Assembly: GCA_963677745.1 (NCBI GenBank)
Contig: OY782391.1
Location: forward strand, 992,001-1,056,000
Direction: 5' to 3'
From: Candidatus Altimarinota bacterium
GTDB taxonomy: Bacteria > Patescibacteriota > Gracilibacteria > UBA1369
DNA length: 64,000 nt
Made by a program: the position numbers and the translations under genes. The notes below the pieces were generated by a model that was given only the letters and a program-made list of their open reading frames with translations, ran no database searches and was not told where the DNA came from. Shown one piece after another: positions 1 through 64,000 of this stretch. The first letter of the stretch is position 1. Each line of letters starts with the position of its first letter.

Positions 1-3000
1 CTATGTCCGCCAGCATTAACTGGCTGACGGCTTTATTGAGAGTATTTTTCAGCTTGATGGTGTATTCCAGCTGATCCCCCAGACTCAGTACGTCAAACGG
101 CTCGGTGATATCCTGGGCCTTCTTGGTGCTATATGTTCCAAGAGTTCCCAGAGGCACAACATCATCGGCCAGTGATTTGAATTCCAGCGTTTGATCCTGG
201 GCAGCAGTATCGCCCTTCAAAGTAATCTTTTCAAAATATTTATCGTCCTGTGACCCTGCCTGATTGCCCTGCATATTGTCGTAATGGACAAAAACCTCTT
301 CCTTCAGGTTGTCGGTTTGGTTAATCTTCACGCCCAGATTGCCAACCTGGCTGCCCTTCAGGTTGATCTCTCCTTTGTGGACATAGAATATTTTAACGTT
401 GCCGTTGTCGTCGGAAACCACCAGGTCGGTAAAAGAGTCCTGATTCATGTCCGCCGCCCGCAGCATGAAAACTTTATTTTTTGCCGAATAACCTTCCAGT
501 GCCAGATTTTTACGGACAAAATTACCCTGATTGTTGAGATAGGCATCCACGCACACTTCACCGATCTTGCAGCTGTCGGCTGTGGCGACTACCAGATCCT
601 GCCAGCCGTCATCATTGATATCCAGGACTGCCTGGCTCAAAATCCCGGTCGGGAAATTTAGCAAGACTCCCCGTGGTAAGAATTCTTTACCGTAATTGAC
701 GTTCTCCATCAGTTTGATGCGTCCGTCTTCGAAAGACACAAATAAATCTTTGTCGCCGTCATTGTCATAATCGATGGGCGTTACTTCTTTGACGGTTTTA
801 TTGTCGGCCAAAATCATTTTGCCCATGTCCATCGTAAAGCCGGTGGCGGAATACAGCCGGTCCAGAGTGGTGGGGTCCCTTCTGTTATCCAGACGTACGG
901 TGGGATCTCCCAGCACCACGCCCGCGTCGGAAGAATAAGGAAGATTGGCTTCACCGGCCGAATTGCCGGCGGAAAACAGCAGCACGTTTTTATTATCGCC
1001 TTTCAGTCCGATACCGTCTTCCTGGTCGGCTGATTCCAATGACAGATAAGGCATGCCCGGAGCTTTGTCCTTACCCAGCGGCTGACTGTCGTCGGTATAA
1101 TAATATCCCCGCGGGGCGGCGGAAGAATTACCTGAAAACGACTGCACGAAACTTCGGTCGGGCAACTCCGAAAGTTTCCTCAGATAGACCCCCGGAATAC
1201 CTGCAAGCGGTTCATCCTCCAACAATTTCACGCCGACCGGATTGGCAGTGGAGATAATCACCTGTCCCAGTTCATTGCCCATGTCGCGCAGGCTCCAGTT
1301 GATGTTGCTGGGATAATTTCCTTCACCCGTCACCAGATCAACCGTCGGGCCAAACAGCCTGACTTTAGCATCGCGTCCGATTTCAGCCAATAACTGATTG
1401 TCCCGGGTCAGGGTAATTTTTTCACCTTCATTTTCAAAAATATAATGCTGGTCTTCCGCTACCAGATTGAGAACATTAACGGTTTCATGGGTCAGGTCCA
1501 GATCGGCGGGGTCCAGAACCAGTTTGACCTGGCTTTGGGGTTTGGCGACTATACTGACTTCCATCAGCTCTTTTTTCTTGTTCAGATCATTCACCACCTG
1601 TTTTACCGGCGCATTATCCTGTCCCGTGGGTACCAGCCTGATTTCAAAACTGTTGCTGTCGTTCAGTTTGACCGCTCCCGAAGTCAACACCTCCAGCAGT
1701 CTCATTTTTGGTTTCGGATCGGTGATCAGGGAAGCCGCGCTCTGAACCTTTCCACTGAACACAAACCATCCTCCGAAATAATCCGTCTGCGTTACCTCGC
1801 CGAAGGATGCTCCCAGCAGATCGGCATAGAGAAATTTTGGTTTGATCTGACGCAGATCACGTCCGGCCAGTTGATTAACCACCGAAACCTCCAGATATCC
1901 GTCCAGCAAATCCTTGGCCTTGGCACGTATTCGCACCGGCCCGGTCAGTGTACCGGTCTGGAAATCGACATCGGCCTGTCCGTTTTTAACCTTAACCGCA
2001 GGCTGGGAAATGATCTGTCCGAACTTGGCGGATTCAGGATCAATCGAAAAGGTCAGAGACGTGGAATTGTCGCGTTTGACCAGATTGCCGTTGCCGTCAA
2101 AAATTTTGGCCCTAACCGTATAGCCCTGGGCCGGATCGGCTTTGACTTCCATCTGACTGCTTTCCAGGACAATCATTTTGGGATTGAAGGCGTAGTTTTC
2201 CAAAGTCAGGGAGCTGGTCGAAAGTCCCGGAATACTGGCCAAAAGTACCATCTTACCGGCTTTGGTGGAGCTTCTGACTGTAAACTTCACCAGTCCGTTT
2301 TCCAGCGGAAGAGTCAGTGAGGAAAGGGGGTTTTTTTGCGCGTCGAGGATCTGGCCCATTTCCGGATTCATCAGCTTGAGGTTGGCCTCGCCCTTAAAGG
2401 AGGAGAGATTATTGCCCAGGGCATCCTCGACGCGCACTTCCACCTGTGTGTTGTCGGTAGCATCAGCCTTCAGTTCGGGCTTGTTGGATTTGATAATCAG
2501 TTGCAGGTCATCCCTGGTCTGTACGGTTGCATCTGCCTCCACGCTTGCCGGCAGGAAAATTTGACTACCAGCCTTAAGCAGCGTGGCGGTGGAATTATTG
2601 GGAATTTCCTGGGTAACCAGTTCCGGATCCTGATAGGACACTTTGACGTTCAAACCTTCAGGGGCCTGACCGGAAAGCAATTTCAGCTGATACTGGCCGG
2701 TCACGGAGGTGACCTGTATTCCAGGCAGGGCTTTATCTTCATCCTGTTTTGGATCAAGCTGGGCAGGTTTTTCTCCTCCCGCATCCGTCTCCAGACCGAA
2801 AGTGGCCGTGTAACTGGCACTGTCGGCCAGATTACCGTTTTTATCCCGGAAAGTGGCCAGCAGATCGGTGGTTGATTTCCCGCCGCTGGGGATGATCGGG
2901 GAGACTGCTTTAAGTTCGGCTTTGGCTGGAGGAAGAGCATAAACCTCAAGCAGTTTTTCGTCACTGGGAACATTTTTCCCGTCGATTGAGGCAATCACTG

Positions 3001-6000
3001 TTGGCAGGCCGGTGGTGGTTTTGGTGGTCAGGGTGGTTTCCGCCACGCCGTTTTTTGCCTGTACATTCAGAGGGTAAAGCGAAGAAGTAATTCCGTCATC
3101 CTTATCCTTAAACCCGAATTTTACCACGCTGAGACTGTCATCATTTCTTAAATTGCCGTTCTCATCATAGATCGATGCCCGGATATAAAGCTGGCTTTCA
3201 CCGTCGGCCGGGACGCGGTCTGTTTCTTCCGTATTGATTTGCGCGGCATCGGCAGCGGATATGTCAGGTACCTCATAGATGGTCTTCGGACCTATTTCCA
3301 GACCGGACAGATAAGCTCCGTCACCGGCGCTTTCCAGGCCGCTGCCGCTGCCAAACAGTTTATCGTCGCCCGTATCCAGAGGATCGATTCCCAGCAGCAC
3401 TTCGGTTCCGTCCCGCACACCACCTTTATCGGTATCGGGATCAAGCGGATTGGTTTTGGTATCTTCCGTCTCACGGGAATAAGTCAGCCCGTCATCATCG
3501 TCATCACTATTGGCGTCCGGTTGGGGAGGTTTGGGGAAATCATCAGCAGGATCAAGGGGATTGGATCCGCGTAAAACTTCCTCTCCATCCTTTACCCCTC
3601 CTTTATCCGTATCGGCATCACCTGGATTGGTGCCATAAACATATTTCTCCAGATTGTCCGGGAGGCCGTCGCCGTCCTTATCATTGGTCAGACAGTTGTA
3701 TTTGTCGCTGAACCTGGAAACCATAATAGCAAATTCCACCCGGCTGATCGGCTGATTCAGCCAGATCATGAATTGACTGTTGGCCAGTCCGCCCGGCAGT
3801 CCGGAACTGGAGTTGATTATTTCCTGATCAAAATATGCTTTGAATTTATCGGACGACGGATCGTCCAGTAGCTGGAATTTTCCTCGCGGGAAAATCCCTT
3901 CTTTCTGGGCGGTCAGAACATAATTGTAATACCAGGGTTTGCCAGACAGATTTTCATTGGCCACGAATTGCGGAAAACTCTCGATCTGCTGTCTGGCCGT
4001 TTCCAGTATCACCTTGGTGGCTTCGGCTCTGGTTATGTTGGCCTTCGGTACATAATAACCGACATTCTCATAAGCTTTGTAACCGGAAATTATTCCCCTG
4101 TTTTTTCCTTCCGCCACGCAGTATTTATAATCCTGTCCGATGTCTGTATCCGGAAAAGCTGTCCGGGTATAAACTTTCATGACCGATTCTTTGACTTTCT
4201 CACTAAAGCGGTCACACATCACACAGATGCCTCCCAGATCCAGTTTGATAAATTCTTCCCTGGTGATGCTGTCGTTTGGTCTGATGTCTCCGTTACTGTC
4301 CGCCACCACCACGCCTCTGCGCAGCAGCTTAACCACCTCGTTGAAACCTTCCTGGCCTTTGGACAGATCATTAAACAACAGTTTATCCGGCAGCCGGGGA
4401 TCATTGCCCTCCGTCAGATCCTGCAGGTCGCTCTGTCCGTTTCCGTTGGTATCGGCTTTATTCAGATCGGTTCCGATCGACAGTTCTTCCAGATCGTTCA
4501 AACCGTCCTTATCCGTATCCGGAATAATCAGACCGGTTGGTGTTGTGGTGGAAACGGGAACAGTTGGCTCCTGGGCATGTGCCCGTCGTGTTGAAAATTT
4601 TGCGGCCAGCCAGTTTCCGGCCAGCAGCACTCCGGGTAATTTTGCAAAAAACTCATTTATCTCTTCATAGGGGAGTTCCGTGATTTTTTCAAAACGGCTG
4701 CCCACATAAAGTTCCAAAGCGGGCTGCCCATTGGAATTTTCTATCTGGAAAATCACCGGACCGTTGGTGGGGCCTTCCTTGATTTTCATTTTCAGGGCGG
4801 TAAAGGCATTGCCGCGCTTATCAATGTAACCGACTCTTCCTTTATTATCCTGGGTGTTTTTGTCGATAATCAGATATCCGCCTTTCATTATTTCTTCCTC
4901 ATTGGCACTCTGCAGACTCAGGTGGTCGCCGGCCGAGAGATCTTTCAGGTGCACGCCGTCCAGACTGGTAAAGTCTTTTGAATAGTCGGTACTGGTTGCG
5001 TCGATGTTTACGGCTTTATCACCTCCAGCCACAAAATACAGAATGGCGTAAATTTTGCCGTCTTCCTTACCGGCCACCGCCTGACGCAGAGGTTTTTTAC
5101 CGCTGGCAGCCAGTACCCGCAGTTCATATTTGTTTTTGTCGAGGATGTTGATGTAACCGGTCTTTGGATCGGTTTCCGCGATGGCATTGCCGTTACCGTC
5201 AAAAATCGAGTAGCCGGCTTCCGCGCCTTCGGTAAATTTATAGGTTGTATAACGGCGGAAAGACATTAATTTGATTCTTTCACTGGTCACTTTTAGCACC
5301 AGCACGTCACTTCTTACTTCCGGTCTGTCAGCCAGTTCGGCCTGCAGCGAAACCGTGCCGGAATTGTTTCCCGCCCCGAGCAGAAAATAGGCTTTTCCTC
5401 CTGCCAGCTGGGTGTTGTCTTCACCGATAATCGTTGCCACCGGGTCGGTGCCGCTTTCAGTTTTCAGCGTCAGTTTTACTTTGCTGTTGCTGTCCGCTTT
5501 ATTCCAGACTCCATTGTCATCCAAAGCCTGTACCATCACTTTGGTCTGATCGCTGGTTCCGCCTGCCAGAATGTTTTTACTGTTTTTGTCGTATTGCAAA
5601 GAAAGCATTACAGTCTGATCGGCCTGATCGGGAATACCGTTGCCGTCGGTATCCACCGGTACGCTGACGACCATATCCGGCGTATAGGCACTGCTATCCA
5701 CCGGTCCGGACCCGGGAAGATCTGTAAAACCTCCCGCCGGACAAGCCAGCGTCGCACCCTGGCCGGCCATAATTGACATTGTTTCTTTGGCCCATTCGCC
5801 CAGCTTCTGGAACCATTCGGTCAGGAAGACCGGCATGGATGATTCGCCATTTCCTTCTCCCGCACCCGGTGCGGAACCCGATCCTCCGCTGCCGGACTCG
5901 CCGCTGCTGGGAGGTTCCTGCCCTTTACAGGCCAGATATTTGGCAAACTGTGGATCGGTACAATCAACACTTTCCGTTTTGACTTCCTCTTTCGGCGGTG

Positions 6001-9000
6001 GAATGTCCTTATTGAACTTCATCGACATGGCATCCGACGCGCCTGTGGAATTCAGATATAAAACCTCATAGCCGTTTTTGGATTCGGAAAGTGGAGTGAA
6101 AGGATTATTGGCACTGCCCCAATAATGGCTGAGCGCATAATTGTGTTTCTGATCAATATCAAAACTCTTCCACTGCAGGGCGTCCGCCAGTTTGCTCTCG
6201 GAGGCCACACTTACTTCGTCCAGGGCGGTATTCATCACATCATTGCTGAGAGCGGGTTCCAATATTCCGGTCAGATAACCGTTTACTGAAGGCAGTTCCG
6301 GATCTGCGTAAAGAGGGTTTACTTCGATCAGTGATAATTGCTGCTCCAGGTCGGCCAGCTGTTGTTTCAGCTCCGTCACATTCGCGGCGCGGAAGGAATT
6401 GGGATAAACAATTTCCTGATAATTACCCTTGGAATCGCGGAAGGTGGCGTAGCGCGGACTGTCAATCGGAATACTCAAAGCACTGCGGGTTTCTTTTTTT
6501 ACGGTGATGGTTTGCCCCTCATTATTGGGATCGGGTACGGTTTTGGTGGCGACCTGATATTTCCCGTTCAGTTTTTTCTCCTGATCGGACAAGGTGTTAT
6601 CTTCGAGCAGATTGCCGTTGGCATCGCGGGCCAGCTCATAGGTTTGCGATTGGATGGTGTCGATGGTCGGATCCTTATGGTAAACCAGCGAACTGATCTT
6701 TTTGCCGACCAAAGGCGCAACTTTGATATAAACTTCCTTGGTGCCCGGAATAACGTTATTTCCGAATTTCAGTGGTTTGACCTTTCCGTCAGGATCATTT
6801 TCATTAATGCGTAATTTTTGCAGAAGTTGTTCGCCAACCTGATTCCAGTTGGGTTGGCCGTTCTGGTCAATCGGGAAAAATTGCAGATTGGCTTCCGCCG
6901 CCTCGTCAATTTGTCCGTCGCTGTTGTCATCCACGCGGTTGCCTCCCAGAAATTTTTTCAGGACATCTTCCAGATTGACGCTGAAAGTTCCCAGATTTGG
7001 GTCGGCTTGTGCGGCATCGATTGTTGCCTGGGGAATGATTAGGGCCGGTTCCATTTCGGTCGGCGGCGCATTGGTAATATCCAGCAGCTTGATTTGTTTG
7101 GGGGGCTGATAGATGGCAGCCTGTGAGGGTTTTTCAGGATCGTAGGAAGCCTTGCCTTCCGGAGTTTGTTGGGCGGCGATATGTTTCAGGTAAATATTGG
7201 CGGCCAGGGCAAAAGCGTCAAATCCGTTCTTTTCCTTCAGGTCAAAACAGGCCTGATGGCTGGTGGCATTCTTGGGAATTCCGGTAACCTGTCTGGTACC
7301 TCCCAGACTGAAGATGTAGCGGGTGGCCAGGGCAGGAAAACATCGGGTAGGTTCTTTGACGTTCTCAGAGAAGCATCCGGCGAAGGATTTGTTCAGTATC
7401 CTCTGGTCATTCAGCCATTTAAAAATTGTAGGTGTGTGGGCTGCAGTTGGCAAAAACTGAAACACTCCTTCATCCAGAAAATTTTCCGGTCCGTTATTCC
7501 AGTGCCAGAGCAAGCCGTGATAGTCATTGCCATCGGTGCCGGTCAGCGCGTCCTGTGGGTAACTGTTCCAGGATTCGGGCATCCTGGGCGTGGAGGCCGC
7601 GTTCAGATTGGCGGAGGGATCATAAAGGGTGGAGGCAATCACCATCTGGCTGTTCTCGTCGCCTTCCGACCCGCGGTAAAGGGAGCACTCGGAAATATCT
7701 TCAATAGTGTTGATCGGTTTCCCGTTGATTAAAATTTGGGTGGTATCATCGACCGGTTTCTGGATTGATTTAAGAAAATCCGTTTTGGCCTGTTCAATCA
7801 GAGTTGGATCCGGTATCAGGGCCAATGCATCCAGCCAGGGCTCAATGGCACTGAAGAAGTCGTTATTCTTATATCCAAAATTTACAAAATTAATGTTGTT
7901 GAATTTGAGTTTTGATCCGGGCGGAAAAACCCCGTTGGCATCCGGCAGTATCACATAACCGCTCAGGGTAGAGCCTTTGACCAGCTCAATATCATACTGC
8001 AATTGCTGCACATATTTATCCACCCTCTTTTCAATGGCATCATTGACGGCTTTGAGATAAAGCCGGGTGAACTCGTCTTTGGCGGCCACCAGAAAAGGGA
8101 AAGTTACCAGATCGGAAACGTTCTTATTGTTGCTGTCTTTATAGGTCTGCTTGTAGCGCCCGGTGGAATCGGTCCAGACATTGATATCGGCAAAGAATTT
8201 ATCAAACAGATCATTGTATTTCTTGAAAAAATTCATGATGATATCCTTGGTGCGGATATCCGGCAGATTCTCAAAGATGTCCCCGCCGTCACTCTGCGTA
8301 CCCAGGGCATTTCCGGGATCTTCATCCTTTGGTCCGTCCTGATCTTTGTCATTGTCCGCCCCCCCATCCTCATCCACCATACCGTCTTCATCGTCATCCG
8401 ACGGACTACCCTCGTCTATCCACTCATCGCCCGACGGAAAAGGCCCCAGAAAACGCGGAATCAGCATCGGCGGCAGGGGCGGGATCAGCATGGTGATGAT
8501 CGGGAATGACCACCAGGCTTTCTTGTCCGTAGTACTCTTCATGCTGTCGAAGGCCTGTTTCACGTTGCCGTTGGCGGCTGCACTGAGCAAATCGCCAATC
8601 TGAAAAGGGGTCAGCATCAGCGAGCCATAGTCGCGTTCATAACCATCGGGCCAGCCATCCTGGTCCGAATCGACTGAGTCATTGTCTTCATCCGTGTCGC
8701 ATTCACCCGGACAACCGTCACCGTTCATATCGCCCAGATCATCTTCATCCTGTTTGCCATCCTGATCGGCGTCATTATCCTGGGAAGTATCCTCATCAAT
8801 TCTTCCGTCACGGTCATTATCCACCTGGATGAACGCGTCTCCTTCATCCTCGTCTGTGCCTTCGTCGACCCGCATGTCTTCTTCGGGATTGTTGTTGACG
8901 TTATCGGATACCTTGTAAAGGCTTCCCGGTTTGGTGTTGTAATAGTTTCCTGTTTTGTAGGGTTGGCCGGCAGCCTGGCACTTTTGAAGTACGGTTTTAC

Positions 9001-10285
9001 CCAAAGCAGGTATCGGGGAGCAGATTCCCCAAACACCTTCTTCATCATTATCGATTTTTCCATCATTGTCGTCGTCCACCCGGTTAATCAAACCGAACAG
9101 GGGACTGCCCGGTTCACCGTCGCCGTCATCATCGTAACCGTTGGATGGATCCTCATCTATCTTGCCGTCGCCGTCATTGTCCACGCCGTCTCCTTCGGGC
9201 TTGCCGAGCGGTGACTCGGACAGCAGTTTTTTGGCCCAGGTTTTATTGAAACGGAAATAGCTGATGTCTTCCCAGTATTTCAGATACTGTTCGTAACTGG
9301 GCAGGCCTTCCGCACCCATCAGCTGGTATTCCTTGTTCAGGTCGCTATAGAAAAGTTTCTTGTCGAAATCACTCCAGCCCGGTTCCCCGATCTTGAAGAG
9401 ATGGTTTTTATCAAAATATTCCGCCAGTAATTCATTACCCTCCTCTCCGTCCGCCGGAGGAACAATCAGGCCGTGCCAGACATCCGCAGCGGGATTCTGA
9501 CTAGCCGTGTTGATTTTGAAATCCCCGCTGGCCTGATCAAAAACATAATATGGTTCGTCAAAGTCGGTATAAGGAAAAAGGCTGACAAAACGGTTATCAT
9601 TTTTATTTACCACCGGCAGTGGCACCTGGCCGACGATCACCAGACCGGTCAGCCGGTTGGTTTCGGAAAGAGTGCCGTCACCTTCCCGGTAGAGTTTTTC
9701 CAGCGCTGCCGCAATGTCCTGTGTCGGCTGGTCGCGCTTGACCTTGATGATGGCGGTCTTTGTAAAAGGTACCGGATTTTTTACCTTATTGATTCCCTGA
9801 ACGTCTCTGGCATATCTCTCAACGCGTCCCATCAGGGTCTGTTCGGTCAGTTTGCGGTAAAGCTGGTCAGGCGAATCCGGTACTGTCTGGTTATGTTCAG
9901 TCGTCAGTCCGTCATAGCTCCGGTTGTTATTGGCGATTTCTTCGTCCACCAGAATAGCCACCAGGTTGAACTGGGTATTGTTTTTCACCTGGGTCTGGTA
10001 GGCGGCGGCTCCGGCGGCACTGTCAAACTTCTCCAGGATTTCCCCGCTCTTGCCAAATACCGAACTGACCGCCGAACTGATCATCCCACCGAAATCCGGA
10101 GCCGCCGCTTGCGTCACCTGCAACTCCCAGAAAGCCAGGGCGGTCGGGCTGGAAACATGAAAAATAAACACCGTCAGTAGCAGCAGGGACAGGCCCCGCT
10201 TCAGATCAAACCGCCGGACTGCCCGCAGCAGGGCCGTTTTGGCGGTCAAAAATCTCACCTTTAATGGTATTTTTTTTACGAACAT
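1..10285 (-). CDS. Giant secreted/surface protein, >3,428 aa, 3' end outside window; DxDxDG/TSP3-like Ca-binding repeats, SLH repeats, FG-GAP/VCBS-like repeats, DUF11-like segment
   Basis: ATG at 10285 (MFVKKIPLKVRFLTAK...LSLLLLTVFIFHVSSPTALA, signal-like). Manual translation stays in one frame at about 9240 (GDGVDNDGDGKIDEDP), 4270 (IRPNDSITREEF, SLH), 760 (IDYDNDGDKDLFVS, FG-GAP) and 60 (GDQLEYTIKLKN). The track lists no ORF in this frame, as expected if no in-frame stop occurs before the edge. Confidence 0.9.
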   Translation of the reverse strand, partial: MFVKKIPLKVRFLTAKTALLRAVRRFDLKRGLSLLLLTVFIFHVSSPTALAFWELQVTQAAAPDFGGMISSAVSSVFGKSGEILEKFDSAAGAAAYQTQVKNNTQFNLVAILVDEEIANNNRSYDGLTTEHNQTVPDSPDQLYRKLTEQTLMGRVERYARDVQGINKVKNPVPFTKTAIIKVKRDQPTQDIAAALEKLYREGDGTLSETNRLTGLVIVGQVPLPVVNKNDNRFVSLFPYTDFDEPYYVFDQASGDFKINTASQNPAADVWHGLIVPPADGEEGNELLAEYFDKNHLFKIGEPGWSDFDKKLFYSDLNKEYQLMGAEGLPSYEQYLKYWEDISYFRFNKTWAKKLLSESPLGKPEGDGVDNDGDGKIDEDPSNGYDDDGDGEPGSPLFGLINRVDDDNDGKIDNDEEGVWGICSPIPALGKTVLQKCQAAGQPYKTGNYYNTKPGSLYKVSDNVNNNPEEDMRVDEGTDEDEGDAFIQVDNDRDGRIDEDTSQDNDADQDGKQDEDDLGDMNGDGCPGECDTDEDNDSVDSDQDGWPDGYERDYGSLMLTPFQIGDLLSAAANGNVKQAFDSMKSTTDKKAWWSFPIITMLIPPLPPMLIPRFLGPFPSGDEWIDEGSPSDDDEDGMVDEDGGADNDKDQDGPKDEDPGNALGTQSDGGDIFENLPDIRTKDIIMNFFKKYNDLFDKFFADINVWTDSTGRYKQTYKDSNNKNVSDLVTFPFLVAAKDEFTRLYLKAVNDAIEKRVDKYVQQLQYDIELVKGSTLSGYVILPDANGVFPPGSKLKFNNINFVNFGYKNNDFFSAIEPWLDALALIPDPTLIEQAKTDFLKSIQKPVDDTTQILINGKPINTIEDISECSLYRGSEGDENSQMVIASTLYDPSANLNAASTPRMPESWNSYPQDALTGTDGNDYHGLLWHWNNGPENFLDEGVFQFLPTAAHTPTIFKWLNDQRILNKSFAGCFSENVKEPTRCFPALATRYIFSLGGTRQVTGIPKNATSHQACFDLKEKNGFDAFALAANIYLKHIAAQQTPEGKASYDPEKPSQAAIYQPPKQIKLLDITNAPPTEMEPALIIPQATIDAAQADPNLGTFSVNLEDVLKKFLGGNRVDDNSDGQIDEAAEANLQFFPIDQNGQPNWNQVGEQLLQKLRINENDPDGKVKPLKFGNNVIPGTKEVYIKVAPLVGKKISSLVYHKDPTIDTIQSQTYELARDANGNLLEDNTLSDQEKKLNGKYQVATKTVPDPNNEGQTITVKKETRSALSIPIDSPRYATFRDSKGNYQEIVYPNSFRAANVTELKQQLADLEQQLSLIEVNPLYADPELPSVNGYLTGILEPALSNDVMNTALDEVSVASESKLADALQWKSFDIDQKHNYALSHYWGSANNPFTPLSESKNGYEVLYLNSTGASDAMSMKFNKDIPPPKEEVKTESVDCTDPQFAKYLACKGQEPPSSGESGSGGSGSAPGAGEGNGESSMPVFLTEWFQKLGEWAKETMSIMAGQGATLACPAGGFTDLPGSGPVDSSAYTPDMVVSVPVDTDGNGIPDQADQTVMLSLQYDKNSKNILAGGTSDQTKVMVQALDDNGVWNKADSNSKVKLTLKTESGTDPVATIIGEDNTQLAGGKAYFLLGAGNNSGTVSLQAELADRPEVRSDVLVLKVTSERIKLMSFRRYTTYKFTEGAEAGYSIFDGNGNAIAETDPKTGYINILDKNKYELRVLAASGKKPLRQAVAGKEDGKIYAILYFVAGGDKAVNIDATSTDYSKDFTSLDGVHLKDLSAGDHLSLQSANEEEIMKGGYLIIDKNTQDNKGRVGYIDKRGNAFTALKMKIKEGPTNGPVIFQIENSNGQPALELYVGSRFEKITELPYEEINEFFAKLPGVLLAGNWLAAKFSTRRAHAQEPTVPVSTTTPTGLIIPDTDKDGLNDLEELSIGTDLNKADTNGNGQSDLQDLTEGNDPRLPDKLLFNDLSKGQEGFNEVVKLLRRGVVVADSNGDIRPNDSITREEFIKLDLGGICVMCDRFSEKVKESVMKVYTRTAFPDTDIGQDYKYCVAEGKNRGIISGYKAYENVGYYVPKANITRAEATKVILETARQQIESFPQFVANENLSGKPWYYNYVLTAQKEGIFPRGKFQLLDDPSSDKFKAYFDQEIINSSSGLPGGLANSQFMIWLNQPISRVEFAIMVSRFSDKYNCLTNDKDGDGLPDNLEKYVYGTNPGDADTDKGGVKDGEEVLRGSNPLDPADDFPKPPQPDANSDDDDDGLTYSRETEDTKTNPLDPDTDKGGVRDGTEVLLGIDPLDTGDDKLFGSGSGLESAGDGAYLSGLEIGPKTIYEVPDISAADAAQINTEETDRVPADGESQLYIRASIYDENGNLRNDDSLSVVKFGFKDKDDGITSSLYPLNVQAKNGVAETTLTTKTTTGLPTVIASIDGKNVPSDEKLLEVYALPPAKAELKAVSPIIPSGGKSTTDLLATFRDKNGNLADSASYTATFGLETDAGGEKPAQLDPKQDEDKALPGIQVTSVTGQYQLKLLSGQAPEGLNVKVSYQDPELVTQEIPNNSTATLLKAGSQIFLPASVEADATVQTRDDLQLIIKSNKPELKADATDNTQVEVRVEDALGNNLSSFKGEANLKLMNPEMGQILDAQKNPLSSLTLPLENGLVKFTVRSSTKAGKMVLLASIPGLSTSSLTLENYAFNPKMIVLESSQMEVKADPAQGYTVRAKIFDGNGNLVKRDNSTSLTFSIDPESAKFGQIISQPAVKVKNGQADVDFQTGTLTGPVRIRAKAKDLLDGYLEVSVVNQLAGRDLRQIKPKFLYADLLGASFGEVTQTDYFGGWFVFSGKVQSAASLITDPKPKMRLLEVLTSGAVKLNDSNSFEIRLVPTGQDNAPVKQVVNDLNKKKELMEVSIVAKPQSQVKLVLDPADLDLTHETVNVLNLVAEDQHYIFENEGEKITLTRDNQLLAEIGRDAKVRLFGPTVDLVTGEGNYPSNINWSLRDMGNELGQVIISTANPVGVKLLEDEPLAGIPGVYLRKLSELPDRSFVQSFSGNSSAAPRGYYYTDDSQPLGKDKAPGMPYLSLESADQEDGIGLKGDNKNVLLFSAGNSAGEANLPYSSDAGVVLGDPTVRLDNRRDPTTLDRLYSATGFTMDMGKMILADNKTVKEVTPIDYDNDGDKDLFVSFEDGRIKLMENVNYGKEFLPRGVLLNFPTGILSQAVLDINDDGWQDLVVATADSCKIGEVCVDAYLNNQGNFVRKNLALEGYSAKNKVFMLRAADMNQDSFTDLVVSDDNGNVKIFYVHKGEINLKGSQVGNLGVKINQTDNLKEEVFVHYDNMQGNQAGSQDDKYFEKITLKGDTAAQDQTLEFKSLADDVVPLGTLGTYSTKKAQDITEPFDVLSLGDQLEYTIKLKNTLNKAVSQLMLADI

Positions 10286-10333
10286 TGAAAAGCTGCTTTT
10301 TGTTTGTGTTTTGCGGTTTTCTACCTTCCTTAC

Positions 10334-10380
10334 ATTATAACAAAGGTCGCCTATACAAAAAAAGCCTCGCCGCCTATACA
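10334..10380 (-). promoter_or_regulatory. Putative extended -10 promoter for the giant gene with two upstream 10-bp direct repeats
   Basis: Minus strand TG-T-TATAAT (TATAAT at 10334-10339); CGCCTATACA on + strand at 10348-10357 and 10371-10380. Confidence 0.45.
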
Positions 10381-10624
10381 GTTAGCCAAAAACGCCTACT
10401 TTGTATTGACTTGGGGGGAGAGTATTGAATAACTAGGCATTTCACCTGGTTTTGCGCCTCAAATCTGAATAGTCGGGAATGTTTACAAGGGGTCTCCCTC
10501 TGAAATTCACCAGACCGGGTCCGACCGGTGAAAAACGGTCCCTGGGTGGCTAAACAAGTCCAAAAATCATATCAAAAGAATAAAAAGATACGCGAAAAAG
10601 ATGAAAATACATGAAAATAACAAT

Positions 10625-10652
10625 AAAAAAGGGCGCCGTTCGGCGCCCTTTT
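10625..10652 (-). terminator. Intrinsic terminator downstream of the pilin gene
   Basis: AAAAAAGGGCGCCGTTCGGCGCCCTTTT: GC-rich stem with flanking A/T tracts. Confidence 0.85.
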
Positions 10653-10669
10653 CAATATCGTTGTGGATA

Positions 10670-11212
10670 TTAGTTGAGAATGTAATACCAGTTGGAGTCA
10701 ACACCGGCACCGGCGTTGAAGTTTGAAACGTTTGTCACATCCGTAGTGGCATTGGGGCAAGTAGCAGCCAGTTTCATAACATTATTACCCTTTACTGTAT
10801 CTGCAACACCTTTCATTGGAGTTTCCATTCTGATAGCTACTGCATAGGAATAACCCTTTGAACTTAGAGCAATTGGACAATAGGCAACCGGTGCGTCTGC
10901 GCCCTTGACAGCAGAACAACCCACAACAGTCTCATCAGCGGCAGAGGTGTTCTTAGCACCTACTGGTGTGATATTACCCTTGAGGTAGCTATCAACTGCA
11001 GTTCCCAGACAACCGCTGGTAGCAGCAGGATAGGAACCGTTGGCAGCCTTGTATTGTTCCAGACCGATAACGATGTCATTGAGCAGGGACTTTCTTCCGG
11101 CATCTCTGGCTGTTGCAGGGGCACTCAGGATGCTGGGCAGCAGAGCAACTGCCAAAATTCCGATGATCGAGATAACGATCAGGATCTCTATTAATGTGAA
11201 ACCTTTTTTCAT
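10670..11212 (-). CDS. Type IV pilin / pseudopilin (probable major pilin)
   Basis: Class III signal MKKG|FTLIEILIVISIIGILA with E5, RDxxRK motif, Cys pairs, own terminator. Confidence 0.92.
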   Translation of the reverse strand: MKKGFTLIEILIVISIIGILAVALLPSILSAPATARDAGRKSLLNDIVIGLEQYKAANGSYPAATSGCLGTAVDSYLKGNITPVGAKNTSAADETVVGCSAVKGADAPVAYCPIALSSKGYSYAVAIRMETPMKGVADTVKGNNVMKLAATCPNATTDVTNVSNFNAGAGVDSNWYYILN

Positions 11213-11413
11213 ACTTTTATTTTGTTATTTGTTAAAAGCTTTCAATTTATTCTACACTGAATACCTGCAAAAATCAAGTACCTCTGAAAAAAAATTCTGT
11301 ATAATTACTTTTGGCAGTACCTTTAATGGGGAGAGACAATCACGGATATTATAGAGGAATAGTCTTTCTGGAAGGGATTGTTTCATGATATAATATTCAG
11401 ATCATAACTACAC

Positions 11414-12745
11414 ATGTCAAAAACAAAAACCAATAAGGTCAAAATATCGTGTACAGTCCTGCTGTTGACGCTTACCTGGTCGCTGACGGCCATCTGCGCC
11501 GCACCGCCGGGTGCAACAACAGCCCCCTATCAGCTAACTTACACGGCTAAATTGACCGATTCCACCAATACTCCTGTGACCACATCGCAGTCTGTGCGTT
11601 TCTCTCTCTGGACCGATGCTGACTGGGATGCCGGTGATATCGACGGTCTTGGCAATCTCAATCCGCTGACTCCCGGTTATGCAGGCTGGCAGGAAACCCA
11701 TACCGTGATGCCCAATTCTGATGGTATTTTTACAGTGCAATTGGGGTCTATCAATACTTTTCCCAATTTTACCTCTTCAGTCCATCAATTTTTGGAAGTC
11801 GACGTCAAACCGGCACCCTCTCCCAATACTTCTTTTGAAGTACTAGATCCGGACGGAAACACCACCAATCTGACCGACCGCAAGCCCTTCAACTCTTCTC
11901 CTTATGCAGTCAACGCCGATACGCTGGATAATCGGGATGCGGGAAACGGACCAAATAATATTCCCATTCTGGACGCTCTGGGAAAACTGGTCTACGGGGT
12001 GCTTCCCGACGGGGTAAACGCCGACACTTTCATCATGGATTATGACAACAATGCCCCGGGAAACGTCATTACATTGCAATTCGGCCAGGCTCTGGCCCAA
12101 TATCTGCGCTGGAACAATCCGGTCAACCGATTTGAATTCTCGAGCAACGTCGACATCAACGGCGATCTGACTTTCAGCGGAACCGGCAACATTACCGGTG
12201 CTACCATCGACGGGACTTTAAACACTATTACCAATATACCGGTGACAGCACTGGCTGCTTACACCAAGCAGATCAGGCTCAGTCCTGAATACGACGGAGC
12301 CACACTGAAAGCTGACGGTACAGCCAATAACGGCATAATGACACTGGATAATGAGGATTTGGGAGGGCTTTCCAAACACAACTACTATCAATGGGTCACC
12401 AACAAGGCCGCCTCTCAGGACTTGGATATAAAGGTCCGTTACCAGCTTCCCACCGATTTTGTGGCATTTACGGCAGCGCCGTTGACTTTCACTTACCGGA
12501 CAGCCGATGGTGTTCCAGCCAATAACAGCCTGGACTTGACCATGTCCGACTCAACCGGCGCCGCCGTAGCTCTGACCGGCGCTTCCGGACTGGCCAACGC
12601 CGCCTGGACCGATGCCTCCATTACCTTTGCCGCCGCACCCACTTTCACCCCGGGCAGCTGGATTGAATTTGATATCAAAGCTGCTGCCGTCACAGGTCAA
12701 TATGCCCGTGCCGGGGATCTGGTACTGAATTATACCGGCAGATAG
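11414..12745 (+). CDS. Secreted fibre/adhesin-like protein
   Basis: Signal peptide; N-terminal YxAKLTD...VRFSLW...WQE...GIFTVQLG...SSPYAVNADTLD module resembling phage-fibre-like bacterial surface proteins; C-terminal domain shared with 13938-15413. Confidence 0.75.
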   Translation: MSKTKTNKVKISCTVLLLTLTWSLTAICAAPPGATTAPYQLTYTAKLTDSTNTPVTTSQSVRFSLWTDADWDAGDIDGLGNLNPLTPGYAGWQETHTVMPNSDGIFTVQLGSINTFPNFTSSVHQFLEVDVKPAPSPNTSFEVLDPDGNTTNLTDRKPFNSSPYAVNADTLDNRDAGNGPNNIPILDALGKLVYGVLPDGVNADTFIMDYDNNAPGNVITLQFGQALAQYLRWNNPVNRFEFSSNVDINGDLTFSGTGNITGATIDGTLNTITNIPVTALAAYTKQIRLSPEYDGATLKADGTANNGIMTLDNEDLGGLSKHNYYQWVTNKAASQDLDIKVRYQLPTDFVAFTAAPLTFTYRTADGVPANNSLDLTMSDSTGAAVALTGASGLANAAWTDASITFAAAPTFTPGSWIEFDIKAAAVTGQYARAGDLVLNYTGR

Positions 12746-12836
12746 AAAAAAACATAGGCGGCGGTTCAATCTGCCCGATTGCCTTTTAGTCAGTCCTGTA
12801 TTAATATTTATGACGGATAATCTTTCACAAATAAAA

Positions 12837-13856
12837 ATGAAAAACCGTTATGGACTTTTGTCCCTGCTGTTGGTACTGACTTTAGGCACTTTTATGGCTG
12901 CTCCGGTGCTGGCAGTCACTGCTACCGGTGCCAGTTTCAGCGATGTACCCGCTGATTACCCTTATTATACAGCCATTGAATTCCTTAAAACTGAGGGGAT
13001 CATCGGTGGGTATCCGGATGGCACCTTCAAGCCTTCCCAGGTTGTAAACCGCGCCGAAGCCCTCAAAATTGTTTTCAACGCCAAAAAAACTGCCCTGAAG
13101 GAATCCACTGCCAGCAGTTTCTCGGATGTTTCACTGACGGACTGGTTCGCCAAGTATGTTGAGACTGCCAAATCCCTTAAGATAATCAGTGGCAATCCGG
13201 ACGGCACCTTTGCCCCTGCCCGCACCGTCAACAAAGTGGAATTTCTGAAAATGTTGCTGCTTACCTATGAGGTTCAATTTGTCAATTATCAGGCTCCCAC
13301 CAGTCCGCTTTATCCTGATGTTACTGATAACAGTCAATGGTATGTACCTTACCTGGATTTTGCTAAAAACATTAACCTGATCACTCCTACCGCTACCGGA
13401 AATATTGAGCCTAACAAGGGGCTGACCAGAGGGGAGGTGGCAGAGGTGACCTATAAAATGATAGTTATAATTCGCGGCGGTCCGGTACAGTTGCTTCTCA
13501 GCCGGTCCGAAGCCCTCTTGATGCAGTCGATTTTTGACCTGCAGGCGGGAGCGCTGGACAATGCAGCCCTCAATATCAAATCCGCCAAAGACCTGGCCAA
13601 TCAGGCCTTACAGAAAGCCCCCGAGGAGGCGGTGGTTAAATCCGCCGTGAAAATTATCACTGCTTTTGAATATCTGGTAAGCTCTTTCAAAGAATCGGCT
13701 GCCGGTCAGGATGATCAGGCCTTGAAATCTGCCGGATCTGCTTATAATACTGCAGAAGAAGCCAAAGGGATCAGTAATTCGGTTGAGAATCTGGCCATTC
13801 AGGTCAAGTCTGCCGCAAAATCTCTGGCCGACAGCATCCGGGCCAGACAAGGTTAA
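12837..13856 (+). CDS. S-layer homology (SLH) domain protein
   Basis: Signal peptide; three SLH repeats (FSDV...GIIGGYPDGTFKPSQVVNRAE, ...TRGE); helical C-terminus. Start could also be 12810. Confidence 0.9.
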   Translation: MKNRYGLLSLLLVLTLGTFMAAPVLAVTATGASFSDVPADYPYYTAIEFLKTEGIIGGYPDGTFKPSQVVNRAEALKIVFNAKKTALKESTASSFSDVSLTDWFAKYVETAKSLKIISGNPDGTFAPARTVNKVEFLKMLLLTYEVQFVNYQAPTSPLYPDVTDNSQWYVPYLDFAKNINLITPTATGNIEPNKGLTRGEVAEVTYKMIVIIRGGPVQLLLSRSEALLMQSIFDLQAGALDNAALNIKSAKDLANQALQKAPEEAVVKSAVKIITAFEYLVSSFKESAAGQDDQALKSAGSAYNTAEEAKGISNSVENLAIQVKSAAKSLADSIRARQG

Positions 13857-13878
13857 AACCAAGCATGATAATCTTTTA

Positions 13879-13908
13879 GAAAAGGCCCCGCGTTCGCGGG
13901 GCCTTTTC
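13879..13908. terminator. Bidirectional intrinsic terminator between convergent genes
   Basis: GAAAAGGCCCCGCG-TT-CGCGGGGCCTTTTC. Confidence 0.88.
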
Positions 13909-13937
13909 ATTTGTCTCAATTAACTCTCTTCTTATTA

Positions 13938-15413
13938 TTATTTTCTAACGTAGTTCAGCTTCAGTGAATTTAGTTGAGTCACATAGTTGGTACCGCCTGT
14001 CTTGATGGCATGGAGCTTGAAGGTCATTTGCATTCTGGAACCGGCTGTAAACGTACCACCGGTGATGCCGATGTTCTTAGCTGTCCAGGTGTTGCCTGCT
14101 GAACCTACCAGGTTTGAGGCACTGGTAAGGGTCATGGCTGCTCCGGCTGTGTCCACGCCGGTTACATCGATTTTATTGTGGGCGGTATTGGTGTCGGTGG
14201 TCAACATATCAAGTTGAACCGGATTGGTAGCCTGCCAGCTGGCAAAATCCTGTGGGAGTCTGACATCCAGCACTACATCAATATCCTGCAGGGCGGCATT
14301 ATTGGAGTACCAGTTATAATAATTTCTGAAATTGGTGGCGTCATAAGCTGAGCTGAGAGTACCGATGTTGGTACCACCGTCTGCCCTGACTACTGCATCC
14401 TTGAATTCTGCAGCGAATTCCATAGTGTTATTGGTACCGCTCTGGCTCGATTTGATCCAGTTGGTGCCATCACAGACATATTGGCCGGGCGGATTGGTGC
14501 CATCCAGAGTAGTCAGATAGAGTTCTCTTCCGGTGGAACCGGCATTACATACCGGCAGAGTGGCCACATTCTCCAGTCTCAGATCCTGTACCTGATTCAG
14601 ATTCAGGTCTACTGATCCGCCGGAATTAACTACCAGTGCATTGGAAGTCAATGTCCCGCTGACAGTAGTCGCATTATTTAAAGTGAAGTTGCCGGTTGTG
14701 TCGTTCCAGGCGATAGTGCCGGATCCGTCACCAAAGGACAGAGTGGTTGTGTCGCCATTAGCTGCGTCATTGTTAAAAGTAAAAGTATTGGCGGTGGTCT
14801 GGGGCAGATTGACAGTAGTGGTACCGGTGAAAGTTACTGTTGTACCGGCATCAAAGGTCAGTATGCCGGAAGTAAAGTTATCAGAGGTATCTGAACGGAG
14901 AAATTGAGTAGAATCCAAACCATCCAATGTACTGGCGTCACCTCCGGAAGCTGTAGTCACCCATCTGGTGGCTGCGCCATTGGTGTCATTACAGATATAT
15001 TCAGTGTTGGCGGACAGGGTCTGTGCACCATTTACACCGGCTATAGTCGCTGCTCCGGTATAGATTTTCTTACCTCTGTCCGTGGAAGCTGTACAGGCAG
15101 GCACATCAGCCAGGACTGAAACGTTCTGCACTCTGGCGTCCAATAATTGATGGGATTGCAGGTCCAGATTGTTGGAAATCTGGAACTTGCTGTTCAGAGT
15201 ATCATAGCGGAAATAAGTGGTACCGGCACTGCCGAAAGACAGACCGATATTAGTGGCGGATGTGTCATCGTAATCAATGACGTACTGATCTGCCGTAGTA
15301 ACACCCGGCTGGTCTGCGCCATCGTATAAAATGGCTGCGTTGGCCGCTGACAGCAAGCTCATTGAGAGAGCCGCAGTCGCCAGGACAAAACCGATTATTT
15401 TTTTTCTGTTCAT
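13938..15413 (-). CDS. Secreted fibre/adhesin-like protein, paralog of 11414-12745
   Basis: Signal peptide; tail-fibre-like DASTLDGLDSTQFLRSD; duplicated internal modules; C-terminal domain shared with 11414-12745. Confidence 0.75.
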   Translation of the reverse strand: MNRKKIIGFVLATAALSMSLLSAANAAILYDGADQPGVTTADQYVIDYDDTSATNIGLSFGSAGTTYFRYDTLNSKFQISNNLDLQSHQLLDARVQNVSVLADVPACTASTDRGKKIYTGAATIAGVNGAQTLSANTEYICNDTNGAATRWVTTASGGDASTLDGLDSTQFLRSDTSDNFTSGILTFDAGTTVTFTGTTTVNLPQTTANTFTFNNDAANGDTTTLSFGDGSGTIAWNDTTGNFTLNNATTVSGTLTSNALVVNSGGSVDLNLNQVQDLRLENVATLPVCNAGSTGRELYLTTLDGTNPPGQYVCDGTNWIKSSQSGTNNTMEFAAEFKDAVVRADGGTNIGTLSSAYDATNFRNYYNWYSNNAALQDIDVVLDVRLPQDFASWQATNPVQLDMLTTDTNTAHNKIDVTGVDTAGAAMTLTSASNLVGSAGNTWTAKNIGITGGTFTAGSRMQMTFKLHAIKTGGTNYVTQLNSLKLNYVRK

Positions 15414-15493
15414 AAGTTTTTTGTTAAATTTTTCTATTTATATATTATATATTTTGGATTTTCCCGGTTGACCTAGGGCAATCTCACTTTTCA

Positions 15494-16795
15494 TCATCCC
15501 CCTACCAGACTGGTCATTGAGAAAATTGGTACCATGATTGCAGCCACCAATCCTCCCACAACAATACCGACAATAACCATAATCATGGGTTCCATTATTT
15601 TTGTCAAACTGCCGACCGCCGTACTGACTTCATCATTATAAAACTCGGCAACTTTCTGCGTGACCATTTCCAGCTGAGCCGTCTGCTCTCCAACCTCGAT
15701 CATGTTTACCAGCATGGTCGGAAACAGTTTACTGTTGGAAAGATTTTCGGCCATGGGAATTCCGCTCTTCATGTCTTCTGCAGTCAGTAAAAACCTTCTC
15801 CGGTATACTTCATTGCCAATTGCCATTGACACAATTTCCATTGATTTGATGATTGGAACTCCGGAGGAAAGTAGATTACCGAAACCGTAAGCGAACTTGG
15901 CCAAAGTTGATTTGACAATCAGATCTCCGAAAAGCGGTAGTTTGATCAGGAAATAATCCCAGTAGTACCGGCCCTGTTTGGTTTTTTTCCAGACAGAAAG
16001 ACTCACCACGAAACCCACCACCATTAATATCATCAGCCACCAATACTGAAGTGTAAAATTACTCATCTGTATCAGGATTTTTGTGGCGAGTGGCAGTTCC
16101 TTTCCGGATTGCGTAAATAATCCGGCAATTTGAGGTACCACCAGTACCATCATCAGTACCACCACACCGGCCACCACACACAAGATTACCACCGGATAAA
16201 CCAGAGCACCTTTAACTTTTCCGGCGATGGAGGCGGCCTTCTCGGCTTCTTCAGCCATGTTTTTAAAAGTCTTATTTAGCTGGCCGGAAGCTTCACCGGC
16301 CTGAATGGAACCGATCTGCGCCTCCGTAAACACTTCGGGATACTTACTCATGGCTTTGGAAAGAGTGCTTCCCGCTTCCAGCTGCTTGGCCATGTCAAAC
16401 AAAACCTTGCGCAGTTTGGGGCTTTTTTCCGCCTGCACCGCCAAAGTATTGAGAGACTTGATCAACGGTATGCCGGCATTGATCATCGTAGCCATCAGAC
16501 GGAAAACCACGGAAATATCCTTGATCTTGATTTTACTGTGCTCTATCAGGTACTCGTTAAACTTGATAAAGCTGTCGATAATCGGGTTGCCTGTAAGTTG
16601 CATCTGGCCGGTGGGAGTTTTCTTTAAAAAGACTTTCTCGGACTTTTTGGCTTCGGCTCCGATGTTCATCACAAATCCCACACCCCTGGCGGCAGGTTTT
16701 TCCGCAGCAGCTGACTGTTTTTGGGCTTCAGGGCCGACTTTGAAAGTCTCCCCTTCAATCTCCCTGTAAAATCCTTTTGTTTGTTTTTCGGTCAT
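15494..16795 (-). CDS. pilC: Type IV pilus platform protein PilC (T2SSF family)
   Basis: Two GspF domains: AGEASGQL, KVKGALVYP, VGEQTAQL, EPMIMVIVG. Confidence 0.95.
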   Translation of the reverse strand: MTEKQTKGFYREIEGETFKVGPEAQKQSAAAEKPAARGVGFVMNIGAEAKKSEKVFLKKTPTGQMQLTGNPIIDSFIKFNEYLIEHSKIKIKDISVVFRLMATMINAGIPLIKSLNTLAVQAEKSPKLRKVLFDMAKQLEAGSTLSKAMSKYPEVFTEAQIGSIQAGEASGQLNKTFKNMAEEAEKAASIAGKVKGALVYPVVILCVVAGVVVLMMVLVVPQIAGLFTQSGKELPLATKILIQMSNFTLQYWWLMILMVVGFVVSLSVWKKTKQGRYYWDYFLIKLPLFGDLIVKSTLAKFAYGFGNLLSSGVPIIKSMEIVSMAIGNEVYRRRFLLTAEDMKSGIPMAENLSNSKLFPTMLVNMIEVGEQTAQLEMVTQKVAEFYNDEVSTAVGSLTKIMEPMIMVIVGIVVGGLVAAIMVPIFSMTSLVGG

Positions 16796-16798
16796 ATC

Positions 16799-18088
16799 TT
16801 ATTTTGTTTCCATTTTCTTGGCTACGCGGTAGATTTCATCCAAAGAGGTAAGCCCCTGGATGGCTTTCAGCACTCCATCCTGCTCCAAAGAAACCATACC
16901 GTTTCTGAGAGCCGCCTTCTCGATTTCCACTGCCGATCCGCGGTCCAGAATCATTTTGCGGATTTCATTGTTCATGCTCATGATTTCATACAGACCGACA
17001 CGGCCTTTGTAGCCGATACCGTCACATTGCGGGCAACCGCTGGGAGATCCTTTCCAGAACATTTTGTTTTGAATCTGTTCCGGCGTAACCTTGCCCGGCA
17101 CCCCGATATTTTCCAAGGCCAACTTTACTCTCTCATACATTTCCGGTTCCAGTTCATACTGAACATGGCAACTCGGACAAAGTTTTCTGACCAGACGCTG
17201 GGCAATGATCAATTCAATACTGGAAGCCATTAAAAATGGGGGAATTCCCATGTTATCGATACGGGTCAGGGTTTCCACAGCACTGTTGGTGTGGATGGTG
17301 GAAAGCACCAGGTGACCCGTCAGTGAGGCTTCGATAGCCACCTGAATGGTTTCCTGGTCGCGGATTTCACCCACCATTATGATATCTGGATCCTGACGTA
17401 AAGCCGTACGTAAACCGGAGGCAAAGTTGTAATTGATTTCGTGATGCACCTGACTCTGATTTAATCCGTCCATCTGGATTTCCACAGGATCCTCAATGGT
17501 CATTATATTTACATCCACCGTATTCAGTCTGTTCAGACAGGAATATAGAGTAGTGGTTTTACCTGAACCTGTCGGGCCGGAAGTCAGCAGAATGCCGTTT
17601 GGTAAATCAAGCGCGGCGGAGAGCAGCTCAAAATTATGCGGGTCCAGACCCAGTTCGGGCAAATCCGGAATCTTGCGGGATTTATCCTGAATACGCATTA
17701 CTATCTTTTCTCCGTTAACCGTGGGCAGAGTGGAAACGCGGAGATCCATTTCCCTGTTGTCCTTTGTGGTGACTGAAGCGCGTCCGTCCTGGGGGATTCT
17801 CTGTTCATCAATCTTCAGATTGGACATGATTTTTACCCTGGATACCACCGCCGGATGAATATTCAGCGGGTATTCCACAATTTGTCGCAGTACGCCGTCT
17901 ATTCTATAGCGCAGACGGACGGTGAATGTTTCCGGCTCGATGTGAATATCCGAACCGCGCAGATCCAGGGCATAACTGATGATATTCAATACCATCTGCG
18001 GAATATTTCCGGACAATATAGCCTCCTGCAGCAATTGCAGTTTGGGGTTTTGGGGGGGAGTGTCTTGTGTCTGTACGGTATTTTCCAT
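16799..18088 (-). CDS. pilB: Type IV pilus assembly ATPase PilB/GspE
   Basis: SDIHIEP, GPTGSGKTTTLY Walker A, TIEDPVE, LRQDPDIIMVGEIRD, CxxC/CxxC zinc motif; short N-terminus. Confidence 0.95.
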   Translation of the reverse strand: MENTVQTQDTPPQNPKLQLLQEAILSGNIPQMVLNIISYALDLRGSDIHIEPETFTVRLRYRIDGVLRQIVEYPLNIHPAVVSRVKIMSNLKIDEQRIPQDGRASVTTKDNREMDLRVSTLPTVNGEKIVMRIQDKSRKIPDLPELGLDPHNFELLSAALDLPNGILLTSGPTGSGKTTTLYSCLNRLNTVDVNIMTIEDPVEIQMDGLNQSQVHHEINYNFASGLRTALRQDPDIIMVGEIRDQETIQVAIEASLTGHLVLSTIHTNSAVETLTRIDNMGIPPFLMASSIELIIAQRLVRKLCPSCHVQYELEPEMYERVKLALENIGVPGKVTPEQIQNKMFWKGSPSGCPQCDGIGYKGRVGLYEIMSMNNEIRKMILDRGSAVEIEKAALRNGMVSLEQDGVLKAIQGLTSLDEIYRVAKKMETK

Positions 18089-18096
18089 TTTATATA

Positions 18097-18786
18097 TTAC
18101 TGTTTGGCTGTAGTGACGGGCTTTTGATAGAAAGCGTTCAGGGTCAGTGAAGAATTTATATTTTTTACATCCGGATTATAAACGGCTGTGGTGGTCCCGG
18201 TTTCCGTTGAGGTTTCGGCGCCGGCCTGTTCAGTTGGTTTTATAAAACCAAGGGAAATGCTGACGATGTCGAGCAATCGTGTTTCTTCATTGATGTCGCC
18301 GCTTTTTTCCACATTTTTCAGGAAAGCCTTTAGACCGTCCTCATCACCGGAGATACTCATGCTGAAAGGCAATTTGGCCAATTCGGAGGGATCTTGTTTG
18401 TCAGTTTCGGAGAAACTCAAATTACTTAAAAACATCGGATGGGCGGTTCCCCTGGTATCCAGAAAATATTTGTCGAGAGCTCTGGCCAGGTTGGTAAAAT
18501 CCTCATTGGCCGGAAGAATCTTTTCAATTGATTGATTTACAGTCAGATTTTCGGTATCCAGTTCCTTTTTAAGCGCCAGATAATCCTGCTTGGCCTTATC
18601 GGCTGAGGAACGCAATTCGGTCAGTTTTTCGTTTTCCGCTCCCAGCGCGGTCTGTGCGGACTGGTATTCGGTATAATGCATATAGCCGAAATATCCCCCC
18701 ACACCCAGTATGAGCAGAGTCAGCAGTGCAAACTGCATGATCTTCTGGTCCATCTTCCTTTTTGTGAATACTTGAGTGCTTTTCAT
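18097..18786 (-). CDS. PilO-like inner-membrane alignment protein
   Basis: N-terminal TM, coiled coil, ILP...LPFSMSISG...FLKNVE...RLLDI; position in pil operon. Confidence 0.7.
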   Translation of the reverse strand: MKSTQVFTKRKMDQKIMQFALLTLLILGVGGYFGYMHYTEYQSAQTALGAENEKLTELRSSADKAKQDYLALKKELDTENLTVNQSIEKILPANEDFTNLARALDKYFLDTRGTAHPMFLSNLSFSETDKQDPSELAKLPFSMSISGDEDGLKAFLKNVEKSGDINEETRLLDIVSISLGFIKPTEQAGAETSTETGTTTAVYNPDVKNINSSLTLNAFYQKPVTTAKQ

Positions 18787-18788
18787 GG

Positions 18789-20792
18789 TTATTTATTATG
18801 CTTTACTGGTACTTTTAATTTGGCAACTTTTTCTCCCGCCTGCAGATCTACAATCGGTGTGTTCATCTTTGAGAAAGCTCCGCTTTCAATTTCCATTTCC
18901 ATCGAAAAGGGCAGCGAATATATCTGTACCCCGTTTTCATCGGTTGACTCGCTCAGAGGGAAAGTGCGGTTAAAGACATTTTTAAATTCGGGAGAGGCTT
19001 CAAAGGCTTCAATTAAATATGTGACGACTTCTCTGTTGGTTGCGCTTCTTGTGGTATTAATTCCACTAACGGAAATCTTTCCGGTCTTCGCGTTGAAGTT
19101 ATAGCCGGAATATTCAATCTTGCTGGCATTACCGATGCCCTGACCACTGTTATGCTCAGTATTGACTTGATTGGTGACTCTTTCCAATGAGTCGATAACA
19201 TCCGACCAGGCAATTCGGGAGTTTCTCAGATTGGTGATTGTTGCGAGATTTACTTTGGTTGAAGCCAGCAGATTATCAATATAGGTCTTAAAAGCTAGAC
19301 GCTGTGCCGGATCGGCATTGGTCTGATAATCTTCCGCATCCAGTTTGAAGGCGTCTACGGTATAGGCCTTCAGGTTGGTAACCAGTTTCACGTTGCCCAC
19401 CAGTTTGGTGGCATTGTCAAAAAAGGCCAGTTGGTCAGGAGGCAGTTTTTCATTATTTTGAGTGCTGGATGATGCCAGGGCGATTTTTTCAGCTGCAATG
19501 GCGGTTTTCAGATTCTGCTGAAATTGTATTTCTTCGGTGGCTGCATCGGTAGCTGTTTCACCACGGGTTTTAAACGTCTCAACTACTATTGGTCTTTCCA
19601 AATTCTTCTGGGCCCCTGCCAGCAGATCCGGCATTTTTGTTTTGGCCTCATCCACCTCACTCTGGATGGCGATTTTTTCGGAAGTCAGTCCGGTTGTTTC
19701 CAGGTTGGCAACACCGTCAAGAAAACGGGTGCTTTCATATCCAAACTGGTTCAGATATAGCTGACCGGTCAGAAAACTGTATTTATTCAATTCGGTTTGT
19801 GTTGAACGAAGATTTTCATTGAGGTTAAACAGATCACTGCGCAGATTGGAATCAAAAGTAATATTAGTCAGTCCAAACAGGTTGAGTGACGGGCTAAGCT
19901 GATAGTATAAAAATCCATTGACGCCAACAGCTACGACGGTCACAAAAAATGCCATAAACTGAACCGCCCGCAGTTTCTTTTTTAACTTCAGCTGGGCTTC
20001 CTGTTCTATCGACTTCTCCAGGATGGTGGATTTCTTACCCAGCAATTCTTCCATTTTGGGTTGTTCCAGTTTTGCTTTCTGGGTGGCGATATTTTCCACG
20101 AGCTTACTGCCGCCGCCCGATTTCTCCTGAAGTGCCGCACTGCTGAAAAATTCGATCTTTTCAGTGGAACTCTTATCTTCGGTTTTGGGATTCAGTGCAA
20201 GTTTTGTGTCGGGTACGGAAGCAGGGGCGGCTTTGAGGTCGGGTATTTTGACTGCAGCCGGTTTGATTTCCGCAGAAGTTGTTCCACCCAGTTTGATTTC
20301 ACCGGGATTATCGGGTTTGGGAGCATCCAGTGCATCTCCCCAGGCCGAGCTGGGCTTGGTTTTCATGGTTTCAGGCTTTTTTGCAAAAAGACCTCCCAAA
20401 AGACCTTTTTTCTCGGGTTGGGCATCAATTTTTATTTCCGGAGTTGTCTCTTCCGCTTTTTGCAGATCCGCTCTCTTTATTTCCAGATTCATCACGGCGG
20501 GTTGGCCGGCTGTGGCGGCAGGAGTGGAAAGACTGGCGGCCAGTTTGCCGGTTGAGTCGGCGTTTTTTGGAGAAAGATCAATCGAAGGGGATTCTCCGGC
20601 GAGTGAAATTTTCGGAGTAAAGTTTATGGAAATTGAATCCGGTCCGGCCGGTTTGGCTGGATCGCCCGGAAGGCCTATATCGACATTTGGTGTGGCGCCG
20701 TCTGTTGCCGGTAAGCCCGTATTTGGCTTAATGGAGGTATCTGTTGCCCCCAGGTCCATGTTCGGATCAGCGCCAAGATTGATGGTTGCCAT
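18789..20792 (-). CDS. Extended PilN-like protein with long low-complexity N-terminus
   Basis: Pro/Ala/Lys-rich N-terminus, single TM, coiled coil, PilN-like end (RIAWSDVIDSL...ISVSG...IEAFEASPEFKNV). Likely start ATG 20792; track start 20870. Confidence 0.6.
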   Translation of the reverse strand: MATINLGADPNMDLGATDTSIKPNTGLPATDGATPNVDIGLPGDPAKPAGPDSISINFTPKISLAGESPSIDLSPKNADSTGKLAASLSTPAATAGQPAVMNLEIKRADLQKAEETTPEIKIDAQPEKKGLLGGLFAKKPETMKTKPSSAWGDALDAPKPDNPGEIKLGGTTSAEIKPAAVKIPDLKAAPASVPDTKLALNPKTEDKSSTEKIEFFSSAALQEKSGGGSKLVENIATQKAKLEQPKMEELLGKKSTILEKSIEQEAQLKLKKKLRAVQFMAFFVTVVAVGVNGFLYYQLSPSLNLFGLTNITFDSNLRSDLFNLNENLRSTQTELNKYSFLTGQLYLNQFGYESTRFLDGVANLETTGLTSEKIAIQSEVDEAKTKMPDLLAGAQKNLERPIVVETFKTRGETATDAATEEIQFQQNLKTAIAAEKIALASSSTQNNEKLPPDQLAFFDNATKLVGNVKLVTNLKAYTVDAFKLDAEDYQTNADPAQRLAFKTYIDNLLASTKVNLATITNLRNSRIAWSDVIDSLERVTNQVNTEHNSGQGIGNASKIEYSGYNFNAKTGKISVSGINTTRSATNREVVTYLIEAFEASPEFKNVFNRTFPLSESTDENGVQIYSLPFSMEMEIESGAFSKMNTPIVDLQAGEKVAKLKVPVKHNK

Positions 20793-20936
20793 TTGGTCTT
20801 TGTTATTAAATCCTATTATTATACCAAAAAACGGGTACAAAAAAAAGCCTGAACTGGTGAAGTTAGTCAAATTTATGCGCGAACGTGATTAGGTCACAAA
20901 ATCACAAAACCGCAAGTTAAGGGAAAGGGGTTTTGA

Positions 20937-20960
20937 AAGTTTGTGCCCGGGCACAAACTT
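20937..20960. repeat. 24-bp perfect palindrome
   Basis: AAGTTTGTGCCC-GGGCACAAACTT with no loop, between rplL and the pil operon. Confidence 0.8.
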
Positions 20961-20994
20961 AAAGTAATTTATTTCAATCAATGCAAGGAGGCAA

Positions 20995-21042
20995 AGAAAA
21001 AATGCCTAAGCGTATAAATGATACGTGAAGGCATTTTTTTCT
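20995..21042 (-). terminator. Probable terminator after rplL
   Basis: AGAAAAAATGCCT...CGTAT-AAATG-ATACG...AGGCATTTTTTTCT hairpin. Confidence 0.6.
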
Positions 21043-21072
21043 GCGGTCGACGCAGTAATGCGCAGAAAGAAA

Positions 21073-21462
21073 TTATTTCAGTTCGACTGTGGCACCGGCT
21101 TCCTCCAGTTTCTTCTTCATTTCCATAGCTTCTGCTCTGGGGACACCTTCTTTCAACGGCTTTGGGGCGCCATCCACCAGATCCTTGGCTTCTTTGAGTC
21201 CAAGAGCGGTAATTTCACGTACCACCTTGATCACGGCGATCTTTTGTGCACCTCCGCTGGCCAGAATCAGGTTGACATTGGCCGATTCTTCTTCTGCGGC
21301 TGCTCCGGCTGCACCTCCTGCTGCTGCCATTACTGGGGCGGCGGCGCTGACACCGAATTTTTCTTCCATGGCCTTGACCAGGTTGGCCAGGTCCAAGACT
21401 GATAGATTTCCTACCATTTCCAGGATTTTTTCAGCATCCTGACTTAGTTTAACGTCTGACAT
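21073..21462 (-). CDS. rplL: 50S ribosomal protein L7/L12
   Basis: [46 protein letters not shown]. Confidence 0.98.
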
Positions 21463-21530
21463 GTGAGAAATAGTTAATTGATAATTATTGATAATTTACG
21501 TACAGGCAAGCTGCCTGTTCCGGCATTCCA

Positions 21531-22037
21531 TTAAGCGGCCGGAGCTTTTTCCGACAGGCCTTTGATAACCATATAAAATCCTGTAAGAGGTGATTTCATC
21601 GATCCGACCAGGCGAGCCAGTAGTTGCTGCTTGGAAGGTAGGGAAGCCAGTTCAACGGCTTCAGCTTTGCCTAGCAGTCTGCCCTCCATGATTCCTCCGG
21701 TCAAAACGACTTTGTTTTCCACGCTGTCTCCAAAATCTTTAACCATTTTGGAGGGAGTGATCAGATCATTTTCGTCATAACCGATTACGGCGGCGATGGG
21801 ACCTACCAGAACTTCATCCGAAATTTCGGGGAGGTTCTGTTTTTTGGCGGCCAGTTTCATCAGTGTCTTCTTGGCTACCACAAAGTCCATTCCGTTGTCA
21901 TGCAGTTTCTTTCGCAGGGCGGTGACATTCTTGACGGAAAGCCCCTTGTTCTCGGCGAAATAAACTGATTTGGCTCTGGAAAACTTCTCTTCCAGCTCTT
22001 TCAGGATTTGGCCTTTTTTTGATTTAGTAATTGCCAT
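21531..22037 (-). CDS. rplJ: 50S ribosomal protein L10
   Basis: MAITKSKK, GLSV...LRKKL...VAKKTL, LASLPSKQQLLARL; upstream of rplL. Start refined to ATG 22037. Confidence 0.97.
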   Translation of the reverse strand: MAITKSKKGQILKELEEKFSRAKSVYFAENKGLSVKNVTALRKKLHDNGMDFVVAKKTLMKLAAKKQNLPEISDEVLVGPIAAVIGYDENDLITPSKMVKDFGDSVENKVVLTGGIMEGRLLGKAEAVELASLPSKQQLLARLVGSMKSPLTGFYMVIKGLSEKAPAA

Positions 22038-22051
22038 ATTGGGGACCAAAT

Positions 22052-22232
22052 TAAAAAAATAACTCAACTTTGGTCTAAGACAGTTGAGTGCGATGAACTC
22101 CATTCTGGTTCCCGCAGGCCGTTCCGCCTTTTGTAGACAGTGGGCTGCAACCTGGGAAATGGACTGTTGATGCGTCTCGGTAGGGGGTTTTACGGCACGA
22201 CCTGACCGTGCCTACCTACTGTCTTTGACGGG
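22052..22232 (-). promoter_or_regulatory. Ribosomal protein L10 leader (autoregulatory RNA)
   Basis: Minus strand reads CAAAGACAGTAGG...CCTACCGAGA, resembling the L10 leader consensus, followed by a CTCAAC...GTTGAG-TTATTTTTTT hairpin just before rplJ. Confidence 0.75.
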
Positions 22233-22344
22233 GGAAATCTAATTGCTGTCCGGGGAAAAGTCAAGAAATTCGGCAATCATTTGACTTAGTCTGTCGGATA
22301 GCGCAGAAAATACAGAGTGATACCAAATAACGTCGGGGCAATCC

Positions 22345-23382
22345 ATGAATACAAGTATTACGACGGCTAGTCAGCTGATTAAGCTGGTGGATAGCCATCT
22401 CAAAACGGCGAAGCGTCAAAGGAAAATTCCCCTGTTGGCGGTGATTGGTCCGACTGCTTCCGGGAAAACCGCTTTCGGAATTGCCTTGGCCTCTCATTTT
22501 AATGGGGAAATTGTTTCCTCCGATTCCCGTCAAATTTACAGGGGAATGATGATCGGCACCGCTCAGCCGACCGCAAAAGAAAAAGCACAGGCCAGGCATT
22601 ATCTGGTGGATTTTCTGGAACCGGATCAGCCTTTTAATCTGGCTGAATATCAAAGATTGGCCACAGCCAAACTTCAGGATATTGAAAAACGGGGGAAATT
22701 ACCGCTGTTGGTAGGAGGAACAGGTTTATACATCAGCTCGATTACCGAAAATTACCTGCTGCCCGACTCGCAACCGGACCAGGAGCTGCGTCTGAAAATG
22801 AATAAACTGGCGGAAGAACAGGGCAAGGAGGCTGTTCATCTGCTGCTTGAAAAACTGGATCCGGAAGCGGCAAAACGCATTCATCACAATAATCTTCGTT
22901 ACGTCATCAGGGCATTGGAAATTGCCTGTCGAAAAAAAAAATTCAGCGCTGTCTCGACAGCCGGTCAGTCACCTGATAAATCGCCTGAACAATCACCTTT
23001 TTATCCACTCTTTCTGGAGGTGCGGTGGCCCCGTGAAATTCTTTATCAGCGTATCGAAAAAAGGATTGATCAGCAGATGGAGCAGGGATTGCTCAAGGAA
23101 GTGAAAAATCTGTTGACGAAGTATGATGAAAATCTGCCAAGTATATCTTCGCTGGGGTATCGGGAACTGGGACTATATCTGCAGGACAAAATTACTTTAG
23201 CCGATGCCCTTGAGCTGTTCAAAAAAAACACCAGAAATTTTGCCAAAAGACAATTAACTTGGTTTAGAAAATTTCCACAGGTATACTCAATTCCCGGAGA
23301 AGCCCTGTCGGAAGTGATTAATGACCTCCTCACCGTGCGACCAGCCGGAACAGGAAAAACGGCGCGGCCAAAGGAAAAATAG
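22345..23382 (+). CDS. miaA: tRNA dimethylallyltransferase
   Basis: GPTASGKT, DSRQIY, VGGTGLYI, RALE, TRNFAKRQLTWF. Confidence 0.97.
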   Translation: MNTSITTASQLIKLVDSHLKTAKRQRKIPLLAVIGPTASGKTAFGIALASHFNGEIVSSDSRQIYRGMMIGTAQPTAKEKAQARHYLVDFLEPDQPFNLAEYQRLATAKLQDIEKRGKLPLLVGGTGLYISSITENYLLPDSQPDQELRLKMNKLAEEQGKEAVHLLLEKLDPEAAKRIHHNNLRYVIRALEIACRKKKFSAVSTAGQSPDKSPEQSPFYPLFLEVRWPREILYQRIEKRIDQQMEQGLLKEVKNLLTKYDENLPSISSLGYRELGLYLQDKITLADALELFKKNTRNFAKRQLTWFRKFPQVYSIPGEALSEVINDLLTVRPAGTGKTARPKEK

Positions 23383-23396
23383 AAATAATTTCGCCA

Positions 23397-25106
23397 ATGC
23401 AGGAATTGTCACCACACAAATCGATGCTGGAACAGACTTGGAAGCTGCGGCCGCAGGATCCGGATCTGAATATTATCCAGAATATTCTGAAGAATCGCGG
23501 AATCGTTGATACTGAAGCGGTAAATACTTATTTTAACCCCAATCTTAAAAAGGGCTTTCATAATCCCTTTTTGATGAAAGATATGGACAAGGCGGTCACA
23601 CGTCTTAACAAGGCAATCAAAGATCAGGAAAGAATAATCATTTTTGGGGACTATGATGTTGATGGAATAAGCGGTACCGCCATTCTCTATAATGCCCTGA
23701 AACTGTGCGGGGCCAATTCGTCTTATCGTTTACCGCACCGAATCAATGACGGTTATGGTCTGAACGAGAAATTTATCGATGAATTTAAGGAGAAAAACGT
23801 CAAACTCCTGCTCACGGTGGACTGCGGCATTTCCTGCCGCGATCAGATTTCCAAGGCCGCTGATTATGGAATTGATGTAATTATCACCGACCATCATACC
23901 GTTCCCGCCCAGATTCCCGACCGCGCTTACGCCATTTTACATCCCAAACAGCAGGATTGTCCCTATCCTTTTAAAGGACTGACCGGGGCCGGCGTGGCTT
24001 ACAAGCTGGCTTCTGCGCTGATCACGGACCGGTTCGCCGGCCCCGAACGCGACAAGATTCTTTATTCCCTGCTCGATCTGGTCAGTCTGGGAACGGTGGC
24101 GGATCTCGGCCCCCTGCTCGGGGAAAACCGGATTATCGTCAAATACGGACTGGAGGCCATGCAGAATTCCAATTGGCCGGGCCTGAACCTGCTGATGGAG
24201 TCGGCCGGCATCAACCTCAACCAGAAACTGGGCGTATCGGATATCGGTTTTAAAATCGGGCCGCGCATCAACGCCGCCGGCCGCATTGACCATCCCTATC
24301 ATGCTCTGCAAATGTTGCTGCACGAAGGTGATTTGCAGGAAGGAAAATCCAAAGCCAGCCGGCTGGAAAAACTGAATCTGGAAAGACAGCAGATGGTCCA
24401 GAAAGCTCTTCAGGAGGCAGAGATTCAGTATGCCGACTACCCCTCCGGCCGTAAAATATTTATTGCCTGGAGTCCGGAGTGGCACGCCGGAATTTTGGGA
24501 CTGATTTGCAGCAAAATGGTGGAAAAATACGGGATTCCAACCATTGCCATGCAGGAATATGACAATCAACTGGTGGCTTCATTCCGCAGCAATAAAATGC
24601 TGAACGCTGTTGATTCGCTCAATCATGTCGCCGACTTACTGGCCCATTTTGGAGGACACGCCCAGGCCGCCGGCTTTAGTCTGAACAAGGAAAACCTCCA
24701 GCCTTTTATCGAAAAAATATCGGCTTATGCCGCAGATGTACTGGAACACCACACCTTCGAACAGGAATTGTATATTGATGCGATTCTGGATAAACAGGAT
24801 GTTAACGATAATTTTATGCGTTTGCTCGAGCAGATGGAACCGTTCGGAGTCGGAAACGAAAAACCGGTTTTTATGCTGAAAAACGTCTTGCCGGAAGATC
24901 TCAAGACGGTCGGTCGGGAGCAGCAGCATCTGCATTTTCAGTCCAACACCGGCATCAGCAGATTTTCCTCAATCGCCTTCAAACTGGGATCCTATTTCCC
25001 GCAGCTGGAAGGCAGCGAAAAAGTGGATCTGGCACTTCATCTGGAAAAAAACATCTGGAACGGCCGTGAATCGGTGCAATTTCAGGTGCTGGATTTTATG
25101 AAATAA
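23397..25106 (+). CDS. recJ: ssDNA-specific exonuclease RecJ
   Basis: GDYDVDG, TVDCG, ITDHH, GTVAD, PRINAAGR, FGGHAQAAG, EPFGVGNEKP. Confidence 0.97.
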   Translation: MQELSPHKSMLEQTWKLRPQDPDLNIIQNILKNRGIVDTEAVNTYFNPNLKKGFHNPFLMKDMDKAVTRLNKAIKDQERIIIFGDYDVDGISGTAILYNALKLCGANSSYRLPHRINDGYGLNEKFIDEFKEKNVKLLLTVDCGISCRDQISKAADYGIDVIITDHHTVPAQIPDRAYAILHPKQQDCPYPFKGLTGAGVAYKLASALITDRFAGPERDKILYSLLDLVSLGTVADLGPLLGENRIIVKYGLEAMQNSNWPGLNLLMESAGINLNQKLGVSDIGFKIGPRINAAGRIDHPYHALQMLLHEGDLQEGKSKASRLEKLNLERQQMVQKALQEAEIQYADYPSGRKIFIAWSPEWHAGILGLICSKMVEKYGIPTIAMQEYDNQLVASFRSNKMLNAVDSLNHVADLLAHFGGHAQAAGFSLNKENLQPFIEKISAYAADVLEHHTFEQELYIDAILDKQDVNDNFMRLLEQMEPFGVGNEKPVFMLKNVLPEDLKTVGREQQHLHFQSNTGISRFSSIAFKLGSYFPQLEGSEKVDLALHLEKNIWNGRESVQFQVLDFMK

Positions 25107-25108
25107 AC

Positions 25109-25137
25109 TTGACAAACCAGGGTAGCTTATTTATGCT
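25109..25137 (+). promoter_or_regulatory. sigma70-type promoter
   Basis: TTGACA-17 nt-TATGCT just upstream of ATG 25155. Confidence 0.7.
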
Positions 25138-25154
25138 GACACCTTATTTTTGAA

Positions 25155-28100
25155 ATGTCAAACATGGGAGAAGATAAGGACAAACGTTTTGAAAAGGCGT
25201 CTCCGGCTGAAATTCAAGAGGAAATTGACCAGATAGTCAAATACCACGAGGATAACGCCGCGCATTTTTATGATGAGGGCACGGTTGGCGAACCGGCCAT
25301 GGATACCGGCAACCGGTTGTTTGATCTCGCCAATAGAATCGGAGTGGATGGTTTTTGTCTGATCAGCCCGCTGGCGGCAGATGAACATAACATTCGGGCG
25401 GAAGCCAGTAGTAAAATCGAGAAGGCCGTGGCAAATGTCTATCAGGAAATTATTAAGGCGGCAAAAACTTACGCTGCCAACAGAGATACCAACTCTTTTA
25501 ATGAATATTGCAGAATAATTACGCCTGCTTTAAGGCTTATTGATGATACCCTGGGCACACTCGGCATGGAAGAAACTTCTACCAGTTTGTCCTCGGCCTA
25601 TGGGGCTGGATCCACTACCCATATCAAATTTACCGAGCATCTCAGACGTTTATTTGATGAAAAGTCAGGTTTTGCCCAGCTGGAGCAATTACCTGCCGAA
25701 GGAACTGATCCCCGTACTTTTTTGGAAGGATTGATCGAAGAGGAGGCGGAGCAAAATAAACCCCGAACCCGCACTCATATGGGCTTGGGAGTGCCGCACT
25801 TCTCTCCACCACCAGCCAAGGCCGAAACACCTACTGCTCCTCAACCGCTTGCCCCGGCACTTTCACAACCCGCTGACGATCCGGTTATTATGACCGGCGT
25901 AAGCAGAATGATTCCCTCCGTTACTCCGCCGGCAGACCTGCCCGCAGTTAAATCCGTTCCCCAGAAAACAGAAACCGGTTTGGGAAAAATCCCCGTTTCC
26001 GCCGATAATCCCGGGCTGGGACAACTCTCCGCCATGAATGGAATTCCTCTTGCCCCCAGACCCGAGATTTCAGTTCCGCCTCCGGGCAGACTGCCTACGG
26101 ATGACCCCATTGTCAGCAGTTACATGGCCTATGAAGACGAACATGAGGAGGACCCGGTCACTTCTGATTCTGAAAAGGTGCAAAAAGAATTGATTCCGGA
26201 TGAACAAATCTCCAATGAAGTCGGGGAAATTCCACCATCCGGTGTCTTTACGCTCGGAATTGGTGAAAGCATGCCCCAGAACGGAAATCGTCAATACACT
26301 TTACCCGTTGCCAATCCCGATGATCCTGACTCTCCTCTGATTGGCGTAAATCACATAGATCATAGAGAGCTGGGGGATCTGCCTGAACATGAAAGCCATG
26401 AATCGTCTGCTCCCAGAGTTCCGACCATACTTCCAAGAGCCCTGGGATCGCCGGCTCAATTCAGCGAAGAGGCGGTCACAGTTAAATCGGTCTCAACCGG
26501 AACGCTCAGTGTTCCGACAATAAATTCCGTTCCAGAAATTCGCGAAGCTCCTGAAGTTCATGAAGTACAGATGGCATCCGACCTGCAGCCTGCCGTGGAA
26601 ATTCCGGCCAAGGCAGAGGAAGCGACATTTATTCCTCCATCCGCTTTTCATAATTTCGGAGGGGGCGATTACCAGGCTCCTTACTGTCCCAGTGAAAAAC
26701 GCCAATCCAATCCGCCACCGGCTGAGGCGGTAGTTGTAACACCTCCGGCCGATCTGGAACCGCCTCCCTTTACCGAAGAACATAATAAATGGGTGGCCAG
26801 ACAAAAACTGGCTGCGGGGGAGGAAGAAGCCCCCGATTCCGAGGAAGGCAGGCGCACTGCGGTACTTCCCGCAGCCGAGCCGATTATGCCGACTGAACCA
26901 ACTCCTTCCTCAACTTATTTAAAAACCAGTCTTTCCAATAGACCGGCTGCCAGCCCTGTTGCACCGGCTCCGCTTCCGATCCCGGTTGCAGTTCCTCCTG
27001 CTCCGATAGAAGAAGAAGAACCAGCTCCATTTACCAAAAGTTGGGCGGCCCGACAGGCGGCACAAAACACGATACAAAACGGCACTGTTGATGCCAAAAC
27101 AGCCGTTTCATCCTCAGTTGAAGGACTTAAACCGGCGGAAAAAGTTAAAGCAAAGTCTTCCGGAGAGGAAGAATCGGAGATTACGCCACGACGTTCCGAA
27201 CCACCTACCCCCGAAGACACTCAAACCCAGTCCAGATCCAAATTATGGCGCTGGGCAGGAGCTGGAGCGACTGCGCTCGGCCTGACCGGCTTGTTTGGCG
27301 GATTGATTGCCGGAGATACTTTTTCTCATACTACCGATAGTAAATCCACTGCCGCCGCTTCAGCCAGCGCGTCTTCCAAAACTGCCGCCACCCCGCCTTC
27401 AGCTTCCTCCAGCGCCGCTTCCAACAAAACTCCCGACAAACCGGCTACTGTGGAAAATCAGGCCAAGGGAGAAAAAGGAATCTATAGAATCGACGTCCAG
27501 TCACCGGCATTTCAGGGATATTTGTGTCATTTCAAAGGCGCTTCCATGCTTTCCGACACCATGAAGAAAGTCGCTCTGGCCACCCAAGTGGGGTTCAATC
27601 AGAATTTACAGGAACGCCAAACGGCACAGAAACAAGGGAAAACAATGCTGGTCGGCAATGAAGACGAAAATTCGCAGCGTCTGGCTTTGCTGGAGGCCTA
27701 TCTGAACCAGGCCCAAGCCGATTCGACTGATAATTATTTTATAAAGAACTATTTCCGTAAACAGAAATCAGCCTTTGAAGACTTTAAAGCCACTGGAGTT
27801 TGGAGCCGTGAGGCCAGGGCTTACGCCGTCGATAAATTGTATGATTCTCTGGTGATGGAAAGATTGGTTACCTCGCCGGAAATAATCGGTTTCGCTCCGG
27901 TTGTGGATTCTTCGAACTGGAAACAGGTCAGCGACTATGCTCCGGCTTTCGCCAAGGTCAGTCAGGAAGCCGCACGCCGTCTGCACCTTGCTGGAAATGT
28001 CCCTCCCTTTAATGATCCCCGTCTGATGAAAGTATCTATGTGTGACGAAATTCAAAAAATCGGCAAGGACGTTCGGACGATCAAATCGCTCAAAATCGGT

Positions 28101-28628
28101 AAACCCGAAGACGTAATGGCCGGTATTCATTATATGTATAACGCCTGGTGTAAAGACACCTGCCCTGCTTTCGTCAATCCTTTTGAAAAGGCCATTCGTG
28201 TGACAGAACCGGTCAAGGCCGAAAAACCACAACCCGTTCCGTCACAGGTCAATCAACCAAATGTCGTGCCAAATCCGGAACCGCTTCCCGGCAATTTAAA
28301 TCCGGCCCCCGTGCAGCAACCTCAACCGAAACACACCTGGTTCAAATGGCCTTGGCAGAAAAACTCAGCTCCCGACCGGCAGGTCATGCCTCAAAATTCT
28401 GAGACTCAGTATGCCTGCGCCGCTCCCGAGAAAAAGCCTGGTTTACTGTCACGTGCCGTCAGTAAGGTTAAAGAATTCTTCGGGTTCGGCGGGAAGGTGG
28501 AACAGTCTTCTCAGTCACAATACGCTTCGACTTCCGATGCCAATTGGTCACCATTTATTATGGATGATACAATAGTAACTCCCAAACAAACCTGGAAAGA
28601 AACCCTTAAGGAATATTTCTGGGGATAA
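25155..28628 (+). CDS. Large orphan Pro/Glu-rich single-pass membrane protein
   Basis: 1157-aa ORF with own promoter; helical N-domain, ~500-aa low-complexity linker, TM (WAGAGATALGLTGLFGGLIAG), Ser/Ala linker, C-terminal domain. Confidence 0.8.
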   Translation: MSNMGEDKDKRFEKASPAEIQEEIDQIVKYHEDNAAHFYDEGTVGEPAMDTGNRLFDLANRIGVDGFCLISPLAADEHNIRAEASSKIEKAVANVYQEIIKAAKTYAANRDTNSFNEYCRIITPALRLIDDTLGTLGMEETSTSLSSAYGAGSTTHIKFTEHLRRLFDEKSGFAQLEQLPAEGTDPRTFLEGLIEEEAEQNKPRTRTHMGLGVPHFSPPPAKAETPTAPQPLAPALSQPADDPVIMTGVSRMIPSVTPPADLPAVKSVPQKTETGLGKIPVSADNPGLGQLSAMNGIPLAPRPEISVPPPGRLPTDDPIVSSYMAYEDEHEEDPVTSDSEKVQKELIPDEQISNEVGEIPPSGVFTLGIGESMPQNGNRQYTLPVANPDDPDSPLIGVNHIDHRELGDLPEHESHESSAPRVPTILPRALGSPAQFSEEAVTVKSVSTGTLSVPTINSVPEIREAPEVHEVQMASDLQPAVEIPAKAEEATFIPPSAFHNFGGGDYQAPYCPSEKRQSNPPPAEAVVVTPPADLEPPPFTEEHNKWVARQKLAAGEEEAPDSEEGRRTAVLPAAEPIMPTEPTPSSTYLKTSLSNRPAASPVAPAPLPIPVAVPPAPIEEEEPAPFTKSWAARQAAQNTIQNGTVDAKTAVSSSVEGLKPAEKVKAKSSGEEESEITPRRSEPPTPEDTQTQSRSKLWRWAGAGATALGLTGLFGGLIAGDTFSHTTDSKSTAAASASASSKTAATPPSASSSAASNKTPDKPATVENQAKGEKGIYRIDVQSPAFQGYLCHFKGASMLSDTMKKVALATQVGFNQNLQERQTAQKQGKTMLVGNEDENSQRLALLEAYLNQAQADSTDNYFIKNYFRKQKSAFEDFKATGVWSREARAYAVDKLYDSLVMERLVTSPEIIGFAPVVDSSNWKQVSDYAPAFAKVSQEAARRLHLAGNVPPFNDPRLMKVSMCDEIQKIGKDVRTIKSLKIGKPEDVMAGIHYMYNAWCKDTCPAFVNPFEKAIRVTEPVKAEKPQPVPSQVNQPNVVPNPEPLPGNLNPAPVQQPQPKHTWFKWPWQKNSAPDRQVMPQNSETQYACAAPEKKPGLLSRAVSKVKEFFGFGGKVEQSSQSQYASTSDANWSPFIMDDTIVTPKQTWKETLKEYFWG

Positions 28629-28717
28629 AAGCTTGATTTACAGGAAAGAGAAAGTGTTTTATAATATAAGGATACCAAGCTCTAAATATCCACTAAGATT
28701 CCGGGAAACAGTCATCA

Positions 28718-30091
28718 ATGAAAAACATCGAAAACCAAATCCTTAAGCTGATTGATAACGCCCGGAGCATCCTGGTGATGCCCTCCAGTCCCCCGGACGG
28801 AGACTCTTTGGGCAGCGCCGTGGCTATTTATCTGGCTCTCCGTAAAATCGGAAAAACCTCCACTGTGGTCTGTGCTGACCCGGTGCCGGAGGTTTTTCAG
28901 TTCCTGCCGATGATCAATACCATCACCAATGAATTTACCCCGACTCCCGATTTTATCATCACTGTGGATGCAAAAAACGCTGAACTGGCCAGCATCCAGA
29001 GTGAACTGAAGGAGAACAAGATCAATATCATTCTGACTGCCAAGAGCGGACAATTCAGTTCCGACAAAGTCAGCTTTTCACACGGGGAAAATCGCTATGA
29101 TCTGATTATTACGGTTGATACGGCCGCCCAGCAGCAGTTGGGCAGATTTTATGAGGACAATGTAAAACTGTTCAGTGAAATTCCAGTCGTAAACATCGAC
29201 CATCATGCCTCCAACGAGCAATTCGGACTGATTAATTATGTGGAGGTGATGAGTTCTTCCGCCGCGGAAATTGTTCAGAGTCTGCTGGAAGCAATGGAGG
29301 AGTATAAAGGAATAGAAATTATTGATGAAGATATCGGCACACTGCTCCTGGCAGGTATCATCACCGATACCGGATCTTTTCAGAATTCCAACACCAATCC
29401 CAAATCTTTTTCCAATTCGGCCAAATTGATACGCAGGGGAGCCAGGCAGCAGGAAATCATTCAGCACGTTTTCAAGACCAAACAGCTTTCCACTTTGCGT
29501 TTGTGGGGACGGGTACTCACTAATATTCACATTGAAAAACCCCATCGTTTTCTGTGGTCCGTCATTACCAAAAAGGATTTACTGGAAACCGGCAGCCAGG
29601 CCGATGAATCCGGAGGTATTATTGACGAACTGATGACCAATGCCCCCGATACGGACATCATACTTTTATTAAAAGAGAAGGAAGACGGTTTGCTTTCGGG
29701 AAGTCTGCGTACCACCTCCGACGGAATAGATGCCAGCGAGATTGCCTCTATCTGGGGCGGCGGGGGACACGCCAAAGCGGCGGGTTTCCGTATCAAGGAT
29801 GCCTCGTTTGCTTCGGCCGGCCGGGATATTGTTGAAAAAATTAAGGAATTTCAGTCCCGCAGATTGAACATTATTCCTGAGAATAACAGCGATACTCAGT
29901 CAGTCAAAAAAGAGGAAAAAGAAATCCTGCCGGCCAAAGTCGAACTGAAAAAAACATCAGCCGGACAGAGTCAGGCGGAGTCTTCAGATGACAAAGAGCA
30001 AAACCATCAAAAAGAGTCCCGTGTCATTTCCAAAAAAGATCAACAGCCCAAAAAACTCACTCCCGGCGCGCTGTATAGATTTGAAGAATAG
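28718..30091 (+). CDS. nrnA: DHH/DHHA1 phosphoesterase (NrnA-like)
   Basis: PDGDSLGS, TVDT, NIDHH, TDTGSF, GGGGHAKAAG. Confidence 0.88.
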   Translation: MKNIENQILKLIDNARSILVMPSSPPDGDSLGSAVAIYLALRKIGKTSTVVCADPVPEVFQFLPMINTITNEFTPTPDFIITVDAKNAELASIQSELKENKINIILTAKSGQFSSDKVSFSHGENRYDLIITVDTAAQQQLGRFYEDNVKLFSEIPVVNIDHHASNEQFGLINYVEVMSSSAAEIVQSLLEAMEEYKGIEIIDEDIGTLLLAGIITDTGSFQNSNTNPKSFSNSAKLIRRGARQQEIIQHVFKTKQLSTLRLWGRVLTNIHIEKPHRFLWSVITKKDLLETGSQADESGGIIDELMTNAPDTDIILLLKEKEDGLLSGSLRTTSDGIDASEIASIWGGGGHAKAAGFRIKDASFASAGRDIVEKIKEFQSRRLNIIPENNSDTQSVKKEEKEILPAKVELKKTSAGQSQAESSDDKEQNHQKESRVISKKDQQPKKLTPGALYRFEE

Positions 30092-30106
30092 ACGTAGAGT
30101 TCTGTC

Positions 30107-30838
30107 TTATTCCAGATTGGTGTAAACCTCGCTAACGTCATCCTCATTTAAAAGTGTTTCCACCAGCAACTCCAGTGACTCACGATGGGGATCGTTTTCC
30201 GGCATGGAAAGGTTGTTCTTCGCTTCAAAAGTCAAAGTGGAACTTTCAATTTTCCAGCCTTTTCTAAGTACTTCCGCCCTGAGTTTTCCGAAATCATCAG
30301 GGGAAGTTGTGACCTTCAGTATATTTCCGTCGGCTTCCACATCGTTGGCGCCCAGATCGATCAATTCCAATGTAATCGCCTCCAGCTGATCCAGTTTTTT
30401 CTCCTCGATCTCAATAAAGATCAGCCCGACTCTATTGAACATCCAGGCCACTGCTCCCGCCTCGGCCAGCCGGCCCCCTTTTTTATTGAGTATGACCCGG
30501 ATATTGCCCAGGGCCCGATTTTTATTATCGGTCAGTGTTTCGATCAGCATGGCGACCCCGCCGGGACCAAAAGCGTCATAAACAATTTCTTCATAAATAG
30601 CAGCATTTTTATCCTCACCACTGCCTTTTTTAATTGCCCTTTCAATGTTGTCGTTGGGTACATTTTCCGCGCGCGCCAGCTCCACCGCTGCAGCCAGCAG
30701 AGGGTTGGTACCGAGGTCTGCACCCCCGCGCGCGGCGATGGCGATCAGTTTGGCGTGCCGGGTGAAAACTTTGGCCTTGCGGGCATCCTCAGCCATTTTC
30801 CGGTGTTTGATATTGTGCCATTTGGAATGTCGGGCCAT
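30107..30838 (-). CDS. yebC: YebC/PmpR family protein
   Basis: MARHSKWHNIKHRK, NIERAIKK, GPGGVA, TDNKNR, DDVSEVYTN. Confidence 0.95.
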   Translation of the reverse strand: MARHSKWHNIKHRKMAEDARKAKVFTRHAKLIAIAARGGADLGTNPLLAAAVELARAENVPNDNIERAIKKGSGEDKNAAIYEEIVYDAFGPGGVAMLIETLTDNKNRALGNIRVILNKKGGRLAEAGAVAWMFNRVGLIFIEIEEKKLDQLEAITLELIDLGANDVEADGNILKVTTSPDDFGKLRAEVLRKGWKIESSTLTFEAKNNLSMPENDPHRESLELLVETLLNEDDVSEVYTNLE

Positions 30839-30848
30839 AACTGAAAAT

Positions 30849-31121
30849 TTATTCGGTTTTGAGAGGCAAGGTCAGTCGTATGTTTTCCTTGGTGGTCACG
30901 GCCTGGGCGGTGGGAGTTTCCGGGGGAGGGGCGGTGGGGCCTTTCATGGTTTCCGGACCTGCAGTCGGACCGTTGGAATAGGGAACACCGTATTTTCCGA
31001 CCTGATCCTCAGCTTTTTGAGGGGCATCGGCACCTTTTTCCTTGTTCATTTCCCCATTTTCCTGTTGGCATCCGGCCAGCAGAATAATGCTTAGAACTAA
31101 GATTATTTTCCAGTATTTCAT
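30849..31121 (-). CDS. Small lipoprotein
   Basis: Lipobox LLAG|C, Pro/Thr-rich tail; fits operon spacing. Confidence 0.65.
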   Translation of the reverse strand: MKYWKIILVLSIILLAGCQQENGEMNKEKGADAPQKAEDQVGKYGVPYSNGPTAGPETMKGPTAPPPETPTAQAVTTKENIRLTLPLKTE

Positions 31122-31132
31122 TGTTGCTTAAA

Positions 31133-32566
31133 TTAAAAACTACTGCTTTTACCTGATTTGGTCGCCAGAATTGTGGCAGAATTGCGGTCAATTTTCAAAG
31201 TTAAATCAATTGTCTGGCTGTAATAATAATCCACCGGACCGGTCCCGATCCCGATTGAATCGGTCTCGAAAAGATTTTCATCGGTTAATTTCTGTGTAAC
31301 TTCGGTGGCCTGACCTTCAACCAGTACCATTTTCAAAATTTCAGCCTTCAGCTGCTCGGAAGCGGACAGGGCCGGGGTGGTAGAAGTGACGACGGTTGAA
31401 CTGTTATCCGTTGCGGGAGCGGACTGCGTGGCGGTTGGAAGCGTGGCCAGACAATTTTCACTCTGACCGTCACTGGTACTTGATTCACGGATGCTGCCAA
31501 TGATGTACCGCAGTTCTTCTTTCAGTTGCGGACCCAGAGGACCGTCGCCCATTTGGGCATATATTACCAGTATCTTGCCGTTACTCAGTTGCAGATAACT
31601 GTCCTGCAGACCGTTACCAGGCAGTGAAACATAGGCATAAGGCATACCGTTCAGGGTGATCACCTGTTTGGTTGCCCCGGCACCATATTCAATTTGATCC
31701 ATGTAACTTTGCAGCGTCAATTTACCTTCATTGTTGTCAACGGCCACTATCGCTACCAGGCTGTTCGGGAAAACCCTTCCGAAACTGACCTGCCGATTGG
31801 CGACATCCTGTTTCCATAATATCAGCTGGTTGCCGGCGGGCAGGGTGAGCCAGGAAAAAGGTCTCTTGATGCTGTAACCCATTTCGAAATTATTGCAGGC
31901 TCTCCAGTTCAGGTTGATCGGAAAGCGGTCGGTTTTGTTCAATTGTATATACATCGTACGGTAAAGTGCCTCCGCAAAATCCGCCCGGGACATCTTTCTT
32001 TCCGGCAGATAGCTGCCGTCTCCCCTTGCCTCGATCAATAATTTCTGACGGCCGAATTCAACGTAGGGAGCATACCATTGGTCGGATTTTACATCCGTAT
32101 ACGGATCGGCGGTTACAGTCGGAAGCGATAAATCGGGAATCAACCCGCTGTAAATAATTTTCAGACTTTCTGTGGCAGTAATCTCATTGGCGGGTTTAAA
32201 CAAACCATCCTGATAGCCCTGAACCTCGCCCAGATTATAGGCGGATTCAACATAACCATAAAACCAGTCAGTCTTGTTTACGTCGGGAAAATTCAAAGTC
32301 TTTGCTACGGGCACTTCCGGCAGAGATAAAGCTTTTCGGGCCAGAAAAACCAGTTTCAGGGCTTCCGCTCTGTTGATGGTATTGTCCGGGCGGAAAGTGC
32401 CGTCAGGATAACCTGAGGTGATGCCTTTCACCTTTAAAAAATCGATGGCGGCGGCCCTTTCACTTTTACCGGAAACATCAGGGAACGGGTCACCCAAGGC
32501 CTGGACTACTGTCTGTCCCGTTAATAAGGCCAGCAACAGTCCCAGACTGATAATCTTTTTTTTCAA
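31133..32566 (-). CDS. SLH domain protein with C-terminal extracellular domain
   Basis: Signal peptide (TTG start); three SLH repeats (GITSGYPDGTFRPDNTINRAE etc.). Confidence 0.88.
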   Translation of the reverse strand: MKKKIISLGLLLALLTGQTVVQALGDPFPDVSGKSERAAAIDFLKVKGITSGYPDGTFRPDNTINRAEALKLVFLARKALSLPEVPVAKTLNFPDVNKTDWFYGYVESAYNLGEVQGYQDGLFKPANEITATESLKIIYSGLIPDLSLPTVTADPYTDVKSDQWYAPYVEFGRQKLLIEARGDGSYLPERKMSRADFAEALYRTMYIQLNKTDRFPINLNWRACNNFEMGYSIKRPFSWLTLPAGNQLILWKQDVANRQVSFGRVFPNSLVAIVAVDNNEGKLTLQSYMDQIEYGAGATKQVITLNGMPYAYVSLPGNGLQDSYLQLSNGKILVIYAQMGDGPLGPQLKEELRYIIGSIRESSTSDGQSENCLATLPTATQSAPATDNSSTVVTSTTPALSASEQLKAEILKMVLVEGQATEVTQKLTDENLFETDSIGIGTGPVDYYYSQTIDLTLKIDRNSATILATKSGKSSSF

Positions 32567-32570
32567 GATT

Positions 32571-33764
32571 TTATTTGGTTAATTCTGTTTCAATTAACTG
32601 GATGAAAGGAGCTTTTTCCATGGCCCCTCCAATAAATATTTTATTTATAAACAGACTGGGAGTACCGGCTATTCCGAATTCGATTCCCTCAGCCGTGTCC
32701 TTATTTACCCGGTCGGCATACTTACCGCTTTTTACGCAGCTCAGGACTTTATCGGCATTGGCTCCGGCCTGTTTGGCCGCCAGCTTAAGCTGATCATAGA
32801 CAGCCGTTTCAAAATCTTCTTTTTGCATCGCGGCATAAAAATCGGCTTCCATCTGGTAGAGTGTCGCCATCATTGTATCGAGTTTTCCCTGGTCAGCCGC
32901 ACATTCCACGGATTGCGCCAGTAACAGATCAACGCCTCCGCGATTAAAATGCTTGATCACCAGACTTATTTTGTTTCCGTATGTTGCCAGCACCTCCTGT
33001 AAAATGGGATACATTGCCTTACAATAACCGCAGCTGAAACTGGCATATTCCATAATCAGAATTTTGGCTTTTGCAGGATCTGCTCCCAGATGCCTGGCCT
33101 CGCCGACTGCGGGCTGCACCATATATTCCATGCCCTCCGATTGAAACTGATAAAGGCCTCCCTTGCTCAATACGGCATCTGCAAACAGTGAATATTGGGG
33201 ATGTTGTTTGATGTTTTCATCAACAATAAATATCGGCAGGAATTTGGCGTCCAGTTTGGATATATAGGACTTGGCCCTTTCGTCGTTCTTATCGATCCAG
33301 GTGGCCGAGGTCTTGGTGTTTTTCAGGTTGGCTTCAATGTTCTTCAAATATGACTCGATATTGGTTTTCATCTGTTTGTTTTCCTGGTTGTAGATGATGG
33401 TCATTTTCATCAGGAACGGTTCGGCTTTCACTTCTTCTTTTTTCTCACCGGTTTCCAGCTTGAACAGGCCGGTTGTATTTAACAGTCGGTTAAAGTTGTT
33501 TTTGAAATACTGGTTATTTTCATATAAAAGCAGTGAAACAAACACCAGGATCAAAACCGCCGAAACGATTACCCACCAGTATCCGCCGGTTCTTTTTGGG
33601 GAAGTTGCGGCAGCGGAAGGGGTCTCGCTGCTGGGAGCCTGTTCCATCACCCGGTGCAATTTTTCCTCGACGATATGAGGTTTTTTTGTGGCGGCTTTCT
33701 TCGGGGAAAACAGCTTTTTAAATTTAAGAAATTTGTTTTTTAGCGGTTTTTCTGCTTTGGGCAT
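32571..33764 (-). CDS. Membrane-anchored DsbA-family thioredoxin-fold protein
   Basis: TM, EYASFSCGYC, GIAGTPSLFIN; likely start ATG 33764, immediately after the upstream stop. Confidence 0.85.
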   Translation of the reverse strand: MPKAEKPLKNKFLKFKKLFSPKKAATKKPHIVEEKLHRVMEQAPSSETPSAAATSPKRTGGYWWVIVSAVLILVFVSLLLYENNQYFKNNFNRLLNTTGLFKLETGEKKEEVKAEPFLMKMTIIYNQENKQMKTNIESYLKNIEANLKNTKTSATWIDKNDERAKSYISKLDAKFLPIFIVDENIKQHPQYSLFADAVLSKGGLYQFQSEGMEYMVQPAVGEARHLGADPAKAKILIMEYASFSCGYCKAMYPILQEVLATYGNKISLVIKHFNRGGVDLLLAQSVECAADQGKLDTMMATLYQMEADFYAAMQKEDFETAVYDQLKLAAKQAGANADKVLSCVKSGKYADRVNKDTAEGIEFGIAGTPSLFINKIFIGGAMEKAPFIQLIETELTK

Positions 33765-33766
33765 TT

Positions 33767-34195
33767 TTACTGGGTTAATTTTGGTATTGGGCAGCCGCTT
33801 TCTGCGGCCAGTTTTTGAAAAGTTTGAATTCCGGTCAGTAATTTTGTTCCATTTCCCCAGACAGGGTAGTAAGACAGGCCCTTTTCCCGGCAAATAGTTT
33901 CCTGAAAATCACAATTTATATAATGTATCTGTTCAAAAGCCTGTCCAAATATTTTTTTCTGCGCCAGACAGTATTCACAAGTATCCACACCATACATTAT
34001 CCACCCCTTTTTCATCAAGCACTTGGCAAAATCAATTCTTTCCTGCAAGTTTTGTAGCTTGGTGTCGGTTACCTGATTTTCCGGCGGGGAATCCGTCCCC
34101 AGAAATAGTTTTAGGCAGGCCAACAGGACTATCAGTGCCAGTAAAATCTTCAGTCCCGTTTCCAGTTTGATCTTTTTCCGGGAAGACTTATTCAT
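33767..34195 (-). CDS. Membrane-anchored thioredoxin/glutaredoxin-like protein
   Basis: FAKCL...MYG..CEYC..QK..FG...YINC, resembling the Trx domain associated with VKOR proteins. Confidence 0.8.
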   Translation of the reverse strand: MNKSSRKKIKLETGLKILLALIVLLACLKLFLGTDSPPENQVTDTKLQNLQERIDFAKCLMKKGWIMYGVDTCEYCLAQKKIFGQAFEQIHYINCDFQETICREKGLSYYPVWGNGTKLLTGIQTFQKLAAESGCPIPKLTQ

Positions 34196-35573
34196 TTACC
34201 GGATCCTTAGGATTGTAGAAATCAAGATTTTTTTGACCGATTCTTTTGATCACTTCTTCCACCACGCGGGACATTTTAACGGTGGACTGTGTTCCCAGGG
34301 TCATGTCCCTGATGATAGCGGTACCTTCGCGCACTTCGGTCAGTCCGATCAGGATGCAGAAAGGCGCTTTGAAACGGTCGGCGATTTTAAGCTGATTTTT
34401 AATAGCCCCCTTGCCCAGAGCACCCATGGTTTTGACGCCTCGCTCCCGCAATTCATTGATCAGCGGCAGACAGATTTTCTTTGCTTCACGTCCCAATTGG
34501 GCTACAAAAACGTGCAGATCGTCCTTGCTGGGCACGCGCACCTTATTGCGTTTCATTTGTGCAATCACTCTTTCCAAGCCCATGGCGAACCCTATGGCCG
34601 GAGTAGGCACGCCTCCCAATAATTCGATCAGTCCGTCATAGCGTCCGCCTCCTCCCACCGAATTTTGGCCGCCCCGCTTTTCGTCCCAGAACTCGAAGAC
34701 GGTCTGGCTGTAATAATCCAAGCCGCGCACCAGTGTGTCATTGGAGGTGAAGTTGATTCCCAGGTCAGTCAGGTATTCCAGCACTTCTTCATGATAACTC
34801 TGGCTTTCCTTGGAAATGAAATCTTTGAATTTTGGCGCGGACTGGTTGAGGATGATTGTATCCTCATTTTTGGAATCCAGAATGCGCAGCGGGTTTTTGA
34901 CCAGTCTCACCTTGTCCTCCTCCGACAGATAGCGTTCTTTGCCGTAATAATAATCCCTCAATGCGTCGGCATAGATTTTACGGGATGGCAGGTCCCCGAT
35001 ATTGTTGATCTGCAGACGCAGGGTGTCGGCAATTCCCAGGTCCTGATAGATGCGGTAAGCCAGTAAAATGGCCTGTGCATCAAGTGAAGGGTCACTCTCT
35101 CCGATCACTTCAAAACCAAACTGGAAAAATTGGCGATAACGCCCGGCTTGCGGTCTTTCATAACGGAAATGAGGTTCGATATAATACAGTTCCACCGGCT
35201 GCGGCCAGTTTTGCATACCGTTTTGAATATAGGAGCGGCAGATGGCAGCGGTGCTTTCCGGTTTCAAGGTCAGAGAGCGGCCTTTTTTGTCCTCAAATGT
35301 ATACATCTCCTTGCTGACGATATCGGTAGCTTCACCGACGCTCCTTTTGAAAACTTCGGTGAATTCAAAAATTGGCGTGGAAATTCTGCGGAAACCGGCC
35401 TGGCGGCAGCGGTGTCTGACAATCTTTTTAATGTAGGTATAAAAATCCTGATCAACCGGCAAAATATCATGAACGCCTTTTGGGGTCTGGAAAGGCGGAT
35501 TTAATCCGGCGTCCTCGGAGTCATCTTCTTCCGTTACCGGATTATTGGAATTTTTTTGTTCGTCTGTCGACAT
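34188..35573 (-). CDS. hisS: Histidine--tRNA ligase
   Basis: KEMYTFED, FRYERPQAGRYRQF, LVRGLDYY, GGGRYDGL. Confidence 0.98.
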   Translation of the reverse strand: MSTDEQKNSNNPVTEEDDSEDAGLNPPFQTPKGVHDILPVDQDFYTYIKKIVRHRCRQAGFRRISTPIFEFTEVFKRSVGEATDIVSKEMYTFEDKKGRSLTLKPESTAAICRSYIQNGMQNWPQPVELYYIEPHFRYERPQAGRYRQFFQFGFEVIGESDPSLDAQAILLAYRIYQDLGIADTLRLQINNIGDLPSRKIYADALRDYYYGKERYLSEEDKVRLVKNPLRILDSKNEDTIILNQSAPKFKDFISKESQSYHEEVLEYLTDLGINFTSNDTLVRGLDYYSQTVFEFWDEKRGGQNSVGGGGRYDGLIELLGGVPTPAIGFAMGLERVIAQMKRNKVRVPSKDDLHVFVAQLGREAKKICLPLINELRERGVKTMGALGKGAIKNQLKIADRFKAPFCILIGLTEVREGTAIIRDMTLGTQSTVKMSRVVEEVIKRIGQKNLDFYNPKDPVNE

Positions 35574-35682
35574 AATTTTACAAAGTTAAGAACAGGCTAA
35601 AGCCTCAAACCCAACTCCGCATTTAAAATGCGGCTGCTGAAAATATACTACGAAACCGGTTGAGTGGAAAGGGGAGTTTTGG

Positions 35683-36711
35683 CTATTGCTCAAGTTCGGA
35701 AAAATCTTTTCTGAACTCTTTTTTCATCAGATGATATCCCTTGTGCCAGCCGCGTATCAATCCCAGTAATACAAAGATAAAATCCCTCAGACGGATGATA
35801 AAGACAAAAGCAAAGGCGTTGATTGAAACACCCAACAGGGCAAAAATTGTGGCGTGGCCGCTTTCCAGTATACCCAGCCCACCTGGAATTGGCAGCAGAT
35901 AAGCAAAATAAGGGATGGTGCTGGCCAGGAAAGCCTGCAGAAAAGTTAATCTTACTCCCATGAACCAGGCTACCAGAAAATGTTCGATCAGGATGAACAG
36001 CACCGTGAAGATGGAAATACCCAACAAAATCCACAGCGTTCGGGGATTGTGATGGTAAAAAGCATTCATTTCTTTTTCAAAACTGTCCAGTTTCTCCTCC
36101 AGATGTTGCAGCCGGCCGATCTTTTTAAGATGCAGTAATTTATAGATGGAACTGAAAAATCCGATGCTGCGGATGGACGAATAATAAAACCAGAACACCA
36201 GAAGCAGCATCAGGGCGGCGGCGATTGCCATCACCGGTTTGGAAAACACCAGCACCCGGTCGTCAAACAGGGCTACCACTATTCCGCAGGCGATAAAAAT
36301 TATCAGTGTGGAAAATTCCAAAGCCTTGTCGATGATGGTGGAAGATACCGCCGTTTTTCTGGGAACGCCTTCTTCTTCGATCAGCATTATGCGCAAGGGT
36401 TCTCCGCCCATCTGGGCGGAAGGAGTTACATAACTCAGCGCGTAGGCTGCCATGCGATTCCAGAAAAAAGTGGAACTGGGGATTTTTTTCTCCTTAAACA
36501 GCACTTTGGTGATAATTTCCCAGCGCAGGCTGTACAGATAAAAATTCAGGAAGGATAAGCCTACGAAAAACAGAAACTTCAGCAAAGAAAATTCCTTGAG
36601 TACTTTGATGATATTACCGAGCCCCGAATTGTAGACCGAGATAATAAAGAGAACAATTCCCAGAATCAGGAAGGCCAGGAAAATTACGGTTTTTTTGTTG
36701 AGTTTTTTCAT
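35683..36711 (-). CDS. Lysylphosphatidylglycerol-synthase TM / flippase-like membrane protein
   Basis: Multi-TM; SLRW, TPSAQMGGEPLR, PIPGGLGILE. Confidence 0.85.
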   Translation of the reverse strand: MKKLNKKTVIFLAFLILGIVLFIISVYNSGLGNIIKVLKEFSLLKFLFFVGLSFLNFYLYSLRWEIITKVLFKEKKIPSSTFFWNRMAAYALSYVTPSAQMGGEPLRIMLIEEEGVPRKTAVSSTIIDKALEFSTLIIFIACGIVVALFDDRVLVFSKPVMAIAAALMLLLVFWFYYSSIRSIGFFSSIYKLLHLKKIGRLQHLEEKLDSFEKEMNAFYHHNPRTLWILLGISIFTVLFILIEHFLVAWFMGVRLTFLQAFLASTIPYFAYLLPIPGGLGILESGHATIFALLGVSINAFAFVFIIRLRDFIFVLLGLIRGWHKGYHLMKKEFRKDFSELEQ

Positions 36712-36785
36712 GGGACTGCGCGCGTCGGGCGGCGGTTAATACATTACGAACGTTTATGACGGGGTACTGAGCAGCATACAAAAAT

Positions 36786-37910
36786 TCAAGCTGCTACTGA
36801 TGAGTTGGTCTCATAAAGATCAAGCTGCGGTTCAGGGAATTCCCTGGCTACCGGAGAGTATTTTTTCGGGTATTGTTGCAAATAATAATAGGCGGCCCCG
36901 GCAATCATGGCGGCGTTATCGGTGCAGTAATGCAAAGTCTTGCTGTAGCGGAGTTCGGTTCCGGCGGGCAATGCAGGCATTTTTTCGATCACCATTTCAC
37001 GCAGCCGGGAATTGGCAGAAACGCCGCCGGCTAGATGTATTTCCTTGGCACCGTACTTTTTGGCGGCCTGAATCAGTTTTTCACTTAATATGTCGCAGAC
37101 GCATTCCTGAAAGCTGGCGGCGCAGTCAGCGGCAAATTGCGAAGTCAATTTGCCGTGCATTTTATGAAATTTTTCCACTTCCCGCAAAACGGCGGTCTTA
37201 AGTCCCGAAAAACTAAAATTGAAGTTGCCGGCTTTGACCAGAGCGCGGGGAAAATTGATGGCCCTGGGATTACCTTTCAAGGCGGCTTTACTGATAGCCG
37301 GTCCTCCGGGATAACCCAGATTGAGCAGACGCGCCACTTTGTCAAAAGCCTCTCCGGCTGCATCATCCAGAGTTTCACCGATCATCTCGAACTGTAAATC
37401 CTGGCGCAGCAGCACCAGTTCATTGTGGCCGCCGGAGACGGTCAGTACCACCACCGGAAAATTCACCTGATCCCCGGCTTCCAGATCCAGCCAGTTGGCG
37501 TAAATATGCCCGGCCACATGATGCACCGGAATTAAAGGCTTGTTGAGAACCCTCGCCAGAGTTACCGCGGCACTGTAACCGATTAACAGTGAGCTCAGCA
37601 GTCCCGGGCCGCGCGTGACGGCGATCGCGTCGATGTCGGTTAATTTCATACCAGCCGGTTCTCCATCTGCATCAATAATCTTAGCTTTAGTTAACGCCTC
37701 CTCAATCACCGCCCGTACTTTCAGTACGTGCTCACGCGCAGCCACTTCCGGAACTACGCCACCTGTGGCGGCGTGAATATCAATCTGCGAAGCGATCACT
37801 GACGATACAACCAGTCTGCCGTTTTCCACGATGGCGCAGGCGGTTTCATCACAGGAACTTTCGATGCCGAGTATTCTGATTACACCTTTTTGAGTGGCAG
37901 CCTGCTTCAT
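36786..37910 (-). CDS. tsaD: tRNA threonylcarbamoyladenosine biosynthesis protein TsaD
   Basis: GIESSCDET, GGVVPEVAAREH, SGGH, DDAAGEAFDK, FSFSGLKTA, TDNAAMI. Confidence 0.97.
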   Translation of the reverse strand: MKQAATQKGVIRILGIESSCDETACAIVENGRLVVSSVIASQIDIHAATGGVVPEVAAREHVLKVRAVIEEALTKAKIIDADGEPAGMKLTDIDAIAVTRGPGLLSSLLIGYSAAVTLARVLNKPLIPVHHVAGHIYANWLDLEAGDQVNFPVVVLTVSGGHNELVLLRQDLQFEMIGETLDDAAGEAFDKVARLLNLGYPGGPAISKAALKGNPRAINFPRALVKAGNFNFSFSGLKTAVLREVEKFHKMHGKLTSQFAADCAASFQECVCDILSEKLIQAAKKYGAKEIHLAGGVSANSRLREMVIEKMPALPAGTELRYSKTLHYCTDNAAMIAGAAYYYLQQYPKKYSPVAREFPEPQLDLYETNSSVAA

Positions 37911-37998
37911 TTATAAAAAAAGAATTTGCCTTGGGAGTTATCTTTAGGCGACCAGCATGATACAATATTTACAAGATAAATAAAATAAAACTTAACTC

Positions 37999-39318
37999 AT
38001 GTTCGTCACAGCCATCGATTTGGTTCGCACCTTGCAGAAAGCCGGTTATACGGCCTACTTTGCCGGGGGCTGCGTGCGCGATATGCTGATGGGTCATGCT
38101 CCCAAGGATATCGACATAGTTACCAACGCCCTGCCGGACGAACTGGAGCAGATTTTCGAACATACCATTCCGGTCGGTAAAAAATTCGGGGTGATTCTGG
38201 TGGTACAAAACGGTCATCATTTCGAAATTGCCACCTTCCGTTCCGATGCCGGCTACTCCGACGGACGCCGGCCCGATGCCGTGATTTTTACTCATCCGGA
38301 AAATGATGCGCGTCGCCGTGATTTCACCATCAACGGTATGTTTTACGATCCAATTACCGAAAAATATCTGGATTATGTGGACGGACAAAAAGACCTGGCG
38401 GCCAAACTGATCCGTTTCATCGGCAACGCCGAAGAACGCATTCTGGAGGATCATCTGCGTTTACTGCGTGCCGTGCGATTCAAAAATCAGTTTGATTTTC
38501 AGTATGAGCCTGAAACCTACGAAGCCGTGCAAAAATACGCCCCGCTGATTCTGGAAAAAGTATCCACTGAAAGAATCCGCGATGAATTCTGCAAGATGTT
38601 GATGGATAAAACCCGGCCTTCCATGGCTTTCGAGGACATGAGTCATCTGGGAATCTTAAAATTAATCTTACCGGAGCTGGAGCGCCTCCGGGGCTGCCCC
38701 CAACCCTTTGAATACCATCACGAAGGCGATGTCTGGACACATACCATGGCGGCCATCGACAGCCTCCCGCCGGAGGCGCCCCTGATTGCCCGCCTGTCCA
38801 CGCTTTTCCATGATATCGGCAAGCCGGACACCTTCGCGCTTAAGGAGCGTATCCGCTTTGACTCGCACGCTTCCATCAGTGCCGAACTGTCGCGCCAGAT
38901 CATGAAACGTCTCAATTTCAGCACCGAGCAGATCGATGCAGTGGCCTGGTGCATCGAACATCACATGATGATGGCCAGCTTTCTGACCATGAATGACAGC
39001 CGCCTGATGCATTGGCTGCATCATCCCCAAATGGAAAATATGCTGACTCTGATGAAGGCCGATGCCGCCGGAACCGAACCGGGGGATTTCTCTTTTTACA
39101 ACGAAATCGAAAAACTATTCCGCCTCCGCCTGAAAAAATTCCCGGAACCCCCGCAGCCGTTTTTGACCGGTGAGGAAATTATGAAACTGACCGGCCTCCC
39201 TGCCGGCTCCCGCATCGGGAAGCTGAAAGACCAGCTCTATGAACTGCAGGTGGACGGCAAACTGAAGACCTGCGAAAAGGCCGAGAAATGGCTGAAAGAT
39301 AACTTCAAAAAGGCCTGA
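37999..39318 (+). CDS. cca: CCA tRNA nucleotidyltransferase with HD domain
   Basis: GGCVRD...KDIDIVT, RRDFTING, EDHLRLLRAVRF, HDIGKP. Confidence 0.93.
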   Translation: MFVTAIDLVRTLQKAGYTAYFAGGCVRDMLMGHAPKDIDIVTNALPDELEQIFEHTIPVGKKFGVILVVQNGHHFEIATFRSDAGYSDGRRPDAVIFTHPENDARRRDFTINGMFYDPITEKYLDYVDGQKDLAAKLIRFIGNAEERILEDHLRLLRAVRFKNQFDFQYEPETYEAVQKYAPLILEKVSTERIRDEFCKMLMDKTRPSMAFEDMSHLGILKLILPELERLRGCPQPFEYHHEGDVWTHTMAAIDSLPPEAPLIARLSTLFHDIGKPDTFALKERIRFDSHASISAELSRQIMKRLNFSTEQIDAVAWCIEHHMMMASFLTMNDSRLMHWLHHPQMENMLTLMKADAAGTEPGDFSFYNEIEKLFRLRLKKFPEPPQPFLTGEEIMKLTGLPAGSRIGKLKDQLYELQVDGKLKTCEKAEKWLKDNFKKA

Positions 39319-39339
39319 AATCTTTCAATACAGGGGCTA

Positions 39340-39368
39340 TTGACAAAACTACAAAAGTATTGTAATGT
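39340..39368 (+). promoter_or_regulatory. sigma70-type promoter
   Basis: TTGACA at 39340 with TAATGT 17 nt downstream. Confidence 0.55.
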
Positions 39369-39470
39369 GTTAATCTGTTTCGTCGAGCATGGGGAAACCC
39401 GTTGCTCCGGGACTGACAATCGAAAATTCGAGGACACTAACTAAGCGCTATTTGCGCTTGCGAGGTATGT

Positions 39471-40010
39471 ATGAAGGCGAAGTTTTTTTGTGGTCTCGTG
39501 TCGTTGCTTGGGCTCGTCGTCGCAGGGAATAACTGCGCTCGCAGTGAAACCCGTGAGACGACGGTCGATAGCTTAAGCGTCGCTGTTACCGTCACTGACG
39601 GGCACGCCGCGACATCGACGGAGTCAGACAGTTACAACTGCCTGACCGACCCAACGAGGGGGCAGGAATGTCTGATCGGGGGAACGTACTTTCCTGTGTA
39701 CGGCACCTGGCAGTGCGCGGCAAGCCAAGAAGGCCTGATTTGCATCATCGACGAGGCAGAGTTCCATCGTCCGAGGGCCGGCGCAGAGTGCCGGTACTCG
39801 GGTGTTGAGATCTGCGACGGCCTCGACAACAACTGCGACGGCCAGGTCGATGAAGGACTTCTCAATACCTGTGGTCTTTGCGGGCCAGAGCCAGTTGAGA
39901 CCTGCAACGGCAGGGACGACAACTGCAACGGCCAGATCGACGAAGGGGTGGCCGACTGCACAGTTCTTGACTACGGCTTCCTCAACTGGAATCTCCTCGA
40001 CTTAAGGTAA
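39471..40010 (+). CDS. Secreted Cys-rich protein with MopE-related putative metal-binding repeats
   Basis: Signal/lipoprotein-like N-terminus; EICDGLDNNCDGQVDEG and ETCNGRDDNCNGQIDEG; GAGGT RBS. Confidence 0.8.
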   Translation: MKAKFFCGLVSLLGLVVAGNNCARSETRETTVDSLSVAVTVTDGHAATSTESDSYNCLTDPTRGQECLIGGTYFPVYGTWQCAASQEGLICIIDEAEFHRPRAGAECRYSGVEICDGLDNNCDGQVDEGLLNTCGLCGPEPVETCNGRDDNCNGQIDEGVADCTVLDYGFLNWNLLDLR

Positions 40011-40256
40011 AAAATATCCAAACCGGGTCAATATTGACCCAGAAAGACGTGTCTATCGAATTTTTATCGGTTTCGGTCTCTGTGTTATCAGGTGGCCGAC
40101 ACCAAACCCGGCGGGTACATCCCGCACACGGCCCCACCAACATATGAGTGGGGCTATTCGACATTCCCGTCTTCAGCAATCTTTATGAAGATTTTTCCAA
40201 AACACCAGCCGGCGTAGATTTGCTAAAGATCAAAAAAGAAAAAATATAAGCCTTGA

Positions 40257-41051
40257 TTAAGACACAGTCTGATCCAAATTTTGTTTACTGATTCCGTATA
40301 CCTGTTTTAGAGCCATCAGCAGCATCTCTGCCTCGGCCAGCTTGTTTTCATCTATCAACTCGATCACCGGCAGCATTTCCTTGCCGATATCTTCACCCCT
40401 TTTCTCAATCACCGGCAGTAAATCCAGAAATTTATCCATTGCCTCCAGTCTGCCGGTCTTAGCCACCTGTATCAGAAAATATACATAGATTTCCGGTTTA
40501 CCATCGAGCTTTTCCAGATACATGGAAGTCATCTCCGCCATGGTCAGATCCACTTCCATGATCAGATCCAGATACCAGTTGGCCACCCGCCAGTTTCTGG
40601 GCGAGATCATTCCCAGACTGGTCAGTATGGCCAGGGGACTCTTTACCGGATGATCGGAATTAAAACTGAACAATTTAAACATAAACAGTTCCAAATCCTG
40701 CGGTTCCATCGGCAATTCATCAAGCAACTCCACCAGGCGGATCAAAGCGTGATGGTCTTCAATAGCCGCGAGCGCCTTCAGGTGTTTCAGGACTACGTGA
40801 AAATGAGGGGAGTCTTTGCTGTTTCTGACCAAATATCTGCGCAGACTGCTGCTGAGAGCCACCCATTCCGGTTCTGTACCGTTAAAACCCAGGTCATTTC
40901 TAAGCTGCGGTATCAGACCGTCATCAATCCTGTTCTCCGGAACCTCATCCGGCAGCATCTCCGTGACTTCATTTACCGGCTTTGTGTGATCAATTATCAG
41001 TCCCGTTCCATCTCCCAATGAGGAAAGAGACATCCTGGTTTTTATACCCAT
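40257..41051 (-). CDS. Hypothetical helical protein
   Basis: Long ORF filling the gap. Start probably 41051 or 41033, since a minus-strand TTGACA lies at 41102-41107. Confidence 0.7.
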   Translation of the reverse strand: MGIKTRMSLSSLGDGTGLIIDHTKPVNEVTEMLPDEVPENRIDDGLIPQLRNDLGFNGTEPEWVALSSSLRRYLVRNSKDSPHFHVVLKHLKALAAIEDHHALIRLVELLDELPMEPQDLELFMFKLFSFNSDHPVKSPLAILTSLGMISPRNWRVANWYLDLIMEVDLTMAEMTSMYLEKLDGKPEIYVYFLIQVAKTGRLEAMDKFLDLLPVIEKRGEDIGKEMLPVIELIDENKLAEAEMLLMALKQVYGISKQNLDQTVS

Positions 41052-41217
41052 AAAATTTAAATCAAAATCTGAGGCGGATATAATGAGGAAAATATAAAAA
41101 GTGTCAATAAAGTCAGTAAAAATCTGTTGCAACTTGCCAAAATCACCCGTCATCTGTATATCCGTTACTGATCGAACTGGTATTGAACCGGTTAAACCAA
41201 AACAACTTCACGACCCC

Positions 41218-42645
41218 ATGCTCATTACCCAGAACCTGCAATACGACTATTCCGGACAGCATCTGTTCGAAAACGTCAGCGTGTCTTTGGACAGCGCGGC
41301 CAAAAAGCGGGTGGCCATCGTCGGCAAAAACGGCTGCGGCAAGACCAGCCTCCTCAAGCTGCTGGTCGGGGAGGCAGAGCCCACGCATGGCAGTGTCAGT
41401 TGTTCGCGGGAAATTATCGGTTATCTCAAACAGGAGCCGGATTTCGCTGACGAGACCAAACTGGTCGGTGAATTTCTGGAAAGCAAACTGGAAGAGGACT
41501 GGATGACTTACAAACTGGAAATGGTTCTGGATGAGGTGAGTCTCCCTCTCGACATTCAGCTTTTGCCTTTGGATAAACTGAGCGGCGGCCAGCGCATGCG
41601 CATCGCCCTGGCTGAAGTACTTTTGAAAGAGCCGACTATACTGCTTCTGGACGAACCTACCAATCATCTGGATACCGCTTCCATCGAATGGCTGGTCGGT
41701 TTCCTGAATAACTTCAGCGGTACGGTGGCTTTTGTCTCCCATGACCGCACCTTCATCAATCAGGTGGCCAACCAGATCTGGGAAATCACCGCCGACCGCA
41801 ACATCGAGGTCTACGGGGTGAAATATGATCAGTATCTGATCGAGCGCTATGAACGTTATCTGAAAAAGCTGGCCGCTTTCGAACTCAGTCAGCGTGAAAT
41901 CCGCGAGCTGCAGGACTGGCTGCGCGCCAATGCCAATCATCCCAAGTATAAATTTACGGCTACCGTGGCCCAGCGCAAAAAAGCCCTGGAGCGGATGGAA
42001 GTCAAAGCTCCTCCCGAACCGATGGCCGATCCTCGCGTCAAAATGCATCATCTCAGCAAAGACCAGTCCGGCACCGTGCTGTCGGCTAAAATCCATGAAA
42101 AATCCTTCGGTGACCGTAAAATATTGACCAATCTGGAATTCAAAATTCACGCCGGGGAGCGCTTCCTGATCCGCGGTCCCAATGGTTCAGGCAAAACCAC
42201 GTTGATGAAAATTCTGGCCGGTGAGGACAAGGATTTCGATGGACAACTGGTCTATAAACAAAATCTCAAAATCGGTTATCTTCAACAGTTCAGCTCTCTC
42301 GATCCCGGGGAAACGGTAATCGATCAATTCAGTTCGCGCACTCAGACGGAATACACGCTGGCCCGCAGTATCCTGTCCAAGTATCTGTTTCCGGCCGAGT
42401 TTATGGACGATAAAATCAAAAATCTCAGTTTCGGCCAACAGCGCCGTCTGGAACTGGCCATCCTGCTTACCCGCAAACCTGATTTGCTGCTGCTGGACGA
42501 GCCCACCAACCATCTGGACATCTTCCTGCGCGAGGATTTGGAAAATTTTTTGATGCAACAGGAAGTAGCCATGTGCATCATTTCCCACGACAGTTATTTC
42601 CTCAATAAAATCGGGATTGCTCAGATTGTGGAACTGACCGTCTGA
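41218..42645 (+). CDS. ABC-F family ATPase
   Basis: Two ABC domains (GKNGCGKT, LSGGQ, LLLDEPTNHLD; GPNGSGKT, LSFGQ, DEPTNHLD) and no TM; likely start ATG 41218. Confidence 0.93.
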   Translation: MLITQNLQYDYSGQHLFENVSVSLDSAAKKRVAIVGKNGCGKTSLLKLLVGEAEPTHGSVSCSREIIGYLKQEPDFADETKLVGEFLESKLEEDWMTYKLEMVLDEVSLPLDIQLLPLDKLSGGQRMRIALAEVLLKEPTILLLDEPTNHLDTASIEWLVGFLNNFSGTVAFVSHDRTFINQVANQIWEITADRNIEVYGVKYDQYLIERYERYLKKLAAFELSQREIRELQDWLRANANHPKYKFTATVAQRKKALERMEVKAPPEPMADPRVKMHHLSKDQSGTVLSAKIHEKSFGDRKILTNLEFKIHAGERFLIRGPNGSGKTTLMKILAGEDKDFDGQLVYKQNLKIGYLQQFSSLDPGETVIDQFSSRTQTEYTLARSILSKYLFPAEFMDDKIKNLSFGQQRRLELAILLTRKPDLLLLDEPTNHLDIFLREDLENFLMQQEVAMCIISHDSYFLNKIGIAQIVELTV

Positions 42646-44555
42646 ACGCTGCTCTGATCGGATTGTTTCTCCTCCAGCCGGTACCGGTCTTTAATGCTTT
42701 CCCAAATTTCCAGGGTATGGAGTTTTGGTTCCATGATATCTTCGTATTTCAGCAGTCCGATTTGCATGAGGGTGGCAATATTTCTCAGATTTACCGCTCC
42801 CAGATAAGCCAGTTTTTGCAAACCCGACTTGGCCAGTTTTTCCATCAGAATATCCTGTTCCAGATAAACGGTATCTTTGGTGTTGGGCAAATAGCCGGTG
42901 CGATCGGACAACTCAACCCCACTGAAAATTCTTCTCACTCTGGGTATCAGCATTCTTACGGCTTTTTGTGCTTCTTCCAAAAACTTTTGTTTTTCCAGCG
43001 GATTGTTTAAATCATATTTGGCCCTGATTCTGGAAAGCTCCACTCCATAGGCAGCCTTGAAACAATCCAGGAAATCTCCTCCCTGCTGTTTTCTTTTCAT
43101 GGCCAACAAATAGTAGCTCGCTATGGGCCGGCGATAACCAAAAATCTGCTGAATCAGTTTGTCCTCATTGTAAACGGCGCCGCCTTCCGACATCAGATGT
43201 CCGCGGTCCCCGCCCACAATTTTGAATAATCTCAGGGGGATCCTGGCTTTATTTTCATGCTGTATTACATGTCCTTCGATTTCATGTCCCACGGGCACCA
43301 GCAGACCTTTGATCAGATCGCGTTTGGTGTTGGAGGAATCCAGTACAACTTTTTGTTTGGGATTGATGGCCAGTGTTTTGCGGTCTGCCCTCAAGACATA
43401 TCGCCATTTGTTGTCGGCGGCGGGTGTGGTCTGGGATTTTAAATAGTCACCGCTTTCATCGCTGCTCAGCAGTCCGTATTGGGCCAGCACCTCATCCCCC
43501 CATTTTTTCCGTTGATCGGGAGTAATATTTTCGGCCAGCACCTTTTCCGGATCCAGTCCCTGGGCCAGAATTGAGTTTCTCTGAACCACCGCGAAATCCT
43601 TGTTGGCATCCAGTACCGACAGAACTTTTTCCTCAATTTCCCGGCTGATCTGATTATAATCTCCTTTCGGATCCAGCTCTCTGGATGCTCCGAAAACAAA
43701 TTTGTCCAATACCGCCTGGGTTCTGGGTCTGTTCTTTGTGCCCCAGATCAGGGTCAGAATTTCCCGCTCGGCCGGATCCAGTTTTTCTTCGCCGATTTTT
43801 TCCGCTTTCCCCTGTAATTTAAGCAGCGTGGAATAAAAATTGGCCAGCTGTTCATTGATTCTGGCCAGGTACATCTGCAGAACGGCCTTTTTGGCCTTCA
43901 TCAGACCGGACAAAGGGGGGAGCAATTCGCGTTTTTGTCTGAGCAGGGACTTCTTGATGGATCTTAATTTTTTCAATTTGCCCAGCGTTACCTGGGGATC
44001 AAAAACCAGTCTCACCGACGCGGGATAAACCATGTTTTCCAGAGCGACGTTTCCCTGCTCGTCCAGGGTGGAAAGTATCTGGGATTCCATCTGCTGTTCG
44101 GAATAATTTTGGGCGGTGGAAGAGACGGTATCCAGCATTTTCTCATCCATCAAACTCAATTCCGGAATTTTTGAGTAAAACAGTATTCTTAATCCGTCCA
44201 CGTCTTCCGGCATCGCAACGTCGGGAAAAAGTTTTGCGAATTCCACTTTGCCCGCCTCGGTAAAAAAATAACCCAAATTGAAAGTTTCGGAGCGCGCTTT
44301 CATAGTAGCGGCTTGCTCCATCTCCGCCCCGAGAGGATTTTCAAATTCCAGCAATTCCTTTCTCTCTTCATCCGACAGCTGCAGTGTCTCGGTTGTTCCG
44401 TCAATAATTTGCCGGATATCCTGTATCTCCGCTTCCACGCTGGCCGAAGGTCTTTCCCGGTACAGATGGCGGGGCTGTCCGGATTCGGGCTGAGTGTCCG
44501 TCCGGTCGGTCAAATTTTGGGCTGAAAGATCTGCAGTCGAAAGATCGGTTGTCAT
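42621..44555 (-). CDS. Putative DUF1704/MATCAP-like HExxxH metallopeptidase
   Basis: GHEIEGHV followed by SEGGA and a late KDxVY motif; long helical N-terminus. Confidence 0.6.
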   Translation of the reverse strand: MTTDLSTADLSAQNLTDRTDTQPESGQPRHLYRERPSASVEAEIQDIRQIIDGTTETLQLSDEERKELLEFENPLGAEMEQAATMKARSETFNLGYFFTEAGKVEFAKLFPDVAMPEDVDGLRILFYSKIPELSLMDEKMLDTVSSTAQNYSEQQMESQILSTLDEQGNVALENMVYPASVRLVFDPQVTLGKLKKLRSIKKSLLRQKRELLPPLSGLMKAKKAVLQMYLARINEQLANFYSTLLKLQGKAEKIGEEKLDPAEREILTLIWGTKNRPRTQAVLDKFVFGASRELDPKGDYNQISREIEEKVLSVLDANKDFAVVQRNSILAQGLDPEKVLAENITPDQRKKWGDEVLAQYGLLSSDESGDYLKSQTTPAADNKWRYVLRADRKTLAINPKQKVVLDSSNTKRDLIKGLLVPVGHEIEGHVIQHENKARIPLRLFKIVGGDRGHLMSEGGAVYNEDKLIQQIFGYRRPIASYYLLAMKRKQQGGDFLDCFKAAYGVELSRIRAKYDLNNPLEKQKFLEEAQKAVRMLIPRVRRIFSGVELSDRTGYLPNTKDTVYLEQDILMEKLAKSGLQKLAYLGAVNLRNIATLMQIGLLKYEDIMEPKLHTLEIWESIKDRYRLEEKQSDQSSVQTVSSTI

Positions 44556-44654
44556 TGGCGGGTGACGATAAAAAATAATCCAATAATTATACCATAAATG
44601 AACCGGGAGACCGAACCATTTTGATTAACTTCAATGTTATTGGAAAAGCAAATT

Positions 44655-46151
44655 TTACCGAACCAGCATTGTCACCGTTTCAGTATGGTAGGTTTGGCTG
44701 AATTGGTCAATCGCCTGGACAAACGACAGACGAAAACCCCGGGCCAGTAGCATATTCAGGTCCCTAGCCAGGGAGCGGGGATTGCAGGAAACATAAATAA
44801 GGCGGCGCGCGGCGGTGGCGGCGATTGCTTCAATGATTTTAGCGGTCAGACCGGCCCGGGGCGGGTCAACGACGATCAGATCCGCTGACGCGCCCATTTC
44901 CGGCAGCAGTTTATTGACGTCTCCCACCATAAAATCGATATTTTTAACTCCGTTCAGCGCGGCGTTCCGCCGCGCATTCTCCACGGCCGGGGCATTCAGT
45001 TCCAGACCGGTAACGCGCCCGTGGCCGTCTAGCGCTTTAGCCAGACTTATTCCTATGGTTCCGGTACCGCAAAACAAGTCGAATACCCGCTCTTTTCCGG
45101 TCAGGGAGGCCAGTTCGGCCACCAGTGAATAAATCCGTTCGGCCTGCCGGGTATTGGGTTGCAAAAAGGCCTGTGGCGCGACTTCAAAACGCAGCGCGCC
45201 GGAAGGCAGATTTAAAAATTCATCAAAAGTTGGCTTGCCCCACATCAGTGTTTCATGGAGGGTGTTGGGTTGCCCCTTTTTATTGGTCATTCTGGTCAGA
45301 TAGACAGAGACCAGTTTGTCTTCGATTAGGCTTTCTCTTTCGCGGAAAAATTTGCGCACCAGTTCCGAATATTCTACCGACCATTCCGTCTCGGCATTTT
45401 CCACCACCAGATTCACCAGCACTTCCCGGCTGTTGGTACCGGCGCGCACGATCAGTGATTTAAAAGTGCCCTCGGAGCCGAGCTGGCAGCTCTGCAAAAA
45501 CGGGCGCAAATGATCCAGAAATTCTCCCACCCAGGGTCGGAACAACAGACATTCATGAATTTCCGTAACGTCATAATAACGCCCCTTCATATGCAGTCCG
45601 ATATGGCGTTTTCCCTCCCGGTCAGACGTAATACTGAAATCCATTTTATTGCGGTAGCCCCAGGGGCTTTCGGCGGCCATGATCGGTCTCCAGACTTTCT
45701 CCAGTTTCGTTTCATCAATTCCGGCAGTTTTAATTAGTGAATTCCAAACCTCGTCCGCTTTGATTTTTAGTTGGTCCTCGTATTTCAGAAATTGCCAGGT
45801 ACAGCCGCCGCAATTGGCGGAAAGATCTGGGCGGCCCTGCGCATCAACAGTTTGAGGTTCCCCCAGCTCATTCAGCCTAACGCCAAAATGCGGACATTTC
45901 GGTTTGGCGCGCTGCGGGGAAAGTTTAATATATTTTTTAACAAAACCGCGGGTCACCCCCCGTCTGGTGGAAGATAATTCAATCTCCACTTCATCACCCG
46001 GAGCAACGCCCTCGATAAAAACAGTCAGCCGGCGCGGCGACCCGTCCTTCTCCAGCCCGTTTTCCAGATGCACCACTCCGGGCCCGTCAAAAACCACCTT
46101 TTCCACTGTCACCGCAACCCGGTCACCTTTTTTAAAAACCTGTTGATTCAT
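44655..46151 (-). CDS. rlmD: 23S rRNA (uracil-5)-methyltransferase RlmD/TrmA family
   Basis: TRAM domain, CPHF...CGGC..Q, YRNK, FLQPN, DLFCGTGTIG, VDPPRAG, YVSCNP. Confidence 0.93.
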   Translation of the reverse strand: MNQQVFKKGDRVAVTVEKVVFDGPGVVHLENGLEKDGSPRRLTVFIEGVAPGDEVEIELSSTRRGVTRGFVKKYIKLSPQRAKPKCPHFGVRLNELGEPQTVDAQGRPDLSANCGGCTWQFLKYEDQLKIKADEVWNSLIKTAGIDETKLEKVWRPIMAAESPWGYRNKMDFSITSDREGKRHIGLHMKGRYYDVTEIHECLLFRPWVGEFLDHLRPFLQSCQLGSEGTFKSLIVRAGTNSREVLVNLVVENAETEWSVEYSELVRKFFRERESLIEDKLVSVYLTRMTNKKGQPNTLHETLMWGKPTFDEFLNLPSGALRFEVAPQAFLQPNTRQAERIYSLVAELASLTGKERVFDLFCGTGTIGISLAKALDGHGRVTGLELNAPAVENARRNAALNGVKNIDFMVGDVNKLLPEMGASADLIVVDPPRAGLTAKIIEAIAATAARRLIYVSCNPRSLARDLNMLLARGFRLSFVQAIDQFSQTYHTETVTMLVR

Positions 46152-46160
46152 GTAAAATAT

Positions 46161-46532
46161 TTATGCCGCTGAAGTGCCCTCACGTCCGTAGCTGTCTTCC
46201 AGCCGAACCACATCATCCAGATGGGGAGTCGACACTTCAAACACATCACAGTCTTCCAGCGCGATCATACGATGTGTTTGTCCGGGCACGATATGAAAAG
46301 CATCACCTGCTTTCAGTAAAATTTCCGTCAGTGCTCCATCTGAAGTTCCAACGACCAAAGTCATCCGCCCCTGAAACACCAGCACGGTCTCTTCCTTGAT
46401 CTGATGATATTGCAATGAAAGTTTCTGGCCTTTTTTGATATGCAAAATTTTGCCGACATAGTCCTTGGTATGGGCCCAAATCAACTCGTGTCCCCAGGGT
46501 TTTTCGACCCGTTTAGTAATTTGTTCGCTCAT
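46161..46532 (-). CDS. Cupin domain protein (mannose-6-phosphate isomerase type II C-terminal-like)
   Basis: KPWG, LSLQYH..KEE, HR, DDVVRLED.YGR. Confidence 0.85.
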   Translation of the reverse strand: MSEQITKRVEKPWGHELIWAHTKDYVGKILHIKKGQKLSLQYHQIKEETVLVFQGRMTLVVGTSDGALTEILLKAGDAFHIVPGQTHRMIALEDCDVFEVSTPHLDDVVRLEDSYGREGTSAA

Positions 46533-46553
46533 GATATTCGTACGATGGTTGAT

Positions 46554-47051
46554 TTATCGGTAATTTTGGAAAGTCAAAGTTGCTCCGACCTCCTCTTCCT
46601 TGTCTCGTAAATAACCGATTACGGTCTGCAATTCGTCTTTGTCTTTGGCCGATACGCGCACCGCATCACCCTGGATGGAACCTTTGGCTTTAAAGCCTCC
46701 GTCCTTGATCAGAGCCGAGATTTTTTTACATTTTTCCTGAGTCAGGGCTTTCACCAGTTTTACTTCCAGTTTGAACTGCATCCCGCCTACCGGTTTAATT
46801 TCACCTTTATCCAGAATGCGCGGGGACTGTTTGCGGTTAATTACTTTTTGCAGCAGCAAATCCCAGACCTGTCCGACCTGCATTTCACTGCCGGCCACCA
46901 CTGTGATCAGATCGTCGCCCAACTCCACCGTGGCATTGCTGCCGCGGAAATCATAACGTGTAGAGATTTCCCGCTTCACCTGGTCCACTGCATTGCGCAC
47001 TTCCTGCAGATCAAATTGGGAAACGATATCAAATGAAAATTCCGATGCCAT
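46554..47051 (-). CDS. yajQ: YajQ family nucleotide-binding protein
   Basis: SFDIVS, NAVDQ, RYDF, SIQGDAVRVS, DELQ, FQNYR. Confidence 0.95.
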   Translation of the reverse strand: MASEFSFDIVSQFDLQEVRNAVDQVKREISTRYDFRGSNATVELGDDLITVVAGSEMQVGQVWDLLLQKVINRKQSPRILDKGEIKPVGGMQFKLEVKLVKALTQEKCKKISALIKDGGFKAKGSIQGDAVRVSAKDKDELQTVIGYLRDKEEEVGATLTFQNYR

Positions 47052-47143
47052 ATTTTCTTTGATTAAATTATCGCCGCCATCTTAGCACAAAAGCTGAAAA
47101 GTCATATTGAAAATTGTCGGTCTTTGGCATAAGGTAGCTCTCG

Positions 47144-47623
47144 ATGCATATCCAGATTATCCAAGTCGGCAAAACCAAGAATAATTTCGTCCGGGAGGCC
47201 GAAAGGGAATATCTGATGCGGCTGGAAGGCTCTACTAAAGTTGAGGTTGTCACCCTTCGTGAATCCCATATTGACGAATCGGCCAATAAACAGCTTCGTT
47301 CCAAGGCCGTGGAAGCTGAAGGAAAAGCTATTCTGGAAGCTCTTCCCAAGCAGTCATTTCTGATTGTTTTGGACGAGCGGGGAAAATCTATGGATTCACT
47401 GGAATTTGCCCAGCAGCTCAAAAAAATCCGCGACTTCGAAGGCGGTAAAATCACAATTGTTATTGGTGGTCCTTTCGGTCTGTCCGATCACGTCAAATCC
47501 CGTGCCAATCTGCTTCTCAGTTTCAGCAGTTTTACCTTTACGCACGAAATTATCCGTATGCTTTTGCTGGAACAGTTGTTTCGAGCCTTTACCATTCTGC
47601 AGAATAAAACTTATCATTATTGA
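47144..47623 (+). CDS. rlmH: 23S rRNA (pseudouridine1915-N3)-methyltransferase
   Basis: VGK, LDERGK, IGGPFG, TFTHE..R..LLEQLFRA..I...YH. Confidence 0.95.
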   Translation: MHIQIIQVGKTKNNFVREAEREYLMRLEGSTKVEVVTLRESHIDESANKQLRSKAVEAEGKAILEALPKQSFLIVLDERGKSMDSLEFAQQLKKIRDFEGGKITIVIGGPFGLSDHVKSRANLLLSFSSFTFTHEIIRMLLLEQLFRAFTILQNKTYHY

Positions 47624-49233
47624 TGAAGCGGAAAATTATCACAGCACTGGTTGCTTTTGTCCTGACCTTTGCCGCCGGGATTTTGTTGATGAGACTGGTG
47701 GAAACTCCCCAGACTCTGCAGGGCGATTTGCTGACGCCTCCCAAGACTTATTTTTCCCCCGAACGTAAAATTTCCGCCGCTATTCTTTCCCAGAAAGATA
47801 CCAAAGTTCCCGAACTGAACCGCCGCAATCTTTCACATGCCGCGATTTCTCTGCTCACCAACCTCAAAAAAGATCAGCAATTTGATCAGATTATTATCAT
47901 TCTGGATCCCGCCGTTCCTTCCGACCAGGAAGATCTTTTCTGGGAACAGGCCAAATTCGATTTTCCCCAGGCCCGCTACCAGGTCATCAAACCGTCCGCC
48001 GATCGTACTGAAGTGGATTTGTATAAGGAACTGAAAACCCTCCAGACCCCCGATACGCTTTATATTCTGCACAGTTATCTCAATTATACAGATTTTGACG
48101 AAGGGCTGCTGGAGTTGCAGAAAGCCCATTACAAAGACGTGTTCGGCAATCTGTCCAAATCCGCCCTGCTCACACTGCCTTTCACCAATGCCGAAGCTCT
48201 CAAAGCTGTCTATCAGCTGGCCAAAGACTCAGGCTCACTGAAAGCCCTACCCACCCTGGAGGACGGTACTTATGAATATCAGATCAAATATCTGGCCGAA
48301 GGTTCCGGCAGTCCCGGCGAAAAAGCCAATCTGACCTTTTTCGGGGATCTTATGCTGGGGCGGCATGTGCGCGTACTGATGGACCGCTACGGTCAGGATT
48401 ATCCGTTTCAGGAAATGGACCGGGCTTATCTGCAAACCAATGATCTGCTGATTGCCAATCTGGAAGGTCCTGTGGCCGAAAAAGCCATCCAAACCAGCAA
48501 ATCCATTGCTTTTCGTTTCCTGCCGGACGTTGTGCCCCTGCTGAAGAAATATTATTTTGACGCACTTTCCTCCGCCAACAATCACACTTTTGACATGGGG
48601 GCCCAAGGGCTGGAAGACACGTTCCGCCTGCTTCCGGAAGGTGGCCTCACTTCGTTCGGCCACCCCCGCGACCTGAACGAGCAATCCGTCGCCCTGCTCA
48701 CCGTAAACGGCCGCAAAATCGCCCTGCTCGGACTCAACCACACCGATTTCAAATTGGACAAAGCTGCCGTCACCACCCGCATCACCGAACTGCGCGACCA
48801 GGGCTATCAGGTTATTCCTTATATTCATTGGGGAGTGGAATACAAACACACCCCCACCACCGAACAGGTAGATCAGGCTCATGCCTTTGTGGACGCCGGA
48901 GCCATTGCCGTGGTGGGTATGCATCCGCATGTGGTTCAGAGCATTGAAATCTATAATAACGCACCCATTTTCTACTCTCTGGGCAACGCTGTCTTTGACC
49001 AGTATTTTTCCCAGGATACTCAGGAAGGCTTAAGTTTCACCATGCGTCTCACGCCGGAGGAAATGCAGATATATCTCTCTCCGATTAAAATTGAACAAAG
49101 CCAGTTCCGTCTGATGCTTCCGGACGAACGCACAAAATTCCTGCAAAAATTGGCCGACTGGTGGAGATATGACCAGGCAACAAAAGATCAGATTTTAAAA
49201 GGAGAAATTGTAATAAAACTCCCAAAAAATTGA
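47620..49233 (+). CDS. CapA-family (PGA_cap) metallophosphatase-fold protein with N-terminal anchor and extra domain
   Basis: FGDLMLGR, NLEGP, ANNH.FD.G, HWGVEY, GMHPHVVQ, YSLGN..FDQ. Confidence 0.88.
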   Translation: MMKRKIITALVAFVLTFAAGILLMRLVETPQTLQGDLLTPPKTYFSPERKISAAILSQKDTKVPELNRRNLSHAAISLLTNLKKDQQFDQIIIILDPAVPSDQEDLFWEQAKFDFPQARYQVIKPSADRTEVDLYKELKTLQTPDTLYILHSYLNYTDFDEGLLELQKAHYKDVFGNLSKSALLTLPFTNAEALKAVYQLAKDSGSLKALPTLEDGTYEYQIKYLAEGSGSPGEKANLTFFGDLMLGRHVRVLMDRYGQDYPFQEMDRAYLQTNDLLIANLEGPVAEKAIQTSKSIAFRFLPDVVPLLKKYYFDALSSANNHTFDMGAQGLEDTFRLLPEGGLTSFGHPRDLNEQSVALLTVNGRKIALLGLNHTDFKLDKAAVTTRITELRDQGYQVIPYIHWGVEYKHTPTTEQVDQAHAFVDAGAIAVVGMHPHVVQSIEIYNNAPIFYSLGNAVFDQYFSQDTQEGLSFTMRLTPEEMQIYLSPIKIEQSQFRLMLPDERTKFLQKLADWWRYDQATKDQILKGEIVIKLPKN

Positions 49234-49303
49234 TTTAAAATAATAGAAAACTATAGTTGCAATCGAAGCCACAAATTAAATAGAAAAAATAGCAAGAACG
49301 ACA

Positions 49304-49864
49304 ATGAGAAAACATTTATCAATACTTATTCCGGTTTTTTCAATATTTGCCCTTACCGCCTGTCAGGCCGGACTTCCTGCCGAACGTCCCCTCAATCAGG
49401 GCGACCGGCCCCGGGTAACTTATAACACTCAGCCGGTGGAGGAGGTTTTTCCGGTACTTAATGTCACTCAAAAAGACCAGAAGAGTGAATTCAAAATGCG
49501 CAGCCAGACCTCCCGATATCTGAACTCCTCCAATACAGAACTGGAAATTACACTTTCCAGTTCCGCTGTGGCTTTTTGTAAAAATGAAGCACCCACCCTT
49601 AAGGAAGGGGAAGAACAATTAAAGTTCATCATCAAATCCAAAGACGGCAAAACACCGGTCGGCAAGACGGAATTCGCCAAAAACGAAGCTTATGAAATTT
49701 CCATAATGCGCAAGACTCCGACCCTCGATACCAAAATTCCCGCTGACTCACTTGAGAGCTTCAAAATCACCGATCTCAATAATGCCATTGTCCGCGGCCA
49801 CCTCAAAATCGCTGCAACCGATCTGACCATCGAAGGTGAATTCTTTACGGCAATCTGCAAATAG
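49304..49864 (+). CDS. Hypothetical lipoprotein
   Basis: Lipobox LTA|C. Confidence 0.75.
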   Translation: MRKHLSILIPVFSIFALTACQAGLPAERPLNQGDRPRVTYNTQPVEEVFPVLNVTQKDQKSEFKMRSQTSRYLNSSNTELEITLSSSAVAFCKNEAPTLKEGEEQLKFIIKSKDGKTPVGKTEFAKNEAYEISIMRKTPTLDTKIPADSLESFKITDLNNAIVRGHLKIAATDLTIEGEFFTAICK

Positions 49865-49904
49865 TCCCGGGCAGCCACTCTGTTCGGTAAACCCCAGACT
49901 GCTG

Positions 49905-49932
49905 TTGACAAAATGCAGCAATTATTTAAAAT
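49905..49932 (+). promoter_or_regulatory. sigma70-type promoter
   Basis: TTGACA-16 nt-TAAAAT upstream of ATG 49955. Confidence 0.6.
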
Positions 49933-49954
49933 GCGCTCTTATATTTAAATTGCC

Positions 49955-51148
49955 ATGACCCTGAAACCTCCGGAACTCAACCTGACCGAAACCAGAAACC
50001 GTGTTGAGTCCGATCAGTATCAGACCGGTATCAACGAAACCTGCGCCATGAGAGCCCGCACCCGCGGTGCCCTCAGTCGGTTTTTGATAGATAACCGTCT
50101 CGGTCAACTTCTGACTCAAATTGGTGTTTTTACCCATCCCACCCTCAAGGAAAAAGATTTGCGGGAAGAGGCAATCCGCACACTGGCCGGCCTGTTTCAG
50201 GAAGTCGACCCGGATTTAACAGAGCCGGATGCCCGGCTGCTGGTTCTGGGAGAAAGAGATTTTCAACCCAAAAAGCCGCAGGAAGTCGTATTGGAAATCC
50301 AGATCGAACACCGGCTTTTCTGGGGCAAATTACTGAATCAACATCAGGAATATCCCTACAATAAACTTGCCGAATGTTACGATTTGAAGGCCAGGGATTT
50401 TGAGCAGCCGGAAGACTATAAAAGTGAAGAAAACAGACACCAGTTTGCGGAACTTTTTGAAAGAGTATTGCAGGAAAAAGAATATGTCTTTATACGTGAT
50501 GAATGCCTGAAAAAGATTAAAGAGGGAGATTGGGCAAGCCTGATCGGGTTTGTTTTCCAGAACTATCCCGACCCGCCGATTACCCCGCTAATCCGGGAAT
50601 TTTTTGGGAATTGGGGTCACCGCATCTTTAAACAGGAAGGATTTCGCAGCCAGTTGGTAAATTATATGATTAATCTGCTGGTTACCGATGGCCAGCAAAA
50701 CTTTGATCAATTTGACGCTTTTCTTTCCTCGCTGGGTTTGGATTTGTCCGCTTCCAAGGAGAAAGCTGCCCTGAGCGATGCGGAATTTCCTTCTGCTGCC
50801 ATGGAAAATCTCTGGTTGAGGAACAGGGAGGACTTCTTCCGCGTCATCGAAAAACTCTACTGTATCGGACTGCTCTCGGAACAATATCAGGCTAAGGCGG
50901 AACTGCAGAGAAAATTTGTTGAATACACATTGTTGGCCTTGCACGGAATGGCCGATCATCAATTCTTCGTGAGACATCTGAGGCCTCTGGCCGCCAGTCT
51001 GGAAATGTTCGACGAGTCGCAACTGCGTTTGAGCGAAAGACACGTCTTATACGGCGCTTATGTTGATGCGGGCATGCTCTGCGGCAAGCAGCCCTTGCCG
51101 GAGCTCAGGGAGATCTACCGGAGGCGGAGGAAGACTGAAGATATCTGA
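49955..51148 (+). CDS. Hypothetical protein
   Basis: 397-aa ORF with own promoter; no recognisable motif. Confidence 0.75.
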   Translation: MTLKPPELNLTETRNRVESDQYQTGINETCAMRARTRGALSRFLIDNRLGQLLTQIGVFTHPTLKEKDLREEAIRTLAGLFQEVDPDLTEPDARLLVLGERDFQPKKPQEVVLEIQIEHRLFWGKLLNQHQEYPYNKLAECYDLKARDFEQPEDYKSEENRHQFAELFERVLQEKEYVFIRDECLKKIKEGDWASLIGFVFQNYPDPPITPLIREFFGNWGHRIFKQEGFRSQLVNYMINLLVTDGQQNFDQFDAFLSSLGLDLSASKEKAALSDAEFPSAAMENLWLRNREDFFRVIEKLYCIGLLSEQYQAKAELQRKFVEYTLLALHGMADHQFFVRHLRPLAASLEMFDESQLRLSERHVLYGAYVDAGMLCGKQPLPELREIYRRRRKTEDI

Positions 51149-51152
51149 GCGC

Positions 51153-53042
51153 TTATTTTTTCTCCGGACGGGTGCACTCTTTCATCTCGGCACGGAGTCT
51201 TTCAAAAATCCGCAGCCGTTCAGATTTTCGTTTTACTTTTTCTACTGCTTCAAAACCGAAGTAGGCGGTCATAATTTTTTCCCACCGAAGATAATTCTCT
51301 GTGTCTAGAGACGGAAAGGAGGACCTCACTTTTTTCAGATCGGGAAAGATGTCCGAGGCCGCAACATTTTCACTGTCCAAAAGTTCCGGGTAAAGGGCGA
51401 GATACTTGAATTGCATAAAATAAATGGTGTCTTTATGGGCCAGCAGGGCATCCACCAGTTCTTCGGAAAGAGTTGCACCCAGAAAGCCCAATTGGACATA
51501 ACGTGTCTTGGCAGCAGCAATTTTGTCCAGATCGGCCGGTGTGACATCGTTAATTTCCAGAAAATGGATACCGCCTAAATTTTCCAGAAATAACTGTTTT
51601 TCCTCCTCCTTGATGGGATCCTCGGTTGGCAGTGAAAGAGCAAATGGATTCGACTTTCGATTTTTGTATGCCGAAAGAAAAGCTGGTGGAAAAGCGTCAC
51701 CAAAAGTCTCGATTCTGAATGTTTCCGGAGGATTGTTCCACATTTCTTTATAGGCATCGAACTGATAGTTCGTGGAATGGTCAAGTATATAAGATAAACA
51801 GCAATTAAAAGATCCTGTGCTTTTTAGATAATCTTTAATCTGTCTCAAGTCTTTTGCCGTCGGGGCGTCAATATTTAATTTTAATTGCAGCAGCAAAAAT
51901 TCAATCGAATAATATCTGCCCAGGTTAAACAATTCCAAAAGGTTTCTGGAGGGGTTCTGGGTGGGCAGGTCGTTCTCCACCAAAATAGTGACGCCTTTTC
52001 TTTTAGCCACCTCTTCGGCTTCCTGCGCCAGCTCTTGTTTGAGAGTGGCCTGTTCCTCTTTTGCCTTATCAACCAGGGCACTGACATCCGGATTATACAG
52101 GCGCAGAGGTCCTTTTACTGACGGTGAGGGAAAAGCGCTGTCGGTTTCTAAATGTGGAGGGGCCGGAGCATATAAAGGATTTCCGGTCTGCTGTTCCTGT
52201 TCGGCTTCTTCCTGACCCAGTACCGTTAGGACTGGTTTCATGTCCCTGCCAATAAACGAGGCAATATACTCACGGATTCCATAAACGATGGTGCCGCTGC
52301 TGTCCTCCTTGGTCACCAAAGGTATACCAGGTTCGATCGAAAGCATTTGTTCAGCTTCCCGGAGATAGAAAAGTGTCCGGCGATGCACACCGAATCCCTG
52401 AAAAAAGATATTATCCCGTTCTTCCGGATAAAGTCTTTCCAGCAGCATGGCTGTGTAGGCGGATTTGGCATCGCAAGTGCCACGATGGTCCTGCCCGCGG
52501 GACTTGCGGATGGCAAAACGGATTGCTGAAGAACGCAACGCCGAAAAGTTTTCTCCGCTGTTATCTGCCAGAGCGTCTAACTTGGCCAAAAATTCACGGG
52601 TGGGGTAGGCCGGTTTCAGGGGCAACAGGGAATTTACATCATTGTTCAATACCTCCCGCGCCTCCGCGGCTTCACTGGGAGTCATGCCCATGCCGGCTTG
52701 TTCACCGGAAAAACGAAAATCTTCGAAAGAGGGAATCACAAATGATTTCAGGTCCTCGCGGAGTTCTGTTTTTAATTCATCCAGCGCTTTTTGATCTGCT
52801 TTTCGGATTTGACGCAACTGATCCAGAGGGGTTTCGAACCAACTGTGAAAAGTTCCTGTGATTTTGCAGACACTTGTTCGTGTCTGCTGTCTTACAGCAG
52901 CGAGATCGGCCCCTTCGAAGGCCAGCCAATAGGAAAGCAAAGCCATCAGCAAAGTAACCGGCAAATTGGTCTGTTCCGGCAGGCGTTTTTCCAGCGGAGC
53001 ATATAAAGACTCTTCTTCCGGATTGGGTAAACTTTTTTCCAT
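51153..53042 (-). CDS. Hypothetical protein, possible transglutaminase-like (Cys-His) domain
   Basis: RGTCDAKS...FGVHRR...SIEPG spacing; likely start ATG 53042. Confidence 0.65.
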   Translation of the reverse strand: MEKSLPNPEEESLYAPLEKRLPEQTNLPVTLLMALLSYWLAFEGADLAAVRQQTRTSVCKITGTFHSWFETPLDQLRQIRKADQKALDELKTELREDLKSFVIPSFEDFRFSGEQAGMGMTPSEAAEAREVLNNDVNSLLPLKPAYPTREFLAKLDALADNSGENFSALRSSAIRFAIRKSRGQDHRGTCDAKSAYTAMLLERLYPEERDNIFFQGFGVHRRTLFYLREAEQMLSIEPGIPLVTKEDSSGTIVYGIREYIASFIGRDMKPVLTVLGQEEAEQEQQTGNPLYAPAPPHLETDSAFPSPSVKGPLRLYNPDVSALVDKAKEEQATLKQELAQEAEEVAKRKGVTILVENDLPTQNPSRNLLELFNLGRYYSIEFLLLQLKLNIDAPTAKDLRQIKDYLKSTGSFNCCLSYILDHSTNYQFDAYKEMWNNPPETFRIETFGDAFPPAFLSAYKNRKSNPFALSLPTEDPIKEEEKQLFLENLGGIHFLEINDVTPADLDKIAAAKTRYVQLGFLGATLSEELVDALLAHKDTIYFMQFKYLALYPELLDSENVAASDIFPDLKKVRSSFPSLDTENYLRWEKIMTAYFGFEAVEKVKRKSERLRIFERLRAEMKECTRPEKK

Positions 53043-53144
53043 TGGAGGAGAATTAAAACACGAAAAAGCGTGCAAGTCAAAAACGGTGCTAAGTTGCTTC
53101 ACTCCAAGCCAATTTCATGATACAATAATATGAAAATTTAATTA

Positions 53145-54560
53145 TTGACCATGAAAATCACTTTTTGGGGAGCAGCTCGCGAAGTTACCGGATCCAGACA
53201 TCTTCTGGAAATTAACGGCAAAAAGATTCTTCTGGACTGCGGAATGTTCCAGGGACGTCGCAAGGATACCGAAGATAAAAACAAGAACTTTGGTTTTGAT
53301 CCGAAAGAACTGGACGCAGTAATACTTTCCCATGCGCATATCGACCACTCCGGCTGTCTGCCTCTGCTGGTCAAACAGGGTTACAAAGGACCTATTTACA
53401 GCACTTTTGCCACCCGCGATCTGTGTAACTTTATGCTGATGGATTCCGCCTTCATCCAGGAAAAGGACGCGGAATATATGAATAAAAAGCGCAAAAAAGG
53501 TGACAAGAAGGGTCCGATGATTACCCCCCTTTATGACTCGGATGATGCCCAACAGGCGCTCTGCCAGTTTTACGGCATCGGTTATGAAACAGCCTTTGTG
53601 GTCACGGACGGGGTGATCTGTTCATTCTACAACGCCGGACATATTCTGGGTTCCTCCCTGATCCATCTGTTGATCAAGGACAAGAAAACCAAAAAGACCT
53701 TTCGTTTCGCGTTTACCGGAGATCTTGGCCGAAAAAACCTGCCTATTCTTCGTGATCCGACCCCCATGCCTCCCACCGAATATCTGGTGACAGAATCCAC
53801 CTACGGCAACAGATTTCACGAATCAATGACCGATGCCAGCGCCGAACTCAAGGATATCGTCAATCGCGTGGCCAAACGCGGCGGAAAAATTATCGTACCG
53901 GCCTTTTCCGTCGAACGCACCCAGGAAATGATTTACCATTTGAACGTACTCTGGCAGAAAAAACAAATCCCCGATATTCCGATCTTTGTGGATAGTCCGC
54001 TGTCCGTCAATATCAGCGAAGTTTTCATCAACCATCCGGAATGTTATGACAAGGAGATTTATGAGGAATTTATCAGTAACCGCAAGAATCCCTTCGGTTT
54101 CGGAAGACTCCAGTACACGCACAGTGTGGAGGAATCCAAAGCCCTCAATAGTATCAACGGCCCGGCCATTATCATTTCTTCCTCGGGCATGTGTGAAAAC
54201 GGCCGCATTCTGCATCATCTCAAAAACAATATCGAAGACAGCCGCAATCTGGTTTTGATTGTCGGATACATGGCCAAAGATACTTTGGGCCGCCGCATTT
54301 ACGACAAGCAGCCGGTAGTGAAGATTTTCGACGAGGAATATCATCTGCGGGCGGAGGTACAGGTCATGAACGCTTTTTCAGGTCATGCCGACCGTTCCGA
54401 TCTGTTGGAATATATCACCAAAATCAAAGACCTCAAGCAAGTCTATCTGGTCCATGGTGAAGAATCCCAGAGTCTCAGTCTGCGCGATTACCTCAAGGAG
54501 CTGAAGATCAAAGCGGTGGATGTTCCGGAAAGGGGACAAAGTTATACAATGGAGGAGTAA
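53145..54560 (+). CDS. MBL-fold beta-CASP ribonuclease
   Basis: LLDCG, SHAHIDHSG, AGHILGS, TGDLG, ESTYG, FSGHAD, LVHGE. Confidence 0.95.
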   Translation: MTMKITFWGAAREVTGSRHLLEINGKKILLDCGMFQGRRKDTEDKNKNFGFDPKELDAVILSHAHIDHSGCLPLLVKQGYKGPIYSTFATRDLCNFMLMDSAFIQEKDAEYMNKKRKKGDKKGPMITPLYDSDDAQQALCQFYGIGYETAFVVTDGVICSFYNAGHILGSSLIHLLIKDKKTKKTFRFAFTGDLGRKNLPILRDPTPMPPTEYLVTESTYGNRFHESMTDASAELKDIVNRVAKRGGKIIVPAFSVERTQEMIYHLNVLWQKKQIPDIPIFVDSPLSVNISEVFINHPECYDKEIYEEFISNRKNPFGFGRLQYTHSVEESKALNSINGPAIIISSSGMCENGRILHHLKNNIEDSRNLVLIVGYMAKDTLGRRIYDKQPVVKIFDEEYHLRAEVQVMNAFSGHADRSDLLEYITKIKDLKQVYLVHGEESQSLSLRDYLKELKIKAVDVPERGQSYTMEE

Positions 54561-54664
54561 AGAGTTCCGAAACTATTTATAAAAATTTCCATTCGAATCC
54601 GAAGAAATTCTTGGAAATAGTTTTTTGAAGGTGGCAATATGGTGGGGATTTTAACCACCGTTCC

Positions 54665-56101
54665 ATGAGTGAAATATATGTCATCGACGATCTGCATCCG
54701 GAGGATAATGCCATGCTGCAGGCTCTTTACAGCCGTTCCCCCAAGGGAGTGATGGAACATGTGGAAAAAGTGCGCAAAGCTGATTCCGGCAATTTCATGG
54801 AAAGGTTTTATGTCGGTTACGGACATCTTTCGATTGCCGACTGTGGTTCCACCACCATTTTTCTGGAACACGTCAGTATGTTTGTGGCCAAAGCTGTCCA
54901 GGACTGGGCGCTCTACAGCGGACAGGAAGCCAGCACCCGCTACATCGATTATTCCAGGCAGCTGATTTTGAATCCGGCCGGTACGGCCGAAGGCCAGCAG
55001 ATCCAGGACAACTGGATGAAGTTTTACAACGAGGCCAAAGAACCGTTGCAGGCTTATTTGAAACTGAAATATCCCCGCAAAGAGGAGGAAATCGAAGCGG
55101 TCTATGACAAAGCCATCGCCGCCCGCAGTTTTGACATCCTCCGCGGATTTCTGCCGGCGGGAGCCACCACCTATCTCTCCTGGCATACCAACCTTCGCCA
55201 GGCCCACGAGCATATCGCCCTGCTGGAACACCACCCGCTGGCGGAAATCCGCGAGCTGGCGGTGCGGCTGCGGGCGGCCCTCTCGGAAAAATACAAACAT
55301 TCTTTTTCCCACCCCAAATTCCCCGAGCAGGAGGATTACCGGGCCAAAACGGTCGGGCAATATTCCTATTTTTCACCTGAAAATCATCCGGATTTTGAGT
55401 TCAGCCATAATCTGCAGTACGAACAGTTGGAAGAATTTTCCGACCTGCTGAAAACCCGTCCCTTCAAGACCAACCTGCCTTCTTTTCTGAATATGTTCGG
55501 ACAATGCACTTTCAAATTCAAACTGGATTTCGGTTCCTTCCGCGACTTGCAGAGACACCGAAACGGAGTTTGTCTGATGCCCCTTTTGAGCGCCAAATTC
55601 GGATTTTATCCCTGGTATCTGGAGCAGTTGCCGGAGCAGTTGCGCGCGGCGGCCGCGACATTGCTGGCTGAACAGGAAAAGGCCATCCTCGCCCTGCCGG
55701 TGGATGAACTGACCCGCCAGTATTATTTCCCCATGGGCTATACCATTCCCGTCACCGTTAATTACCGTCTGCCGGCTTCGGTCTATGTGGCCGAGCTGCG
55801 CAGCAATAAAACCGTCCACCCGACGCTGCGCCGCCGCGCCCATCAGATGGGTCTGGCCCTGCAGGAAAAAGTGCCTAACCTCAAAATGTATCTGGACCTG
55901 GATCCCGACGATTGGGATGTCAGGCGCGGCACCCAGGACATCGTCCGCAAAGATGATGCTGTTACTCAGGACATAACTATTAATAACAATGAAAGAATTT
56001 TCGATAATAGTGGGATTGGATCAAAACATGGGGATCAGCAAGGACGGACGGATTCCCTGGTTCCTGCCGGAACATCTGAAAAACTTCAGCAGGGTAACTA
56101 A
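54665..56101 (+). CDS. thyX: FAD-dependent thymidylate synthase, tandem-domain type
   Basis: YVGYGH.SI, QEASTRYIDY, FDILRGFLPAG in the N-half; FRDLQRHR and YVAELR in the C-half. Confidence 0.88.
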   Translation: MSEIYVIDDLHPEDNAMLQALYSRSPKGVMEHVEKVRKADSGNFMERFYVGYGHLSIADCGSTTIFLEHVSMFVAKAVQDWALYSGQEASTRYIDYSRQLILNPAGTAEGQQIQDNWMKFYNEAKEPLQAYLKLKYPRKEEEIEAVYDKAIAARSFDILRGFLPAGATTYLSWHTNLRQAHEHIALLEHHPLAEIRELAVRLRAALSEKYKHSFSHPKFPEQEDYRAKTVGQYSYFSPENHPDFEFSHNLQYEQLEEFSDLLKTRPFKTNLPSFLNMFGQCTFKFKLDFGSFRDLQRHRNGVCLMPLLSAKFGFYPWYLEQLPEQLRAAAATLLAEQEKAILALPVDELTRQYYFPMGYTIPVTVNYRLPASVYVAELRSNKTVHPTLRRRAHQMGLALQEKVPNLKMYLDLDPDDWDVRRGTQDIVRKDDAVTQDITINNNERIFDNSGIGSKHGDQQGRTDSLVPAGTSEKLQQGN

Positions 56102-56603
56102 GGCCACCGAACAGTCCGGCCGGACCAACGCGGTCATCATGGGACGCCACACCTGGGAGAACCTGGCCAAAGGCCGGCCTTTTCCCGATTTGATCAACGT
56201 CGTAATCAGTTCCAATGAGGATTTGGATCTGCCCGATGGCGTTTTACAGTTTTTGTCTCTGGACGAGGCGCTGCTGGCCATTTCCACCAGCAAAAAAATC
56301 GACCAGTTGTTTGTGATCGGCGGAGCGCAATTATTTGCGGAAGCGGTTTTACATCCACAGCTGCAAAAAATTTACCTCACCAAAATCGAGGAGGATTATG
56401 ATTGTGATCTGTTTTTTCCGGAGAGGATTCCCGAAGAGTTCGAAATAATTTCCGCCACCGACACGCTGGAAAGCGACGGACTGGAATACGCCCATCTGGT
56501 ATTGGGCAAGGAAGCCGATTTGGGCAACCAGTACTTTCTCCCCGACCGGCTGGCGGATGATGCAACGGACACGGAAGCGGAGGAAGAGGTAAATCGGGAT
56601 TGA
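55989..56603 (+). CDS. Dihydrofolate reductase-like protein with atypical active site
   Basis: IPW.LP, NAVIMGRHTWE, NVVIS, FVIGGAQLF, YLTKI...CD.FFP; acidic tail. Confidence 0.85.
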   Translation: MKEFSIIVGLDQNMGISKDGRIPWFLPEHLKNFSRVTKATEQSGRTNAVIMGRHTWENLAKGRPFPDLINVVISSNEDLDLPDGVLQFLSLDEALLAISTSKKIDQLFVIGGAQLFAEAVLHPQLQKIYLTKIEEDYDCDLFFPERIPEEFEIISATDTLESDGLEYAHLVLGKEADLGNQYFLPDRLADDATDTEAEEEVNRD

Positions 56604-56640
56604 TAACCTGTCACGATTTCAGCTTTCCACGTTCTCAGCT

Positions 56641-57918
56641 TCAAATCTGGCTCAAAAATTTTCTCAGACTTTCCACCAGCTGGTAATCTTCCATTTTGTT
56701 GGCCAGTTCGATCATTTTCTGATAGTCCGAGCGGTGGGACTTCATTTCGGACAAAAGCTTCAGGCCGGCTACGCGCGCCTGGACTTTATTGTATTCCTTG
56801 GCATAGCAGGCTTTGACCATCTGACGGTTTCCCGCCCGGCTGAACAGCTCTCTGGCTCTGTCCAGCGAGCCGCTATTATATAGGGACAAAGCTTCCTGTT
56901 CATCGATATATTTTTTCAATTCATTATCACCTTTTTTGTCGGCGTAATAACGGGCGCTTTTAAACTGGTGATTGCTGACATTGTAAATAACGGCGTTATG
57001 AAAAATATCGGACAAAAATTTGGCATCAGCCTCCGTGTCCAGCCCGGATTTTTCCAGAAAAAAAGCGGCGTTTTCGAAATTATTGGTTTTTACGGCTTCC
57101 ACGGCCATATTGTGGTAAGCCGCTTTAAGATTCTTTTTTACCAGTTCGGTTTCGGAAGAAAGTGAGTTGGCCAAATGTGCCGCTTTGAGGAAGTCCCGCG
57201 CATCGATGTGGATTTGCTTGTCGCGGAAATCCGAAACATCCAGCAGATTGGTGGAAATCAGTTCCACTATCGGCAGGATTTTCAAATACTGGTCATATTT
57301 GGCGAATGAACCGCTGGTGGCTTCAATGTCGACGCCTTTAAAATGCAGGCAGACATGCTCCTTCATGATCTTGATCTGCAGATCTTCCAGTTTGAATTTC
57401 CGGGAATACAGAAAAGTATAAAAAGTCACAATCTGATTGCAGTCCCCGATCATCTTTTTCCCACCGTCCGGGTCGGCCAGCAGTTTACCGAAAGAGGCGC
57501 CCTCCAGATATTCAAATCTACCGGCACCGGGCCGCAAAAAAAGCATCATGGCCGTTATCAGCCGCAATTTCTCGTCATCGCCGGGCGCCCCCGGCACTTT
57601 CAGCCCCAAATTTCTCAGATTGTTGGCCACTGCTTTCAGATCAATCGGTGTTTTTTTCGAAAATTCCAGAAAAGTTTCCACTATTCTCTCGCTGTTTTTA
57701 TATAAACGTTTGCGGGTGGATTTGTTCAGATATTTATAGCCCTTGAACCTGGCCTCCAGCCACAGGTCCAGGATTACCAGATTGGACTGCATCAGCTCAA
57801 GAATCTTTCTCTGCGCCTCAAACACCCCCAGAAAAGCAATGTTCCTCAGGATCCGGTCAACGATCTTTTCCTGTTTGTCGGCATAGCGTGAAAAGGGATT
57901 CCAGACGGGTCTCAGCAT
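56641..57918 (-). CDS. Hypothetical protein with transglutaminase-like motif and helical-repeat C-terminus
   Basis: IGDCNQ...EHVCL...DIEAT; ATG 57918 overlaps the upstream stop (TAATG). Confidence 0.7.
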   Translation of the reverse strand: MLRPVWNPFSRYADKQEKIVDRILRNIAFLGVFEAQRKILELMQSNLVILDLWLEARFKGYKYLNKSTRKRLYKNSERIVETFLEFSKKTPIDLKAVANNLRNLGLKVPGAPGDDEKLRLITAMMLFLRPGAGRFEYLEGASFGKLLADPDGGKKMIGDCNQIVTFYTFLYSRKFKLEDLQIKIMKEHVCLHFKGVDIEATSGSFAKYDQYLKILPIVELISTNLLDVSDFRDKQIHIDARDFLKAAHLANSLSSETELVKKNLKAAYHNMAVEAVKTNNFENAAFFLEKSGLDTEADAKFLSDIFHNAVIYNVSNHQFKSARYYADKKGDNELKKYIDEQEALSLYNSGSLDRARELFSRAGNRQMVKACYAKEYNKVQARVAGLKLLSEMKSHRSDYQKMIELANKMEDYQLVESLRKFLSQI

Positions 57919-58259
57919 TATTTCTTGGGGATGAAGGCTTGGAGTATGCCGTTGATGACAGATACGGCCAAACTGAACATCAAAGCCCACCAGAAATTAT
58001 CCACGGTGAAACCCGGAACAAACTGGGTGGCCAGCATCACCATCAGGGCATTGATTACAAAAGTCAGCAGTCCCAGGGTCAGGATATTGATGGGCAAAGT
58101 CAGAATCATCAAAACCGGTTTGATAATTGCATTGATTAGTCCCAAAACGATGGCAGCGACTAGAGCTGTGGTAAAATCCGGTACATGAATGCCGGGAAGC
58201 AGATAGGCCGTGAAATATATGGAAAGAGAAAACAGAATCCAGCCGGCAATAATCCTCAT
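57918..58259 (-). CDS. 4-TM phage-holin-family (YvlD-like) membrane protein
   Basis: LGLINAIIKPVL.ILTLPINILTLGL.TFVINA...PGF.V..FWWA. Confidence 0.9.
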   Translation of the reverse strand: MRIIAGWILFSLSIYFTAYLLPGIHVPDFTTALVAAIVLGLINAIIKPVLMILTLPINILTLGLLTFVINALMVMLATQFVPGFTVDNFWWALMFSLAVSVINGILQAFIPKK

Positions 58260-58313
58260 TGTTTTTTATTTAATGACAGCTTCACCATACTTAAAAACCG
58301 GCTTTTTTTCAAT

Positions 58314-59006
58314 TCAGATATTTCCGTCAATCCAAAATTCCATTTTCAGATAGGGACCGCTGGGTGTCAGACAGAGGCAGAATATTCCGGCCTGCCCGAG
58401 CAGGTTTTGCAAACAAGCCATCATTGACGGGAGATTTCTGACATAGCCGGTGGTTTTGATTTTATCGGCAGTGCGTTGCTTGAGTCTCAGTCGGGTCCGT
58501 TTAGTCATTATACTGCGGGTGATGGCCAGAAAATAGGTTTGGGCCAAATTTTCGTCATCTATATCGGGAGGCACATTCACCTTGAATTCTGTGGTCGCAA
58601 CCGATTCAATCCTTTTTTCCGAATTGGAGTCGTATTCATACCAGGGTTTTCCGATGTTGGCATTTTCTTCGATCAGATTGTTAATGCCCAGTACCAGCGT
58701 ACGGTAATCCAGTCTGGCCGTGGACAGATCTGTCGGCTGCCCGGCCTCTTCTGCAGTCCTTGATGATTCTTTCTCCGCTCCGTCGAGCAGTTCAAAAAAA
58801 ACTTCCTCGTTTTTCGTAATCAGTTTTAAAGAGATACCGTCCAGGTAACATAGCTCTTCCCGAAAATTCAACTTCAACCGGTATTTTTGGCCGTTTTTGC
58901 TGTTTAAGACCCACAATTCTTTGGAAGGATCATTCTTCAACAGGGGGGTCAGAGTCAAGCCGTTGATTCCTTTGGAGGCGCTCCCTCCCATCCGATCCAG
59001 GCTCAT
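58314..59006 (-). CDS. Hypothetical protein
   Basis: ORF of about 230 aa; likely start ATG 59006 or 58991. Confidence 0.65.
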   Translation of the reverse strand: MSLDRMGGSASKGINGLTLTPLLKNDPSKELWVLNSKNGQKYRLKLNFREELCYLDGISLKLITKNEEVFFELLDGAEKESSRTAEEAGQPTDLSTARLDYRTLVLGINNLIEENANIGKPWYEYDSNSEKRIESVATTEFKVNVPPDIDDENLAQTYFLAITRSIMTKRTRLRLKQRTADKIKTTGYVRNLPSMMACLQNLLGQAGIFCLCLTPSGPYLKMEFWIDGNI

Positions 59007-59119
59007 GATGAACGTTAAAAATATTACTGAAAATACTATAACCCGAAAGTACAAAACAATTCAAGAAGGTGTACACAGCAGTAATTTGCCTAAAAGAAAA
59101 TATTTGATAAGATACTTTG

Positions 59120-59506
59120 AAGCTTGGATTTAGGAAAAACAAAAACAAAACATACCTCCTACCAATTTGCTTCACCCGCCCCGCATTATGCCGGGCAACC
59201 CGACGGAGCTAGAAACCGTCGCGACAGAGGGAAGCCTCCAAAACAAAAATGCTCCTTAAAAAATAATTTACCCGAGTCAGAAGAAGTCATAAAAACTTCT
59301 GCCAACATCTCTTCCGACGCCAAACTTAAAAGATTGTATCTTTGCAGGGTTCCATGGAACACTCTCGGACAATCATCAATAGTTCACAGGGAAGAAAGTT
59401 TACGGCAACAAGTTAAAGAAAGCTTCCAACACTCATCCCGGTAAATTATTCCAGGGCAAACAGACACCTCATGGAACCCGACATCTAAAGTCGGGGTATT
59501 TCCATG
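59120..59506 (+). ncRNA. Candidate structured ncRNA 1 (unassigned family; strand uncertain)
   Basis: Promoter-like TTGCCT-16-TAAGAT at 59086-59113. Nested stems: TTGGA/TCCAA, TAGGA/TCCTA around an A-rich loop, GCTTC/GAAGC, GACGG/CCGTC, AATAATTTACC/GGTAAATTATT, CATGGAA-CCCGAC/GTCGGG-TTCCATG. Confidence 0.45.
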
Positions 59507-59578
59507 TTTTGACAAGAAGTCAAAAATCTTACAAAGTATATTTCACAACCATGACAGAGGGCTGTCCAGACTCGTTTC

Positions 59579-59606
59579 TTGATTAATAAATTCTATCAGT
59601 TATAAT
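59579..59606 (+). promoter_or_regulatory. sigma70-type promoter with no downstream ORF
   Basis: TTGATT-16 nt-TATAAT. Confidence 0.65.
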
Positions 59607-59610
59607 GTTA

Positions 59611-60072
59611 TGATTTTTCCAATAAAGAAAAATCGAAACCAAAGATCTTTCACAAAAAGAATTAGACCTATCGCCCCCCGGGGGCGGTAACGTGAAGATT
59701 GATGAGGCGTCAAAGCGGTTGCCTTTAAAACAAAAATAAAAAGGAAAAACAACGCCCTAGAACGTTTTGGCATCTCTCAATCTTTGCTGGGCGCTGGATA
59801 CTTGTCTCCGACCGGATTAGTATCCGTTCAAAGTTACTCGGTGGGGTACTTTAGCCTTTATGGCTTCTACCTTCACTACCGGCCTTTACTGGTTGGCGGG
59901 TGGTCCGTGGCAGGACTGGAAAAAACAGCCAAAGCCTAGGCATAGATTAGGACTGGTCAATCCACAAATCTCGAAAACAAAAACAAAATTGCTAGAGTTC
60001 TCACCAATATTTTATTTTTGAGGACCCATTAGCACAAGAGATTTGGAACCCCTACTTCGGTAGGGGTTTTTT
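59611..60072 (+). ncRNA. Candidate large structured ncRNA 2 (~460 nt, unassigned family)
   Basis: Bounded by a promoter and a terminator; no ORF >=60 aa; many helices with G-U pairs consistent with the + strand. Confidence 0.65.
60047..60072 (+). terminator. Intrinsic terminator with cUUCGg loop
   Basis: AACCCCTAC-TTCG-GTAGGGGTT-TTTT; U-tract on the + strand; overlaps the stop of the convergent gene. Confidence 0.85.
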
Positions 60073-60570
60073 AATGTAGGAAGTTGACTGGGTTATATGC
60101 AGATCTGTGTTTATTACCTCCGATATCGCCTTATCCAGGTATATCTCGCCCACCGCTTCCGGATATTTCTGACCGGGGACGTCTTTGTAATAGGCGGGTC
60201 TGGTCCATTTTTTAATTTTAGCTTTAAAATCTGCAATATCCAACACGCCCCGATTGTCGCTGCACATCAGCATCACAATAATCCAGCGGCGATATTCAAA
60301 AATGATCCGTTGGGGATCATCGATCGGCAGTTTTTCATATTCCCTGGAGCGGTCCGCCAGATAATTTAGGAGGTTCATCATGTAGGAATAGGCCTCCCTG
60401 GTGGGCTCCATATACAGGACTCGCAGGGGGTTTTTGAGATCTTTGCTGGAATCGGCAACATATGTAAATAAATGGTCATTACAGATGTCTTTGGGAGGCA
60501 GGGAAGCTTTTATTACTGGAAGATCAGCCACTTTTGGGTTTTGCTCATATCCGGACACTGGCAATTTCAT
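60052..60570 (-). CDS. Hypothetical protein
   Basis: 172-aa ORF with ATG in AT-rich context; no recognisable motif. Confidence 0.65.
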   Translation of the reverse strand: MKLPVSGYEQNPKVADLPVIKASLPPKDICNDHLFTYVADSSKDLKNPLRVLYMEPTREAYSYMMNLLNYLADRSREYEKLPIDDPQRIIFEYRRWIIVMLMCSDNRGVLDIADFKAKIKKWTRPAYYKDVPGQKYPEAVGEIYLDKAISEVINTDLHITQSTSYIKKPLPK

Positions 60571-60698
60571 ACAAATAATTTAAAAATTTTGCATCAAAAG
60601 GGTAAACACGGACGGACAAGATGTCAATACTTGCCAGCAAGTCAAATTAATTGACAATTTAAAAAAGTTTGATTTGATATACGCAGCTTAAAAATCTT

Positions 60699-62549
60699 AT
60701 GCTCGACCTGCCAAAAGACAATCCCAGGGAACTGCCCAGTGCCGAATTTGCTCCGGAAATTGAGCGTGAGGCCCAAATGGCAGTTTTGAGAAGTCAGCAG
60801 ATTGATGAGCGAATTCCGGTTCAGGGGTTTACGCTTGACGCCATGGAATCCAAAGATTTGGATGATGCCATTTGGCTTGAGCGGTCCAACGGAGAATGGA
60901 GAGTGTTGGTCACTATCAGCGACGTGGACGCCCTTGTTCCAATGGGCTCTCTGCTCGATCGCGAGGCTGTTACAAGGGTAACCAGTCATTATTTTCCTGA
61001 GAGAAGCAGGGACGGTAAGGTAGAGCCAAAATATGTTATCCCAATGCTTCCCACCATTCTTTCGGAAAAGCACCTTAGCCTTCAGGAAGGGGAGTCCCGT
61101 CTAACACTGACGGTTGAAATGCTTCTGACGGGAGATTTCCGGCCGATTTCGGCAGACATAAAACGTACCCGTCTTGTTTCCGCCAAAAAGCTGGGACTGA
61201 GCGAATATGGCGATCGTAAAATTATTGGAGATCCCGGCCTGCCTCTGCGGGATTATTATCATATGGCCAAGGGGTTAAACCACAAACGCTGGTCCGACCC
61301 CGGTTGGGCCTACCAGGAATTAAAGAACGGAATCAGCACCAATGAAGACGGTATGGTGAGGGAAGGAAGCCTGTCTGCTGCCAGTCTGATCGTACAGGAA
61401 TTCATGGTCTTGACCAATCAGGCCGTGGCAGAACTACTCAACAGAGAAAATTTAGCGGCTCCCTTTCGAAATCATTTGCCTGCCAGAAACTCTCCCCCGA
61501 CCAAAGCACAGATCAGGGCGGAAATTGAAAGAAACAGCGATTATCGCAAGCTGGTTGATGATTTACGGGCAACTTATCAGAAACTTTTGGGAAGCGCTTT
61601 GTACGAAGCTGCTCCGGCCGGTCATTTCGGCCTGGGGATACCTGCCTATACGCATTTTACTTCTCCCATCCGCCGCTATGCCGACCTGGTCATTCATCGT
61701 ATTGTAAAAGCCCACTTATCCGGAGCAAAGTCTCCTTATACTCCGGAAGAAATTCAGCAGCTTTGTCTTTATCTGAATAAGCGCAACCGTGACCTGGCCA
61801 CGATCAGGGCTCATCAGGAAAGAAGACATTCATTAAAAAACTACCGCCAATTCGGGCACCTGCTGCCCAAGGAAAAAGAAGACGGGCCGGATTATATGGA
61901 AAGCTTACTGACATATTTAAGAGACAATCGCATTGGCAATGCGTTCTTTGAGTACTCCTGCAGCGAAGGGTTCCTTATTCAACTTTCCTGCAAGGCCAGT
62001 GTGCGCTTTCAACGCATCAGACACGTGGTGGAAGTCACGGCCAGAGCTGCCTTACAGGACGTGAAAAACGAGGCTGCCCGTTTGTTACTGGAGAAAATCC
62101 AGGAATTGATGGAGGCAAACCCGCCGGAACAAAAGAAAAAAGATTTGAAGTATCAAAAATCGCCGGAATCTCCCGAAACCGGACCGGGTGTGGTTGCACG
62201 CCTCTATCAATACTGCGAAGAGCATGGTTTTCCGGTTCCCAGTATTTATTATGAATCCTGGAATGGCGGTCTCTTTTATAACAAAGAAACAGGGGAATAT
62301 TCGGTTGCCCGGGAACCGGGATGTGAAAAACCTCCGGATGGAGAAGAAATGGATCAAAATCTGGTTCCCATAGTTTGTCATTGCGATATCAGCGCATCTC
62401 TGACTATGGATGGATTTGGACGAAACCGCCAGACTGCCAAGGAAGAAGCCGCCAGGAAAATGCTGGACTATTTGCAGTCGGGCCAGCCCATTCCCAGGCA
62501 GTCTATTGTTCCACCGGCTCCTCCTTCCCGGCCGAAAAAAAACGATTAA
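60699..62549 (+). CDS. RNB-domain (RNase II/R family) exoribonuclease with two C-terminal dsRBD-like domains
   Basis: TLDAMESKDLDDA, ISDV, PMLP, VQEFM.LTN, HFGL, YTHFTSPIRRYADL.IHR; C-terminal LYQYCEEHGFPVP...GFGRNRQTAKEEAARKML. Confidence 0.88.
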   Translation: MLDLPKDNPRELPSAEFAPEIEREAQMAVLRSQQIDERIPVQGFTLDAMESKDLDDAIWLERSNGEWRVLVTISDVDALVPMGSLLDREAVTRVTSHYFPERSRDGKVEPKYVIPMLPTILSEKHLSLQEGESRLTLTVEMLLTGDFRPISADIKRTRLVSAKKLGLSEYGDRKIIGDPGLPLRDYYHMAKGLNHKRWSDPGWAYQELKNGISTNEDGMVREGSLSAASLIVQEFMVLTNQAVAELLNRENLAAPFRNHLPARNSPPTKAQIRAEIERNSDYRKLVDDLRATYQKLLGSALYEAAPAGHFGLGIPAYTHFTSPIRRYADLVIHRIVKAHLSGAKSPYTPEEIQQLCLYLNKRNRDLATIRAHQERRHSLKNYRQFGHLLPKEKEDGPDYMESLLTYLRDNRIGNAFFEYSCSEGFLIQLSCKASVRFQRIRHVVEVTARAALQDVKNEAARLLLEKIQELMEANPPEQKKKDLKYQKSPESPETGPGVVARLYQYCEEHGFPVPSIYYESWNGGLFYNKETGEYSVAREPGCEKPPDGEEMDQNLVPIVCHCDISASLTMDGFGRNRQTAKEEAARKMLDYLQSGQPIPRQSIVPPAPPSRPKKND

Positions 62550-64000
62550 TTTTCCTCCAATTCCTGGCGCAGCACGGCCACCTCGGCTTTCAGTCTGGTC
62601 TGCTGGTTTTCACGCTCGATCACCAGGTCCGGGTCGGCCTTGGCTTTGAAGCCGGGAGTGAGAATTTTCTCCAATACCGAGAGTTCCTGCTGCTTTTTGG
62701 CCAGTGTCTTTTCCAGGTTGTCCCTGAAGCGGCATTTTTCTTCCAGCAGACAGGCAATCAATACTTTTCCGGCGGAGTAGGGTTTTACAATGGACTTTTC
62801 TTCGTTCAGATCCTCCAGATCGGCATTGCCAAGTTTCCTGGCCAATTCCAGAGACCCTTCACTAATCGAAAAATCCGGACAGAGTTTCAGTTTTTCGGAA
62901 TAGCCTTTTTCCAGAACTTGTCTTACTTCACGGCAGGCCGTCACCAGATCGATCATTTTCTGCATTTCTGCGCCGGCTTCCTGATACGGTTTGTCATCAA
63001 ACCCTTCCACTACCGTGAAACGATCTTCAGCCAATAGTTTTTCACCGCCCAGTTTCTCCAGATCCTCGTGAATTTCTTCGGTAAAGAAAGGCATGAATGG
63101 ATGCAACATCTGTAAAACACCGCCCAGTATCTTGAACATGGTAGCTTTAATTTCCTCGGTAAATTCGCTGGCCTGTTCCAGTTCCACCTTGGCGATTTCC
63201 AGATACCACGAACAGAAAATATCCCAGCTGAAATGATAGGCCAGTTCCAGCGATGAACTGAATTCATAGTTGTCCATGCGGCGTTGATATTCTTTCTGTA
63301 CTTCCCGCATCTGTCCCAGAATCCATTTGGAGCTGTTTAATTTAAGGTCTTTATATAACGGTACTTTAAGCTTGTAATCGCCCTCGCCCTTGATGGCTAC
63401 CAGCTTGGCGGCATTCCAGATTTTATTGAGAAACTTGGCGTAGGCATCAACTTTTTTTTCATCGAATTTGACGTCCAGACCGGCCGTCGAACCGGCTACC
63501 AGACCGGCGCGCAACGCGTCGGCGCCATATTTGATCAGCATTTCTTTTGGTTCAATGCCGTTGCCCTTGGATTTGGACATCTTTTGTCCTTTGGAGTCGC
63601 GGATCAAGCCGGTAAAATAAATATTTTTCCAGGGGATGTCATTGAGTCTGTAGGAGGTTAGAAGCAGCATGCGGCAGGCCCAGAAAAGCAGAATATCACG
63701 TCCCATCAACATGGTATGGGTGGGGAAGAATTCACTGACCGAGGGGTTTTTAAGGTCCAGAAAACCCAGAGCGGATAGGGTGGAATAAGCCCATTGACCG
63801 GAGGAAAACCAGGTGTCGAAGGTGTCGGTTTCCTGTTCCCAGCCGCTGTCATCGGGTGCCTCTTTGCCAACGTGAATTTGTTCTTTGGAAGTGTCTTTGT
63901 ATTTGTACCAGACTGGCATGCGCTGTCCCCACATGATTTGCCTGGAAATATTCCAGTCGGTCAGATTGGTCAGCCATTGAACGATCTGGTCTTTCAGTCT
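62546..64000 (-). CDS. valS: Valine--tRNA ligase (5' part outside window)
   Basis: DWNISRQIMWG, DTWFSS, GRDILLFW, KMSKSKGN, GADALR, LHPFMPFFTEE. Confidence 0.96.
   Translation of the reverse strand, partial: RLKDQIVQWLTNLTDWNISRQIMWGQRMPVWYKYKDTSKEQIHVGKEAPDDSGWEQETDTFDTWFSSGQWAYSTLSALGFLDLKNPSVSEFFPTHTMLMGRDILLFWACRMLLLTSYRLNDIPWKNIYFTGLIRDSKGQKMSKSKGNGIEPKEMLIKYGADALRAGLVAGSTAGLDVKFDEKKVDAYAKFLNKIWNAAKLVAIKGEGDYKLKVPLYKDLKLNSSKWILGQMREVQKEYQRRMDNYEFSSSLELAYHFSWDIFCSWYLEIAKVELEQASEFTEEIKATMFKILGGVLQMLHPFMPFFTEEIHEDLEKLGGEKLLAEDRFTVVEGFDDKPYQEAGAEMQKMIDLVTACREVRQVLEKGYSEKLKLCPDFSISEGSLELARKLGNADLEDLNEEKSIVKPYSAGKVLIACLLEEKCRFRDNLEKTLAKKQQELSVLEKILTPGFKAKADPDLVIERENQQTRLKAEVAVLRQELEEN

What the first reader, a model, noticed from the sequence alone, without database searches (positions are those of the whole stretch)
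59579..60072. Promoter-to-terminator, ORF-free ~460-nt transcript with extensive multi-helix structure: candidate new large ncRNA
Seen in sequence: TTGATT-16-TATAAT at 59579-59606 points into a segment with no ORF >=60 aa, ending in a + strand cUUCGg terminator (60047-60072); the next gene is convergent. By-eye helices: TGATTTTTC/GAAAAATCG; CGCCCC/GGGGCG; GTAAC/GTTAC enclosing a long arm AAGATTGA..GAGGCGTCAAAGCG/CGTTTTGGCATCTC-TCAATCTT capped by CCTTT/AAAGG around an AAAACAAAAATAA loop; GGATACT/AGTATCC; CGGTGG/CTACCG with GGTA/TACC and AGCC/GGCT; GGTTG/CAGCC with TGGTCC/GGACTG; CAAATCTC/GAGATTTG with GTTCTCA/TGAGGAC. The many G-U pairs work only on the + strand. I could not match it by eye to tmRNA, RNase P, SRP or 6S. 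Inference: a standalone structured RNA of unknown function.
Basis: partly seen in the sequence, partly recalled or inferred. Interest (0 to 1): 0.85.

Follow-up and report, generated by a model that had tools for sequence, protein, structure and literature searches.

The report
New large structured RNA family
This is a real, independently transcribed, about 460-base folded RNA that matches no catalogued RNA family, is conserved across many relatives of a tiny-genome bacterium, and holds out an invariant A-rich strand that looks like the leaders in front of this organism's genes.

Summary
The finding holds. Window 59612-60074 (+) is an ORF-free unit with its own promoter (59579-59606) and a hairpin plus U-tract terminator. 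It folds far better than shuffles on the + strand (z -5.3, against -2.3 on the - strand). Rfam 15 gives no match.

Homologues occur in most families of the window's order and in one genome of another order. Many genomes carry two paralogues, each in its own conserved housekeeping neighbourhood.

Covariation supports:
- a long arm;
- a four-way junction closed by a long-range helix;
- an H-type pseudoknot;
- a loop-loop kissing contact;
- a 3' domain.

An invariant single strand, AAAACAAAAACAAAA (59974-59988), sits at different linkers in different families. The same word also stands just upstream of start codons in relatives. This genome's leaders are A-rich and G-poor, with almost no Shine-Dalgarno words.

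It is not SRP RNA, tmRNA, 6S or RNase P RNA. The genome has no Hfq and no reverse transcriptase.

My best reading, which is inferred, is a trans-acting scaffold that displays a leader mimic to the 30S subunit, bS1 or a leader-binding protein. A second conserved non-coding unit lies just upstream (about 59115-59505).

The parts
59509..59523 (+). Inverted repeat TTGACAAGAAGTCAA about 55 bases upstream of the -35 box; a possible regulator site
   Evidence: Read. TTGAC-N5-GTCAA and the following CTTACAAAGTATATTT are kept in L002-L009 (alignment). Its function is not tested.
59579..59606 (+). Promoter: -35 TTGATT, 16-base spacer, -10 TATAAT
   Evidence: 10 of 12 consensus positions. Both hexamers are conserved in homologues.
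59612..60074 (+). The RNA itself, about 460 nt; both ends are inferred
   Evidence: nhmmer finds homologues in 19 of 19 loci brought in by the blastn search of relatives.
59611..59635 (+). 5' hairpin UGAUUUUUC/GAAAAAUCG
   Evidence: MFE. Kept with compensating changes in close relatives. Only 58.8% paired on the MAFFT alignment.
59643..59667 (+). Conserved A-rich linker AGAUCUUUCACAAAAAGAAUUAGAC
   Evidence: Conserved block (family f1 only).
59695..59784 (+). Long arm (59695-59717 pairs with 59763-59784). Its variable tip holds a near copy of the A-rich word (59727-59741) and the conserved AACGCCCUAGAAC.
   Evidence: 22 pairs, 88.6% paired, 12 with changes on both sides. Near copy found.
59785..59942 (+). 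Long-range helix P-LR (59785-88 and 59790-92 pair with 59934-36 and 59939-42); it closes the central four-way junction
   Evidence: outer part 92.8% paired, inner part 68.2%; 86.7%.
59795..59826 (+). Hairpin Pa, with loop word GACC at 59810-59813
   Evidence: 8 pairs, 7 with changes on both sides; 80.2% paired.
59837..59900 (+). Helix Px (59837-40 pairs with 59897-900), enclosing Pb (59841-76) and Pb2 (59879-84 pairs with 59891-96)
   Evidence: Px: 99.2% paired in 60 distinct sequences, and all 4 pairs covary; 100%. Pb2: 92%.
59902..59931 (+). H-type pseudoknot: S1 59902-06/59913-17; S2 UGGC 59908-11 / GCCA 59928-31; A-rich loop 3
   Evidence: S1: 97% paired, 4 of 5 pairs covary. S2: 98.7% paired. 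S2 variants seen: UGGU/ACCA, UGGA/UCCA, GGUU/AACC, CGGA/UCCG.
59950..59963 (+). Hairpin Pc, whose loop GGUC (59955-58) kisses the Pa loop GACC (59810-13)
   Evidence: kissing pairs 98.2% paired, Pc 98.2%; 43 of 59 sequences fully complementary, against a shuffled mean of 33.0 (maximum 40 in 2000 shuffles). Classes: GACC/GGUC 26, GACU/AGUC 13, GACG/CGUC 2.
59965..60045 (+). Outer 3' helix CAAAUCUC/GAGAUUUG (59965-72 pairs with 60038-45)
   Evidence: 97.3% paired. It becomes AAUUCC/GGAAUU in other genera.
59974..59988 (+). Invariant single strand AAAACAAAAACAAAA
   Evidence: Conserved in the 60-sequence alignment. Predicted unpaired probability is 0.99 here; the mean is 0.71 in 47 homologues against 0.42 for the whole RNA.
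59991..60033 (+). Hairpin Pd: lower stem 59991-95/60029-33, internal loop, upper stem 59997-60003/60019-25
   Evidence: 95.7% and 90.8% paired, with covariation.
60047..60074 (+). Terminator hairpin (60047-55 pairs with 60060-68, loop UUCG) plus U run
   Evidence: all 9 pairs change on both sides. Not flagged.

Best explanation
The locus encodes a trans-acting, independently transcribed RNA of about 460 nt that belongs to a previously uncatalogued family.

What is shown:
- It has its own promoter and terminator.
- It has a compact conserved fold: a long arm, a four-way junction closed by a long-range helix, an H-type pseudoknot, a Pa-Pc kissing loop and a 3' domain.
- It is inherited vertically in housekeeping neighbourhoods, often as two paralogues.
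- It carries an invariant, unpaired 15-base A/C strand.

What is inferred:
- The fold is a scaffold whose job is to hold that strand open.
- The strand copies the A-rich, G-free leaders that precede start codons in these organisms, which hardly use Shine-Dalgarno pairing.
- The RNA therefore acts as a leader (translation-initiation-region) mimic. It binds the 30S subunit, ribosomal protein bS1 or another leader-binding protein, and so titrates or positions that partner. This would resemble the way 6S RNA mimics a promoter, or the way CsrB and CrcZ mimic ribosome-binding-site words.
For: Real, structured and conserved:
- Folding z -5.26 on the + strand against -2.26 on the - strand.
- blastn hits in 29 of 61 genomes, G000 included. 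nhmmer hits in 19 of 19 loci.
- Model R1 hits 58 of 151 genomes of the order, G000 included: f1 21/22, f9 13/13, f17 19/21.
- Covariation in the 3' core: 91.8% of cells paired against 74.4% shuffled; 25 of 31 pairs change on both sides; slid controls 27-45%.
- Central domain: 88.5% against 73.9%; 20 of 24 pairs change on both sides.
- Whole RNA on a structure-blind alignment: 88.3% paired; 55 of 106 pairs change on both sides; slid controls 35-49%.
- Kissing-loop covariation.

Standalone:
- The downstream gene is convergent in 15 of 21 loci.

Housekeeping rather than mobile:
- Type A copies lie beside a DinG-like exonuclease-helicase in 10 of 12 loci, often with CarA.
- Type B copies lie beside MscS and F420-ligase-like genes in 8 of 8 loci.

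The displayed strand:
- The 15-mer is invariant and predicted unpaired.
- It sits after Pc in f1, f9 and f17, directly after P-LR in f6, and between Pa and Px in f2.

Leader likeness:
- Of 20 sites of the word fetched from families without a model hit, 5 are a -10 box, about 15 bases, the word, then AUG; 3 more have it slightly further from the AUG.
- In the own genome, only 23 of 514 unambiguous starts have GGAG, GAGG or AGGA at -20 to -4.
- G is 9-13% and A is 40-45% at -15 to -1.
- AACAAA, AAACAA, ACAAAA and AAAACA are enriched 3.7- to 5.3-fold in leaders.
- 17 of 65 near copies of the word lie within 40 nt upstream of a candidate start.
- A four-domain S1 protein is encoded.
- The exact word occurs 3 times on the + strand of the genome and never as its complement.
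Against: - No binding, expression level or phenotype was measured. The decoy step is inference only.
- The word is low in complexity. A-rich words are expected in intergenic DNA anyway, so the enrichment near starts is modest evidence. The built-in control is void, because the word reads the same backwards.
- Genes carrying the word in their leaders have no common theme, and the S1 gene's own leader lacks it.
- A sponge usually carries many sites. This RNA has one invariant copy plus one to three looser A-rich stretches.
- The elaborate conserved fold is more than a simple decoy would need, which leaves room for a catalytic or other RNP role.
- Alignments A2 and A4 were fitted to the models, so their counts lean towards the structure. 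The inner part of P-LR is only 68% paired.
Confidence: 0.4

Rival explanations
1. The RNA is a ribozyme or the scaffold of a ribonucleoprotein machine whose function lies in the folded core (junction, pseudoknot, kissing loop). The A-rich strand would then be only a flexible linker or a secondary contact.
For: - The most conserved nucleotides after the 15-mer lie in the pseudoknot and junction.
- The tertiary contacts covary.
- Size and complexity resemble the large bacterial RNAs of unknown function (from my own knowledge of OLE, GOLLD, ROOL and raiA; no call tested this).
- Two paralogues are kept over long times.
Against: - A mere linker would not keep an exact 15-base word across families while moving between linkers.
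- No dedicated protein gene travels with the RNA.
- No known catalytic motif was matched.
Confidence: 0.3
2. It is a sponge for an A-rich-binding global regulator, as CrcZ is for Hfq/Crc in Pseudomonas, but with a partner that is not the ribosome.
For: - The word fits the A-A-N type of repeat.
- Weak CrcZ matches fall on the A-rich parts (10.2 and 8.6 bits against a gathering score of 95).
- Further A-rich stretches occur in the 5' part and in the arm tip.
Against: - Hfq (PF17209) was found in 0 of 151 genomes of the order, while the control matched 5 named genomes.
- No candidate partner was identified.
- There is only one invariant copy of the word.
Confidence: 0.15
3. It is an antisense regulator that pairs through the A-rich strand with U/G-rich targets.
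For: The strand is accessible and invariant.
Against: The complement of the word is absent from the own genome: 0 exact matches and 2 with one mismatch.
Confidence: 0.04
4. It is a template RNA for a reverse transcriptase, telomerase-like or defence-RT-like. The supposed template would be a single strand bounded by a helix and lying next to a pseudoknot.
For: The layout (pseudoknot, then a helix-bounded single strand with a short repeat) resembles such RNAs in form.
Against: - RVT_1 (PF00078) gives no match in the 97.9%-complete, single-contig genome.
- No RT gene lies in any of the 21 neighbourhoods.
Confidence: 0.02
5. It is a strongly diverged SRP RNA (or tmRNA, 6S or RNase P RNA).
For: No SRP RNA model matches anywhere in the genome. 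By eye, the pseudoknot region recalled the SRP domain IV motif to me.
Against: - The genome has no Ffh M domain and no SRP54-type GTPase.
- The nucleotides that looked SRP-like covary as pseudoknot stem 1 and are not conserved.
- tmRNA (105.7 bits), RNase P RNA (170.5 bits) and a 6S-like locus (41.1 bits, under the 46.4 cut-off) lie elsewhere in the genome.
- ARAGORN finds nothing in the window.
Confidence: 0.02
6. It is a cis-acting leader or a small-protein mRNA.
For: In 6 of 21 loci the next ORF is on the same strand. In two f6 homologues an AUG precedes the word and opens short ORFs of 13 and 23 codons (read).
Against: - The downstream gene is convergent in 15 of 21 loci, including all 8 type B loci and the window.
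- A terminator follows the RNA.
- No start codon or reading frame is conserved in f1.
- The changes observed are of the RNA-pairing kind.
Confidence: 0.03

Closest known systems
Large structured bacterial RNAs of unknown or recently emerging function (OLE, GOLLD, ROOL, raiA, HEARO)
   Same: It is several hundred nucleotides long, has many covarying helices with tertiary contacts, is non-coding and is restricted to particular lineages.
   Different: None of these Rfam models matches. The lineage, fold and neighbourhood differ: housekeeping loci, no phage or transposon context and no dedicated protein neighbour. The comparison of kind rests on my own knowledge, not on a call.
CrcZ / CsrB-type protein-sequestering RNAs
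   Same: It displays, in single-stranded form, a word that also occurs in the translation-initiation regions of mRNAs.
   Different: There is one invariant copy rather than many. It has a large, rigid, conserved fold. Hfq was not found in 151 genomes, and the partner is unknown.
6S RNA
   Same: In the proposed logic only: an abundant stable RNA that mimics the nucleic-acid substrate of a core machine. Paralogue pairs occur in some bacteria (own knowledge).
   Different: RF00013 does not match here. The shape is not a rod with a central bubble. A 6S-like locus exists elsewhere in the genome.
SRP RNA (4.5S / large bacterial / archaeal)
   Same: It is a housekeeping-type RNA, and no SRP RNA can otherwise be found in this genome.
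   Different: The partner proteins are absent. The domain IV hairpin is absent, and its place is taken by a covarying pseudoknot.
Telomerase RNA and defence-RT template RNAs
   Same: A pseudoknot lies near a helix-bounded single strand that carries a short repeat.
   Different: No reverse transcriptase is found in the genome. The resemblance is of form only.

Membership tests
Any Rfam 15 family (4227 models, including OLE, GOLLD, ROOL, HEARO, raiA, tmRNA, RNase P, SRP, 6S and group I/II introns) | A match at or above the family's gathering score | tested here: not met
   0 matches in the whole window. (E up to 10): the best is 24 bits against a gathering score of 55; all matches are chance-level.
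SRP RNA | Domain IV hairpin with a conserved symmetric loop and tetraloop | tested here: not met
   The candidate nucleotides vary and covary as pseudoknot stem 1. RF00169, RF01854 and RF01857 find nothing in the genome.
SRP RNA | Partner protein Ffh (M domain plus SRP54 GTPase) encoded in the genome | tested here: not met
   PF02978: 0 matches. PF00448: only a 15.8-bit P-loop match. No DTAGR motif lies in a real ORF. In the 60 relatives, only partial P-loop matches of 23.6 bits or less were found.
tmRNA | tRNA-like domain and tag reading frame | tested here: not met
   ARAGORN finds none in the window. The genome's tmRNA is at C1:701797-702237, 105.7 bits.
6S RNA | Match to RF00013; a rod with a central bubble | tested here: not met
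   No hit in the window. The best genome hit lies elsewhere (41.1 bits). The fold here is a branched junction with a pseudoknot.
RNase P RNA | Match to RF00010 | tested here: not met
   The genome's RNase P RNA is at C1:405247-405740, 170.5 bits. Nothing matches here.
CrcZ-type Hfq sponge | Several A-rich Hfq-binding words, and Hfq present | tested here: not met
   One invariant word plus looser copies. Hfq found in 0 of 151 genomes. CrcZ model scores 10.2 bits against a gathering score of 95.
RT template RNA (telomerase-like, retron, DRT) | A reverse transcriptase encoded, usually adjacent | tested here: not met
   PF00078 finds 0 matches in the genome. None of the Pfam-scanned neighbours is an RT.
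Riboswitch or cis-regulatory leader | A conserved downstream gene on the same strand | tested here: not met
   The downstream gene is convergent in 15 of 21 loci, and a terminator follows the RNA.
New family defined here | Pseudoknot S1/S2 followed by CCAAAG, the Pa(GAC)-Pc(GUC) kissing loop, helix Px, and the AAAACAAAAACAAAA strand | tested here: met
   Divergent members in f6, f2 and another order keep these features.

The most novel reading that the evidence does not exclude
A lineage-wide pair of housekeeping RNAs acts as a structured mimic of the Shine-Dalgarno-less mRNA leader. On this reading the RNA docks on the small ribosomal subunit, or on bS1, and sets how much initiation capacity is free. 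It would be a counterpart for translation of what 6S RNA is for transcription, found in bacteria that have also lost the signal recognition particle.
Probability: 0.2. Interest if true: 0.9.

Novelty: categorically new. Interest (0 to 1): 0.8.

Why it matters
New large, intricately folded bacterial RNAs are rare. Each one found so far has pointed to unexpected biology.

This one is well suited to follow-up:
- It has strong covariation, a pseudoknot and a kissing loop, which makes it a good target for structure work.
- It comes from poorly understood small-genome bacteria that lack SRP and hardly use Shine-Dalgarno pairing.
- It carries an invariant word shared with mRNA leaders, which gives a concrete hypothesis about translation control that can be tested at the bench.

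Independently of function, the alignments and models made here would let annotators label a gap of up to 1 kb in many genomes that is empty at present.

Tried and rejected
- **SRP RNA idea.** It was raised because no SRP RNA model matches the genome. I dropped it when Ffh and FtsY proved absent and the look-alike nucleotides turned out to covary as a pseudoknot stem.
- **Hfq sponge.** Dropped: Hfq found in 0 of 151 genomes.
- **RT template.** Dropped.
- **Antisense action.** The complement of the word is absent from the genome.
- **Dedicated neighbour protein.** None found; the neighbours are ordinary housekeeping genes.
- **Common theme among genes whose leaders carry the word.** None seen, and the S1 gene's leader lacks it.
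- **Distribution beyond the order.**
  - Model R2 on 151 genomes of the class matched 11. All were in the own order except G194.
  - A pattern search of 401 class genomes matched 21. The matches outside the order look like chance, and the pattern missed the window's own RNA because its gap is one base too long.
  - R3 sees the f6 and f2 homologues only at 19.3 and 11.5 bits. 'Not found' outside the order therefore says little.
- **Control column.** It is void, because the word is the same when read backwards.
- **RNA-library evidence.** It is contigs only: one 227-nt contig and one 167-nt contig from relatives, with no ends, strand or level. The flanks without cover prove nothing.
- **Terminator scan.** It did not flag the terminator.
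- **Literature.** The listings show no description of this RNA. Supplements were not available and could hold motif lists that I could not see.

Full report
**The observation.**
- The window has a gap of about 1 kb (59055-60051) between two minus-strand genes.
- Within it, on the + strand, TTGATT-16-TATAAT at 59579-59606 is the only promoter-like site (10 of 12 positions).
- No ORF reaches 60 aa.
- The hairpin 60047-60068 with a UUCG loop is followed by a U run.
- The next gene, 60052-60570, is convergent.
- The 466-nt + strand folds to -151.5 kcal/mol against -117.7 +/- 6.4 for dinucleotide shuffles (z -5.26, 0 of 100 as good). The opposite strand gives z -2.26.
- Rfam 15 gives nothing at gathering score in the whole window and only chance-level hits at E up to 10.
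- ARAGORN finds no tRNA or tmRNA.

**Homologues.**
- The window lies in a single-contig genome of 1.336 Mb, 97.9% complete, and the RNA is single-copy there.
- blastn finds the stretch in 29 of 61 related genomes, G000 included. nhmmer finds near full-length homologues in all 19 loci fetched.
- In the alignment the -35 and -10 boxes are kept, conservation starts right after them, and the terminator stem changes by compensating pairs.
- A covariance model of the 3' core (R1) matches 58 of 151 genomes of the order, G000 included: f1 21/22, f9 13/13, f17 19/21, f18 2/3, f14 1/1, f16 1/1. It matches none in f6, f15, f4, f19, f13 or f3.
- Those gaps are partly a limit of the model. Sites of the A-rich word fetched from such families revealed divergent homologues in f6 (L098, L104, L106) and f2 (L114, L115) with the same parts. 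A broader model gave weak hits in f15 and f19 and two convincing copies in one genome of another order, G194.
- Beyond that, nothing was found in the class genomes sampled. That is weak evidence, given how little the models see.

**Structure.**
- On a 60-sequence model-guided alignment of the 3' core, 91.8% of cells pair (shuffled 74.4%, 0 of 500 shuffles as high). 25 of 31 pairs change on both sides, and slid controls give 27-45%.
- On a 61-sequence alignment of the central domain, 88.5% pair (shuffled 73.9%) and 20 of 24 pairs change on both sides.
- Those alignments lean towards the models, so I repeated the count on a structure-blind MAFFT alignment of 14 full-length RNAs. My model gives 88.3% paired, 55 of 106 pairs changing on both sides, and slid controls of 35-49%.
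- The resulting map, from 5' to 3':
  - a 5' hairpin;
  - an A-rich linker;
  - a lineage-specific hairpin;
  - a 22-bp long arm with a variable tip;
  - a long-range helix P-LR (59785-92 with 59934-42) that closes a junction;
  - inside that junction, hairpin Pa, helix Px with Pb and Pb2, and an H-type pseudoknot (S1 59902-06/59913-17; S2 59908-11/59928-31; A-rich third loop);
  - hairpin Pc;
  - an outer helix (59965-72 with 60038-45) that encloses the single-stranded word 59974-59988 and hairpin Pd;
  - the terminator.
- The Pa loop (GACC, 59810-13) and the Pc loop (GGUC, 59955-58) covary: GACC/GGUC 26, GACU/AGUC 13, GACG/CGUC 2. By eye there are also AACC/GGUU and GAUU/AAUC. In all, 43 of 59 sequences are fully complementary against a shuffled mean of 33.0 (maximum 40 of 2000). 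Five GACU/CGUC cases break the last pair.
- The inner half of P-LR is the weakest element, at 68% paired.

**Genomic setting.**
- Many genomes hold two copies.
- In 20 ten-kilobase neighbourhoods the copies fall into two types.
  - Type A lies beside a DinG-like exonuclease-helicase (10 loci across f1, f9 and f17), often with CarA and an S-layer-homology protein.
  - Type B lies beside MscS channels, an F420-ligase-like protein, PurN, LspA and AroE (8 loci in f1 and f9).
- These are housekeeping neighbourhoods. No reverse transcriptase, transposase or phage gene was seen among the neighbours I scanned with Pfam.
- The downstream gene is convergent in 15 of 21 loci.
- The window's own flanks are a holin-superfamily-IV membrane protein, two proteins without a Pfam family, and an RNB-domain (RNase II/R) protein. 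This arrangement is shared only with close relatives.

**The A-rich word.**
- AAAACAAAAACAAAA is the most conserved element outside the pseudoknot.
- It is predicted unpaired: 0.99 in the window, and a mean of 0.71 against 0.42 for whole RNAs in 47 homologues.
- It occupies different linkers in different families.
- The exact word occurs in 117 of 151 genomes of the order (that call's control is void).
- Of 20 sites fetched from families without a model hit:
  - 5 were divergent copies of this RNA;
  - 8 were short 5' leaders in which the word ends at, or a few bases before, a start codon;
  - the rest lay inside coding sequence or were unclear.
- In the own genome, translation starts look Shine-Dalgarno-poor. 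Only 23 of 514 unambiguous starts have an SD-like word, G is 9-13% at -15 to -1, and sub-words of the 15-mer are enriched 3.4- to 5.3-fold in leaders. Yet the 16S 3' end keeps the anti-SD sequence.
- A protein with four S1 domains is encoded.

**What it is not.**
- RNase P RNA, tmRNA and a 6S-like locus lie elsewhere in the genome.
- No SRP RNA is found, but neither are Ffh or FtsY, in this genome or in 60 relatives.
  - In one search, 23 of 61 genomes have weak matches and 4 scrape the cut-off. All cover only the P-loop end of the domain.
- A passage of PMC8080830 says two SRP subunits are absent in many such bacteria, so that loss is already known.
- Hfq is absent in 151 genomes and RVT_1 is absent in the genome.
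- The complement of the word does not occur in the genome.

**Expression.**
- Only assembled contigs were available.
- A sediment metatranscriptome holds a 227-nt contig on 59804-60020 with 11 differences. A soil oligo-dT library holds a 167-nt contig on 59810-59965.
- Both are confined to the RNA core and both come from relatives. Two DNA-type runs carry the whole stretch unchanged and may be its source.
- This is a weak hint of transcription, not proof.

**Interpretation.**
- Shown: a new, conserved RNA family with a complex fold and its own transcription signals.
- Inferred: the fold presents a leader-like strand to the translation-initiation machinery or to another leader-binding protein (confidence about 0.4).
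- Main rival: the folded core itself is the active part of an RNP or ribozyme (about 0.3).

**Literature.**
- Six searches (listings only) turned up no description of this RNA.
- I read passages of two papers, PMC8080830 and PMC9297842.
- The latter notes that Peregrinibacteria, Gracilibacteria and Absconditabacteria often lack bS21 and bL33.

Noticed in passing
window 59115-59505 (+): There is a second conserved non-coding unit directly upstream, on the same strand.
- nhmmer finds it in 8 loci, L002-L009, with E from 1.6e-77 to 5e-6.
- No reading frame is kept: the longest ORFs are 40-107 aa and lie in different frames.
- It has a conserved promoter-like TAATTTGC...TATTTGATAAGAT and a 5' GGAAAAACAAAAAC, which includes the exact 15-mer at 59136.
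- It has a covarying hairpin (GGGUUCCAUGGAACAC in the window) and a covarying terminator-like hairpin at 59478-59503.
- Folding z is -2.9, and Rfam gives no match at E up to 1.
   Followed up: partly
window 59509-59523: The inverted repeat TTGACAAGAAGTCAA and the adjacent CTTACAAAGTATATTT lie between the two RNA units and are conserved in relatives. This may be a regulator binding site for the downstream RNA promoter.
   Followed up: no
whole genome G000 and 60 relatives: No Ffh M domain, no SRP54-type GTPase (neither Ffh nor FtsY) and no SRP RNA were detected. A passage of PMC8080830 says two SRP subunits are absent in many such bacteria, so this is known in outline.
   Followed up: partly
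whole genome G000: Leaders are A-rich and G-poor, and SD-like words stand before only 23 of 514 clear starts. The 16S 3' end nevertheless keeps the anti-SD sequence.
   Followed up: partly
G051:C2 49400-52258 and G063:C1 90658-93532: In two f17 genomes, two copies of the RNA lie in tandem about 2.7 kb apart. Several f17 copies carry the exact 15-mer a second time about 200 nt upstream of the core.
   Followed up: no
G000:C1:602254-602414 (-): A 6S-like match scores 41.1 bits, under the 46.4-bit gathering score. It is probably this genome's 6S RNA.
   Followed up: no
window 60699-62549 (+): An RNB-domain exoribonuclease (RNase II/R type) with a weak C-terminal double-stranded-RNA-binding match lies next to the RNA. 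It is found there only in close relatives.
   Followed up: no
L013, L014, L015 (relatives), tip of the long arm: Three genera carry an insertion of about 100-150 nt at the tip of the long arm. Three to four genera have an extra small hairpin between the outer helix and the 15-mer.
   Followed up: no
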